Assembly (NCBI RefSeq): GCF_044324875.1 | Contig: NZ_CP172185.1 | DNA length: 64,000 nt | Reading direction: 5' to 3' (one strand) | Source of the DNA: Escherichia coli | GTDB taxonomy: Bacteria; Pseudomonadota; Gammaproteobacteria; Enterobacterales; Enterobacteriaceae | Shown: positions 1 through 64,000 of the stretch, one piece after another | Layout: the number at the start of each line of letters is the position of its first letter | Position numbering within the stretch: position 1 is the stretch's first letter | The notes under the pieces: generated by a model | Seen by the model: the letters and a program-made list of their open reading frames with translations, nothing else | What the model was told of the DNA's origin: nothing | Database searches by the model: none | Position numbers and translations under genes: made by a program

Positions 1-2
1 TC

Positions 3-86
3 ACCGCCATCTGGCACAACATCGAGTCGGTGATGATAGAAGAGATGAATCAGACACCGCCACAATGGCCAATGATTTTGACTTGA
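3..86 (+). CDS. 3' end of a CDS that starts upstream of the window (27 codons, stop TGA 84-86); possibly the yjcB-like gene that lies next to ssb in K-12
   Basis: Open frame from the window edge to a stop, followed immediately by a hairpin plus T-run; identity inferred from synteny only. Confidence 0.3.
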   Translation, partial: TAIWHNIESVMIEEMNQTPPQWPMILT

Positions 87-93
87 TATATAG

Positions 94-121
94 AAGCCTC
101 CAAAACGGAGGCTTCTTTTTT
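94..121 (+). terminator. Rho-independent terminator between the upstream gene and ssb
   Basis: GAAGCCTCC-aaaac-GGAGGCTTC stem-loop followed by TTTTTT. Confidence 0.6.
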
Positions 122-184
122 ACGGCTGGCAGATGCTTTAATCATCCACCTTAAAACAATATAACCTATTGTTTTAATGACAAA

Positions 185-721
185 TCAGAACGGAATATCG
201 TCATCAAAGTCCATCGGCGGCTCGTTAGACGGTGCTGCCGGAGCAGACTGCTGCGGGCGAGACTGCGCGCCGCCGCTGAACTGATTGCCGCCCTGCGGCT
301 GCTGAGGCTGACCCCAACCGCCCTGCGGCTGACCACCACCGATATTGCCACCTGCAGGAGCGCCACCACCCTGACGACCACCCAACATCTGCATGGTGCC
401 ACCAACGTTCACCACGACTTCTGTGGTGTAGCGATCCTGACCGGATTGATCGGTCCATTTGCGGGTACGCAGCTGACCTTCGATATAAACCTGAGAACCT
501 TTACGCAGATATTCGCTGGCTACTTCTGCCAGTTTGCCGAACAGCACAACGCGGTGCCATTCAGTCTGCTCTTTCATCTCGCCGGTCGCTTTGTCACGCC
601 AGGATTCGGAAGTAGCCAGCGTAATGTTGGCAACAGCGCCACCATTTGGCATGTAGCGTACTTCCGGGTCCTGACCCAGATTACCAACGAGAATAACCTT
701 GTTTACGCCTCTGCTGGCCAT
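185..721 (-). CDS. ssb: Single-stranded DNA-binding protein
   Basis: 178-aa translation [28 protein letters not shown]... with Gly/Gln-rich tail ending DFDDDIPF, recognised as E. coli SSB. Confidence 0.97.
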
Positions 722-874
722 GTTCGTGTCTCCTGAAAAAAAATCATTCTGAATAAGTGTAAACGCGCGATTGTACCATTACCAATAGCGCTTTTACTAT
801 GTTGTGACCTCGGTTCCGGGAAACAAACCTGGCCAGACATTGTTACACAACACTCCGGGTATTGCATTCCAATA

Positions 875-890
875 CTGTATATTCATTCAG
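875..890. promoter_or_regulatory. LexA (SOS) box in the divergent ssb/uvrA promoter region
   Basis: CTGTATATTCATTCAG fits CTGT-N8-ACAG; position matches the known uvrA SOS operator. Confidence 0.8.
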
Positions 891-975
891 GTCAATTTGT
901 GTCATAATTAACCGTTTGTGATCGCCGGTAGCACCATGCCACCGGGCAAAAAAGCGTTTAATCCGGGAAAGGTGA

Positions 976-3798
976 ATGGATAAGATCGAAGTTCGGGGCG
1001 CCCGCACCCATAATCTCAAAAACATCAACCTCGTTATCCCCCGCGACAAGCTCATTGTCGTGACCGGGCTTTCGGGTTCTGGCAAATCCTCGCTCGCTTT
1101 CGACACCTTATATGCCGAAGGGCAGCGCCGTTACGTTGAATCCCTTTCCGCCTACGCGCGGCAGTTTCTGTCACTGATGGAAAAGCCGGACGTCGATCAT
1201 ATTGAGGGGCTTTCTCCTGCCATCTCAATTGAGCAGAAATCGACGTCTCATAACCCGCGTTCTACGGTGGGGACAATCACCGAAATCCACGACTATTTGC
1301 GTTTGTTGTTCGCCCGCGTCGGTGAGCCGCGCTGCCCGGACCACGACGTCCCGCTGGCGGCGCAAACCGTCAGTCAGATGGTGGATAACGTGTTGTCCCA
1401 GCCGGAAGGTAAACGCCTGATGCTGCTCGCGCCAATCATTAAAGAGCGCAAAGGCGAACACACCAAAACGCTGGAGAACCTGGCAAGTCAGGGTTACATC
1501 CGTGCTCGTATTGATGGCGAAGTCTGCGATCTTTCCGATCCGCCGAAACTGGAACTGCAAAAGAAACATACCATTGAAGTGGTGGTTGATCGCTTCAAGG
1601 TGCGTGACGATCTTACCCAACGTCTTGCCGAGTCGTTTGAAACCGCGCTGGAGCTTTCCGGTGGTACCGCGGTAGTTGCGGATATGGACGACCCGAAAGC
1701 GGAAGAGTTGCTGTTCTCCGCTAATTTCGCCTGCCCAATTTGCGGCTACAGTATGCGTGAACTGGAGCCGCGACTGTTTTCGTTTAACAACCCGGCAGGG
1801 GCCTGCCCGACCTGTGACGGCCTTGGCGTGCAGCAATATTTCGATCCTGACCGCGTGATCCAGAATCCGGAACTGTCGCTGGCTGGCGGTGCGATCCGAG
1901 GCTGGGATCGCCGCAACTTCTATTACTTCCAGATGCTGAAATCGCTGGCAGATCACTATAAGTTCGACGTCGAAGCGCCGTGGGGCAGCCTGAGCGCGAA
2001 CGTGCATAAAGTGGTGTTGTACGGTTCTGGCAAAGAAAACATTGAATTCAAATACATGAACGATCGTGGCGATACCTCCATTCGTCGTCATCCGTTCGAA
2101 GGCGTGCTGCACAATATGGAGCGCCGTTATAAAGAGACGGAATCCAGTGCGGTACGCGAAGAATTAGCCAAGTTTATCAGCAATCGCCCGTGCGCCAGCT
2201 GCGAAGGGACGCGTCTGCGTCGGGAAGCGCGCCATGTGTATGTCGAGAATACGCCGCTGCCTGCTATCTCCGACATGAGCATCGGTCATGCGATGGAATT
2301 CTTCAACAATCTCAAACTCGCAGGTCAGCGAGCGAAGATTGCGGAAAAAATTCTTAAAGAGATTGGCGATCGCCTGAAATTCCTCGTTAACGTCGGCCTG
2401 AATTACCTGACACTTTCCCGCTCGGCAGAGACACTTTCTGGCGGTGAAGCCCAGCGTATCCGTCTGGCGAGCCAGATTGGTGCGGGCCTGGTTGGCGTTA
2501 TGTACGTGCTGGACGAGCCGTCTATCGGCCTGCACCAGCGCGATAACGAGCGCCTGTTGGGTACGCTTATCCATCTGCGCGATCTCGGTAATACCGTGAT
2601 TGTGGTGGAGCACGACGAAGACGCGATTCGCGCCGCTGACCATGTGATCGACATTGGCCCGGGCGCAGGTGTACACGGCGGTGAAGTGGTCGCAGAAGGT
2701 CCACTGGAAGCGATTATGGCAGTGCCTGAGTCGTTGACCGGGCAGTACATGAGCGGCAAACGCAAGATTGAAGTGCCGAAGAAACGCGTTCCGGCGAATC
2801 CGGAAAAAGTGCTGAAGCTGACAGGCGCACGTGGTAATAACCTGAAAGACGTGACGCTGACGCTGCCAGTCGGTCTGTTTACCTGCATCACAGGGGTTTC
2901 AGGTTCCGGTAAATCGACGCTGATTAACGACACACTGTTCCCGATTGCCCAACGCCAGTTGAATGGTGCGACCATCGCCGAACCGGCACCGTATCGCGAT
3001 ATTCAGGGGCTGGAGCATTTCGATAAAGTGATCGATATCGACCAAAGCCCAATTGGTCGTACTCCGCGTTCTAACCCGGCGACCTATACCGGCGTGTTTA
3101 CGCCTGTGCGCGAACTGTTTGCGGGCGTACCGGAATCCCGTGCGCGCGGCTATACGCCGGGACGTTTCAGCTTTAACGTCCGTGGCGGGCGCTGCGAAGC
3201 CTGTCAGGGCGACGGCGTGATCAAAGTGGAGATGCACTTCCTGCCGGATATCTACGTACCGTGCGACCAGTGCAAAGGCAAACGCTATAACCGTGAAACG
3301 CTGGAGATTAAGTACAAAGGCAAAACCATCCACGAAGTGCTGGATATGACCATCGAAGAGGCGCGTGAGTTCTTTGATGCCGTACCTGCACTGGCGCGTA
3401 AGCTGCAAACGTTGATGGACGTTGGTCTGACGTACATTCGCCTGGGGCAGTCCGCAACCACACTTTCTGGTGGTGAAGCCCAGCGCGTGAAGCTAGCGCG
3501 TGAGCTGTCAAAACGCGGCACCGGGCAGACGCTGTATATTCTTGATGAGCCGACCACCGGTCTGCACTTCGCCGATATTCAGCAACTGCTCGACGTACTG
3601 CATAAACTGCGCGATCAGGGCAACACCATTGTGGTGATTGAGCACAATCTCGACGTGATCAAAACCGCTGACTGGATTGTCGACCTGGGACCGGAAGGCG
3701 GCAGTGGCGGCGGCGAGATCCTCGTCTCCGGTACGCCAGAAACCGTCGCGGAGTGCGAAGCTTCGCATACGGCACGCTTCCTCAAGCCGATGCTGTAA
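976..3798 (+). CDS. uvrA: Excinuclease ABC subunit A
   Basis: 940-aa translation [19 protein letters not shown]...; two ABC ATPase halves with Walker [10 protein letters not shown] and GVSGSGKST and zinc-finger Cys motifs. Confidence 0.98.
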
Positions 3799-3803
3799 TC
3801 GTT

Positions 3804-3833
3804 AAGGCCGCTTTCTGAGCGGCCTTTTCCTTT
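3804..3833. terminator. Bidirectional rho-independent terminator between convergent uvrA and yjbR
   Basis: AAGGCCGC-tttctga-GCGGCCTT hairpin followed by a T-rich tract. Confidence 0.6.
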
Positions 3834-4189
3834 CAGAGTTGCACCAGCAATTTACGTTTTTCTTCCGGCAGCAAATTCACCGCCTGCTGATAAGACGCAT
3901 CCACCAGATAATAGATTTGCGAATCCGGTAGCGATCCGTCGAGATACACGGTGCTCCAGTGCGCTTTATTCAGATGGCGGCTTGGACGCACATCGCTGTG
4001 CTGCTGACGTAGCAGCTCCGCCAGCTCCGGGCTGGTTTTCAGCGAAACCGCCGGGCGATTTTCTACTTCTTTCACCATCGCAAACAGTACATCTTCCACT
4101 TTGATCTGCGTCGCTTTCCAGTCGTTATGCACGCTCTGTTCTGCGCCTGGTTTTGCCATGCAATATTGTAGCAACTCCGAAATGGTCAT
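3833..4189 (-). CDS. yjbR: Uncharacterised protein YjbR (118 aa)
   Basis: Translation MTISELLQYCMAKPGAEQSVHNDWKATQIKVEDVLFAMV..., length and position match K-12 yjbR. Confidence 0.85.
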   Translation of the reverse strand: MTISELLQYCMAKPGAEQSVHNDWKATQIKVEDVLFAMVKEVENRPAVSLKTSPELAELLRQQHSDVRPSRHLNKAHWSTVYLDGSLPDSQIYYLVDASYQQAVNLLPEEKRKLLVQL

Positions 4190-4192
4190 TTT

Positions 4193-4609
4193 TTACTCCC
4201 CTTGTAGTGTCGCGATAATGCGACGCGATCCGCCGTGGATGCGATGTTCCCCCAGCCAGATGCCTTGCCAGGTGCCGGTCTGAATACGCCCTTTATGCAC
4301 CGGCAATACAAGCGATGTTCCCAGCATTGAGGATTTGATATGAGAAGGCATATCGTCTGCTCCCTCATAGTCATGCTCATAATTTCCGTTGTCGGGAACG
4401 GTGCGGAGGAAAAAACGCTCCATGTCGTGGCGTACGGTGGGATCGCAGTTCTCATTAAGTGTCAGAGAGGCGGAGGTATGTTGCAGCAACAGATGCAGTA
4501 AACCGATGTTAACGCGCGGCATATCAGCCAGCTGATTCAGAATTTCATCCGTTACCAGATGAAACCCACGAGATTTGGCGCTAAGCGTGAGCGTCTTTTG
4601 ATACCACAT
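4193..4609 (-). CDS. yjbQ: UPF0047-family protein YjbQ (138 aa)
   Basis: Translation [23 protein letters not shown]..., synteny between aphA and yjbR. Confidence 0.85.
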
Positions 4610-4719
4610 GTGCTGCTCCTTGATAAAACTCTCTTAATCAGTTTGCAGCAAGACAGAGAAAGGATAAAGGTGTGATTAAAAAAACAGCATTCGGGAGAGT
4701 GTCACGCTCTCCCGCTCTG

Positions 4720-5622
<903 letters not shown>

Positions 5623-5833
5623 TCAATGAAGGATACATTAATTTTACGTTTATTATGATGAATCCTCTGCAAATGAGCGAAATTTGATAGAACATTTATC
5701 TGCTGTACGATTTAATGAACTTAATGATACAGCATTACAAAAACAATCGAAGTTTATAAAGATGATTTCTGATTGACCAGAACCCTACCCTACAATGGTG
5801 ACTAATTTTATTACTCTCGAAGGAGATGATGAT

Positions 5834-6337
5834 ATGAATATATCATATGTGAATAGCAACAAAATGACATCTTTACCTGTTGAGCTAGATGCACTAAATA
5901 ATAAAGATATCTCTTATTCCAAAGATTTTTCTTATGCCAAAGATCTCTTTTTATATATAGAAACACAGTTAAAAATTGCAAAAGATTTTTGTAGACCAGG
6001 AGAGGAAGTATCAAGATCTATTGCAAATAAAGTTTTTCATGCATTTATTGATTTAGTTAACAAAATCAGAGGCAAGAAAGATTGTATGTATATTTGCACA
6101 CTTTGCTGTTTTGCCGAGGAGGTTAAAGGTGATTATTCTCATTACAGAACCTTTTTATTTGATATTGGTAATCAATATAAGGTTAAACTTACACAAAGCG
6201 GAAAAAAAGAGTTCTCTTTAACATTAGAATTTAACGATACTATAATTGAATCTCAGAAAGTCACAGGCAATAAGGCAAAGCATATTCTTGAGGATATAGA
6301 AATATTCTATCGTAACAAACCCGATACTTATTATTAA
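5834..6337 (+). CDS. Hypothetical protein (167 aa from the ATG preceded by GAAGGAG; track ORF starts at 5795), AT-rich, Cys cluster CMYICTLCC
   Basis: Long ORF in a visibly AT-rich islet between aphA and tyrB; Shine-Dalgarno 8 nt upstream of ATG 5834; no recognised family. Confidence 0.5.
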   Translation: MNISYVNSNKMTSLPVELDALNNKDISYSKDFSYAKDLFLYIETQLKIAKDFCRPGEEVSRSIANKVFHAFIDLVNKIRGKKDCMYICTLCCFAEEVKGDYSHYRTFLFDIGNQYKVKLTQSGKKEFSLTLEFNDTIIESQKVTGNKAKHILEDIEIFYRNKPDTYY

Positions 6338-6558
6338 ATTTAATAATGGTTAGATGTGCAGAAATTATTACTCCACACGGTAAAACAGGGAAAAGCACTC
6401 CAGAACATTGGGATAAACTTAACAAGTTAGAACTAACAACGTTTTATTACCTCTCACGTAGAACGATGGCATCAAAAAAATCATCTATAAAGCAAGAGTG
6501 AAAGCGACGACAGTTTAATTTCACTGCAGGCTGGATAACTCCAGCCTGCTTTCCTGCA

Positions 6559-7752
6559 TTACATCACCGCAGCAAACGCCTTTGCCACACGTTGTACATT
6601 TGCCGTATTTAACCCGGCGACACACATGCGACCGCTGGCGATGAGATAGACACCAAATTCTTCACGTAGTCGGTCAACCTGAGCGGCACTTAAACCGGTA
6701 TAACTGAACATGCCGCGCTGATTAAGCAGATAATCGAAATTGCGTTCTGGCATCTCTGTGCTTAATACCTTCACCAGTTCCTGACGCATTGCCAGAATGC
6801 GAGTACGCATCTCTTCTACTTCCGCCAGCCAGCTGGCTTTCAATGCCTCGTCATTCAGCACTGCAGCCACCACCTGCGCACCAAAATTCGGCGGGCTGGA
6901 GTAGTTGCGGCGAACTGTTGCTTTCAATTGCCCCAGTACGCGGCCTGCAGCTTCGGCATCTTCACACAGAACAGAAAGTCCGCCAACGCGCTCGCCGTAA
7001 AGGGAGAAAATTTTCGAGAACGAATTGCTCACCAGAGCGGGTAATCCAGCGCTGGCAATGGCGCGAATGGCGTAGGCATCCTCTTCCATACCGGCACCAA
7101 ATCCTTGATAGGCAATATCAAGAAATGGGATAAGCTCGCGGGCTTTGAGAATTTCAATCACCGCATCCCACTGGTTATTAGTGAGATCGGCACCCGTTGG
7201 GTTGTGGCAACATGGGTGGAGCAACACAATACTGCGGGCAGGTAATGTTTTTAGCGTCGCCAACAGGTCATTAAAGCGCACGCCGTTAGTCGCTTCGTCA
7301 TACCAGGGGTAAGTACTCACTTCGAATCCAGCCCCGGCGAATATTGCTACGTGGTTTTCCCAGGTAGGATCGCTGACCCAGACGCCTGATTCCGGGAAGT
7401 AGCGTTTCAGGAAATCTGCGCCCACTTTCAATGCCCCTGAGCCGCCAAGGGTTTGAATGGTTGCTACGCGCTGTTGTTGCAGTACCGGATGGTCCGCACC
7501 AAACAGCAGCGGCGCAATGGCATGGCGATAGCTGTTAAGCCCTTCCATCGGTAAATAAAGCGAAGCGCCATGAGGCTGCGCATTCAGGCGCGCTTCCGCA
7601 TCCGCCACGGCTTTCAGTTGGGGAATAATTCCGTCTTCGTTGTAGTACAGACCGATACTTAAATTCACTTTGTCGCTGCGAGGGTCTTCTTTGAAACGCT
7701 CCATAAGCGTAAGAATCGGGTCGCCAGCGTAGGCGTCAACTTTTTGAAACAC
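6559..7752 (-). CDS. tyrB: Aromatic-amino-acid aminotransferase (GTG start; track ORF extends to 7794)
   Basis: Translation (V)[40 protein letters not shown]... gives 397 aa from the GTG; GGAG Shine-Dalgarno upstream. Confidence 0.95.
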
Positions 7753-7947
7753 GCGATGGTTCTCCAGGTTTACGGGCAGGTGGTTAAAACACAATAAACC
7801 GGAAGAAGGCGAAGATCGAGTGGATGTTCAGGGGCGAACGGCAATTAGCAACAGAGTGAGACTCATGACAAACGTACATCCGCCAGAGGCACGGCCTTCA
7901 TAAGAGCATGAAAGAATATCAACTTATTGAATTGGTAGGATTTTATT

Positions 7948-7964
7948 GGCCGGATAAGGCATTC
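7948..7964. repeat. Left half of a REP palindromic unit split by the IS insertion
   Basis: GGCCGGATAAGGCATTC joins 12042-12058 TTCACGCCGCATCCGGC to give a typical REP palindrome once the IS and one TTC copy are removed. Confidence 0.7.
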
Positions 7965-8015
7965 TGAACTGCACCCCAAATGTTGGACATAATCTGACAT
8001 CTGAAGGTGCAGTTT

Positions 8016-8537
8016 ATGAAACATTCATTTGAAGTAAAACTTGCCGCTGTAAATCATTACCTGGCCGGTCATGCAGGCATCATTTCTACGGCAAAACTCT
8101 TTCAACTTTCTCACACCAGCCTCTCACACTGGATTAATCTTTTTCTTCTTCACGGTCCTCGGGCACTGGATTGCAGACACAAGCGTAGCTATTCTCCTGA
8201 AGATAAACTTTGCGTGGTTCTTTATGCTCTCGGGCATTCTGAGTCTCTACCCCGGGTAGCTGCCCGGTTTAACATTCCCAGCCACAACACGGTTAAAAAC
8301 TGGATAAAAGGCTACCGCAAATCTGGTAATGAGGCCTTTATCAGGCGCTGGAAGGAGAAAAGCATGACCCGTTCTGATGATACCCATGAAAACGAGGCAA
8401 ACATGACGCCGGAAGAGATGAAGAATGAGCTGCGTTATCTTCGCGCAGAAAATGCATATCTGAAAGCCATGCAGGAGCATCTCCTGGAAAAAAAGCGCCA
8501 GGAGCTGGAGAAAAAACGAAAGTCATCCGGAGCCTGA
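8016..8537 (+). CDS. IS3-family transposase OrfA (HTH / leucine-zipper part)
   Basis: 173-aa translation MKHSFEVKLAAVNHYLAGHAGIISTAKLFQLSHTSL... recognised as IS150-group OrfA. Confidence 0.85.
   Translation: MKHSFEVKLAAVNHYLAGHAGIISTAKLFQLSHTSLSHWINLFLLHGPRALDCRHKRSYSPEDKLCVVLYALGHSESLPRVAARFNIPSHNTVKNWIKGYRKSGNEAFIRRWKEKSMTRSDDTHENEANMTPEEMKNELRYLRAENAYLKAMQEHLLEKKRQELEKKRKSSGA
8489..8495 (+). other. Programmed -1 ribosomal frameshift heptamer A AAA AAG (orfA to orfB)
   Basis: A_AAA_AAG sits in the orfA zero frame (codons GAA AAA AAG); the -1 frame then reads ...RSTLYYQLSLQKAKDKYA, a typical OrfB N-terminus. Confidence 0.7.
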
Positions 8538-8637
8538 GGTGCGGATACTGCCAGTCTGATCTGTTAAAGGCTGCAGGGCTGGCCAGAAGCACGCTGTACT
8601 ACCAGCTGTCACTGCAGAAGGCTAAGGACAAGTATGC

Positions 8638-8775
8638 TGCAAAATGGCATCTGAATCGATCGCAGTTTGGCATTCGAATCGATCATGATTTGGCATCCAT
8701 CTCCGATCACAGTTTGGCATCACAATCGATCACGATTTGGCATGCTTCCGATCATTGATTGGCATCCTGCCAGTC
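8638..8775 (+). repeat. Six tandem 22-24 bp direct repeats at the IS21-family left terminus
   Basis: Units of the form nnnnTTTGGCATnnnnnnCGATC repeated six times. Confidence 0.8.
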
Positions 8776-8839
8776 ACTCCGGGAATTAACTCTTTTCACC
8801 ACAGTCTCCATTGCCGTGTTTAAACCAGTGGAGACGTCA

Positions 8840-10405
8840 ATGTCCAGAAAGAGAAAATCCAGGAGCACTATGGAAACCTGTTTTAAGATCCTTCAGCTCA
8901 AGTTCGACAAGAAGCTGACTAACCGTTGTATCGGACTGACGTTACACATCAGCGCCTCAACCGTTTTTGAGGTTCTTGCCCGCTTCAAAGCCTCTTCTCT
9001 GTCATGGCCATTACCTGCTGATATATCCCATGACACGCTGGAGAAACTCATTTTTCCGCCCAAAGACACCTTTGCATCAGAGCTTGTAATGCCTGACATG
9101 TTGTACTTCGATACGGAAATGAGAAAACCAGGTGTGACGCGGCAACTGTTGTGGATGGAATACAAGGCACAGGCGGGTAACAAAGCGATGGGATACTCGC
9201 ACTTCTGCCGTTGCTACCGGGAGTGGAAAAAAACGCGACGTCTCTCCATGCGCCAGGAGCATCGTGCCGGCGAAAAGCTTTTTATCGACTTCTGTGGTCC
9301 TACGGTTCCTGTTATTAATCCGGACACCGGTGAGATACGCCGCGTGGCAATCTTCGTGGCCGTAATGGGGGCGTCCAACTATACCTACGTTGAAGCGTGC
9401 GAAGGTCAGGACATGATGTCATGGTTAAATGCCCACAGCCGTTGCCTGACCTTCCTGGGCGGCGTACCGAAGCTGCTCATCCCCGATAACCTCAGAAGCG
9501 CAGTGAAAAAGGCCGATCGATATGAGCCTGTCATCAACGACAGTTATCAGGCACTGGCTGAGCACTATGGCACGGTTATCATCCCGGCCCGACCACGCAA
9601 ACCTAAAGATAAACCAAAAGCAGAAAACGGCGTCCTCATCGTTGAACGATGGCTTCTTGCCCGCATCCGTAATGAAACCTTCCACACGCTCAGGGCGCTG
9701 AATGCGCGCCTTAGGGAGTTACTGACAGACATGAATAACCGGCCAATGAAGGGGTACGGCAATCAAACCCGTGCAGAACGCTTCCGCATACTGGATGCGC
9801 CAGCACTCTCTCCGCTGCCTCTGGCACCTTATGAATACACGGAATACAAAGCTGTGAAGGTTGGCCCTGACTACCACGTTGAATATGCCCGTCACTGGTA
9901 CTCCGTTCCACACGAACTGGTCGGTCAGCGTCTGTCACTGAAGGCGGGGCAGTCGGTGGTACAGCTCTGGCACAAGGGGCAGTGTGTGGCGCAACATCCG
10001 CGCAGCACACATGAATATAAACACACAACCAATCCGCTTCACATGCCAGAGCGCCACCGGCAGCACGGGACATGGACACCGGAACGCCTGATCGAGCAGG
10101 GAAAACGTACGGGCCCGTCCACAGGCCGGGTGGTTGAATCCATGCTGAAGGCAAAACCCCATCCGGAACTGGCTTATCGTGCAGTTCTGGGGCTGCTGGC
10201 ACTTCAGAAAAAATACGGCCCGGAACGGCTGGAAAAGGCCTGTTACGTTGCCCTGCACTATAACGCCCCTGACAGACGCTTTATCGACAATCTGCTGCGT
10301 CACCATCGGGAGAACCTGGAGCTTCCATTATCCCGCCAGGGCGAACAACATCCGGCATATGCTTCAGAGCATGAAAACCTGCGTGGTCCGGGCTACTACC
10401 ACTGA
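8840..10405 (+). CDS. istA: IS21-family transposase IstA (track ORF starts at 8759; ATG 8840 has a GGAG Shine-Dalgarno)
   Basis: Translation MSRKRKSRSTMETCFKILQLKFDKK... with N-terminal HTH and central DDE-integrase region (...FIDFCGP..., ...IIPARPRKPKDK...). Confidence 0.8.
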   Translation: MSRKRKSRSTMETCFKILQLKFDKKLTNRCIGLTLHISASTVFEVLARFKASSLSWPLPADISHDTLEKLIFPPKDTFASELVMPDMLYFDTEMRKPGVTRQLLWMEYKAQAGNKAMGYSHFCRCYREWKKTRRLSMRQEHRAGEKLFIDFCGPTVPVINPDTGEIRRVAIFVAVMGASNYTYVEACEGQDMMSWLNAHSRCLTFLGGVPKLLIPDNLRSAVKKADRYEPVINDSYQALAEHYGTVIIPARPRKPKDKPKAENGVLIVERWLLARIRNETFHTLRALNARLRELLTDMNNRPMKGYGNQTRAERFRILDAPALSPLPLAPYEYTEYKAVKVGPDYHVEYARHWYSVPHELVGQRLSLKAGQSVVQLWHKGQCVAQHPRSTHEYKHTTNPLHMPERHRQHGTWTPERLIEQGKRTGPSTGRVVESMLKAKPHPELAYRAVLGLLALQKKYGPERLEKACYVALHYNAPDRRFIDNLLRHHRENLELPLSRQGEQHPAYASEHENLRGPGYYH

Positions 10406-10421
10406 CAGAAGGAACAACAGT

Positions 10422-11177
10422 ATGAGTGATAACCTGTTAAACAAACTGACCCAACTGAAACTCCCGGCGATGGCCGGGAGCCTGATACGGCAGCGGGAAA
10501 CGCCTCAGACCTACGACGAACTGTCGTTCGAGGAAAGGCTGACGCTGCTGGTTGATGACGAGCTTCTGAGCAGGGAAAACAGCCGTGTGGCACGGTTGAG
10601 AAAAAATGCCGGCCTGAAATACCAGGCAACACCGGAAGGGCTGCGCTATCCGGCCTCAAGAGGTCTGCGGGCTGAACAGATGAGAGAACTGCTGAACGGC
10701 CACTACATAACCCACAGGAAAAACCTGCTGATAACCGGTCCGACAGGATGTGGCAAGAGCTGGATAGCCAATGCGCTGGGCGAACAGGCATGTCGACAGA
10801 AACACAGCGTCCGGTACTGTAGAACCGGGCGATTACTGGAACAACTGGCTCAGGGACGTGTTGATGGCAGCTGGCTGAAATATCTGAAACAGTTGCAAAA
10901 AATACAGGTTCTAATCCTGGACGATCTGGGGCTGGAACAGTTAAGTAACGCCCAGTGTAATGACCTTCTGGAGCTCATAGAGGATCGTTACGGACAAAGC
11001 AGCACGATAGTGGTAAGCCAGTTCCCGGTAGATAAATGGCATGGTCTGATGGAGAACCCAACAACAGCAGATGCCATCCTGGACAGACTGGTACATAACT
11101 CACACCGAGTGGTCCTTCAGGGAGAGTCACTGAGGAAAAATCCCCCGGTAGTGGAAAGCAGCGAAAAAACGCGTTAA
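10422..11177 (+). CDS. istB: IS21-family ATP-binding helper protein IstB
   Basis: 252-aa translation MSDNLLNKLTQLKLPAMAG... with Walker A GPTGCGKSW and Walker B VLILDDLG; starts 17 bp after the istA stop. Confidence 0.85.
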   Translation: MSDNLLNKLTQLKLPAMAGSLIRQRETPQTYDELSFEERLTLLVDDELLSRENSRVARLRKNAGLKYQATPEGLRYPASRGLRAEQMRELLNGHYITHRKNLLITGPTGCGKSWIANALGEQACRQKHSVRYCRTGRLLEQLAQGRVDGSWLKYLKQLQKIQVLILDDLGLEQLSNAQCNDLLELIEDRYGQSSTIVVSQFPVDKWHGLMENPTTADAILDRLVHNSHRVVLQGESLRKNPPVVESSEKTR

Positions 11178-11199
11178 AAAGCGGTAGAAAAAGTTAAGT

Positions 11200-11276
11200 T
11201 CCCGGTTGATCGAATGGATGCGAATCGCTGATCGGACTTCGATGCCAATCCGTGATCGAATAGAGCGGAATACGCA
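11200..11276 (+). repeat. About three inverted copies of the same repeat unit at the IS21-family right terminus
   Basis: Reverse complement reads TGCGTATTCCGCTCTATTCGATC / ACGGATTGGCATCGAAGTCCGATC / AGCGATTCGCATCCATTCGATC. Confidence 0.7.
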
Positions 11277-37040: not shown

Positions 37041-37289
37041 ATGAAGCCTTATTTTGCTGCTTTGATGTTATCAGTCTCTGCTCTTCCTGCTTATGCTGGT
37101 CCGCTCGGTACTGCTGATAAAACCGACCTACCGCAAAGCAATGTCTCCAGCCCAATGATGGCCCAGTCGCTCAGGCAACCAGACCTGCAACCAATATCGA
37201 CGGACAGGAAGACAGAATGTTTTCGCCTTTACACACCAGATCGCAAACCGGGGGTGAACTGCGTTCCTGATGGCTCGACAGGCCATTAA
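37041..37289 (+). CDS. Small predicted secreted protein (82 aa from ATG 37041; track ORF starts at 37011)
   Basis: N-terminal signal peptide MKPYFAALMLSVSALPAYA-GPLG and AGGTGG Shine-Dalgarno 5-6 nt upstream; may match a small K-12 ORF but not verified. Confidence 0.5.
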   Translation: MKPYFAALMLSVSALPAYAGPLGTADKTDLPQSNVSSPMMAQSLRQPDLQPISTDRKTECFRLYTPDRKPGVNCVPDGSTGH

Positions 37290-37335
37290 GAATGAGGGTG
37301 CCAGTGAGTGCGAAAACTGGCACCTTTTCCATGAC

Positions 37336-39432
37336 TTAGCGGAAATTGACGCTACGGTCGCTGGTCATGTCATACAACTGGAACTTACGCCCAAGTTGCT
37401 GACCACCGTCACGCGTCAGCGGCGTCCAGCCAATCGCCGCACGGCTGCGTGTCGGGCCAGACGAGAAGAGATCCAACGGTACAGAGACATACACGCCTTT
37501 GGTGAAGTCCCCTTCGCCGTACTCCTCTTTCGAAACGTTGGTGATCGTGGCATAGCCGCCAACCACCACGCCGCTGTCAAAGCGTTTGGCTATTTCCAGC
37601 GTGCCGCCTTTATCCCCTGCCAGATACTGCCCGACGCTCGCTTTCACTAACACATCCTGAGCAAAAGATGGCGTCCAGTAGGCGGTCAGATGTCCGGTTT
37701 TCACGCTGTAGTCGGTGAATTTCATCATATCTTTTGCACTACGCCAGTCGCGCTGTTTAACGTAGTTGGCATCCAGACCAAACGCCCAGTTGCTGTCCAG
37801 CGGGCGATACAACACTTCTGCCCCCGCACCGCCAAACATGGTTTCGAGATAACCACCGTAGACCTGACCGTAGAAGCCGTTGCCCAGATGCTGGAAGTAG
37901 TTGGCTTGCAGGTTATTCACATAGACATCATTCTGCACATACTCGCGCACATGGGTACGAACGCGCGGTAAGTGCGAGTCCTGCGGTGGATTGGTGTAGT
38001 TAAACTTGTCGTAGTTGTTGGCAAGATTTGCAAAAAGGCTGCCAGTGGTCAGCAGATGGTCCGTCAGCCACAAATCTGCCGTTCCCATCACGCCCAGCTG
38101 ATACATGTAAAAGTTTTCCGGGCCACCGACCGACTGGTTCAGCACCGGATCGATATGGAAATCAAAGCGTGATTTGTCGATATACCAGCCCTGCTCGGTG
38201 GACTGCGGAACCACTGGCTCGACGCGTTTTTGCGCCAGCGTCGTTTCGTGGCCCAACGGCTCTCCGGCGAGATGATTTTTCAGGCTGGCGACATCGGTTT
38301 CCGTCGTCACCTGCGGCATGTTAAGGCGATTTTCCGTAATGCGGATCGTTTTGATCCCATCCGGCAGATCGTTCATCACGATCCGATTAGCACGGATGAT
38401 CCCTTCACGCGAATCACGATATTTCACCTGCTCGCCGGTGACATACAGCGTATCGCCTTTCGCCTGGATCTGCGGATCGGCCAGTCCGGCGTTGTATTTC
38501 AACAGCGTTAACTGATTCGCCACCACCGAGTGCTGCAAAATGGCATCCTGCGACTGCGGTTGATATTGCGGGCGGGCGTTATCGTTGTAAGACGGGCGCA
38601 GATCGTTAAAGTTGGTGCGCAACGTAACGCCAAACATAAAGGTGTTGCCACGTTCATAGCTAAGGTTAACGTCGGCCCAATCGGTAACGCGATAAATCGC
38701 CCCGACGTTAAACTTACTTTTTTGCTCCAGCTTCCCGGCAAAATCCTGCTGATAATTATTACCTTCATACTCCAGTTTCAGGCGCAGCGGTTGCCAGGGC
38801 GTCTGGTATTCCACGCCGCCAAACAGTGAGGCAGGACCGTGGAACATCTGGCTACCGTCGATAGATCCCGCTTGTTTGTAGCTGTTATCGCGATAGCAAT
38901 ATTTATCGCTGGCTGAACAGAGCGGATTTTTTACATTACCGCTGGTGCCCAGATATCCCCAGCCCAGGCCGAGCGTAAAATCGAACGGCCCCCAGGCTTT
39001 GCTGGCAACAAGATATTCCGCATCAAACAGCCCCGTACCGCCGATATCCCGCGCACCAACCGCCACTTGCGGCAGCCAATAACTCTCTTCCCACAAACGC
39101 AGTTTGAGATCGAAGGCTTTATCTTTATACGTTTGATCACCAGAGAACGCTTCGACGCTGCTGTACTGCCGGGTGCGCACGTCGGTGTAGCGCAGCGTTG
39201 TTTCCAGCCACGGGAAGAGTTGCACTGAAGCTGAGTAATAACGGTACTGATCGTTATCTCGATAGTTCAGGCTCAACTCCCCTTCCCGCGCCATGCGCGC
39301 GGTGGGCGTTTGTAATAATCCTACGCCACCGAAATCCGACTGCGACGGACCAATGGGCGCAGGATATGTTTCGCCGTAGCAAGCTGTGCTAATGCCCAGC
39401 GCCAGTAAGCTAAGCAGATGTCTTTTTTTCAT
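37336..39432 (-). CDS. yjbH: YjbH, predicted outer-membrane protein of the yjbEFGH operon
   Basis: 698-aa translation [51 protein letters not shown]...; last gene of a four-gene same-strand cluster. Confidence 0.88.
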
Positions 39433-40169
39433 TATTGAGGTATCCGCTGCGTCAGAGTCTGAAGAATGTCGGCGTTAAGGGCATCAGGCGTCTCACTCCA
39501 GACGGAGTCCGCGAGGCCAACATAAATAATGCTGCCGGGCATCGGCTCTACGTGACGCTTGTTCCAGTAAGCCACCGGCGCTTTTTGCGTGCGTCCGTCC
39601 GGGTAAACCACCCACGCGTAGCTGCGATCCGCACTGCTAAGCAGGTTCTGGCCGGAGAGATAGCTTGCGACGTCGCGACCTGGAGTGAATGGCTGCTTGC
39701 CAGGACGGCTGATAAGCCCGAATAACGTGACCGTGGACGGCGGTGGTCCGACCCACAGCGTGTAGTTGCCCTGCAACGGCGGGTTACCGCGTTCAGCAAC
39801 GCGGACGATATCGGGATCAAGATTGATTTTTTGCCTGCCCGTCACCTTCAACGCCTGAATTTGCTGGCGTAAGGCGTTAATGGCGGCGGCATCGTCAGCG
39901 CTGGAGTCTGCGGCCAGTTCTGCCAGCCGTGTCAGCAACGCCTGCTGCTGACGCAATGCTGCCGCCGTTGCCAGCTCTTCGCTAATCACCGCACCGGGCC
40001 ACCAACTGTTTGCCAGCCGTGGTTGGCCTACCAGATCGATTAAATGCTCTGCACCCGTCAGCGTTTTGGCCTCACTGCTGCCATTGCTGAACACCTTGAC
40101 GGTTCCTGCCGCGAAGACCGATGACGCCCCCACACTCAAAATCAATGCGACAATAGTTTGTTTAATCAT
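39432..40169 (-). CDS. yjbG: YjbG (yjbEFGH operon)
   Basis: 245-aa translation [47 protein letters not shown]...; 4-bp start/stop overlap with yjbF. Confidence 0.88.
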
Positions 40170-40804
40170 TGTTTTGCCGCCTTGATGAGAGTGGTTTTCA
40201 CCGGGAAATAATCCGCGCCGAGATACTGTTCCGACTGGCGAATTTGCCCTTCGCTGTCGATCCAGTAGCGGTTATGCCAGCGCGCCTGGTCGGTGGAGAC
40301 TTCTTCGTCCAGCACGCGAACCGGGGTTTCATCGCTGCCGACTTTGACGGTATCGGTGCCATCCCATTTGAAGACTGAGCGTGCGGTGGCGTAGCGTACC
40401 TGCTGGTACTCGGTCCAGCCCATCGTGCGCGTCCATGTTGCACCATCAACAATTTGTGCGGGTTTAATCAGCGGGTCGGCAGCAAGGTTATTCACTTCAA
40501 TCAGGTTGTCGCCGCCAAGCAAAGTCTTCACCAGACGACCATGTTGTGTGACGAGAGTGGCCTGATCCTGAGTGACCCATTTTTGTTGTCCGTCTTCAGC
40601 AAAGGCCAGCACCACAAACAATTGCGGCCCGCCATTAAGCTGCATGTACTGGCTGGCGTAGGGCATATTTTGAATATCATCGTCCGTCAGCTGTACGCCT
40701 GGCGTGCCGAACAGACTGTCCCACAGCGAATTGCCCAGCTCTTTAGTCGTGGCTGAACAGGCCTGTAATAGCAGGCAGATAAGAATGAGTGCAGGTCGCT
40801 TCAC
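40166..40804 (-). CDS. yjbF: YjbF, predicted lipoprotein (GTG start; track ORF extends to 40834)
   Basis: (V)KRPALILICLLLQAC lipobox signal then SATTKELGNSLWDSLF... Confidence 0.85.
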   Translation of the reverse strand: MKRPALILICLLLQACSATTKELGNSLWDSLFGTPGVQLTDDDIQNMPYASQYMQLNGGPQLFVVLAFAEDGQQKWVTQDQATLVTQHGRLVKTLLGGDNLIEVNNLAADPLIKPAQIVDGATWTRTMGWTEYQQVRYATARSVFKWDGTDTVKVGSDETPVRVLDEEVSTDQARWHNRYWIDSEGQIRQSEQYLGADYFPVKTTLIKAAKQ

Positions 40805-40917
40805 GACTCTTCTCCAGAGGGGCAGAATAACCACACCGGAGTGTGGTTATGGTAAATCCCTTCATACTTCAAGCCACAGATGCAATGACTCGAATTATTT
40901 TGGGGATACATACTTTA

Positions 40918-41160
40918 TTACTGGGTACTGGTGGTCGTGGTTGTTGTGGTCCCGGTATTAGAACCATCACCGCCACCGGTTGCCGCGAGCGCGACACCCA
41001 CCGCCGAGCTTACGGTGCTGACGCTGGTCGCGGAGGAACTACCCGCCGAAACCGACGTTGCTGCCGACCCTGCCGCTTCGCCCACCTGTACAGGTGCAGC
41101 CCACGCAGAAGTCGCCGCAAGCGCAGATATGGCAAAAATGCCATACAGAACTTTTTTCAT
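40918..41160 (-). CDS. yjbE: YjbE, small secreted low-complexity protein
   Basis: 80-aa translation [47 protein letters not shown]...[12 protein letters not shown]. Confidence 0.85.
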
Positions 41161-41465
41161 AACAATTTCCCTTCATTGAATGAATGGAGATTTACCCAAA
41201 AACATTTCGGGCGGGATCGAGTATACACAACTAAAGCATGCGAATTACGGTGTGGGGAATTAGCGATGGGGTTTTAGGATAATTGGAATGAATATCAAAT
41301 ATAAGTTTCAACTTATATATAAATAAGATTAAAAATCAAAAAGTTAAAATAGAATCAAAAATAATCAACCTACGTATTTTCCGAAATCAATCACGATTAA
41401 AAATTTATTTTAGGATTAACCTCACAGCATGATTTCCGTTAAATCACAGACAAGGGGATTTATCT

Positions 41466-41492
41466 GATAAAAAATGCCGACATAACGTCGGC
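41466..41492 (-). terminator. Rho-independent terminator downstream of pgi
   Basis: Minus-strand GCCGACGTTATGTCGGC hairpin followed by ATTTTTTAT. Confidence 0.75.
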
Positions 41493-41513
41493 ATTGTTAT
41501 TAAGGTTATTTAA

Positions 41514-43163
41514 TTAACCGCGCCACGCTTTATAGCGGTTAATCAGACCATTGGTCGAGCTATCGTGGCTGCTGATTTCTTTATCATCTTTCAGCTCTGG
41601 CAGAATACGGTTCGCCAGTTGTTTACCCAGCTCCACGCCCCACTGGTCGAAGGTGAAGATGTTCAGAATCACGCCCTGAGTAAAGATTTTGTGCTCATAC
41701 AGCGCAATCAACGCACCCAGGCTGAACGGAGTGATTTCGCGCAGCAGGATGGAGTTGGTCGGGCGGTTACCTTCGAACACTTTGAACGGCACCACGTAGT
41801 CAAGCGTTGCCGGATCTTTACCCTGATCACGATATTCCTGCTCAACCACTTCGCGGGATTTACCAAACGCCAGCGCTTCGGTCTGAGCAAAGAAGTTAGA
41901 CAGCAGTTTCTGGTGATGATCAGAGAGCGGGTTATGGGTGATAGCCGGGGCGATGAAATCGCACGGTACCATTTTGGTTCCCTGGTGGATCAGCTGGTAG
42001 AACGCGTGCTGACCGTTAGTGCCTGGTTCACCCCAGATAATCGGGCCAGTCTGGTAATTCACGACGTTACCGTTACGGTCAACGTACTTACCGTTGGACT
42101 CCATATTGCCCTGCTGGAAGTACGCCGCGAAACGGTGCATATACTGGTCATACGGCAGAATCGCTTCAGTTTCCGCGCCAAAGAAATTGTTGTACCAGAT
42201 GCCAATCAGCGCCAGTAGTACAGGCAGGTTTTTCTCGGCAGGCGTGGTGGAGAAATGCTTGTCCATCGCGTGTGCGCCAGAAAGCAGTTCAACGAAGTTA
42301 TCAAAGCCGATGGAGAGAACAATCGACAGGCCAATCGCTGACCACAAAGAGTAACGGCCGCCAACCCAGTCCCAGAACTCGAACATGTTGGCAGTATCAA
42401 TACCAAACTCGCCAACGGCTTTGGCATTGGTTGAGAGCGCCGCAAAGTGTTTTGCAACGTGTTTTTCATCACCTGCCGCTTTCAGGAACCAGTCACGCGC
42501 GCTATGGGCGTTGGTCATAGTTTCCTGAGTGGTGAAGGTTTTAGAGGCTACCAGGAACAGCGTGGTTTCCGGGTTTACTTTTTTCAGCACTTCCGCGATG
42601 TGAGTCCCATCGACGTTAGAAACAAAGTGCATGTTCAGGTGATTTTTGTACGGACGCAGTGCTTCGGTCACCATGTACGGGCCGAGGTCAGAACCACCGA
42701 TCCCGATGTTCACTACGTCAGTGATTGCTTTGCCGGTATAACCCTTCCACTCACCGGAAATAATCGCTTCCGAGAAGGTTTTCATCTTCTCCAGCACCGC
42801 GTTGACTTCTGGCATTACGTCTTTGCCATCAACCAGAATCGGGGTATTGCTACGGTTACGCAGCGCTACGTGCAGCACGGCGCGGTTTTCAGTGCGGTTG
42901 ATCTTCTCGCCAGAGAACATCGACTTAATCGCGCCCGCCAGATCGCACTCTTTCGCCAGATCTTGTAATTTCGCCAGCGTCTCTTCAGTGATGCGGTTTT
43001 TGGAGTAATCCACCAGCATCTGATCGTCGAAGGTTGCGGAGAACTTAGAAAAACGATCGCCGTCTTTAGCAAAAAGATCGGCGATCGTAACGTCTTTCAT
43101 TTCATCGAAGTGTTTCTGTAGTGCCTGCCAGGCAGCGGTCTGCGTTGGATTGATGTTTTTCAT
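41514..43163 (-). CDS. pgi: Glucose-6-phosphate isomerase (track ORF extends to 43169 by an alternative start)
   Basis: Translation [63 protein letters not shown]... gives 549 aa. Confidence 0.98.
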
Positions 43164-43399
43164 TAGCAATACTCTTCTGATTTTGAGAATTGTGACTTTG
43201 GAAGATTGTAGCGCCAGTCACAGAAAAATGTGATGGTTTTAGTGCCGTTAGCGTAATGTTGAGTGTAAACCCTTAGCGCAGTGAAGCATTTATTAGCTGA
43301 ACTACTGACCGCCAGGAGTGGATGAAAAATCCGCATGACCCCATCGTTGACAACCGCCCCGCTCACCCTTTATTTATAAATGTACTACCTGCGCTAGCG

Positions 43400-43625
43400 C
43401 AGGCCAGAAGAGGCGCGTTGCCCAAGTAACGGTGTTGGAGGAGCCAGTCCTGTGATAACACCTGAGGGGGTGCATCGCCGAGGTGATTGAACGGCTGGCC
43501 ACGTTCATCATCGGCTACAGGGGCTGAATCCCCTGGGTTGTCACCAGAAGCGTTCGCAGTCGGGCGTTTCGCAAGTGGTGGAGCACTTCTGGGTGAAAAT
43601 AGTAGCGAAGTATCGCTCTGCGCCC
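43400..43625 (+). promoter_or_regulatory. Lysine riboswitch (L-box) in the lysC leader; boundaries approximate
   Basis: Long structured leader upstream of lysC with L-box-like elements (AGAGGCGC...TTGCC..., GGAGGAG, GAGGGG, ...CCAGAAG...); E. coli lysC is known to carry a lysine riboswitch. Confidence 0.6.
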
Positions 43626-43687
43626 ACCCGTCTTCCGCTCTTCCCTTGTGCCAAGGCTGAAAATGGATCCCCTGACACGAGGTAGTT

Positions 43688-45037
43688 ATGTCTGAAATTG
43701 TTGTCTCCAAATTTGGCGGTACCAGCGTAGCTGATTTTGACGCCATGAACCGCAGCGCTGATATTGTGCTTTCTGATGCCAACGTACGTTTAGTTGTTCT
43801 CTCGGCTTCTGCTGGTATCACTAATCTGCTGGTCGCTTTAGCTGAAGGACTGGAACCTGGCGAGCGATTCGAAAAACTCGACGCAATCCGCAATATCCAG
43901 TTTGCCATTCTGGAACGTCTGCGTTACCCGAACGTTATCCGTGAAGAGATTGAACGTCTGCTGGAGAACATTACTGTTCTGGCAGAAGCGGCGGCGCTGG
44001 CAACGTCTCCGGCGCTGACAGATGAACTGGTCAGCCACGGCGAGCTGATGTCGACCCTGCTGTTTGTCGAAATCCTGCGCGAACGCGATGTTCAGGCACA
44101 GTGGTTTGATGTACGTAAAGTGATGCGTACCAACGACCGATTTGGTCGTGCAGAGCCAGATGTAGCCGCGCTGGCGGAACTGGCCGCGCTGCAGCTGCTC
44201 CCACGCCTCAATGAAGGCTTAGTGATCACCCAGGGATTTATCGGTAGCGAAAATAAAGGTCGGACAACGACGCTTGGCCGTGGAGGCAGCGATTATACGG
44301 CAGCCTTGCTGGCGGAGGCTTTACACGCATCTCGTGTTGATATCTGGACCGACGTCCCGGGCATCTACACCACCGATCCACGCGTGGTTTCCGCAGCAAA
44401 ACGCATTGATGAAATCGCGTTTGCCGAAGCGGCAGAGATGGCAACTTTTGGTGCAAAAGTACTGCATCCGGCAACGTTGCTACCCGCAGTACGTAGCGAT
44501 ATCCCGGTCTTTGTTGGCTCCAGCAAAGACCCACGCGCAGGTGGTACGCTGGTGTGCAATAAAACTGAAAATCCGCCGCTATTCCGCGCGCTGGCGCTTC
44601 GTCGCAATCAGACTCTGCTCACTTTGCACAGCCTGAATATGCTGCATTCTCGCGGTTTCCTCGCGGAAGTTTTCGGCATCCTCGCGCGGCATAATATTTC
44701 GGTAGACTTAATCACCACGTCAGAAGTGAGCGTGGCATTAACCCTTGATACCACCGGTTCAACCTCCACTGGCGATACCTTGCTGACGCAATCTCTGCTG
44801 ATGGAGCTGTCTGCACTATGCCGGGTAGAAGTGGAGGAAGGTCTGGCGCTGGTCGCGTTGATTGGCAATGACCTGTCAAAAGCCTGCGGCGTTGGCAAAG
44901 AGGTATTCGGCGTACTGGAACCGTTCAACATTCGCATGATTTGTTACGGCGCATCCAGCCATAACCTGTGCTTCCTGGTGCCCGGCGAAGATGCCGAGCA
45001 GGTGGTGCAAAAACTGCATTTTAATTTGTTTGAGTAA
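43688..45037 (+). CDS. lysC: Lysine-sensitive aspartokinase III
   Basis: 449-aa translation MSEIVVSKFGGTSVADFDAMNRSADIVLSDANVRLVVLSASAGITNLLVALAEG... Confidence 0.98.
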   Translation: MSEIVVSKFGGTSVADFDAMNRSADIVLSDANVRLVVLSASAGITNLLVALAEGLEPGERFEKLDAIRNIQFAILERLRYPNVIREEIERLLENITVLAEAAALATSPALTDELVSHGELMSTLLFVEILRERDVQAQWFDVRKVMRTNDRFGRAEPDVAALAELAALQLLPRLNEGLVITQGFIGSENKGRTTTLGRGGSDYTAALLAEALHASRVDIWTDVPGIYTTDPRVVSAAKRIDEIAFAEAAEMATFGAKVLHPATLLPAVRSDIPVFVGSSKDPRAGGTLVCNKTENPPLFRALALRRNQTLLTLHSLNMLHSRGFLAEVFGILARHNISVDLITTSEVSVALTLDTTGSTSTGDTLLTQSLLMELSALCRVEVEEGLALVALIGNDLSKACGVGKEVFGVLEPFNIRMICYGASSHNLCFLVPGEDAEQVVQKLHFNLFE

Positions 45038-45046
45038 ACACAGTAT

Positions 45047-45085
45047 GGCCCGGAAGACATTATTTCGGGCCGTATTGTTTTTCTT
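45047..45085 (+). terminator. Rho-independent terminator downstream of lysC
   Basis: GGCCCGGAA...TTCGGGCC hairpin followed by GTATTGTTTTTCTT. Confidence 0.7.
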
Positions 45086-45289
45086 GTCATTATGCTTATC
45101 AATAAACGAGCCTGTACTCTGTTAACCAGCGTCTTTATCGGAGAATAATTGCCTTTAATTTTTTATCTGCATCTCTAACTAATTAGAGAAAGAGATAAAT
45201 AGTTAAGAGAAGGCAAAATGAATATTATCAGTTCTGCTCGCAAACGAATTCCCGTACACTGAACTCTCTGGCTCACTGAGGGCACCATC

Positions 45290-45562
45290 ATGGCACTCCC
45301 CCGTATTACCCAAAAAGAGATGACTGAACGCGAGCAGCGTGAACTAAAAACATTGCTGGATCGCGCACGGATTGCGCATGGTCGCGTGTTGACTAATTCG
45401 GAAACCAACAGCATTAAAAAAGAGTACATCGATAAGCTGATGGTTGAGCGTGAAGCAGCAGCAAAAAAAGCCCGCCAATTGAAGAAAAAGCAGGCTTATA
45501 AACCGGATCCTGAAGCGTCATTTAGCTGGTCAGCAAATACGTCGACGCGCGGCAGGCGCTGA
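45290..45562 (+). CDS. yjbD: Uncharacterised protein YjbD (DUF3811-like, 90 aa)
   Basis: Translation MALPRITQKEMTEREQRELKTLLDRARIAHGRVLTNSETNSIKKEY...; convergent with and abutting the rluF stop. Confidence 0.85.
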   Translation: MALPRITQKEMTEREQRELKTLLDRARIAHGRVLTNSETNSIKKEYIDKLMVEREAAAKKARQLKKKQAYKPDPEASFSWSANTSTRGRR

Positions 45563-46435
45563 TTAACGCCCCTTCTTTTTACGCCCCGGCGAGGTAAAAC
45601 GCTTACCGTTGGACGCCGGGCGACCGCCTTTTTCCGCCGTTTTTTCCATCTTAACGACTGGACGTTTGATGCCCGCCGTTTTCGGTTTGGCCTTCGTTTT
45701 AGGTTTTGCCTCGGAAGAGGAATTTTCGATGAGCTTAAAGAGGTCGATTAACTCATCGTCAGTTAAATCGCGCCACTCACCCAGCGGAATGCCGCTTAAG
45801 CTGACGTTCATAATGCGCGTACGTTCCAGCTTTTTCACTTCGTAACCAAAGTGCTCGCACATGCGCCGGATCTGACGGTTCAGCCCCTGCACCAGGGTAA
45901 TGCGGAAGACAAACGGCGCTTCTTTTTTGACTTTGCACTTTTTCGTCACCGTCCCGAGGATCGGCACCCCCGCCCCCATACCACGAATAAATTCATCGGT
46001 AATCGGTTTATCGACCGTCACCAGATACTCTTTCTCATGATCGTTACCCGCACGGAGGATCTTATTCACTAGATCGCCGTGATTGGTGAGGAAAATCAGC
46101 CCCTGGGAGTCTTTATCCAGGCGGCCAATCGGGAACACGCGTTTGCTGTGGTTAACGAAATCGACAATGTTATCGCGCTCGCCATCTTCGGTGGTGCTGA
46201 CAATACCGACGGGCTTGTTCAGGGCGATAAGTACCAAATCTTCGGCTTCCCGAGGCTCAATCAACTGACCGTTTACTTTCACAACGTCGCCGGGTTTCAC
46301 CTGATCGCCAATGGTGGCTCGCTTGCCATTAAGGAACACATTGCCTTGCTCGATATAGCGATCCGCTTCGCGGCGTGAGCAAATTCCGCTTTCGCTGATG
46401 TATTTATTTAAACGGACTGATGAGTCGGGCAGCAT
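45563..46435 (-). CDS. rluF: 23S rRNA pseudouridine synthase F
   Basis: 290-aa translation with S4 domain [33 protein letters not shown] and RsuA-type catalytic motif [12 protein letters not shown]. Confidence 0.93.
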
Positions 46436-46752
46436 AAATTCTCCTGTAAAACGCGGAATATACCGTACCTCTTAGCGGGGAAAAACAGGGTTATGCGGCA
46501 ACGTCGAAATTAAATGTGATCTGCCACGCCTTTTATCACAAAAGTGTCTCCGGAAGTACGATGCAAATTTGCCTGGCAAAATAAGGATAATCAACATATT
46601 ACGAATCGCTGCACACCTGTGCTGATGACTACTACGCAGAGAAACAAATGTGCAAGAGAAAGCGCTATTTCTCCCCATGCAAAGAGTGAAAAATCGCTTT
46701 GAAAGGCCCTCATGATGGGGTTATATCAGATCAAGCGGTGAGAAAGCGTATT

Positions 46753-46766
46753 TGCACAAATGTGCA
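46753..46766. promoter_or_regulatory. Perfect 14-bp palindrome TGCACAAATGTGCA upstream of sorC, candidate operator
   Basis: Inverted repeat seen directly, about 17 bp upstream of the sorC ATG; function inferred. Confidence 0.4.
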
Positions 46767-46782
46767 GAACCAGGAGGCGGCA

Positions 46783-47730
46783 ATGGAAAACAGTGACGAT
46801 ATCCGTTTGATTGTGAAGATTGCCCAACTCTATTACGAACAGGATATGACGCAGGCGCAAATCGCGCGCGAACTGGGTATTTACCGCACCACCATCAGCC
46901 GCTTGCTTAAACGAGGCCGCGATCAGGGAATTGTCACCATCGCCATCAACTATGACTACAACGAAAATCTCTGGCTGGAGCAGCAACTGAAGCAAAAGTT
47001 TGGCCTGAAAGACGTTGTGGTGGTGTCGGGAAATGATGAGGATGAAGAGACTCAACTGGCGATGATGGGGTTACACGGCGCGCAACTGCTGGATCGCTTG
47101 CTGGAACCTGGCGATATTGTCGGTTTTTCCTGGGGTCGCGCGGTGAGCGCACTGGTTGAAAACTTGCCGCAGGCGGGGCAATCGCGGCAGTTAATCTGCG
47201 TACCAATTATTGGCGGACCGTCCGGTAAACTCGAAAGCCGCTATCATGTAAACACATTAACCTACAGCGCGGCAGCGAAGCTGAAAGGGGAATCGCATCT
47301 CGCGGATTTTCCGGCTCTGCTGGATAACCCATTAATTCGTAATGGGATCATGCAGTCTCAGCACTTTAAAACCATCTCTGCCTACTGGGATAATCTGGAT
47401 GTCGCCCTGGTGGGAATTGGCTCACCGGCCATTCGCGACGGCGCTAACTGGCATGCGTTTTATGGTGGTGAAGAGAGTGACGACCTGAATGCCCGCCAGG
47501 TTGCTGGCGATATTTGCTCGCGCTTTTTTGATATTCACGGCGCAATGGTTGAAACGAATATGAGTGAAAAAACACTCTCTATCGAAATGAATAAATTAAA
47601 GCAGGCACGATATTCCATTGGCATTGCCATGAGTGAAGAAAAATACAGCGGAATAGTTGGTGCACTGCGTGGAAAATATATTAATTGTCTGGTAACGAAT
47701 AGCAGCACAGCTGAACTATTACTGAAATAA
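46783..47730 (+). CDS. sorC: SorC-family transcriptional regulator of the sorbose operon (track ORF starts at 46699)
   Basis: Translation MENSDDIRLIVKIAQLYYEQDMTQAQIARELGIYRTTISRLLKRGRDQGIV... (N-terminal HTH plus sugar-binding domain), 315 aa; AGGAGG Shine-Dalgarno. Confidence 0.85.
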   Translation: MENSDDIRLIVKIAQLYYEQDMTQAQIARELGIYRTTISRLLKRGRDQGIVTIAINYDYNENLWLEQQLKQKFGLKDVVVVSGNDEDEETQLAMMGLHGAQLLDRLLEPGDIVGFSWGRAVSALVENLPQAGQSRQLICVPIIGGPSGKLESRYHVNTLTYSAAAKLKGESHLADFPALLDNPLIRNGIMQSQHFKTISAYWDNLDVALVGIGSPAIRDGANWHAFYGGEESDDLNARQVAGDICSRFFDIHGAMVETNMSEKTLSIEMNKLKQARYSIGIAMSEEKYSGIVGALRGKYINCLVTNSSTAELLLK

Positions 47731-47799
47731 AAATCTTCCCGATGTTTACCGTAATAAAAATTACGGCGGGTCCCTATTATCTAAAAACAGGAGTCTGTT

Positions 47800-64000: not shown

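What the first reader, a model, noticed from the sequence alone, without database searches (positions are those of the whole stretch)
8486..8500. Programmed -1 frameshift heptamer A_AAA_AAG in the IS3-family element
The slippery heptamer lies in-frame in orfA (GAA AAA AAG) about 45 nt before the orfA stop, and the -1 frame downstream encodes a typical OrfB N-terminus (...RSTLYYQL...). A second A-rich run (GAG AAA AAA CGA) follows 20 nt later. This supports an OrfAB fusion transposase design, here inactivated by the IS21 insertion.
Basis: partly seen in the sequence, partly recalled or inferred. Interest (0 to 1): 0.3.

Follow-up and report, generated by a model that had tools for sequence, protein, structure and literature searches.

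The report
IS1397 transposase -1 frameshift site
The A_AAA_AAG run at 8489-8495 is the already catalogued programmed -1 ribosomal frameshift site of the E. coli insertion sequence IS1397; it is intact here, but a second mobile element inserted downstream means it could only yield a truncated, inactive transposase.

Summary
Observation confirmed, interpretation supported, already known. The element at 7965-12041 is IS1397 (IS3 family, IS150 group; 99.4% identical to annotated copies). It sits in a REP loop between tyrB and alr, and an ISSso4-family IS21 element (8638-11276) splits its orfB. A_AAA_AAG (8489-8495) is in the X_XXY_YYZ phase of orfA, inside the 109-nt orfA/orfB overlap. The -1 frame has no stop before the insertion. 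With the insert removed, the 449-aa fusion matches the IS3 transposase model end to end. Sharma et al. 2014 list this site (cluster A_AAA_AAG_5) with an upstream SD-like sequence and a 38-nt hairpin 3 nt downstream. I recover both: AGGAG 8472-8476 and hairpin 8499-8536 (-12.4 kcal/mol, z -3.4). RefSeq marks intact copies "programmed frameshift". Six relatives with 53-59% OrfA identity keep GGAAAAAAAGCGCC invariant. In two of them the -1 frame opens exactly at the heptamer. The second A-run is out of phase, variable, lies in the hairpin loop, and should shift at background level only. One nuance: IS150 and about 53 other relatives carry the heptamer nine codons upstream (ENAYL-KK), so the IS1397 clade has relocated its site. 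No experiment or covariation supports the hairpin. Low interest.

The parts
7965..8637 (+). IS1397, left part (IS positions 1-673): 25-bp imperfect left inverted repeat starting TGAAC, orfA, the recoding cassette and the 5' end of orfB
   Evidence: 99.4% identical to IS1397 copies annotated in RefSeq. The left boundary is confirmed by a 100% match of the reconstructed empty site.
11283..12041 (+). IS1397, right part (IS positions 674-1432): rest of orfB (stop TAA 12007-12009) and the right inverted repeat ending GTTCA
   Evidence: the two parts join to 1432 bp with an uninterrupted orfB. Boundary confirmed.
8016..8537 (+). orfA (173 aa, HTH DNA-binding protein); stop TGA 8535-8537
   Evidence: 98% identical to a cluster of 2287 E. 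coli proteins (P0001).
8429..8537 (+). orfA/orfB overlap window (109 nt) within which the frameshift must occur
   Evidence: the -1 frame is open from 8429, after the stop TGA at 8426-8428.
8472..8476 (+). SD-like AGGAG, 12 nt upstream of the heptamer; predicted upstream frameshift stimulator
   Evidence: Read directly from the sequence. It lies inside the 6-17 nt interval used by Sharma 2014, who score SD = 1.00 for the IS1397 cluster. Duplex with the 16S rRNA 3' end is -6.6 kcal/mol. AGGAG is present in 5 of 7 clade members and GGGAG in one more.
8489..8495 (+). Slippery heptamer A_AAA_AAG, the programmed -1 ribosomal frameshift site
   Evidence: In phase with orfA. Invariant in 7 of 7 IS1397-clade elements. 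Published as cluster A_AAA_AAG_5, labelled 'true'. RefSeq CDS note 'programmed frameshift'.
8499..8536 (+). 38-nt hairpin CAGG-AG-CUGGA...UCCGG-AG-CCUG, 3 nt after the heptamer; predicted downstream stimulator. Its 3' arm overlaps the orfA stop codon.
   Evidence: -12.4 kcal/mol, z = -3.43, with 2 of 200 shuffles folding as well. It matches the published hairpin size of 38 nt, spacer 3 and first stem 4 bp. The outer stem can pair in 7 of 7 relatives; 84% of cells pair versus 30-43% when partners are slid, with no significant covariation.
8511..8516 (+). Second A-run (codons AAA AAA, preceded by G), lying in the hairpin loop; not a canonical in-phase heptamer
   Evidence: Phase. It varies among relatives (A6C, A5G, ACAAAA). 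The A_AAA tetramer gives only 0.13-0.26% frameshifting.
8495..8637 (+). 5' part of orfB read in the -1 frame from the re-read G of the heptamer (APGAGEKTKVIRSL...ARSTLYYQ...DKYA)
8638..11276 (+). ISSso4-family IS21 element (istA, istB), 2639 bp, inserted in IS1397 orfB; 6-bp target duplication GTATGC at 8632-8637 and 11277-11282
   Evidence: 100% identical full-length copies occur elsewhere, annotated as IS21 family transposase and ISSso4 family IstB. Ends defined against another copy.
8756..8758 (+). First stop (TGA) met by the -1 frame in this copy, inside the ISSso4 left end; the frameshift product would be 247 aa without the DDE domain
7962..7964 (.). 3-bp target duplication TTC of IS1397 (second copy at 12042-12044), in the loop of a REP/palindromic unit (7948-7964 and 12042-12059)
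   Evidence: The reconstructed empty site matches other E. coli genomes at 100% over 251 nt.

Best explanation
The window carries a copy of IS1397, a 1432-bp IS3-family element of the IS150 group. Its transposase is made as an OrfA-OrfB fusion by programmed -1 ribosomal frameshifting. Ribosomes translating orfA reach GAA AAA AAG with the single E. coli tRNA-Lys (anticodon UUU) in both the P and A sites. Both tRNAs slip back one base on A_AAA_AAG (8489-8495). Translation then continues in the orfB frame (...LLEKK|APGAGEKTKV...) into the HTH_21 and DDE (rve) domains. Slippage is probably enhanced by pairing of 16S rRNA with AGGAG (8472-8476) 12 nt upstream, and by a 38-nt hairpin (8499-8536) that begins 3 nt downstream. 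Non-shifting ribosomes stop at 8535-8537 and make OrfA alone. What is shown: the element's identity, the phase of the heptamer, the open -1 frame, the full-length match of the fusion, conservation of the heptamer, and the predicted stimulators. What is inferred: that shifting actually occurs here, its efficiency, and the roles of the SD-like sequence and hairpin. In this copy the signal is intact, being identical over 8430-8545 to the IAI39 copy. An ISSso4-family IS21 element in orfB means a shifted ribosome would stop at 8756, giving a 247-aa product without a catalytic domain. The copy is therefore not autonomous.
For: Identity: 99.4% to IS1397 copies in 1720 of 5426 complete E. coli genomes, annotated 'IS3-like element IS1397 family transposase, programmed frameshift'. 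Anatomy: in-phase heptamer, 109-nt overlap, no -1 stop, and a 1432-bp reconstructed element. Product: 449 aa with NF033516 at 388 bits over profile positions 1-369 of 369, plus Pfam HTH_28, HTH_21, rve and rve_2. Literature: Sharma et al. 2014 (PMC4066793), Tables S4 and S8, list IS1397 orfA as cluster A_AAA_AAG_5. They say -1 PRF there 'can be safely inferred', with SD 1.00, hairpin 1.00, size 38 nt, spacer 3 and first stem 4 bp. The same paper measured A_AAA_AAG at 0.29% without a stimulator, 4.3% with the IS911 stimulators and 39% with the IS3 pseudoknot. Comparative: six relatives at 53-59% OrfA identity keep GGAAAAAAAGCGCC invariant at the same codon. In L083 and L085 the -1 frame opens exactly at the heptamer, so the overlap is only 40-43 nt. 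Of 59 more distant relatives with the -1 arrangement, 56 have an in-phase A_AAA_AAG or A_AAA_AAA in their overlap. Hairpin: z = -3.4, and its pairing positions are conserved.
Against: I could reach no experimental demonstration of frameshifting for IS1397; the original papers (PMC94167, PMC95333, PMC169884) are not held, and Sharma 2014 call it inferred. The hairpin has no significant covariation support. Its 3-nt spacer is shorter than the 6 nt seen in IS150, IS911 and IS2. Longer downstream stretches fold no better than shuffles (z = -0.2 and -1.0). The heptamer is not at the position used by IS150 and most relatives. The exact RefSeq join coordinates could not be checked.
Confidence: 0.9

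Rival explanations
1. The shift occurs, wholly or partly, at the second A-run (GAG AAA AAA CGA, 8508-8519). This would give an OrfAB of the same length with junction ...EKKRQELEKK|TKVIRSL.
For: The run lies inside the overlap, and a -1 shift there also gives a 449-aa full-length fusion. Every clade member keeps at least an A_AAA or A_AAG tetramer at this place. RQELEKK continues the coiled-coil-like OrfA tail.
Against: It is not an in-phase X_XXY_YYZ heptamer, because the P-site tRNA would have to re-pair on GAA. The run varies among relatives (A6C, A5G, ACAAAA), whereas the first site is invariant. It lies in the hairpin loop with no structure at a suitable distance downstream. The A_AAA tetramer gave only 0.13% without and 0.26% with a pseudoknot. 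The AGGAG at 8500-8504 is only about 5 nt upstream of it, outside the 6-17 nt interval.
Confidence: 0.04
2. The fusion arises from transcriptional slippage: RNA polymerase adds or omits an A in the A7 run (8488-8494), and no ribosome slips.
For: The heptamer is part of a run of seven A. Some IS3-family elements do use transcriptional realignment; this is established knowledge (Baranov et al. 2005, cited in PMC4066793).
Against: Elements known to use this have runs of about nine or more A or T (my knowledge, not tested here), and seven is short. The conserved feature is the in-phase A_AAA_AAG with its final G plus flanking SD-like sequence and hairpin, which matter to ribosomes rather than to polymerase. 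The same heptamer is a measured ribosomal shift site in E. coli.
Confidence: 0.04
3. The heptamer is incidental. OrfB is translated on its own, by coupling or internal initiation, and no fusion protein is made.
For: Gene callers annotate a separate orfB in relatives, starting at a GTG that overlaps the orfA stop.
Against: IS1397 has no ATG, GTG or TTG in the orfB frame within the overlap. The expected number of chance in-phase heptamers is about 0.009. The heptamer is invariant across diverged relatives. The fusion matches the IS3 transposase model as one continuous protein. Natural single-ORF relatives exist in which the A and B parts are fused.
Confidence: 0.02

Closest known systems
IS1397 (IS3 family, IS150 group; Bachellier et al. 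1997; Clement et al. 1999) and its catalogued recoding site, cluster A_AAA_AAG_5 in Sharma et al. 2014 NAR
   Same: It is this element. It is 99.4% identical and 1432 bp long, has a 3-bp target duplication in a REP/PU loop, and carries the same heptamer, SD-like sequence and 38-nt hairpin with a 3-nt spacer.
   Different: This copy has an ISSso4-family IS21 element inserted in orfB at IS position 673/674. It also differs by a few substitutions, none within 8430-8545.
IS150 frameshift signal (Vogele et al. 1991; experimentally demonstrated)
   Same: It belongs to the same IS group, has the same A_AAA_AAG heptamer near the end of orfA, gives the same kind of OrfAB fusion, and has a downstream hairpin.
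   Different: In IS150 the heptamer encodes the KK of MYL-KK-L, the family-typical site, whereas in IS1397 it lies nine codons (27 nt) further downstream. The IS150 hairpin is 48 nt with a 10-bp first stem and a 6-nt spacer, and there is no SD. IS1397 has a 38-nt hairpin with a 4-bp first stem, a 3-nt spacer and an SD-like sequence.
IS911 and dnaX -1 frameshift signals
   Same: Both combine A_AAA_AAG with an upstream SD-like stimulator and a downstream structure.
   Different: The genes and structures are unrelated: IS911 has a 57-nt branched structure with a 6-nt spacer, and dnaX frameshifting yields a shorter product. For IS1397 the roles of the SD-like sequence and hairpin are predicted, not measured.

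Membership tests
IS1397 (IS3 family, IS150 group) | Nucleotide identity to reference IS1397 copies over the whole element | tested here: met
   99.4% over the left part and 99.2% over the right part against the IAI39 copy. RefSeq names these copies IS1397 family.
IS1397 (IS3 family, IS150 group) | About 1.4 kb, TG...CA termini with imperfect inverted repeats, and a 3-bp target duplication in the loop of a REP/palindromic unit | tested here: met
   1432 bp after removing the insert. Termini TGAAC...GTTCA and duplication TTC; the empty site matches other genomes at 100%.
IS1397 (IS3 family, IS150 group) | orfA (HTH) followed by orfB (DDE integrase core) in the -1 frame; the fusion matches the IS3 transposase model | tested here: met
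   Pfam rve, rve_2, HTH_21 and HTH_28; NF033516 at 388 bits against a cutoff of 160, over the full profile.
Programmed -1 ribosomal frameshift signal, X_XXY_YYZ type | Slippery heptamer in the correct phase within the overlap of the 0 and -1 frames | tested here: met
   A_AAA_AAG at 8489-8495 with codons GAA AAA AAG; overlap 8429-8537.
Programmed -1 ribosomal frameshift signal, X_XXY_YYZ type | Heptamer conserved in diverged homologues beyond what the protein sequence requires | tested here: met
   14 consecutive invariant columns (GGAAAAAAAGCGCC) in seven elements with 53-59% OrfA identity, while the neighbouring KK codons of the second run vary. With only seven sequences, no formal synonymous-site test was done.
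Programmed -1 ribosomal frameshift signal, X_XXY_YYZ type | Downstream stimulatory RNA structure a few nucleotides after the heptamer | tested here: inconclusive
   A hairpin is predicted at 8499-8536 (-12.4 kcal/mol, z = -3.4) and was published as predicted. The outer stem can pair in 7 of 7 relatives, but covariation is no better than shuffles. No pseudoknot complementarity was found and no Rfam family matches.
Programmed -1 ribosomal frameshift signal, X_XXY_YYZ type | Upstream SD-like sequence at stimulatory spacing (optional feature) | tested here: met
   [quoted passage not shown] Its function was not tested.
Programmed -1 ribosomal frameshift signal, X_XXY_YYZ type | Frameshift product actually synthesised, with a junction peptide spanning the heptamer | not testable with these tools
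   This needs a reporter assay or mass spectrometry. Sharma 2014 class the site as 'safely inferred', not demonstrated.
Transcriptional-slippage recoding site | Long homopolymer (about 9 or more A or T) at the frame junction | tested here: not met
   The run is A7 (8488-8494) and the second run is A6. The threshold comes from my knowledge of the literature.

The most novel reading that the evidence does not exclude
Recoding-site turnover within one IS lineage. IS150, about 53 other relatives and the natural single-ORF versions all switch frame right after ENAYL-KK. The IS1397 clade (seven elements seen here) has lost that slippery site (ENAYL-KA, CTG AAA GCC). It uses a new A_AAA_AAG nine codons downstream, with a different stimulator set: an SD-like sequence plus a compact hairpin with a 3-nt spacer. 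Its OrfAB therefore keeps nine extra OrfA-frame residues. I found no description of this relocation in the papers I could read. A weaker add-on is that the second A-run provides a low-level alternative shift site, giving a second isoform.
Probability: 0.6. Interest if true: 0.25.

Novelty: already known. Interest (0 to 1): 0.12.

Why it matters
It matters little beyond correct annotation. The site explains how IS1397 makes its transposase from two overlapping frames and why automated pipelines join the two ORFs. In this window it shows that the recoding signal is intact while the element is disabled by a nested IS21-family insertion. The copy could move only if another IS1397 copy supplied transposase in trans. 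The one modestly new point is that the slippery site sits 27 nt away from its position in IS150 and most relatives. That is a small example of how recoding signals can move within a conserved overlap.

Tried and rejected
1. Reading the original IS1397 papers (PMC94167, PMC95333, PMC169884): none is held, so I cannot say whether frameshifting was ever shown experimentally.
2. Exact look-up of both candidate fusion proteins, to learn where RefSeq places the join: neither sequence is in the collection.
3. Folding longer downstream stretches (85 and 142 nt): no better than shuffles, z = -1.0 and -0.2. Only the 38-nt hairpin stands out.
4. Covariation test of the hairpin on seven clade members: pairing is conserved but covariation is not significant. 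RNAalifold instead proposed pairing of CCUGC with the upstream GCAGG, which would enclose the slippery site; I do not regard that as the stimulator.
5. Pseudoknot search: there is no complementarity of 5 bp or more between the hairpin loop and the next 100 nt.
6. Rfam: nothing above noise.
7. The second A-run as the true site: rejected on phase, variability and published tetramer efficiencies.
8. Search for the same nested IS1397::ISSso4 junction in complete E. coli genomes: not found. The only near-hit is an independent insertion at another position in strain EC13.

Full report
**What is in the sequence.** Positions 8486-8500 read GGAAAAAAAGCGCCA. The ORF from 8016 (ATG; or GTG at 8007) to TGA 8535-8537 has the codons GAA(8487-89) AAA(8490-92) AAG(8493-95). 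A_AAA_AAG at 8489-8495 is therefore in the X_XXY_YYZ phase that tandem -1 slippage requires. The -1 frame is open from 8429, giving a 109-nt overlap with orfA. After the heptamer it reads APGAGEKTKVIRSLRCGYCQSDLLKAAGLARSTLYYQLSLQKAKDKYA, with no stop before 8637. The second A-rich run, GAG AAA AAA CGA, is at 8508-8519.

**Chance.** AAAAAAG occurs 31 times on both strands of the window, so about 0.009 in-phase copies are expected in a 109-nt overlap. In-phase A_AAA_AAG is also strongly under-represented in E. coli genes (z = -10.1; Sharma et al. 2014, Table S3).

**What the element is.**
- The region 7960-8639 is 99.4% identical to copies that RefSeq annotates as "IS3-like element IS1397 family transposase". 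Such copies occur in 1720 of 5426 complete E. coli genomes.
- Aligning that intact copy to the window shows IS1397 split into 7965-8637 and 11283-12041. The two parts join to 1432 bp with an uninterrupted orfB ending at 12009.
- The insert at 8638-11276 is a 2639-bp IS21-family element of the ISSso4 family (istA, istB). Copies 100% identical to it occur elsewhere. It is flanked by a 6-bp duplication, GTATGC.
- IS1397 itself sits in the loop of a REP/palindromic unit between tyrB and alr, with a 3-bp duplication TTC. The reconstructed empty site matches other E. coli genomes at 100% over 251 nt. This is the known target preference of IS1397 (PMC1525189).

**The product.** A -1 shift at the heptamer gives a 449-aa protein. 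It carries HTH_28, HTH_21, rve and rve_2 domains. It matches NCBIfam NF033516 (IS3 family transposase) over profile positions 1-369 of 369 at 388 bits, against a cutoff of 160. In the window as it stands, a shifted ribosome would run into the ISSso4 left end and stop at 8756. The result would be 247 aa without the DDE domain. The recoding cassette (8430-8545) is identical to that of the IAI39 copy. The signal is therefore intact, but the copy cannot make transposase.

**Already published.** Sharma et al. 2014 (NAR 42:7210, PMC4066793) list IS1397 orfA in Supplementary Table S4 as cluster A_AAA_AAG_5 (59 genes). They mark it "true", and a footnote says -1 PRF "can be safely inferred". Table S8 gives an SD-like sequence in 100% of members and a hairpin in 100%, with size 38 nt, spacer 3 nt and first stem 4 bp. 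I recover both:
[quoted passage not shown] This is inside their 6-17 nt interval, and the duplex with the 16S rRNA 3' end is -6.6 kcal/mol.
- The hairpin 8499-8536, CAGG-AG-CUGGA...UCCGG-AG-CCUG, at -12.4 kcal/mol and z = -3.43.

The same paper measured A_AAA_AAG in E. coli at 0.29% without a stimulator, 4.3% with the IS911 stimulators and 39% with the IS3 pseudoknot.

**Independent comparative test.**
- A scan of species-representative genomes returned 80 loci of relatives, with OrfB 50-60% and OrfA about 30% identical. Of these, 59 have orfB in the -1 frame, and 56 of the 59 have an in-phase A_AAA_AAG or A_AAA_AAA in the overlap.
- An OrfA search found a closer clade at 53-59% identity, and I fetched DNA for six members. 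All six have the heptamer at the same aligned codon as IS1397, and GGAAAAAAAGCGCC is invariant across the seven sequences.
- In L083 and L085 the -1 frame opens exactly at the heptamer, so the overlap is only 40-43 nt. That leaves no other place for the shift.
- The second A-run varies (A6C, A5G, ACAAAA), is not an in-phase heptamer and lies in the hairpin loop. As an A_AAA tetramer it would give about 0.13-0.26%. I reject it as a significant site.

In IS150, the experimentally proven relative, the heptamer encodes the KK of MYL-KK-L and is followed 6 nt later by a hairpin with a 10-bp stem (L088). Nearly all the distant relatives have the heptamer at this same ENAYL-KK position. Natural single-ORF versions in Pseudomonas asuensis join the A and B parts there too. 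In the IS1397 clade that position reads ENAYL-KA (CTG AAA GCC, not slippery), and the heptamer lies nine codons downstream (...AMQEHLLEKK|apgag...). The proteins otherwise remain colinear. It does not refute the call, because the closest relatives share the IS1397 position and IS1397 has no slippery motif at the ancestral one.

**Limits.**
- The hairpin is only predicted. Its outer stem can pair in all seven clade members, and 84% of cells pair versus 30-43% when partners are slid. Covariation, however, is no better than shuffles.
- Longer downstream folds are unremarkable.
- I found no pseudoknot complementarity and no Rfam family.
- The 3-nt spacer is short compared with 6 nt in IS150, IS911 and IS2.
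- I could not read the original IS1397 papers or recover the exact RefSeq join. I therefore cannot cite a direct experimental demonstration.

**Verdict.** The feature is a known, catalogued -1 programmed frameshift site in a common E. coli insertion sequence, here in a copy disabled by a nested IS21-family insertion. Interest is low. The only mildly new point is the 27-nt relocation of the slippery site relative to IS150 and most of the group.

Noticed in passing
window 8638-11276: Complete ISSso4-family IS21 element (istA, istB; 2639 bp; several roughly 23-bp TTTGGCAT-containing repeats at the left end) nested in IS1397 orfB, with a 6-bp duplication GTATGC. Copies 100% identical to it occur on chromosomes and plasmids of other E. 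coli.
   Followed up: yes
L091 (E. coli EC13, NZ_CM169488.1 1286185-1293522), locus positions about 2925-7000: A different IS1397 copy, next to an rrn operon, is also split by an ISSso4-family element in the same orientation. The insertion is at IS position 807-812 rather than 668-673. Two independent ISSso4 insertions into the 5' third of IS1397 orfB could be chance or a target preference.
   Followed up: partly
window 7948-7964 and 12042-12059: IS1397 sits in the loop of a REP/palindromic unit between tyrB and alr (3-bp duplication TTC). The uninterrupted site is present in 4550 of 5426 complete E. coli genomes. The exact nested arrangement in this window was not found in any of them.
   Followed up: yes
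L002, L003, L005, L014 (Pseudomonas asuensis); L043, L048 (P. oryzihabitans, P. rhizoryzae): In these relatives of the same transposase, the OrfA and OrfB parts form one continuous ORF of about 1.4 kb with no frameshift needed. The junction is at the family-typical ENAYLK(K/Q/R) position.
   Followed up: partly
L047 (E. coli SCPM-O-B-8794), locus 2450-3370: An IS1397 derivative with a 193-nt deletion (IS positions 469-661) that removes the whole frameshift window and fuses orfA to orfB in frame. It also carries a further insertion of about 1.4 kb at IS position 1115/1116.
   Followed up: partly
window 8471-8475 with 8533-8537: RNAalifold on the seven clade members prefers pairing of the upstream GCAGG (which overlaps the SD-like AGGAG) with CCUGC, the 3' arm of the hairpin. 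That long-range helix would enclose the slippery site and compete with the published hairpin. Its significance is unknown.
   Followed up: no
L062 (Pseudomonas endophytica), L070 (P. saliphila): These two relatives with the -1 arrangement lack any in-phase heptamer. They have CTA AAG (an A_AAG tetramer) at the ancestral ENAYLK position. L062 also has CAG AAA AAA CGA, which resembles the second A-run of IS1397.
   Followed up: no
whole window: AAAAAAG occurs 31 times on both strands, against 16 +/- 4 in dinucleotide-preserving shuffles. This is a general excess of A-runs, not specific to the IS.
   Followed up: no

Follow-up and report, generated by a model that had tools for sequence, protein, structure and literature searches.

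Multiple terminal repeats that bind the transposase IstA and follow one another at 23-bp spacing are a described trait of the IS21 family (PMC10122671, PMC11208146). The structurally solved case is IS5376, in which repeats are spaced by 23 bp and two complete repeats are required for integration; each repeat contains two boxes, CS1 and CS2, about 10 bp apart, which are read by HTH-2 and HTH-1, respectively, and the catalytic subunits of the IstA tetramer sit on R1 while the structural subunits sit on R2 (PMC10122671). It has also been suggested that the presence of several terminal repeats helps to hold the transposase in autoinhibition up to the arrival of the helper, IstB (PMC11208146). The role of extra sites has been called an open question for Tn7 and is untested for IS21 (PMC10122671).

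The window is the whole 64,000-nucleotide stretch of Escherichia coli DNA that we analysed. It contains a single copy of a common ISSso4-type element of the IS21 family, and the repeats at the two ends of this copy are known in kind, being the terminal repeats of that element. A preliminary description of the window, made from the sequence, had reported six repeats at the left end and about three at the right and had mentioned the IstA-binding terminal repeats of the family. Its coordinates, counts and consensus were accurate, and the trait it mentioned is the one described in the two papers cited above.

Element, boundaries and terminal units

The element is an IS21-family member by its IstA, its IstB, its TG...CA tips with a target duplication and its multiple terminal repeats of about 23 bp. 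IstA scored 284.6 bits against the NCBIfam model NF033546 'IS21 family transposase' (transpos_IS21; cut-off 160) and IstB scored 257.8 bits against NF038214 'IS21-like element helper ATPase IstB' (cut-off 200). Since both proteins lie above the curated cut-offs, the assignment of the arrays to IS21-family termini in the preliminary description stands. As listed in Table 1, the two genes lie on the same strand; istB starts 16 nt downstream of the istA stop codon. In the identical copies of the element PGAP places the start of istA at the second ATG, at 8870, which gives a protein of 511 aa. More than 5,000 homologues of IstA were found at E <1e-20, and among the 120 listed, almost every full-length protein was about 505–520 aa long.

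Table 1. Positions of the element, its terminal units and its genes in the window.
Feature	Position	Strand	Remarks
Target-site duplication GTATGC (6 bp), left copy	8632..8637	.	From the sequence; uninterrupted IS1397 reads through ...AAGTATGCTG...
Complete ISSso4-type IS21-family insertion sequence	8638..11276	+	2,639 bp; TG...CA tips
L1, tip unit, TGCAAAATGGCATCTGAATCGATC	8638..8661	+	Matches of other copies start at its first base
L2, GCAGTTTGGCATTCGAATCGATC	8662..8684	+	83% identical to L4
L3, ATGATTTGGCATCCATCTCCGATC	8685..8708	+	75% identical to R2
L4, ACAGTTTGGCATCACAATCGATC	8709..8731	+	Repeat search
L5, ACGATTTGGCATGCTTCCGATC	8732..8753	+	Repeat search
L6, innermost left unit, ATTGATTGGCATCCTGCCAGTC	8754..8775	+	Second half-site degenerate, without GATC (CGATC missing)
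Left inner box, ACTCCGGGAATTAACTCTTTTCACC	8776..8800	+	Inverted counterpart at right end; kept in the 73%-identical relative L009
istA, DDE transposase	8840..10405	+	521 aa from first ATG; NF033546, Pfam rve and Mu-transpos_C_2
istB, AAA+ helper ATPase	10422..11177	+	251 aa; NF038214, PF01695 at 2.4e-60
Right inner box, reverse complement AACCGGGAACTTAACTTTTTCTACC	11183..11207	-	Inverted repeat of left box
R3, AGCGATTCGCATCCATTCGATC (minus strand)	11208..11229	-	Pattern scan
R2, ACGGATTGGCATCGAAGTCCGATC (minus strand)	11230..11253	-	Repeat search, pattern scan
R1, tip unit, TGCGTATTCCGCTCTATTCGATC (minus strand)	11254..11276	-	Retains subgroup-typical tip TGCGTATT(T/C)CG
Target-site duplication GTATGC, right copy	11277..11282	.	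From the sequence

The best sequence matches of IstA in the PDB were 8b4h and 8q4d (E ~7e-14), the structures of IS5376 IstA, with an identity of only ~19%. The AlphaFold model of IstA (pLDDT 74) predicts N-terminal helical bundles at residues 11–51 and 64–134, followed by the DDE core and a beta-barrel. The best fold matches of this model were again 8q4d and 8b4h, with 386–408 alignment columns on targets of 352–373 residues, and the next were 8rdu, a type V-K CRISPR-associated transposon assembly, MuA and TnsB. No significant Pfam match was obtained for the N-terminal HTH domains, the best being HTH_23 at E = 0.18. In the model a C-terminal helical region (helices 404–487; IstA residues ~400–521, window 10040–10405) is extra with respect to IS5376.

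The terminal TG occupies 8638–8639 and the terminal CA occupies 11275–11276, as expected of IS21-family tips. The empty site is known, as intact IS1397 copies are continuous over the insertion point (...AAGTATGCTG...). Matches of other copies begin at window position 8636–8638, which confirms the left boundary, and both the flanks and the neighbouring genes differ between copies. Four other insertions of ISSso4-type elements are bounded by target duplications of 6–7 bp (GCCAGA, GTTATT, ATCTAAG and CTCAGGC); in these, as in the window, the duplications directly adjoin the arrays. The tips, the 6-bp duplication, the empty site in IS1397 and the differing flanks place the arrays inside the true boundaries of the IS, contrary to the possibility raised in the preliminary description that the repeats lie outside them. 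The host of the insertion is itself an IS, a copy of IS1397 (IS3 family) at 8007–8637 and 11283–12009, with orfA at 8007–8537 and orfB split by the insertion. The junction between IS1397 and the ISSso4-type element was absent from all 5,426 complete E. coli genomes searched. It thus appears to be either a private insertion or one whose source lies outside these genomes.

The left end consists of six contiguous direct units of the form nnnnTTTGGCAT-n5-7-CGATC, which begin at the first base of the element and have lengths of 24, 23, 24, 23, 22 and 22 bp from L1 to L6. The right end consists of three inverted units, running from 11276 back to 11208. Two half-sites are conserved in each unit of ~23 bp, TTGGCAT and CGATC, with their centres ~11–12 bp apart. 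R2 and R3 keep both of them (TTGGCAT or TTCGCAT, and CGATC); R1 keeps CGATC but reads TTCCGCT where TTGGCAT is expected. Tandem Repeats Finder reported at the left end a period of 23 (4.3 copies) and a super-period of 47 bp (2.4 copies, 83% matches), and a repeat search returned five copies there, spaced by 23, 24, 23 and 22.

The strict repeat pattern of the preliminary description was found to be exact in L2 and L4 and to fit L1 with one mismatch, but the other units deviate from it by ±1 in spacer length, and with two mismatches allowed it was not enriched in the window as a whole (6 matches vs 7.6 expected). Because the spacer length varies, the informative pattern is the phase-shifted GATCN5TTGGCAT. 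With at most one mismatch it gave 10 matches in the 64-kb window, seven of which lie in the two ends, while shuffles gave 1.53 ± 1.32 matches and none of 100 reached 10. A chain test, in which an 8-mer (at most one mismatch) must recur in steps of 20–26 bp upstream of istA and downstream of istB, returned six left units and three right units for this element.

Directly inside both arrays lies an inner box of ~25 bp (CCGGGAAnTTAAC...TTTTC), which is inverted between the two ends. Relatives L011–L017 have a T-rich inner box of their own, common to their left and right ends. The box may be a site for a host factor or a degenerate or inverted unit. The tip units L1 and R1 are only 43% identical to each other. 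The right tip retains the subgroup-typical TGCGTATTCCG and the left tip reads TGCAAAATGGCAT, so the tips are more asymmetric here than in the relatives. GATC, the Dam methylation site, is present in eight of the nine units (at 8658, 8681, 8705, 8728, 8750, 11208, 11230 and 11254); at the left end there are 5 sites in 97 bp, vs 4.3 per kb window-wide. Control by Dam methylation was considered, but the corresponding half-site of the relatives is GATCAC, GAACAC (e.g. in Aeromonas and Photobacterium lipolyticum) or GTGAC(C), without a clean link to Dam-positive hosts. Methylation-sensitive binding of IstA is conceivable and is mentioned here as a lead only.

Unit number in copies and relatives

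Records with at least 80% of the element numbered 232 for plasmids and 297 for E. coli (225 genomes). Among the matches listed, 26 plasmid and 19 E. coli rows are full-length copies (2,639 bp, 100% coverage) with 100% identity; they are carried by Escherichia plasmids and chromosomes at many sites and are annotated 'IS21-like element ISSso4 family'. The copy in Shigella sonnei pMHMC-001 is 2,638 bp long and 96.3% identical, with six units on the left, three at the other end and CTCAGGC as its 7-bp duplication. Its IstA and IstB are labelled by PGAP as ISSso4 family, and a tentative isoform status of the window element is taken from this 96.3% identity over 2,639 bp, the species-level name calling for about 95% or more over the full length of the reference element. 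A more distant relative, 73% identical, survives as its left part only in an E. coli chromosome (L009; NZ_CP137696.1, 3201–3475). Its left units likewise number six and have a TTCGCAT core; L1, L5, L6 and the inner box are recognisable at matching positions. This relative, which occurs in some E. coli chromosomes, also carries a tandem duplication of 12 bp (AGGAGCACTATG) where istA begins.

By these comparisons six left units are the standard allele of the element. The preliminary description had suggested that the high number might reflect repeat expansion, which does not hold here: the observation it had named as refuting, the same number in other copies, was made in the 100%-identical copies, the 96.3%-identical S. 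sonnei copy and the 73%-identical relative. A recent expansion in this genome is likewise rejected, since identical six-unit copies are common elsewhere. L2–L3 are 84% identical to L4–L5 over 45 nt. This resemblance, together with the 83% identity of L2 and L4, points to an old duplication of two units (47 bp) as the source of the six-unit state, probably one older than the divergence of the lineages that are now 73–100% identical. One further record was set aside: NZ_JBXSPU010000008.1 (1–2636), 'plasmid unnamed8' of E. coli ESDR8, was considered as a plasmid or an IS circle, but it is a linear contig of 2,636 bp that contains the IS only, and is almost certainly a collapsed-repeat assembly artefact.

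One genome per species was scanned, which yielded 80 loci with IstA 42–54% identical (89% at one locus). The chain test gave left chains of 3 units at 8 loci, 4 at 42, 5 at 9, 6 at 3 and 7 at one locus, and in control windows internal to istA of the relatives the chain was never longer than 2 (n = 75). Of 201 steps between units, 179 measured 23 bp. Anchoring on TGCGTATT(T/C)CGG showed that the arrays of the relatives start at the tips. In the 55 tip-anchored relatives the left end has 3 units in 5 cases, 4 in 37, 5 in 9, 6 in 3 and 7 in one, and tip-anchored right ends have 2 units in 4 cases, 3 in 18, 4 in 6 and 5 in two. The modes are therefore 4 (left) and 3 (right) units, and in most relatives the left array is the longer of the two.

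At least six left units occur in only 7% of the 55 relatives, so that six copies are indeed on the high side, as had been noted, and the distinct subgroup offered in the preliminary description as an explanation was recovered: its IstA is ~510–520 aa long, its typical arrays number 4 left and 3 right units, and 6–7 also occur. High left counts include those of Maribrevibacterium (6), Rheinheimera (7) and a MAG of a bivalve symbiont (6). Among near-identical elements, left counts of 6, 5 and 7 units are found in Maribrevibacterium, Alishewanella and Rheinheimera, respectively, with units that alternate in pairs, so the same two-unit dynamics act there too. In the bivalve-symbiont gammaproteobacterial MAG (L072, ~2188–2446) inverted copies of the unit (CGGAATGAGTGTTCAC) stand between the six-unit left array and istA; such inverted units after the left array were not seen in the window's element. 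In the sequences compared, contiguous arrays of 3–7 left and 2–5 right units in strict 23-bp phase are thus a trait of the ISSso4-like subgroup with long IstA.

Close relatives of the window element differ from it by whole units only, with 3, 4 or 5 units on the left. Four units are found in a plasmid remnant of ETEC H10407 and in pLR-21-1_2, where a loss of 47 bp has fused L2 and L4, and three units in an E. albertii remnant, with a loss of 70 bp; further remnants have five and four left units. All 3-unit and 5-unit cases seen are truncated elements. The 4-unit form exists as full-length elements of 2,592 bp at three distinct sites, each with its own target duplication. In pLR-21-1_2 and in an ETEC1730 plasmid, which share one site, istA and istB are intact and the duplication is GCCAGA; in the NCTC9008 chromosome the genes are also intact (ATCTAAG), and in the C4 chromosome they are decayed (GTTATT). 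Full-length 4-unit elements with duplications of their own, and with intact genes at two of the three sites, indicate that four left units are enough for transposition.

Homologous exchange between units has repeatedly altered unit number in these relatives. By sequence comparison, the 4-unit type with the L2/L4 fusion (L001, L008 and L091) arose from the six-unit form by a deletion of 47 bp. In two other 4-unit alleles (L092 and L094) the second unit would call for either two events or a history of another kind.

Proposed mechanism and rival explanations

Very probably, the arrays are best explained jointly as the terminal repeats of an ISSso4-type IS21 element in which one IstA binds per unit, the inner units are accessory and six is the standard allele. 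By analogy with IS5376, to whose IstA the window protein is homologous (~19% identical), each unit would be bound by one IstA monomer, whose two N-terminal HTH domains would contact TTGGCAT and CGATC. Points against this are the low identity to the IS5376 protein, the non-significant Pfam result for the HTH domains, and the half-sites missing from R1 (TTGGCAT) and L6 (CGATC). L1–L2 and R1–R2 would then build the IstA tetramer that carries out synapsis and cleavage at the terminal CA, and IstB would deliver the target DNA, insertion into which would leave the 6–7-bp duplication. L3–L6 and R3 are candidate accessory sites, which probably load extra IstA cooperatively over the region that separates the left tip from istA. 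From the 23-bp spacing, with a rotation of ~68 degrees per site, we infer that five to six sites make about one superhelical turn; this agrees with a published discussion of a repeat spacing that favours supercoiling (PMC10122671). Such a six-site turn could lend stability to the left end, set it apart from the right one, or gate transcription into istA. The accessory sites may serve architecture and discrimination of the ends, autoinhibition, or insulation of istA from incoming transcription.

The last of these roles can be taken further, to the reading that the inner left units are mainly an operator or insulator at which bound IstA represses or blocks transcription that reaches istA from outside or from a junction promoter, the asymmetry of the ends then reflecting regulation and not the architecture of the transpososome. 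The array does occupy the stretch from the tip to istA, ending 64 bp before the start, and most relatives have a left array that exceeds the right one. A scan detected no sigma-70-like promoter in or next to the left array (1.8 expected in shuffles); transcription would accordingly have to run through it. A third unit is present at the right end as well, where there is no gene to regulate, and we regard this reading as somewhat unlikely. A passage of PMC9330008, citing Reimmann 1989, states that expression of IS21 depends on a junction promoter formed in tandem copies; inspection by eye of the hypothetical junction of right end and left end of our element gave no convincing -35/-10 pair.

Because the 4-unit elements have transposed, two or more of the six left units are dispensable, and these could be neutral. 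Extended to all left units beyond about two, this would make the extra units products of slippage or unequal exchange, gained and lost randomly and without a role. The clean whole-unit differences (3, 4 or 5) among close relatives, the full-length 2,592-bp elements with four units at three sites (both genes being intact at two), and the 6, 5 and 7 units in the closely related elements of Maribrevibacterium, Alishewanella and Rheinheimera are what such a process would produce. Neutral units should, however, decay in sequence and phase, and the inner units keep both half-sites and strict 23-bp phasing. Moreover, no tip-anchored relative drops below 3 left units, and only 5 of the 55 go down to that number, the mode being 4; the six-unit state persists over lineages 73–100% identical; and arrays of 3 and 5 units were seen only in truncated remnants. 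That the extra units lack any role is accordingly improbable.

Unit number might also be an evolvable dial of transposition, set by the number of accessory sites at the left end, with the six-unit form proliferating and the 4-unit forms as derivatives of low activity. The 4-unit left end was found as a single unbroken match in 29 records, with one place per record in 27 of them, and six-unit records reach 17–29 matching places, where 'places' include fragments and the difference is confounded with lineage. These numbers are suggestive only, and we consider the dial unlikely. If it were true, the natural ISSso4 alleles with 3, 4, 5 and 6 units would offer an existing series in which the accessory repeats could be tested.

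A mini-CRISPR, plasmid iterons or a structured RNA, separate from the transposon ends, are extremely improbable identities for the array, and only its superficial look of direct repeats of ~23 bp speaks for them. The same units recur inverted at the other end of the element, and the array starts at the IS tip. As a CRISPR array it was rejected because the units abut and have no spacers. Iterons were rejected because the array lies within the IS boundaries, is mobile to many plasmid and chromosomal sites and has istA and istB as neighbours, not rep or cas. A structured RNA was rejected because a search of 8000–12000 found nothing in Rfam at E up to 1.

The arrays shared by the whole subgroup and their whole-unit polymorphism are a useful but modest addition. 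Correct annotation of the ends of this widespread enterobacterial IS guards against miscalls as CRISPR or iterons. The alleles also form a natural series for accessory transposase sites in the IstA/IstB system, which is MuA/MuB-like and for which the solved structure of the core complex contains just two sites at each end.

Comparison with known systems

The nearest described element is ISSso4 of S. sonnei, so labelled by PGAP, which has the same istA–istB layout and the same six left and three right units in 2,638 bp vs 2,639 bp, and differs from the window element by ~3.7% nucleotide divergence. IS21 of R68.45, the prototype of the family, likewise has asymmetric multiple terminal repeats, with more on the left than on the right. 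It has fewer units (3 and 2), an IstA of ~390 aa and a length of ~2.1 kb. Its repeats are reportedly L1–L3 and R1–R2 (Reimmann et al. 1989; Berger & Haas 2001).

IS5376 of Geobacillus stearothermophilus (8b4h and 8q4d) shares with the window element a DDE IstA with a beta-barrel, an AAA+ helper IstB, and direct terminal repeats spaced by 23 bp with two boxes per repeat and a terminal CA (PMC10122671). A tandem-HTH N-terminus is common to both transposases, being predicted in that of the window. IS5376, however, has two repeats per end (L1/L2 and R1/R2) and a 5-bp duplication, whereas the window element has 6 + 3 units and duplications of 6–7 bp, and the window IstA is ~120 aa longer, with a helical C-terminal extension in the model. 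Outside the family, Mu (MuA sites L1–L3 and R1–R3) and Tn7 (three TnsB sites on the left and four on the right) also have asymmetric multi-site ends. MuA and TnsB are related DDE transposases with an AAA+ partner, and only their tip-proximal sites take part in the catalytic core. The sites of Mu and Tn7, which belong to another family than the window's IS, are unevenly spaced and partly separated, whereas those of the window element are strictly contiguous at 22–24 bp.

Follow-up and report, generated by a model that had tools for sequence, protein, structure and literature searches.

The group 4 capsule operon gfcABCDE-etp-etk begins with gfcA (ymcD), whose product, like YjbE, is a short, Thr/Ser-rich protein with a signal sequence, and gfcA is followed by gfcB, gfcC and gfcD, which encode paralogues of YjbF, YjbG and YjbH (PMC8592465; PMC11494523). 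The two systems differ in that GfcA is described as a protein of 101 amino acids, 30% of them Thr, compared with 80 amino acids in YjbE, and in that the gfc operon continues into homologues of wza-wzb-wzc, which yjbEFGH lacks (PMC8592465). The yjbEFGH operon itself has been tied to an exopolysaccharide distinct from colanic acid, to activation by RcsA-RcsB and to osmotic and envelope stress (PMC5461412; PMC5651002; PMC3599342), in agreement with the exopolysaccharide link drawn in a first-pass annotation of the DNA described here. GfcA is compared by its description, and the shared architecture is taken from profile matches to members of the YjbE family; the comparison is relevant to work on the small first genes of both yjbEFGH and gfcABCD.

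The RcsAB box of capsule promoters reportedly has the consensus TaAGaatatTCctA, as Wehland and Bernhard are said to have described in 2000. The RcsB box has been given as TN(G/A)GAN4TC(T/C)NA (PMC7913699). An osmotic-shock activator, as yet unidentified, works at yjbJ and ybaY through a motif whose right half is the RcsB half-site TCCTAAAAT, and the reporter-assay preprint that describes it names yjbE as a candidate target (bioRxiv 10.1101/2025.05.13.653802). The spacer between pgi and yjbE is also the origin of the Rfam family RF02053, STnc430. According to its source table, STnc430 was predicted computationally in the pgi/yjbE spacer of Salmonella; each of the two cDNA libraries gave 0 reads, and the candidate was not probed on a Northern blot.

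The DNA analysed here is a stretch of 64,000 nucleotides from Escherichia coli, hereafter the window, in which lysC on the plus strand is followed by pgi, yjbE, yjbF, yjbG and yjbH, all on the minus strand, and then by yjbT on the plus strand. The genes of the operon are as follows.

40918-41160, minus strand: yjbE coding sequence, 80 amino acids and stop codon (open reading frame list, Pfam, RefSeq)
37336-40804, minus strand: rest of the operon, namely the next three genes
40166-40804, minus strand: yjbF (PF11102)
39432-40169, minus strand: yjbG (PF20616 and PF06251, GfcC-N/GfcC-C)
37336-39432, minus strand: yjbH (PF06082)

The product of 40918-41160 matches the YjbE family PF11106 with 113.6 bits against a cut-off of 27.9 over residues 1-79 of 80, and RefSeq carries it as WP_000757333.1, YjbE, in five diverse E. 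coli strains (K-12-like, O157:H7, O2:H1 and two more). The open reading frame, the Pfam matches on all four genes and RefSeq together confirm the earlier assignment of this 80-residue frame as the first gene of yjbEFGH. For comparison, YjbF was used to fetch 80 orthologous loci, which represent about 25 genera of enterobacteria; yjbE is present in 79 of them and adjoins yjbF in all 79. The gene, its family and its control by Rcs are already known and are textbook-level for the field. The detail added here consists of a fixed run of seven Thr residues, a phase-locked promoter with three boxes and an Rfam family that is likely misfiled, and no new kind of system is involved.

The pgi-yjbE spacer is best read as an activator-dependent promoter of yjbEFGH with Rcs-type boxes in fixed helical phase and with the terminator of pgi at its far end, and this model of yjbE and its upstream region as a whole is given a probability of about 0.7. 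The features on the yjbE side of the spacer are listed below.

41161-41213, minus strand: predicted 5' untranslated region of about 52 nt with the Shine-Dalgarno sequence AAGGGA, counted from a putative start site
41220-41225, minus strand: candidate -10 element TATACT in the invariant block TTGTGTATACTCGATC, proposed from conservation
41272-41288, minus strand: box P (proximal), TTCCAATTATCCTAAAA, with a right half that is an RcsB-type half-site and a left half that is not
41281-41410, no strand: hyper-AT-rich core between boxes P and D1, 18.5% GC
41380-41386, plus strand: box D2, TCCGAAA, inverted relative to D1
41408-41424, minus strand: box D1 (distal), TGAGGTTAATCCTAAAA

An alignment of 76 orthologous upstream regions, other genera included, has shown that TATACT sits within a fully conserved 16-mer, and the 5' untranslated region of about 52 nt is nearly invariant across about 25 genera. 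Both the start site, at about 41213, and the assignment of the -10 element are inferred from the sequence. A scan for sigma-70 consensus promoters finds no passing site on either strand and no acceptable -35 element for TATACT, as is expected of an activator-dependent promoter. The 5' untranslated region does not fold better than chance (z = -0.59), its small hairpins being no better than those of shuffled sequences, and it is too invariant for covariation testing.

Boxes P, D2 and D1 all have the form TCYKAAA and lie roughly 66, 173 and 202 bp upstream of the putative start, and all three boxes and the -10 element are present together in 71 of the 76 orthologous spacers. The 14-mer TGAGGTTAATCCTA of D1 (41411-41424) agrees with the RcsAB box at six of six strongly conserved positions, and these positions (T1, A3, G4, T10, C11 and A14) are kept in nearly all 76 sequences. 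D1 differs from the RcsB box TNRGANNNNTCYNA by one mismatch, and position 5 of that box is never A in the yjbE orthologues. In boxes P and D2, only the TCYNA half of an RcsB site is matched. The search for RcsB boxes upstream of yjbE that the first-pass annotation had proposed has thus turned up three conserved TCYKAAA boxes, among which D1 appears to be a full RcsAB box. Like the RcsAB-box operators of capsule genes, D1 is complete at the six core positions and lies well upstream of an operon activated by RcsA-RcsB, making it a candidate operator of the same type. Unlike those operators, yjbE adds two half-site boxes, one of them inverted, which are phase-locked with the -10 element over a hyper-AT-rich spacer.

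Motif scores do not single out these sites. Allowing one mismatch, the highly degenerate RcsB motif has 35 matches in the window compared with 59 expected by chance, which is not significant alone, and a scan with the RcsAB motif is likewise not significant across the window by itself. The case for putative Rcs boxes rests on their conservation and position rather than on motif score. The shorter string ATCCTAAAA, which P and D1 share, has only two copies in the 64 kb, both of them in this spacer and on the strand of yjbE, against a chance expectation of 0.44 copies per window. The motif of the osmotic activator, compared here as described, has the RcsB half-site TCCTAAAAT as its right half, alongside which ATCCTAAAA of P and D1 can be set, and an unmatched left half; a single copy is described for the yjbJ/ybaY activator, compared with three boxes at yjbE. 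The yjbJ promoter lies in the window as well and carries AATAATCCTAAG. At about 19770-19800 on the minus strand, its sequence TTCTGAATAAATAATCCTAAG holds the core AATCCTAA that is common to the yjbE boxes.

The distances between the boxes change only in steps. The interval between D1 and D2 is 39-40 bp in 63 sequences or 29 bp in 7, that between D2 and P is 105-108 bp in 54 or 94-98 bp in 15, and that from P to the -10 element is 53-55 bp in 62 or 42-43 bp in 8, with four interval measurements in all outside these length classes. The classes are about 11 bp apart, so that helical phase is kept, and a tree of the adjacent coding DNA requires at least about 10 independent changes between them. 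The simplest reading of this phasing is that RNA polymerase and the proteins bound to the boxes would have to lie on one and the same side of the helix. Mutational bias or recombination of whole promoter alleles, rather than selection on phase, could also account for part of these steps of about 11 bp. The promoter can be regarded as a natural spacing experiment, in which the distances between boxes and -10 element have changed by whole helical turns only; such spacing would suit an activator complex that binds several sites and is specific for one face, and there may be a link to the osmotic activator of yjbJ/ybaY. In a plausible mechanism, RcsB, together with RcsA or another partner, would occupy the phased boxes on one face of the helix and would either recruit RNA polymerase to the weak promoter or relieve its silencing, and the hyper-AT-rich spacer would keep basal expression of yjbE low, plausibly through H-NS.

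The base composition of the spacer could also be explained without specific activators. The pgi-yjbE spacer (41161-41513, 353 bp) has 31.2% GC compared with 50.5% in the window and 46.2% in its pooled intergenic DNA, and it ranks first for AT-richness among the 41 spacers of at least 50 bp in the window. The extreme AT-richness claimed earlier for these roughly 350 bp is therefore above the local background, and the box array, the pgi terminator and the STnc430 match in the same region had gone unmentioned, as had the shortness of the spacer in this strain for want of the REP elements of K-12. The 18.5% GC of the core at 41281-41410 is the lowest 130-bp value in the 64 kb, and across genera the DNA between the boxes keeps a GC content of 18-36% and its quantised length while its sequence is free to vary; this DNA would be a compositionally constrained spacer and possibly a silencing platform. 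On these grounds the spacer could be a curved platform for H-NS, Fis or IHF, with nucleoid proteins rather than specific activators setting expression; the conservation of AT-richness without conservation of sequence is in line with this, as is the cited silencing by H-NS of the related gene rcsA.

Several observations speak against the curved platform. The A-tracts noted in the first-pass annotation are present, with ten A/T runs of at least four bases in the spacer, but they are no commoner than composition predicts, since mononucleotide shuffles give 6.8 +/- 2.2 such runs and 11% of the shuffles reach 10; these runs are thus a consequence of composition and not a separate feature. A periodogram of AA/TT steps in the spacer shows no excess at 10-11.5 bp, 595 of 1000 shuffles reaching the observed value, and the best rank of the region in a wedge-model curvature scan is an ordinary 240 of 3194 windows, the scan being no more than a heuristic. 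The suggestion of curved DNA is not upheld by these unphased A-tracts and this ordinary rank. H-NS is said to prefer a high-affinity motif, TCGATAAATT, reportedly defined by Lang et al. in 2007. This motif has no match with up to two mismatches in the pgi-yjbE spacer. The accessible literature contains no report of H-NS binding at yjbE, and H-NS silencing of its promoter is plausible by analogy and from base composition. The strongest conserved signals in the spacer are discrete boxes with phase-locked spacing, which indicate site-specific factors. It is therefore unlikely that nucleoid proteins alone set expression, and a nucleoid-protein layer can coexist with the activator-dependent promoter as a silencing layer.

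The half of the spacer next to pgi contains three further features.

41357-41505, plus strand: match to Rfam RF02053, STnc430, a predicted antisense sRNA
41460-41470, no strand: palindrome TTATCTGATAA, 11 bp, conserved across genera and abutting the T-run of the pgi terminator
41473-41495, minus strand: intrinsic terminator of pgi, a hairpin with T-run, its stem kept by compensatory changes across genera

The first of these raises the possibility that the distal half of the spacer encodes the sRNA STnc430, which would run antisense to pgi and yjbE as far as a bidirectional terminator, and that the conservation described above reflects RNA structure. The match scores 86.1 bits, above the gathering score of 47. 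Its place between pgi and yjbE and its strand with respect to these two genes agree with the Salmonella prediction, and it recurs in the orthologous spacer of 12 of 20 loci from other genera; in addition, transcripts arriving from both sides could be terminated by the hairpin at 41473-41495. However, the family is a prediction by origin, made in Salmonella and with 0 cDNA reads there, and a promoter-like site is found on neither strand. The consensus fold obtained with RNAalifold on 18 genera backs only the terminator stem, keeping the pgi terminator hairpin and one further stem of 3 bp. The long stem of the Rfam model coincides with the inverted repeat formed by D2 and D1, box D2 being one arm of it. 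The two arms vary independently within the degeneracy of TCYKAAA and do not compensate each other, as judged by eye in two aligned loci, and non-standard pairs are marked in this stem when the window is aligned to the Rfam model. The arms do not visibly co-vary, so that this mark of a conserved RNA structure is missing. The supplements of two transcriptome papers hold no entry for yjbE or STnc430. The terminator-only consensus fold and the independence of the D2 and D1 arms lead to the reading of the STnc430 match as promoter boxes plus the pgi terminator, which makes it probable that the Rfam family represents the footprint of a promoter and not an RNA, and a genuine sRNA in this place appears very unlikely. 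Another Rfam match nearby, to isrH at 40858-40904, is weak (17 bits, the gathering score being 45) and was dismissed as chance.

The pgi end of the spacer varies among E. coli strains. The palindrome at 41460-41470 has the conserved form TTATCNGATAA in the majority of the 18 aligned genera. In K-12, O157:H7 and many other E. coli strains, a REP/BIME cluster of 114-159 bp stands directly after the pgi stop codon and before the terminator. The strain of the window has no such cluster at the 41513/41514 junction, and because these elements are missing, its spacer measures 353 bp rather than 498 bp. The short form is found in about 11 of 29 full-length rows of an even E. coli sample. The REP cluster of E. 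whittamii (1663-1733 of its locus) matches the Rfam family naRNA4.

Two segments of the yjbE coding sequence bear on the function of its product.

41098-41160, minus strand: predicted Sec-type signal peptide, codons 1-21, read from the sequence
40930-40950, minus strand: run of seven Thr residues, T71-T77, read from the sequence

By eye, the N-terminus, with MKK, a hydrophobic core and AWA|AP, resembles a Sec signal peptide, and the A-x-A|AP pattern is kept in most YjbE orthologues. Five amino acids, namely Ala, Ser, Thr, Gly and Val, account for 79% of YjbE and for 88% of its predicted mature part of 59 residues, only two of which are charged. The earlier description of a low-complexity Ala/Ser/Thr/Gly/Val protein with a signal peptide is in keeping with this composition, and the poly-Thr tail is present as it was quoted. 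A query with the exact YjbE sequence against a collection of 15 billion proteins returned no entry, and a word-indexed homologue search gave mostly truncated or frameshifted variants; genome loci were used instead to follow variation of the tail. A profile search of 1.84 billion representatives found only 36 relatives of YjbE. The full-length relatives share a common plan of signal peptide, GEAAG-like motif, Gly/Ala-rich hydrophobic segment, GGGDGS and Thr run, and the signal peptide, the Gly/Ala-rich hydrophobic segment and the Thr-rich tail can be read in 65 distinct orthologues and 21 distant representatives. The AlphaFold model of YjbE is uninformative (pLDDT 48).

Of 5426 complete E. coli genomes, 5418 contain the 243-nt coding sequence of yjbE with at least 80% of its length aligned and an identity of at least 95%. 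Among 40 evenly sampled rows, 38 show a match of exactly 243 nt, one a match of 242 nt and one a partial match, and no length polymorphism of the Thr tract was found in these 5426 genomes and 40 sampled rows. Beyond E. coli, 71 of the 79 loci, which represent about 25 genera, have exactly seven Thr residues in the tail G-T7-ST, and the tail consensus of the orthologues ends in T7-ST(Q/R). The variation in poly-Thr length between strains that had been proposed as a check is thus absent. The idea that the poly-Thr tract is a slippage-prone simple repeat and yjbE a phase- or length-variable contingency gene, for which the seven-residue C-terminal homopolymer is the sole support, can be dismissed as next to impossible, since the run is spelled with mixed codons (ACC ACA ACA ACC ACG ACC ACC) and is not a pure DNA repeat, the coding sequence is full length in nearly all E. 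coli genomes, five diverse strains have one protein accession in common and the run is fixed at seven across genera.

The Thr run appears instead to be a functional element of fixed length, the opposite of a contingency tract, in a protein that is tightly constrained despite its 'low-complexity' sequence. The seven Thr residues are spelled by 45 different synonymous codon strings among the orthologous loci, the tail has a dN of 0 and a dS of 0.64, and the whole mature protein has a median dN/dS of about 0.05. Strong purifying selection acts on the amino-acid sequence of mature YjbE and of its Thr7 tail. That the tail is fixed at exactly seven residues in spite of saturated synonymous change points to a precise molecular fit rather than to a generic spacer. 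YjbE would most likely work together with YjbF, YjbG and the double-barrel outer-membrane protein YjbH in the export of surface polysaccharide, and its invariant Thr tail may be a site of recognition or modification. The N-terminal barrel of YjbH resembles the amyloid transporter FapF according to published fold recognition. A more specific and rather unlikely scheme is that YjbE serves as cargo or primer, in which case Thr7 would be O-glycosylated, the glycopeptide would be exported via YjbH and the 'Yjb exopolysaccharide' would in part be a protein-anchored glycoconjugate; a related idea has been floated for GfcA by Larson et al. (PMC8592465). The Thr7 tail is among the most constrained parts of the operon and is an obvious target for mutagenesis and glycoproteomics.

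The spacer between yjbE and yjbF contains one invariant feature.

40827-40850, minus strand: hairpin AUAACCACAC-UCCG-GUGUGGUUAU between yjbE and yjbF

This hairpin has a perfect stem of 10 bp and a UCCG/UUCG tetraloop. A stem of 9 bp is invariant in 12 of 12 aligned sequences (nine non-Escherichia genera, E. whittamii and two E. coli strains), and a U-rich run follows the hairpin in most genera. The hairpin may act as a partial terminator or as a stabiliser that sets the ratio of yjbE to yjbFGH. E. coli and E. whittamii have about 55 extra nucleotides between the yjbE stop codon and the hairpin (within 40851-40917, minus strand). These fold strongly, the z-score of the whole yjbE-yjbF spacer being -4.2, and strain HM670 carries a further insert of 72 nt at the same place (1145-1216 of its locus).

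Further observations concern the neighbourhood of the operon. The yjbH gene at 37336-39432 is intact in this strain and encodes 698 amino acids. Strain MEW is 100% identical to the window over 40800-41600, and its yjbH is annotated by RefSeq as a pseudogene with an internal stop. The two 64-kb stretches, compared without gaps, also lose register close to their start, so that the window does not come from the MEW assembly. The psiE gene directly adjoins malG at 36293-36385, and on the K-12 map xylE lies between malG and psiE, so this strain appears to be without xylE. Three islands of low GC, at 17685-18677, 26726-28306 and 60532-62718, carry genes of the DUF2713 and SopA families and espL4, which encodes a type III effector; they are the other AT-rich minima of the window and look like horizontally acquired insertions.

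Follow-up and report, generated by a model that had tools for sequence, protein, structure and literature searches.

The region described here lies between pgi and lysC in the window, by which we mean the whole stretch of 64,000 nucleotides of Escherichia coli DNA that was analysed. The two genes are divergent and are separated by 524 nt of intergenic sequence, counted from the pgi ATG (position 43163, minus strand) to the lysC ATG (position 43688), in agreement with the "about 500 nt" of the original prediction, which had been made from the sequence letters and had placed a lysine riboswitch in the lysC leader. The product of lysC, the regulated gene, is named "lysine-sensitive aspartokinase 3" in RefSeq and shows a Pfam AA_kinase match (1.4e-46) and ACT domains; the neighbouring pgi lies outside the switch. 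In the gap just past the 3' end of pgi, on the strand opposite to that gene, Rfam recognises the enterobacterial sRNA STnc430 (RF02053; 41357-41505, plus strand; 86.1 bits, gathering score 47), and elsewhere in the window it recognises the nucleoid-associated noncoding RNA naRNA4/CssrE (RF02564; 29524-29594, minus strand; 76.1 bits, gathering score 59.5). The features of the lysC leader and of its surroundings are listed in Table 1.

Table 1. Features of the pgi-lysC region (positions in the window; leader numbering counted from the inferred transcription start).
Feature	Position	Strand	Basis or remark
lysC CDS, lysine-sensitive aspartokinase III, regulated gene	43688-45037	+	ORF, Pfam, RefSeq
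pgi, glucose-6-phosphate isomerase, divergent neighbour	41514-43163	-	ORF, RefSeq
Probable -35 hexamer of the lysC promoter, TTGACA	43347-43352	+	Sequence; conserved in orthologs
Probable weak -10 element, TATTTA	43371-43376	+	Sequence; 18 nt after the -35
Transcription start, +1 of the leader numbering	43382	+	Inferred from published numbering
5' leader hairpin, CCUGCG-CUAG-CGCAGG, abutting P1, outside RF00168	43388-43403	+	MFE folds; orthologs
Lysine riboswitch aptamer, five-way junction P1-P5	43400-43596	+	RF00168, RefSeq, covariation
P1, 5' strand, CCAGAAG (+23 to +29)	43404-43410	+	cmscan structure line; pairs with 43586-43592
P1, 3' strand, CUUCUGG (+205 to +211), switching sequence common to P1 and the anti-P1 helix	43586-43592	+	
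Loop L2 half of the kissing interaction, GCCAG	43443-43447	+	Complementary to 43495-43499
Loop L3 half of the kissing interaction, CUGGC	43495-43499	+	Complementary to 43443-43447
Anti-P1/antisequester helix (ON), 5' half (+190 to +214)	43571-43595	+	Whole-leader MFE; orthologs
Anti-P1/antisequester helix, 3' half (+244 to +268)	43625-43649	+	Whole-leader MFE; orthologs
C-rich, G-poor stretch matching the published rut (+231 to +270)	43612-43651	+	C 50%, G 17% in 30-nt windows
RNase E Site1, UCUU (+250 to +253)	43631-43634	+	Positions of PMC10946432 mapped with +1 = 43382
Candidate SD-sequestering helix, 5' strand, CCUUGUGCCAAGG (+263 to +275)	43644-43656	+	11 of 13 positions pair with 43670-43682
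Candidate SD-sequestering helix, 3' strand, CCCUGACACGAGG (+289 to +301)	43670-43682	+	Includes the SD GAGG, 43679-43682
Mechanical ORF over the leader, 181 aa, antisense	43363-43908	-	
Mechanical ORF over the leader	43374-43511	-	
Mechanical ORF over the leader, 57 aa, TTG start	43487-43660	+	
Mechanical ORF over the leader	43541-43678	-	

The leader carries a match to the Lysine family of Rfam (RF00168) that scores 99.5 bits, over threefold the gathering score (30), at an E-value of 9.6e-27, and that is untruncated, covering model positions 1 to 182 out of 182. It was the single match in a scan of positions 42500-44500 run with an E-value threshold, was returned identically by a scan of the whole 64-kb window at the gathering threshold, and is the sole RNA family match in the pgi-lysC intergenic region. 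RefSeq carries a "riboswitch" feature on the identical 197 nt. The 3' end of the aptamer lies 92 nt upstream of the lysC ATG, and aptamer and gene are on the same strand. We put the probability that positions 43400-43596 (plus strand) are the aptamer of the E. coli lysC lysine riboswitch, and positions 43597-43690 its expression platform, at about 0.97. The identity and the architecture of the aptamer are direct results of this analysis.

This riboswitch is already known: RefSeq annotates it, Rfam has a curated family for it, and it has been dissected by experiment. It was reportedly treated also by Caron et al. in 2012 (PNAS 109:E3444). The original prediction had called the E. coli lysC leader an established lysine riboswitch, and the mechanism of this exact element is indeed the subject of PMC10946432, PMC5499598 and PMC5584792. 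As to its extent, the prediction had given 43400-43625, of which the start is exactly the first base of the aptamer, while the end falls 29 nt past the aptamer, inside the platform. The functional switch, that is aptamer plus platform, is to be read as approximately 43400-43690, or as running from the inferred transcription start at about 43382 to the SD and ATG at 43679-43690. The value of the exercise is in the first place one of quality control, in that a call made from the letters had the 5' end right to the base and that the functional element has to be extended to the SD and the ATG.

For the comparative part of the work we searched one genome per species with a pattern made of three aptamer core motifs written as DNA, which gave at least 120 loci. 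By tblastn with the LysC of the window, a lysC ortholog was found just downstream in about 60 of these among the matches listed. Alignment A1 was composed of the window and the leaders of 45 Enterobacterales lysC genes whose products share 73-90% identity with LysC of the window. When the Rfam structure was laid on the 45 orthologs, 92% of the cells held standard pairs, as compared with 43-49% in slid controls. Changes on both sides of a pair were present in 23 of the 52 aptamer pairs and added up to 216 cells against 75 expected, and none of 500 shuffles reached the observed values. The bulk of this covariation resides in P2b and P3. P1 and P5 are uninformative in this respect because they are nearly invariant in the orthologs; P1 is paired in 100% of the cells of the 45 orthologs and its sequence hardly changes.

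The kissing interaction between loops L2 and L3 covaries as well, the outer pair occurring in the orthologs as GC, AU or UA and the inner pair as GC, AU or CG. Of its cells 91.7% are paired (10-49% in slid controls), changes on both sides occur in 24 cells against 7.6 expected, and the covariation score was reached by 0 of 500 shuffles. According to PMC3082890, this contact is a defining tertiary contact of the lysine riboswitch class. The sequences AGAGGCGCG, CGCCGAGG, UGUCACC and GGUGG, together with GGCUGAAUCC of loop L4, are invariant or nearly so in all 46 sequences, an invariance that is partly due to selection, in that three motifs were in the search pattern, with L4, GGUGG and the helices outside it. 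The junction core and the L4 loop are required for the lysine pocket and for the P2-L4 contact. Direct and selective binding of L-lysine by the lysC leader RNA has been reported, in work cited in PMC10946432.

Several of the aligned leaders (L048, L034, L112, L054, L069, L044, L075 and L113) carry insertions of about 20-130 nt inside the P5 loop (columns 185-323 of A1), some of which begin alike with GGCGTTGC and look like a repeated element. In others the loop of the candidate SD-covering helix contains a variable hairpin (columns 425-502 of A1).

These length differences bear also on the open reading frames over the leader, four of which are of at least 40 aa and which the original prediction had regarded as spurious. 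If the leader coded for a small protein or a leader peptide (for example the 57 aa frame at 43487-43660 or the 181 aa frame at 43363-43908), the RNA family match would be incidental, and frames of 45-181 aa are indeed present across the leader on both strands. However, the two longest ORFs found no match in a Pfam search and the RefSeq annotation has no CDS in the leader. Moreover, the ortholog leaders range in length from 280 to 421 nt and have insertions of many lengths inside the ORFs, in the loops of P5 and of the sequester helix alike, and their substitutions compensate each other within RNA helices, which is the pattern of a structured RNA and not that of a coding frame. The missing families and annotation, the variable-length insertions and the RNA-compensatory substitutions led us to reject a coding role, to which we give next to no credence; the ORFs can be dismissed, and the riboswitch remains the reading of the leader.

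Upstream of the aptamer, positions 43347-43376 (plus strand) are likely to be the lysC promoter, with a -35 of consensus sequence and a poor -10. The hexamer TTGACA is found at the equivalent position in most of the 45 Enterobacterales lysC upstream regions, and a TATTyn motif keeps its spacing in the orthologs, 17-18 nt after TTGACA and at a constant distance from P1. The promoter was missed by a simple consensus scan because its -10 is weak, and its assignment, a probable one, is based on conservation across species and on the published numbering. In the latter the G of the lysC AUG is G309 (PMC10946432), and therefore +1 falls at 43382. This position is consistent with the published rut at about +240, which falls into the C-rich segment +231 to +270, and with the RNase E site Site1 at +250 to +253, which reads UCUU.

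Between this start and P1 a short hairpin is present, whose stem is a perfect helix of 6 bp. A hairpin ending at most 1 nt from P1 is found in about 42 of 46 Enterobacterales lysC leaders with differing stem sequences, examples being CUUGCGCA/UGCGCAAG, CUUAUACGA/UCGUGUAAG, AUUCCC/GGGAAU and CUCACGCG/CGCGUGAG, and the mean MFE is -10.6 kcal/mol as compared with -5.5 kcal/mol in shuffles. The hairpin could tentatively be viewed as an accessory with a function in the lysC switch of enterobacteria, for instance as a 5'-terminal stem shielding the transcript from 5'-end-dependent RNase E attack in the ON state or as a stacking partner of P1 that adjusts the sensitivity to lysine, a proposal that we consider possible and rather doubtful; a protective 5'-end stem and stacking on P1 are guesses as to its role. 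No specific description of such a hairpin next to P1 of E. coli lysC came up in a literature search with limited coverage of subscription papers, which is a weak negative.

The expression platform was approached by folding and by comparison. The unconstrained MFE structure of the leader (+1 to +327; -127.1 kcal/mol) is devoid of P1, and in it the segment +190 to +214, which holds the 3' strands of P5 and P1, pairs with +244 to +268. Enforcing P1 gives -114.3 kcal/mol, that is a cost of approximately 13 kcal/mol. The anti-P1 helix of the MFE structure agrees with the anti-P1/antisequester stem that has been published for the ON state. Its upper part is paired in 96% of the cells of the orthologs, with changes that are one-sided only. 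The candidate helix over the SD is paired in 90.6% of the cells of the orthologs, against 28-53% in slid controls; for the two platform helices together the slid controls span 28-62%.

The segment CUGACACGAGG is almost invariant in the 45 Enterobacterales and there are almost no both-side changes in either platform helix, so that, both strands being nearly invariant, these helices show no covariation and what speaks for them is conserved pairing potential. This conserved potential of both helices is an observation of the present work. Invariance of this kind is what would be expected of segments that have to pair with two alternative partners, and it constitutes weaker evidence than covariation; for the platform segments that are invariant across Enterobacterales the comparative set offers this modest account.

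Accessibility of the SD was estimated with a crude calculation, in which for OFF only the sequence after P1 was allowed to fold and for ON the 3' strands of P5 and P1 were left free. Over the orthologs the mean probability of the SD being unpaired was 0.10 in OFF and 0.30 in ON, and ON exceeded OFF in 40 of the 45 leaders (Wilcoxon p = 5e-8). For the E. coli sequence by itself the value varies with the 3' end of the folded segment: a boundary at ATG+5 yields 0.17 in OFF and 0.07 in ON, and one at +330 yields about 0.5 for either state, with no clean separation of ON and OFF. In the E. coli folds, the proposed platform helices face competition from alternative registers and from pairing with the first part of the coding region. 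Folding of the single E. coli sequence leaves the states unseparated and was set aside as support, and only the trend across orthologs was used. Because the E. coli prediction is not clean, we treat the individual pairs of the platform helices, in ON as in OFF, as inferred, and those in Table 1 are to be taken as candidates.

The same part of the leader includes the C-rich, G-poor stretch, whose composition is directly observed and which coincides with the rut reported at about +240 (PMC10946432). The segment with Site1 overlaps +244 to +268, the 3' half of the anti-P1 helix of the MFE structure, and would accordingly be double-stranded in the predicted ON fold.

In the published description of the switch the leader adopts, without lysine, an ON conformation that permits translation and in which the anti-P1 stem hides the RNase E sites. 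Lysine brings about formation of P1 and sequestration of the SD; RNase E cuts the sites that have become exposed, and Rho is loaded at the C-rich rut that overlaps them (PMC10946432). With Rho and NusG, termination takes place at G309 and further inside the ORF (PMC10946432), and by ChIP lysC has a Rho termination score of 6.1 (PMC5499598). PMC5584792 reports this arrangement to be conserved among the Enterobacterales and to occur widely in Gammaproteobacteria. What is said here of lysine dependence, of cleavage by RNase E and of termination by Rho is taken from this literature, and the results of our sequence analysis appear consistent with every step of the published mechanism that can be examined computationally.

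A different mode of control would be that of a Bacillus-type switch, in which lysine allows an intrinsic terminator hairpin to form and control is purely by transcription attenuation. The aptamer family is common to the window and to the lysC L-box of B. subtilis, which PMC3082890 describes as a transcription attenuator. Nevertheless, a scan for intrinsic terminators on the plus strand of positions 43597-43688 found none, there being no stem with a U-run in this interval; the sole nearby match is on the minus strand, at 43617-43604. The conserved blocks of the platform end in the SD (CUGACACGAGG) and not in a U-tract. The published work describes SD sequestration, RNase E cleavage and termination that is Rho-dependent rather than intrinsic (PMC10946432), and in vitro no lysine-dependent terminated product was seen without Rho (Fig. 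2B of PMC10946432). An intrinsic terminator, which is very unlikely, was rejected on the lack of a terminator on the plus strand of the leader and on the published Rho dependence, and SD sequestration with RNase E and Rho is retained as the mechanism. The minus strand match corresponds to a platform hairpin, AGCGAAGUAUCGCU (43604-43617), which when read on that strand is a terminator-like stem followed by a T-run, and which on the plus strand is without a U-run; this terminator-like site is probably incidental.

Placed on the window, the mechanism would work as follows. As long as lysine is absent, +190 to +214 (P5 and P1, 3' strands) would pair with +244 to +268, which would bury the C-rich rut and RNase E region. 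The anti-P1 helix would at the same time occupy the segment that otherwise pairs with the Shine-Dalgarno sequence, and lysC would therefore be translated. Binding of lysine to the five-way junction would lock P1 (43404-43410 with 43586-43592) and thereby release +244 to +268. CCUUGUGCCAAGG would then be free to pair with CCCUGACACGAGG and to cover the SD, and the freed, single-stranded C/U-rich segment would become accessible to RNase E, at Site1, and to Rho, which would terminate at the start codon and within the ORF.

Comparison with known systems places the element of the window next to three other riboswitches or groups of riboswitches. The lysC riboswitch of E. coli K-12 (RF00168; Ghosh et al. 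2024, RNA 30:381, PMC10946432) is the same locus with effectively the same sequence: the G309 of the AUG, the rut at about +240 and the UCUU of Site1 at +250 to +253 coincide with the window and no difference was detected. The lysC L-box of B. subtilis (PMC3082890) resembles the window in aptamer family, five-way junction, L2-L3 kissing contact, conserved L4 and aspartokinase target, whereas its platform is an intrinsic terminator/antiterminator instead of the SD sequestration, RNase E and Rho of E. coli lysC. The thiC and ribB riboswitches of E. coli (PMC5234074 and PMC5499598) are, like lysC, translational, with a C-rich rut that is exposed in the ligand-bound state and with termination near the start codon in each case. 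In thiC and ribB Rho loading is under direct control, and the ligands and the aptamer folds are different (TPP and FMN), while lysC has in addition a reported direct RNase E site that overlaps the rut.

Within E. coli the region is highly conserved. The 651 bases at positions 43100-43750 are present in 5425 of 5426 complete genomes, with at least 99% identity in 5420 of the 5425 and 100% in several strains. A natural variant is found in the blood isolate E. coli EECO1006 (NZ_CP090319.1, locus L122), in which an IS1 element was noted at positions 798-1664 of the locus. The insertion site corresponds approximately to 43600-43610 of the window, some 10 nt beyond the aptamer's 3' end, between the aptamer and the lysC SD. 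From its position, this IS1 should uncouple lysine sensing from lysC expression, and together with the 5' hairpin the insertion constitutes a cheap experimental lead.

Follow-up and report, generated by a model that had tools for sequence, protein, structure and literature searches.

What does the inverted repeat lying just in front of sorC do in Escherichia coli, and which protein reads it? SorC is the namesake of a large family of sugar-responsive regulators; according to Woehrl et al. (1990), as cited in PMC12817954, it is a repressor when L-sorbose is absent and an activator when the sugar is present. The original prediction took the repeat for a candidate operator, either autoregulatory or serving another regulator, in what is called here the window, i.e., the whole 64-kb stretch of E. 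coli DNA (64,000 nucleotides) that was analysed. The question is addressed below from the locus itself, from the conservation of the repeat and of its relatives in the control region, and from the regulators beside which the same sequence is found.

The sor locus and the inverted repeat in front of sorC

The repeat is located in the intergenic region between rluF and sorC. The stretch around it (46300-47000) is 100% identical to that of E. coli O121 RM8352, in whose annotation rluF, on the minus strand, is followed by a seven-gene sor operon encoding a "sugar-binding transcriptional regulator", an SDR oxidoreductase, four subunits of a mannose/sorbose-type PTS and sorE. The operon is present in about half of the complete E. 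coli genomes (2864 of 5426) and is over-represented in pathogenic lineages of the species (PMC12817954). Genomes of E. coli that lack sor match the query only up to about 46470, which places the left junction of the island there, beside rluF. Elsewhere in the window, at about 43268-43464, the identical reference genome carries an annotated lysine riboswitch upstream of lysC.

The presumed binding protein is the product of sorC itself (46783-47730, + strand), a regulator of the SorC/DeoR subfamily made of an N-terminal HTH and a sugar-binding domain. The product matches Pfam PF04198 (E = 1e-80) as well as HTH models, and among Protein Data Bank entries it is best matched over its full length by the SorC of K. 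pneumoniae (2W48, E = 2e-183), from which residues 1-64, comprising the DNA-binding domain, differ only by the substitution D47E; this best match and the near-identity of residues 1-64 justify the gene name sorC. The DNA-binding domain also aligns to that of DeoR in 7BHY (E = 1e-8), and the base-contacting arginines of DeoR, R34 and R39, align with R35 and R40 of SorC in a nearly identical helix. Translation of sorC is served by a ribosome-binding site recognised from the sequence (46772-46785, + strand), with AGGAGG at 46772-46777 and the ATG at 46783-46785; the start codon at 46783 agrees with the PGAP annotation of an identical E. coli genome. In the majority of the other genera, no gap separates the Shine-Dalgarno GGAG from the box, and translation begins two codons earlier. 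On the other side of the gene, the 69-bp spacer between sorC and sorD holds an inverted repeat of its own, CCGTAAT-AAAA-ATTACGG at 47749-47766, with no T-run after it, which may serve in RNA stability or processing or as a weak attenuator.

The repeat under study, TGCACAAATGTGCA, is found on the + strand at 46753-46766, exactly where the original prediction had placed it. It was said to lie about 17 bp before the sorC start codon and to adjoin the Shine-Dalgarno sequence; the measured distance to the ATG is 16 nt, and AGGAGG begins 5 nt after the repeat. The description of the repeat as a perfect 14-bp palindrome has to be given up, its reverse complement, TGCACATTTGTGCA, mismatching it at 2 positions. 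The actual symmetry consists of 6-bp arms, TGCACA and TGTGCA, flanking a non-symmetric AA; the same letters can also be parsed as TGCAC-AAAT-GTGCA or as the 16-mer TTGCAC-AAAT-GTGCAG at 46752-46767. This 16-mer, hereafter S3, is proposed as the promoter-proximal SorC operator, on the grounds of its conservation and of its likeness to OL, the left half-operator of DeoR. Seven truly perfect 14-bp palindromes exist elsewhere in the window, starting at 3754, 6332, 25002, 30537, 41083, 43389 and 53932.

Judged by statistics, the repeat alone is at chance level and not significant: perfect 6-N2-6 inverted repeats number 23 in the 64-kb window, where Markov simulations lead one to expect about 18 ± 4. 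The case for a functional element is thus made by conservation and context. Two features of that context can be read in the window itself. The exact pattern GCAC-N4-GTGC occurs in the 64 kb only at 46611 and 46754, i.e., twice in one intergenic region, 143 bp apart, in two boxes termed S1 and S3. Within the same 347-bp intergenic region the 11-mer ACAAATGTGCA also occurs twice, in S3 and in a further box, S2, as happens in 3.2% of simulated regions.

Conservation, spacing and setting of the boxes

For the study of conservation, the 360 bp upstream of sorC were aligned in 28 sequences, this window and 27 other Enterobacterales genomes, which sample about 12 genera (Escherichia, Pseudocitrobacter, Citrobacter, Klebsiella, Raoultella, Mangrovibacter, Serratia, Pantoea, Cedecea, Entomohabitans, Kluyvera and Enterobacter) and whose SorC proteins are 70-100% identical to the present one. 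No block of the sor control region is better conserved than S3, which reaches 1.96 of 2 bits per column with 12 of 14 columns invariant, compared with 0.6 bits per column in the 14 bp just upstream, 1.13 in the 15 bp downstream and 1.10 regionwide. TTTGCACAAATGTGCAG is kept in all 28 orthologous upstream regions; the exceptions at S3 amount to one central base in two Kluyvera loci and one flanking base in Serratia sp. H1w, and a plasmid-borne Serratia sor operon keeps the box with one internal base change. This conservation in every sorC upstream region, next to an upstream flank that has been randomised, supports the reading of the repeat as an operator, whether for SorC or for another regulator. 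The search for further copies of the palindrome that went with that reading succeeded in all orthologous sor loci and retrieved no copy upstream of sorD. A recurring near-match inside sorD, GCGCnAATGTGC, about +1115 from the sorC start, is coding sequence for AQGANVQ with two mismatches here and was set aside as a coding coincidence. Variation within E. coli is uninformative, given that the region is nearly identical in almost all genomes that carry it (2794 of 2866 are at least 99% identical over the region).

Rather than a lone operator, S3 is a member of a set of three or four related boxes on either side of the predicted sor promoter. S2 (AGAAAC-AAAT-GTGCAA, 46640-46655), 112 bp upstream of S3, shares with it the exact 11-mer mentioned above; its inner 14-mer is GAAACAAATGTGCA (46641-46654), and its conserved part comprises the right half and the centre only (CAAATGTGCAA), with 1.88 bits per column in the core. 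S1 (CTGCAC-ACCT-GTGCTG, 46609-46624; inner 14-mer TGCACACCTGTGCT at 46610-46623) lies 31 bp upstream of S2 and 143 bp upstream of S3, and it keeps its GCAC and GTGC arms across the 28 sequences around a variable 4-bp centre, a pattern typical of a site that would be contacted through its arms. At this distance from S3 (143 bp, or 144 bp in Serratia), 24 of the 28 loci have the exact GCAC-N4-GTGC and 2 more a version with one mismatch; a scan at this offset in the 28 loci found no S1 in either of the Kluyvera loci. Over the 4-7 kb of the ortholog loci, exact copies of the pattern are essentially confined to the positions of S1 and S3. A possible and weak fourth box, S0 (TCAC-AAAA-GTGT, 46536-46547), is present 75 bp upstream of S1. 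Its core, CACAAAAGTG at 46537-46546, is retained exactly by 24 of the 28 sequences and with a single mismatch by 2 more, and three species show at its position a one-mismatch match to GCAC-N4-GTGC; S0 may tentatively be assigned to SorC.

The spacing of the boxes is fixed: S1-S3 measures 143 bp and S2-S3 112 bp in 25 of the 28 chromosomal loci and in the plasmid-borne Serratia sor operon, with diverged sequence in between. One extra base brings S2-S3 to 113 bp in Serratia sp. H1w. Both Kluyvera loci have a fully palindromic S2 at a distance of 101 bp, 11 bp or one helical turn shorter; the argument from helical phase that can be made of this draws on one evolutionary event, in Kluyvera, at a locus reduced to sorC and a sorD-like gene. 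S1 and S2, being 31 bp or about three turns apart, lie on one face of the DNA. The 112 bp between S2 and S3 correspond to 10.7 turns at 10.5 bp per turn, and these two boxes share a face only if the repeat in vivo is near 11.2 bp.

Several loci depart from this arrangement or add to it. The Kluyvera control region is shortened to the full-palindrome S2, the promoter and S3, the latter being TGCACATATGTGCA, a truly perfect 14-bp palindrome; the sorD-like gene of these loci is followed by a 229-aa ORF of pepE-like length. E. coli 2013C-3492 carries a clean 112-bp deletion between the 11-bp direct repeats ACAAATGTGCA of S2 and S3 (46644-46766 in the window), which leaves one hybrid box and removes both the predicted -35 and the predicted -10; this deletion constitutes a natural test of the promoter assignment given below. 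A second short sequence, GAGAAAGCG, is repeated at 46656-46664, just after S2, and at 46740-46748, just before S3, followed by (C)TATTT; this repetition is confined to the clade of E. coli and Pseudocitrobacter, where a partial duplication may have left it behind.

A promoter can be predicted in between. Scanning of the 28 orthologous regions with position-weight matrices for -35 and -10 elements (matrix values approximate) points to a sigma-70 promoter of the sor operon at 46699-46727 on the + strand, with -35 TTGAAA (46699-46704), a 17-bp spacer and -10 TATATC (46722-46727). This pair is the sole sigma-70-like candidate conserved in 28 of 28 sequences (mean score 6.2, minimum 3.7, first in 15), and its mean score at one aligned position is far above that of any other. 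It belongs to an invariant block, GGGTTATATCAGATCAAG, with a conserved A-tract before it; it stands 26 bp upstream of S3, with no insertion or deletion between the -10 and S3 in any of the 28 sequences, and it is the sole candidate left in Kluyvera, whose control region lacks all that lies upstream of S2. The predicted -10 is weak, TATATC being devoid of the final T, and a scan of 46380-46850 for the strict sigma-70 consensus and for terminators found neither. Transcription is expected to start near 46734; counted from there, S3 would extend from about +19 to +34 (centre about +26), with S2 near -86 and S1 near -117. A start downstream of 46767 is hardly possible, as the Shine-Dalgarno sequence begins at 46772. 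Another candidate, with its -10 near 46586-46600, scores well in a few species, is unconserved and belongs to a module missing in Kluyvera; it was rejected as the main promoter and is a possible second one.

The upstream part of the region offers sites of other kinds. A match to the IHF core consensus, AATCAACATATTA = WATCAANNNNTTR (46589-46601, + strand), identified from the consensus only, falls almost midway between S0 and S2, the former 53.5 bp and the latter 52.5 bp from its centre in a nearly symmetric arrangement; 21 of the 28 sequences have it exactly and 4 more with one mismatch. A CRP-like site, TGTGA-TCTGCC-ACGCC (TGTGATCTGCCACGCC, 46515-46530), has a conserved left half with an invariant TGTGATC and shows in most sequences 2-3 mismatches to TGTGA-N6-TCACA. 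It precedes the predicted start by about 211 bp, which is unusual for CRP, and this remoteness from the predicted promoter makes its role uncertain. Between these two is a perfect 10-bp palindrome, GCAAATTTGC (46563-46572), kept across genera as TGCAAnTTTGC and loosely resembling the TGCA motifs of CytR type, for which we know of no binder.

The binding protein, a proposed mechanism and its alternatives

Indications of the binding protein come from outside the Enterobacterales. SorC homologues of the Firmicutes Terrilactibacillus, Pseudalkalibacillus and Paenibacillus (43-48% identity) share the recognition helix GIYRTTISR(L/M)LK with SorC. Two of their three genes are preceded by an exact GCACAATTGTGC and the remaining one by two copies of it with one mismatch each, and in these loci a further box or half-box is located 19-20 bp away. 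This helix is paired with GCACAA(A/T)TGTGC both in Enterobacterales and in the three Firmicutes loci. Homologues encoded on Priestia plasmids, with the helix SINRTSISR, are preceded by two tandem hybrid TTGCAC/TTGAAC boxes 18 bp apart, TTGCACATTTATTCAA and TTGAACAAATGTGCAT, placed between a near-consensus promoter (TTGACA-17-TATATT) and the Shine-Dalgarno sequence, which is the relative place of S3. Homologues from Chloroflexi MAGs with the helix GLSRVKVYRLLK have another palindrome just upstream, in one or two copies of GTGCAATTGCAC or TGTGCATTTGCACA, which is probably the own operator of those SorC-family genes. The sequence of the box therefore tracks the recognition helix across lineages, in what is a small sample, the cross-phylum support consisting of five Firmicutes loci. 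As the box accompanies the shared helix into the Firmicutes, changes with the helix and fits the layout of a DeoR half-operator, SorC is its likely binder, and S3 can very probably be taken as a genuine site at which SorC itself binds.

Taken as a whole, the model that we favour and consider likely is that S3 is a 16-bp SorC box through which SorC represses sorCDFBAME and regulates its own synthesis, probably while being looped to S2/S1. The 16-mer would be bound by one dimer of SorC DNA-binding domains, at a place between the sor promoter and the sorC ribosome-binding site; when L-sorbose is lacking, SorC on S3 would hinder promoter clearance or elongation, and the ensuing repression would cover sorCDFBAME, sorC included, and so amount to autoregulation. 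The dimer on S3 would furthermore be bridged to S2/S1 with the promoter looped out, which is probable since the SorC tetramer contains two DNA-binding dimers and no other box is closer than 112 bp. The inducer would loosen the tetramer and the loop would open, after which SorC on the upstream boxes could activate. This scheme is consistent with published work on the family: SorC-family proteins are dimers of dimers, and the tetramer binds two half-sites, one box per dimer of DNA-binding domains (PMC11229326), while a tetramer-to-dimer switch has been proposed for the dual role of SorC (PMC2943609). What was observed directly is the sequence and how well it is conserved, the family of boxes at fixed distances, and the occurrence of the box together with SorC-type recognition helices; from this we infer that SorC binds, where the promoter and the start lie, and that there is a roadblock, a loop and a step of activation. 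The set of boxes S1-S3, with S0 as a possible addition, together with their coordinates and the predicted promoter, allows direct tests of dual repression and activation.

SorC bound to S3 might instead be a stand-alone roadblock and autoregulatory site, devoid of any role in looping or activation, with S1 and S2 forming a separate bipartite operator or activator site; we hold this for possible, albeit on the doubtful side. S3 is indeed the most symmetric and most conserved of the boxes, S1 and S2 are 31 bp apart on one face, and loop-free operators downstream of the start are known, e.g., that of CggR at +32 to +77 (PMC11229326). However, the tetramers of the family bind two half-sites, and half-operators of DeoR, when isolated, are too weak for binding to be measurable in solution (PMC11229326), a point that weighs against the favoured model as well. 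The distances S2-S3 and S1-S3 are moreover strictly kept despite the diverged spacers, and, the single extra base of Serratia sp. H1w aside, the sole change seen is one of 11 bp.

That a factor other than SorC binds the box, be it CRP, Cra, CytR, NtrC or an uncharacterised enterobacterial regulator, is improbable. TGCAC and GTGCA are also the arms of NtrC sites, and TGTGC is close to TGTGA, the half-site of CRP. TGCA is the core of CytR sites (PMC5137460), and the CRP-like and IHF-like sites elsewhere in the region suggest that other factors do act here. Yet the full requirements of these proteins are not those of S3, whose arms TGCAC and GTGCA enclose a 4-bp spacer: CRP needs the 22-bp symmetric TGTGA-N6-TCACA, and NtrC needs TGCACC-N5-GGTGCA, where 7 bp separate TGCAC from GTGCA. 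A sigma-54 promoter would moreover call for a conserved GG-N10-GC (-24 GG/-12 GC), which is absent, the stretch that would hold it being unconserved. Cra has TGAAAC half-sites and CytR requires flanking CRP sites, and neither fits S3 in spacing and sequence. The same box stands beside Firmicutes homologues of SorC, in organisms that lack these enterobacterial factors, and changes with the helix; the global regulators of enterobacteria are for this reason unable to explain the distribution of the box, which the preferred assignment to SorC does.

It is quite unlikely that the element acts in the mRNA, as a 7-bp hairpin with an AAAU loop 5' of the Shine-Dalgarno sequence that would tune the translation or stability of the sorC leader. 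The box would be transcribed from the predicted promoter and always adjoins the ribosome-binding site, and a hairpin of -7.1 kcal/mol can be drawn at 46751-46768. However, the arms are invariant and show no covariation, the loop is conserved as well, the sorC leader folds no better than shuffled sequence (z = -0.40), an Rfam search with the leader gave no match, and the hairpin does not sequester the Shine-Dalgarno sequence. The motif recurs, besides, at S1 and S2; both precede the predicted promoter and would not be part of the transcript, and a reading at the level of DNA covers all copies. Finally, a functionless chance palindrome is hardly credible: its kind does occur at chance rate in the window and variation in E. 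coli tells nothing, but the near-invariance of the box across about 12 genera beside randomised intergenic bases, and its recurrence in Firmicutes, already contradict this reading.

As for what was known before, a full-text search of the accessible literature found neither a SorC operator nor a sor start site, and strings of the S3 motif turned up there only as unrelated primers. RegPrecise may hold a computed SorC motif. A statement of 2010 has it that operators of the family were known only for DeoR and CggR (PMC2943609), although boxes of LsrR had already been reported in 2009; a structural paper of 2024 names no SorC operator (PMC11229326). The S3 box thus seems never to have been described before for SorC, while being an ordinary kind of control element; as an autoregulatory operator it would be conventional and would not surprise specialists.

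Comparison with known systems

Within the same subfamily, LsrR is, like SorC, autoregulatory, and two boxes are present in the lsr intergenic region of E. coli. LsrR differs from SorC in its helix, GLTRLKVSRLLEKG, and in its boxes, AACAAT and AAGATTTAA, as reported by Xue et al. (2009) according to the citation in PMC5137460.

The regulator of the gapA operon of B. subtilis, CggR, resembles SorC in the organisation of its locus: in both cases the regulator is encoded by the first gene of the operon that it represses (for SorC, according to the model), and the operator of CggR follows the transcription start, as S3 follows the predicted one. The inducer of CggR acts by disruption of the tetramer (PMC2943609, PMC11229326). 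Unlike SorC, CggR has a winged-helix domain, and its operator is of a different sequence, with adjacent halves and no distant partner boxes.

Distant operators that enclose a promoter within a loop are familiar from gal, with OE and OI about 113 bp apart, and from lac, with O1 and O3 separated by 92 bp. As proposed here for sor, where the boxes would stand at about -86 and +26 with a conserved spacing of 112 bp, the operators of gal and lac flank the promoter and are held by a multimeric repressor having two DNA-binding units. In contrast to sor, the gal and lac repressors are of another protein family, and SorC also activates; the loop at sor is, in addition, one that we infer.

The closest comparison is with DeoR of B. 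subtilis, whose homeodomain-like HTH domains, of the type also encoded by sorC, sit as a dimer on TTGAAC-AAAA-TTTCAA and make base contacts through R34 and R39 (PDB 7BHY and 8R7Y; PMC11229326). This left half-operator (OL) and S3 have in common the 6-4-6 layout with arms of the TTGxAC type, an A/T-rich 4-bp centre and 11 of 16 identical bases, and the two proteins share the recognition helix R-x-T-[IV]-S-R-L-L with both base-contacting arginines; the fourth base of the half-site is A in DeoR and C in SorC. The two systems part in the architecture of the whole operator. That of DeoR is a contiguous 39-bp unit at -60 to -21, with halves about two turns apart, and DeoR is a repressor only; S3, in contrast, stands alone, 112 bp from the next box and downstream of the predicted start, and SorC also activates. 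A partner half-operator about two turns from S3, such as would make up a contiguous operator of 39-45 bp, is lacking, the nearest related box being the one at 112 bp. The Firmicutes homologues do have this two-turn partner, with a spacing of 18-20 bp, so that its absence sets S3 apart from them as well as from the operators of DeoR and CggR. It is conceivable, and we put it forward tentatively, that the SorC of Enterobacterales split the contiguous two-turn operator of the family into distant boxes enclosing the promoter, to which an extension bent by IHF would add S0, the CRP-like site and S1; the tetramer would repress by means of the loop, and, once sorbose has broken it, dimers left on S1 and S2 would activate. 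If this is true, the promoter-enclosing loop would constitute the physical basis of the long-known dual activator/repressor role of SorC.
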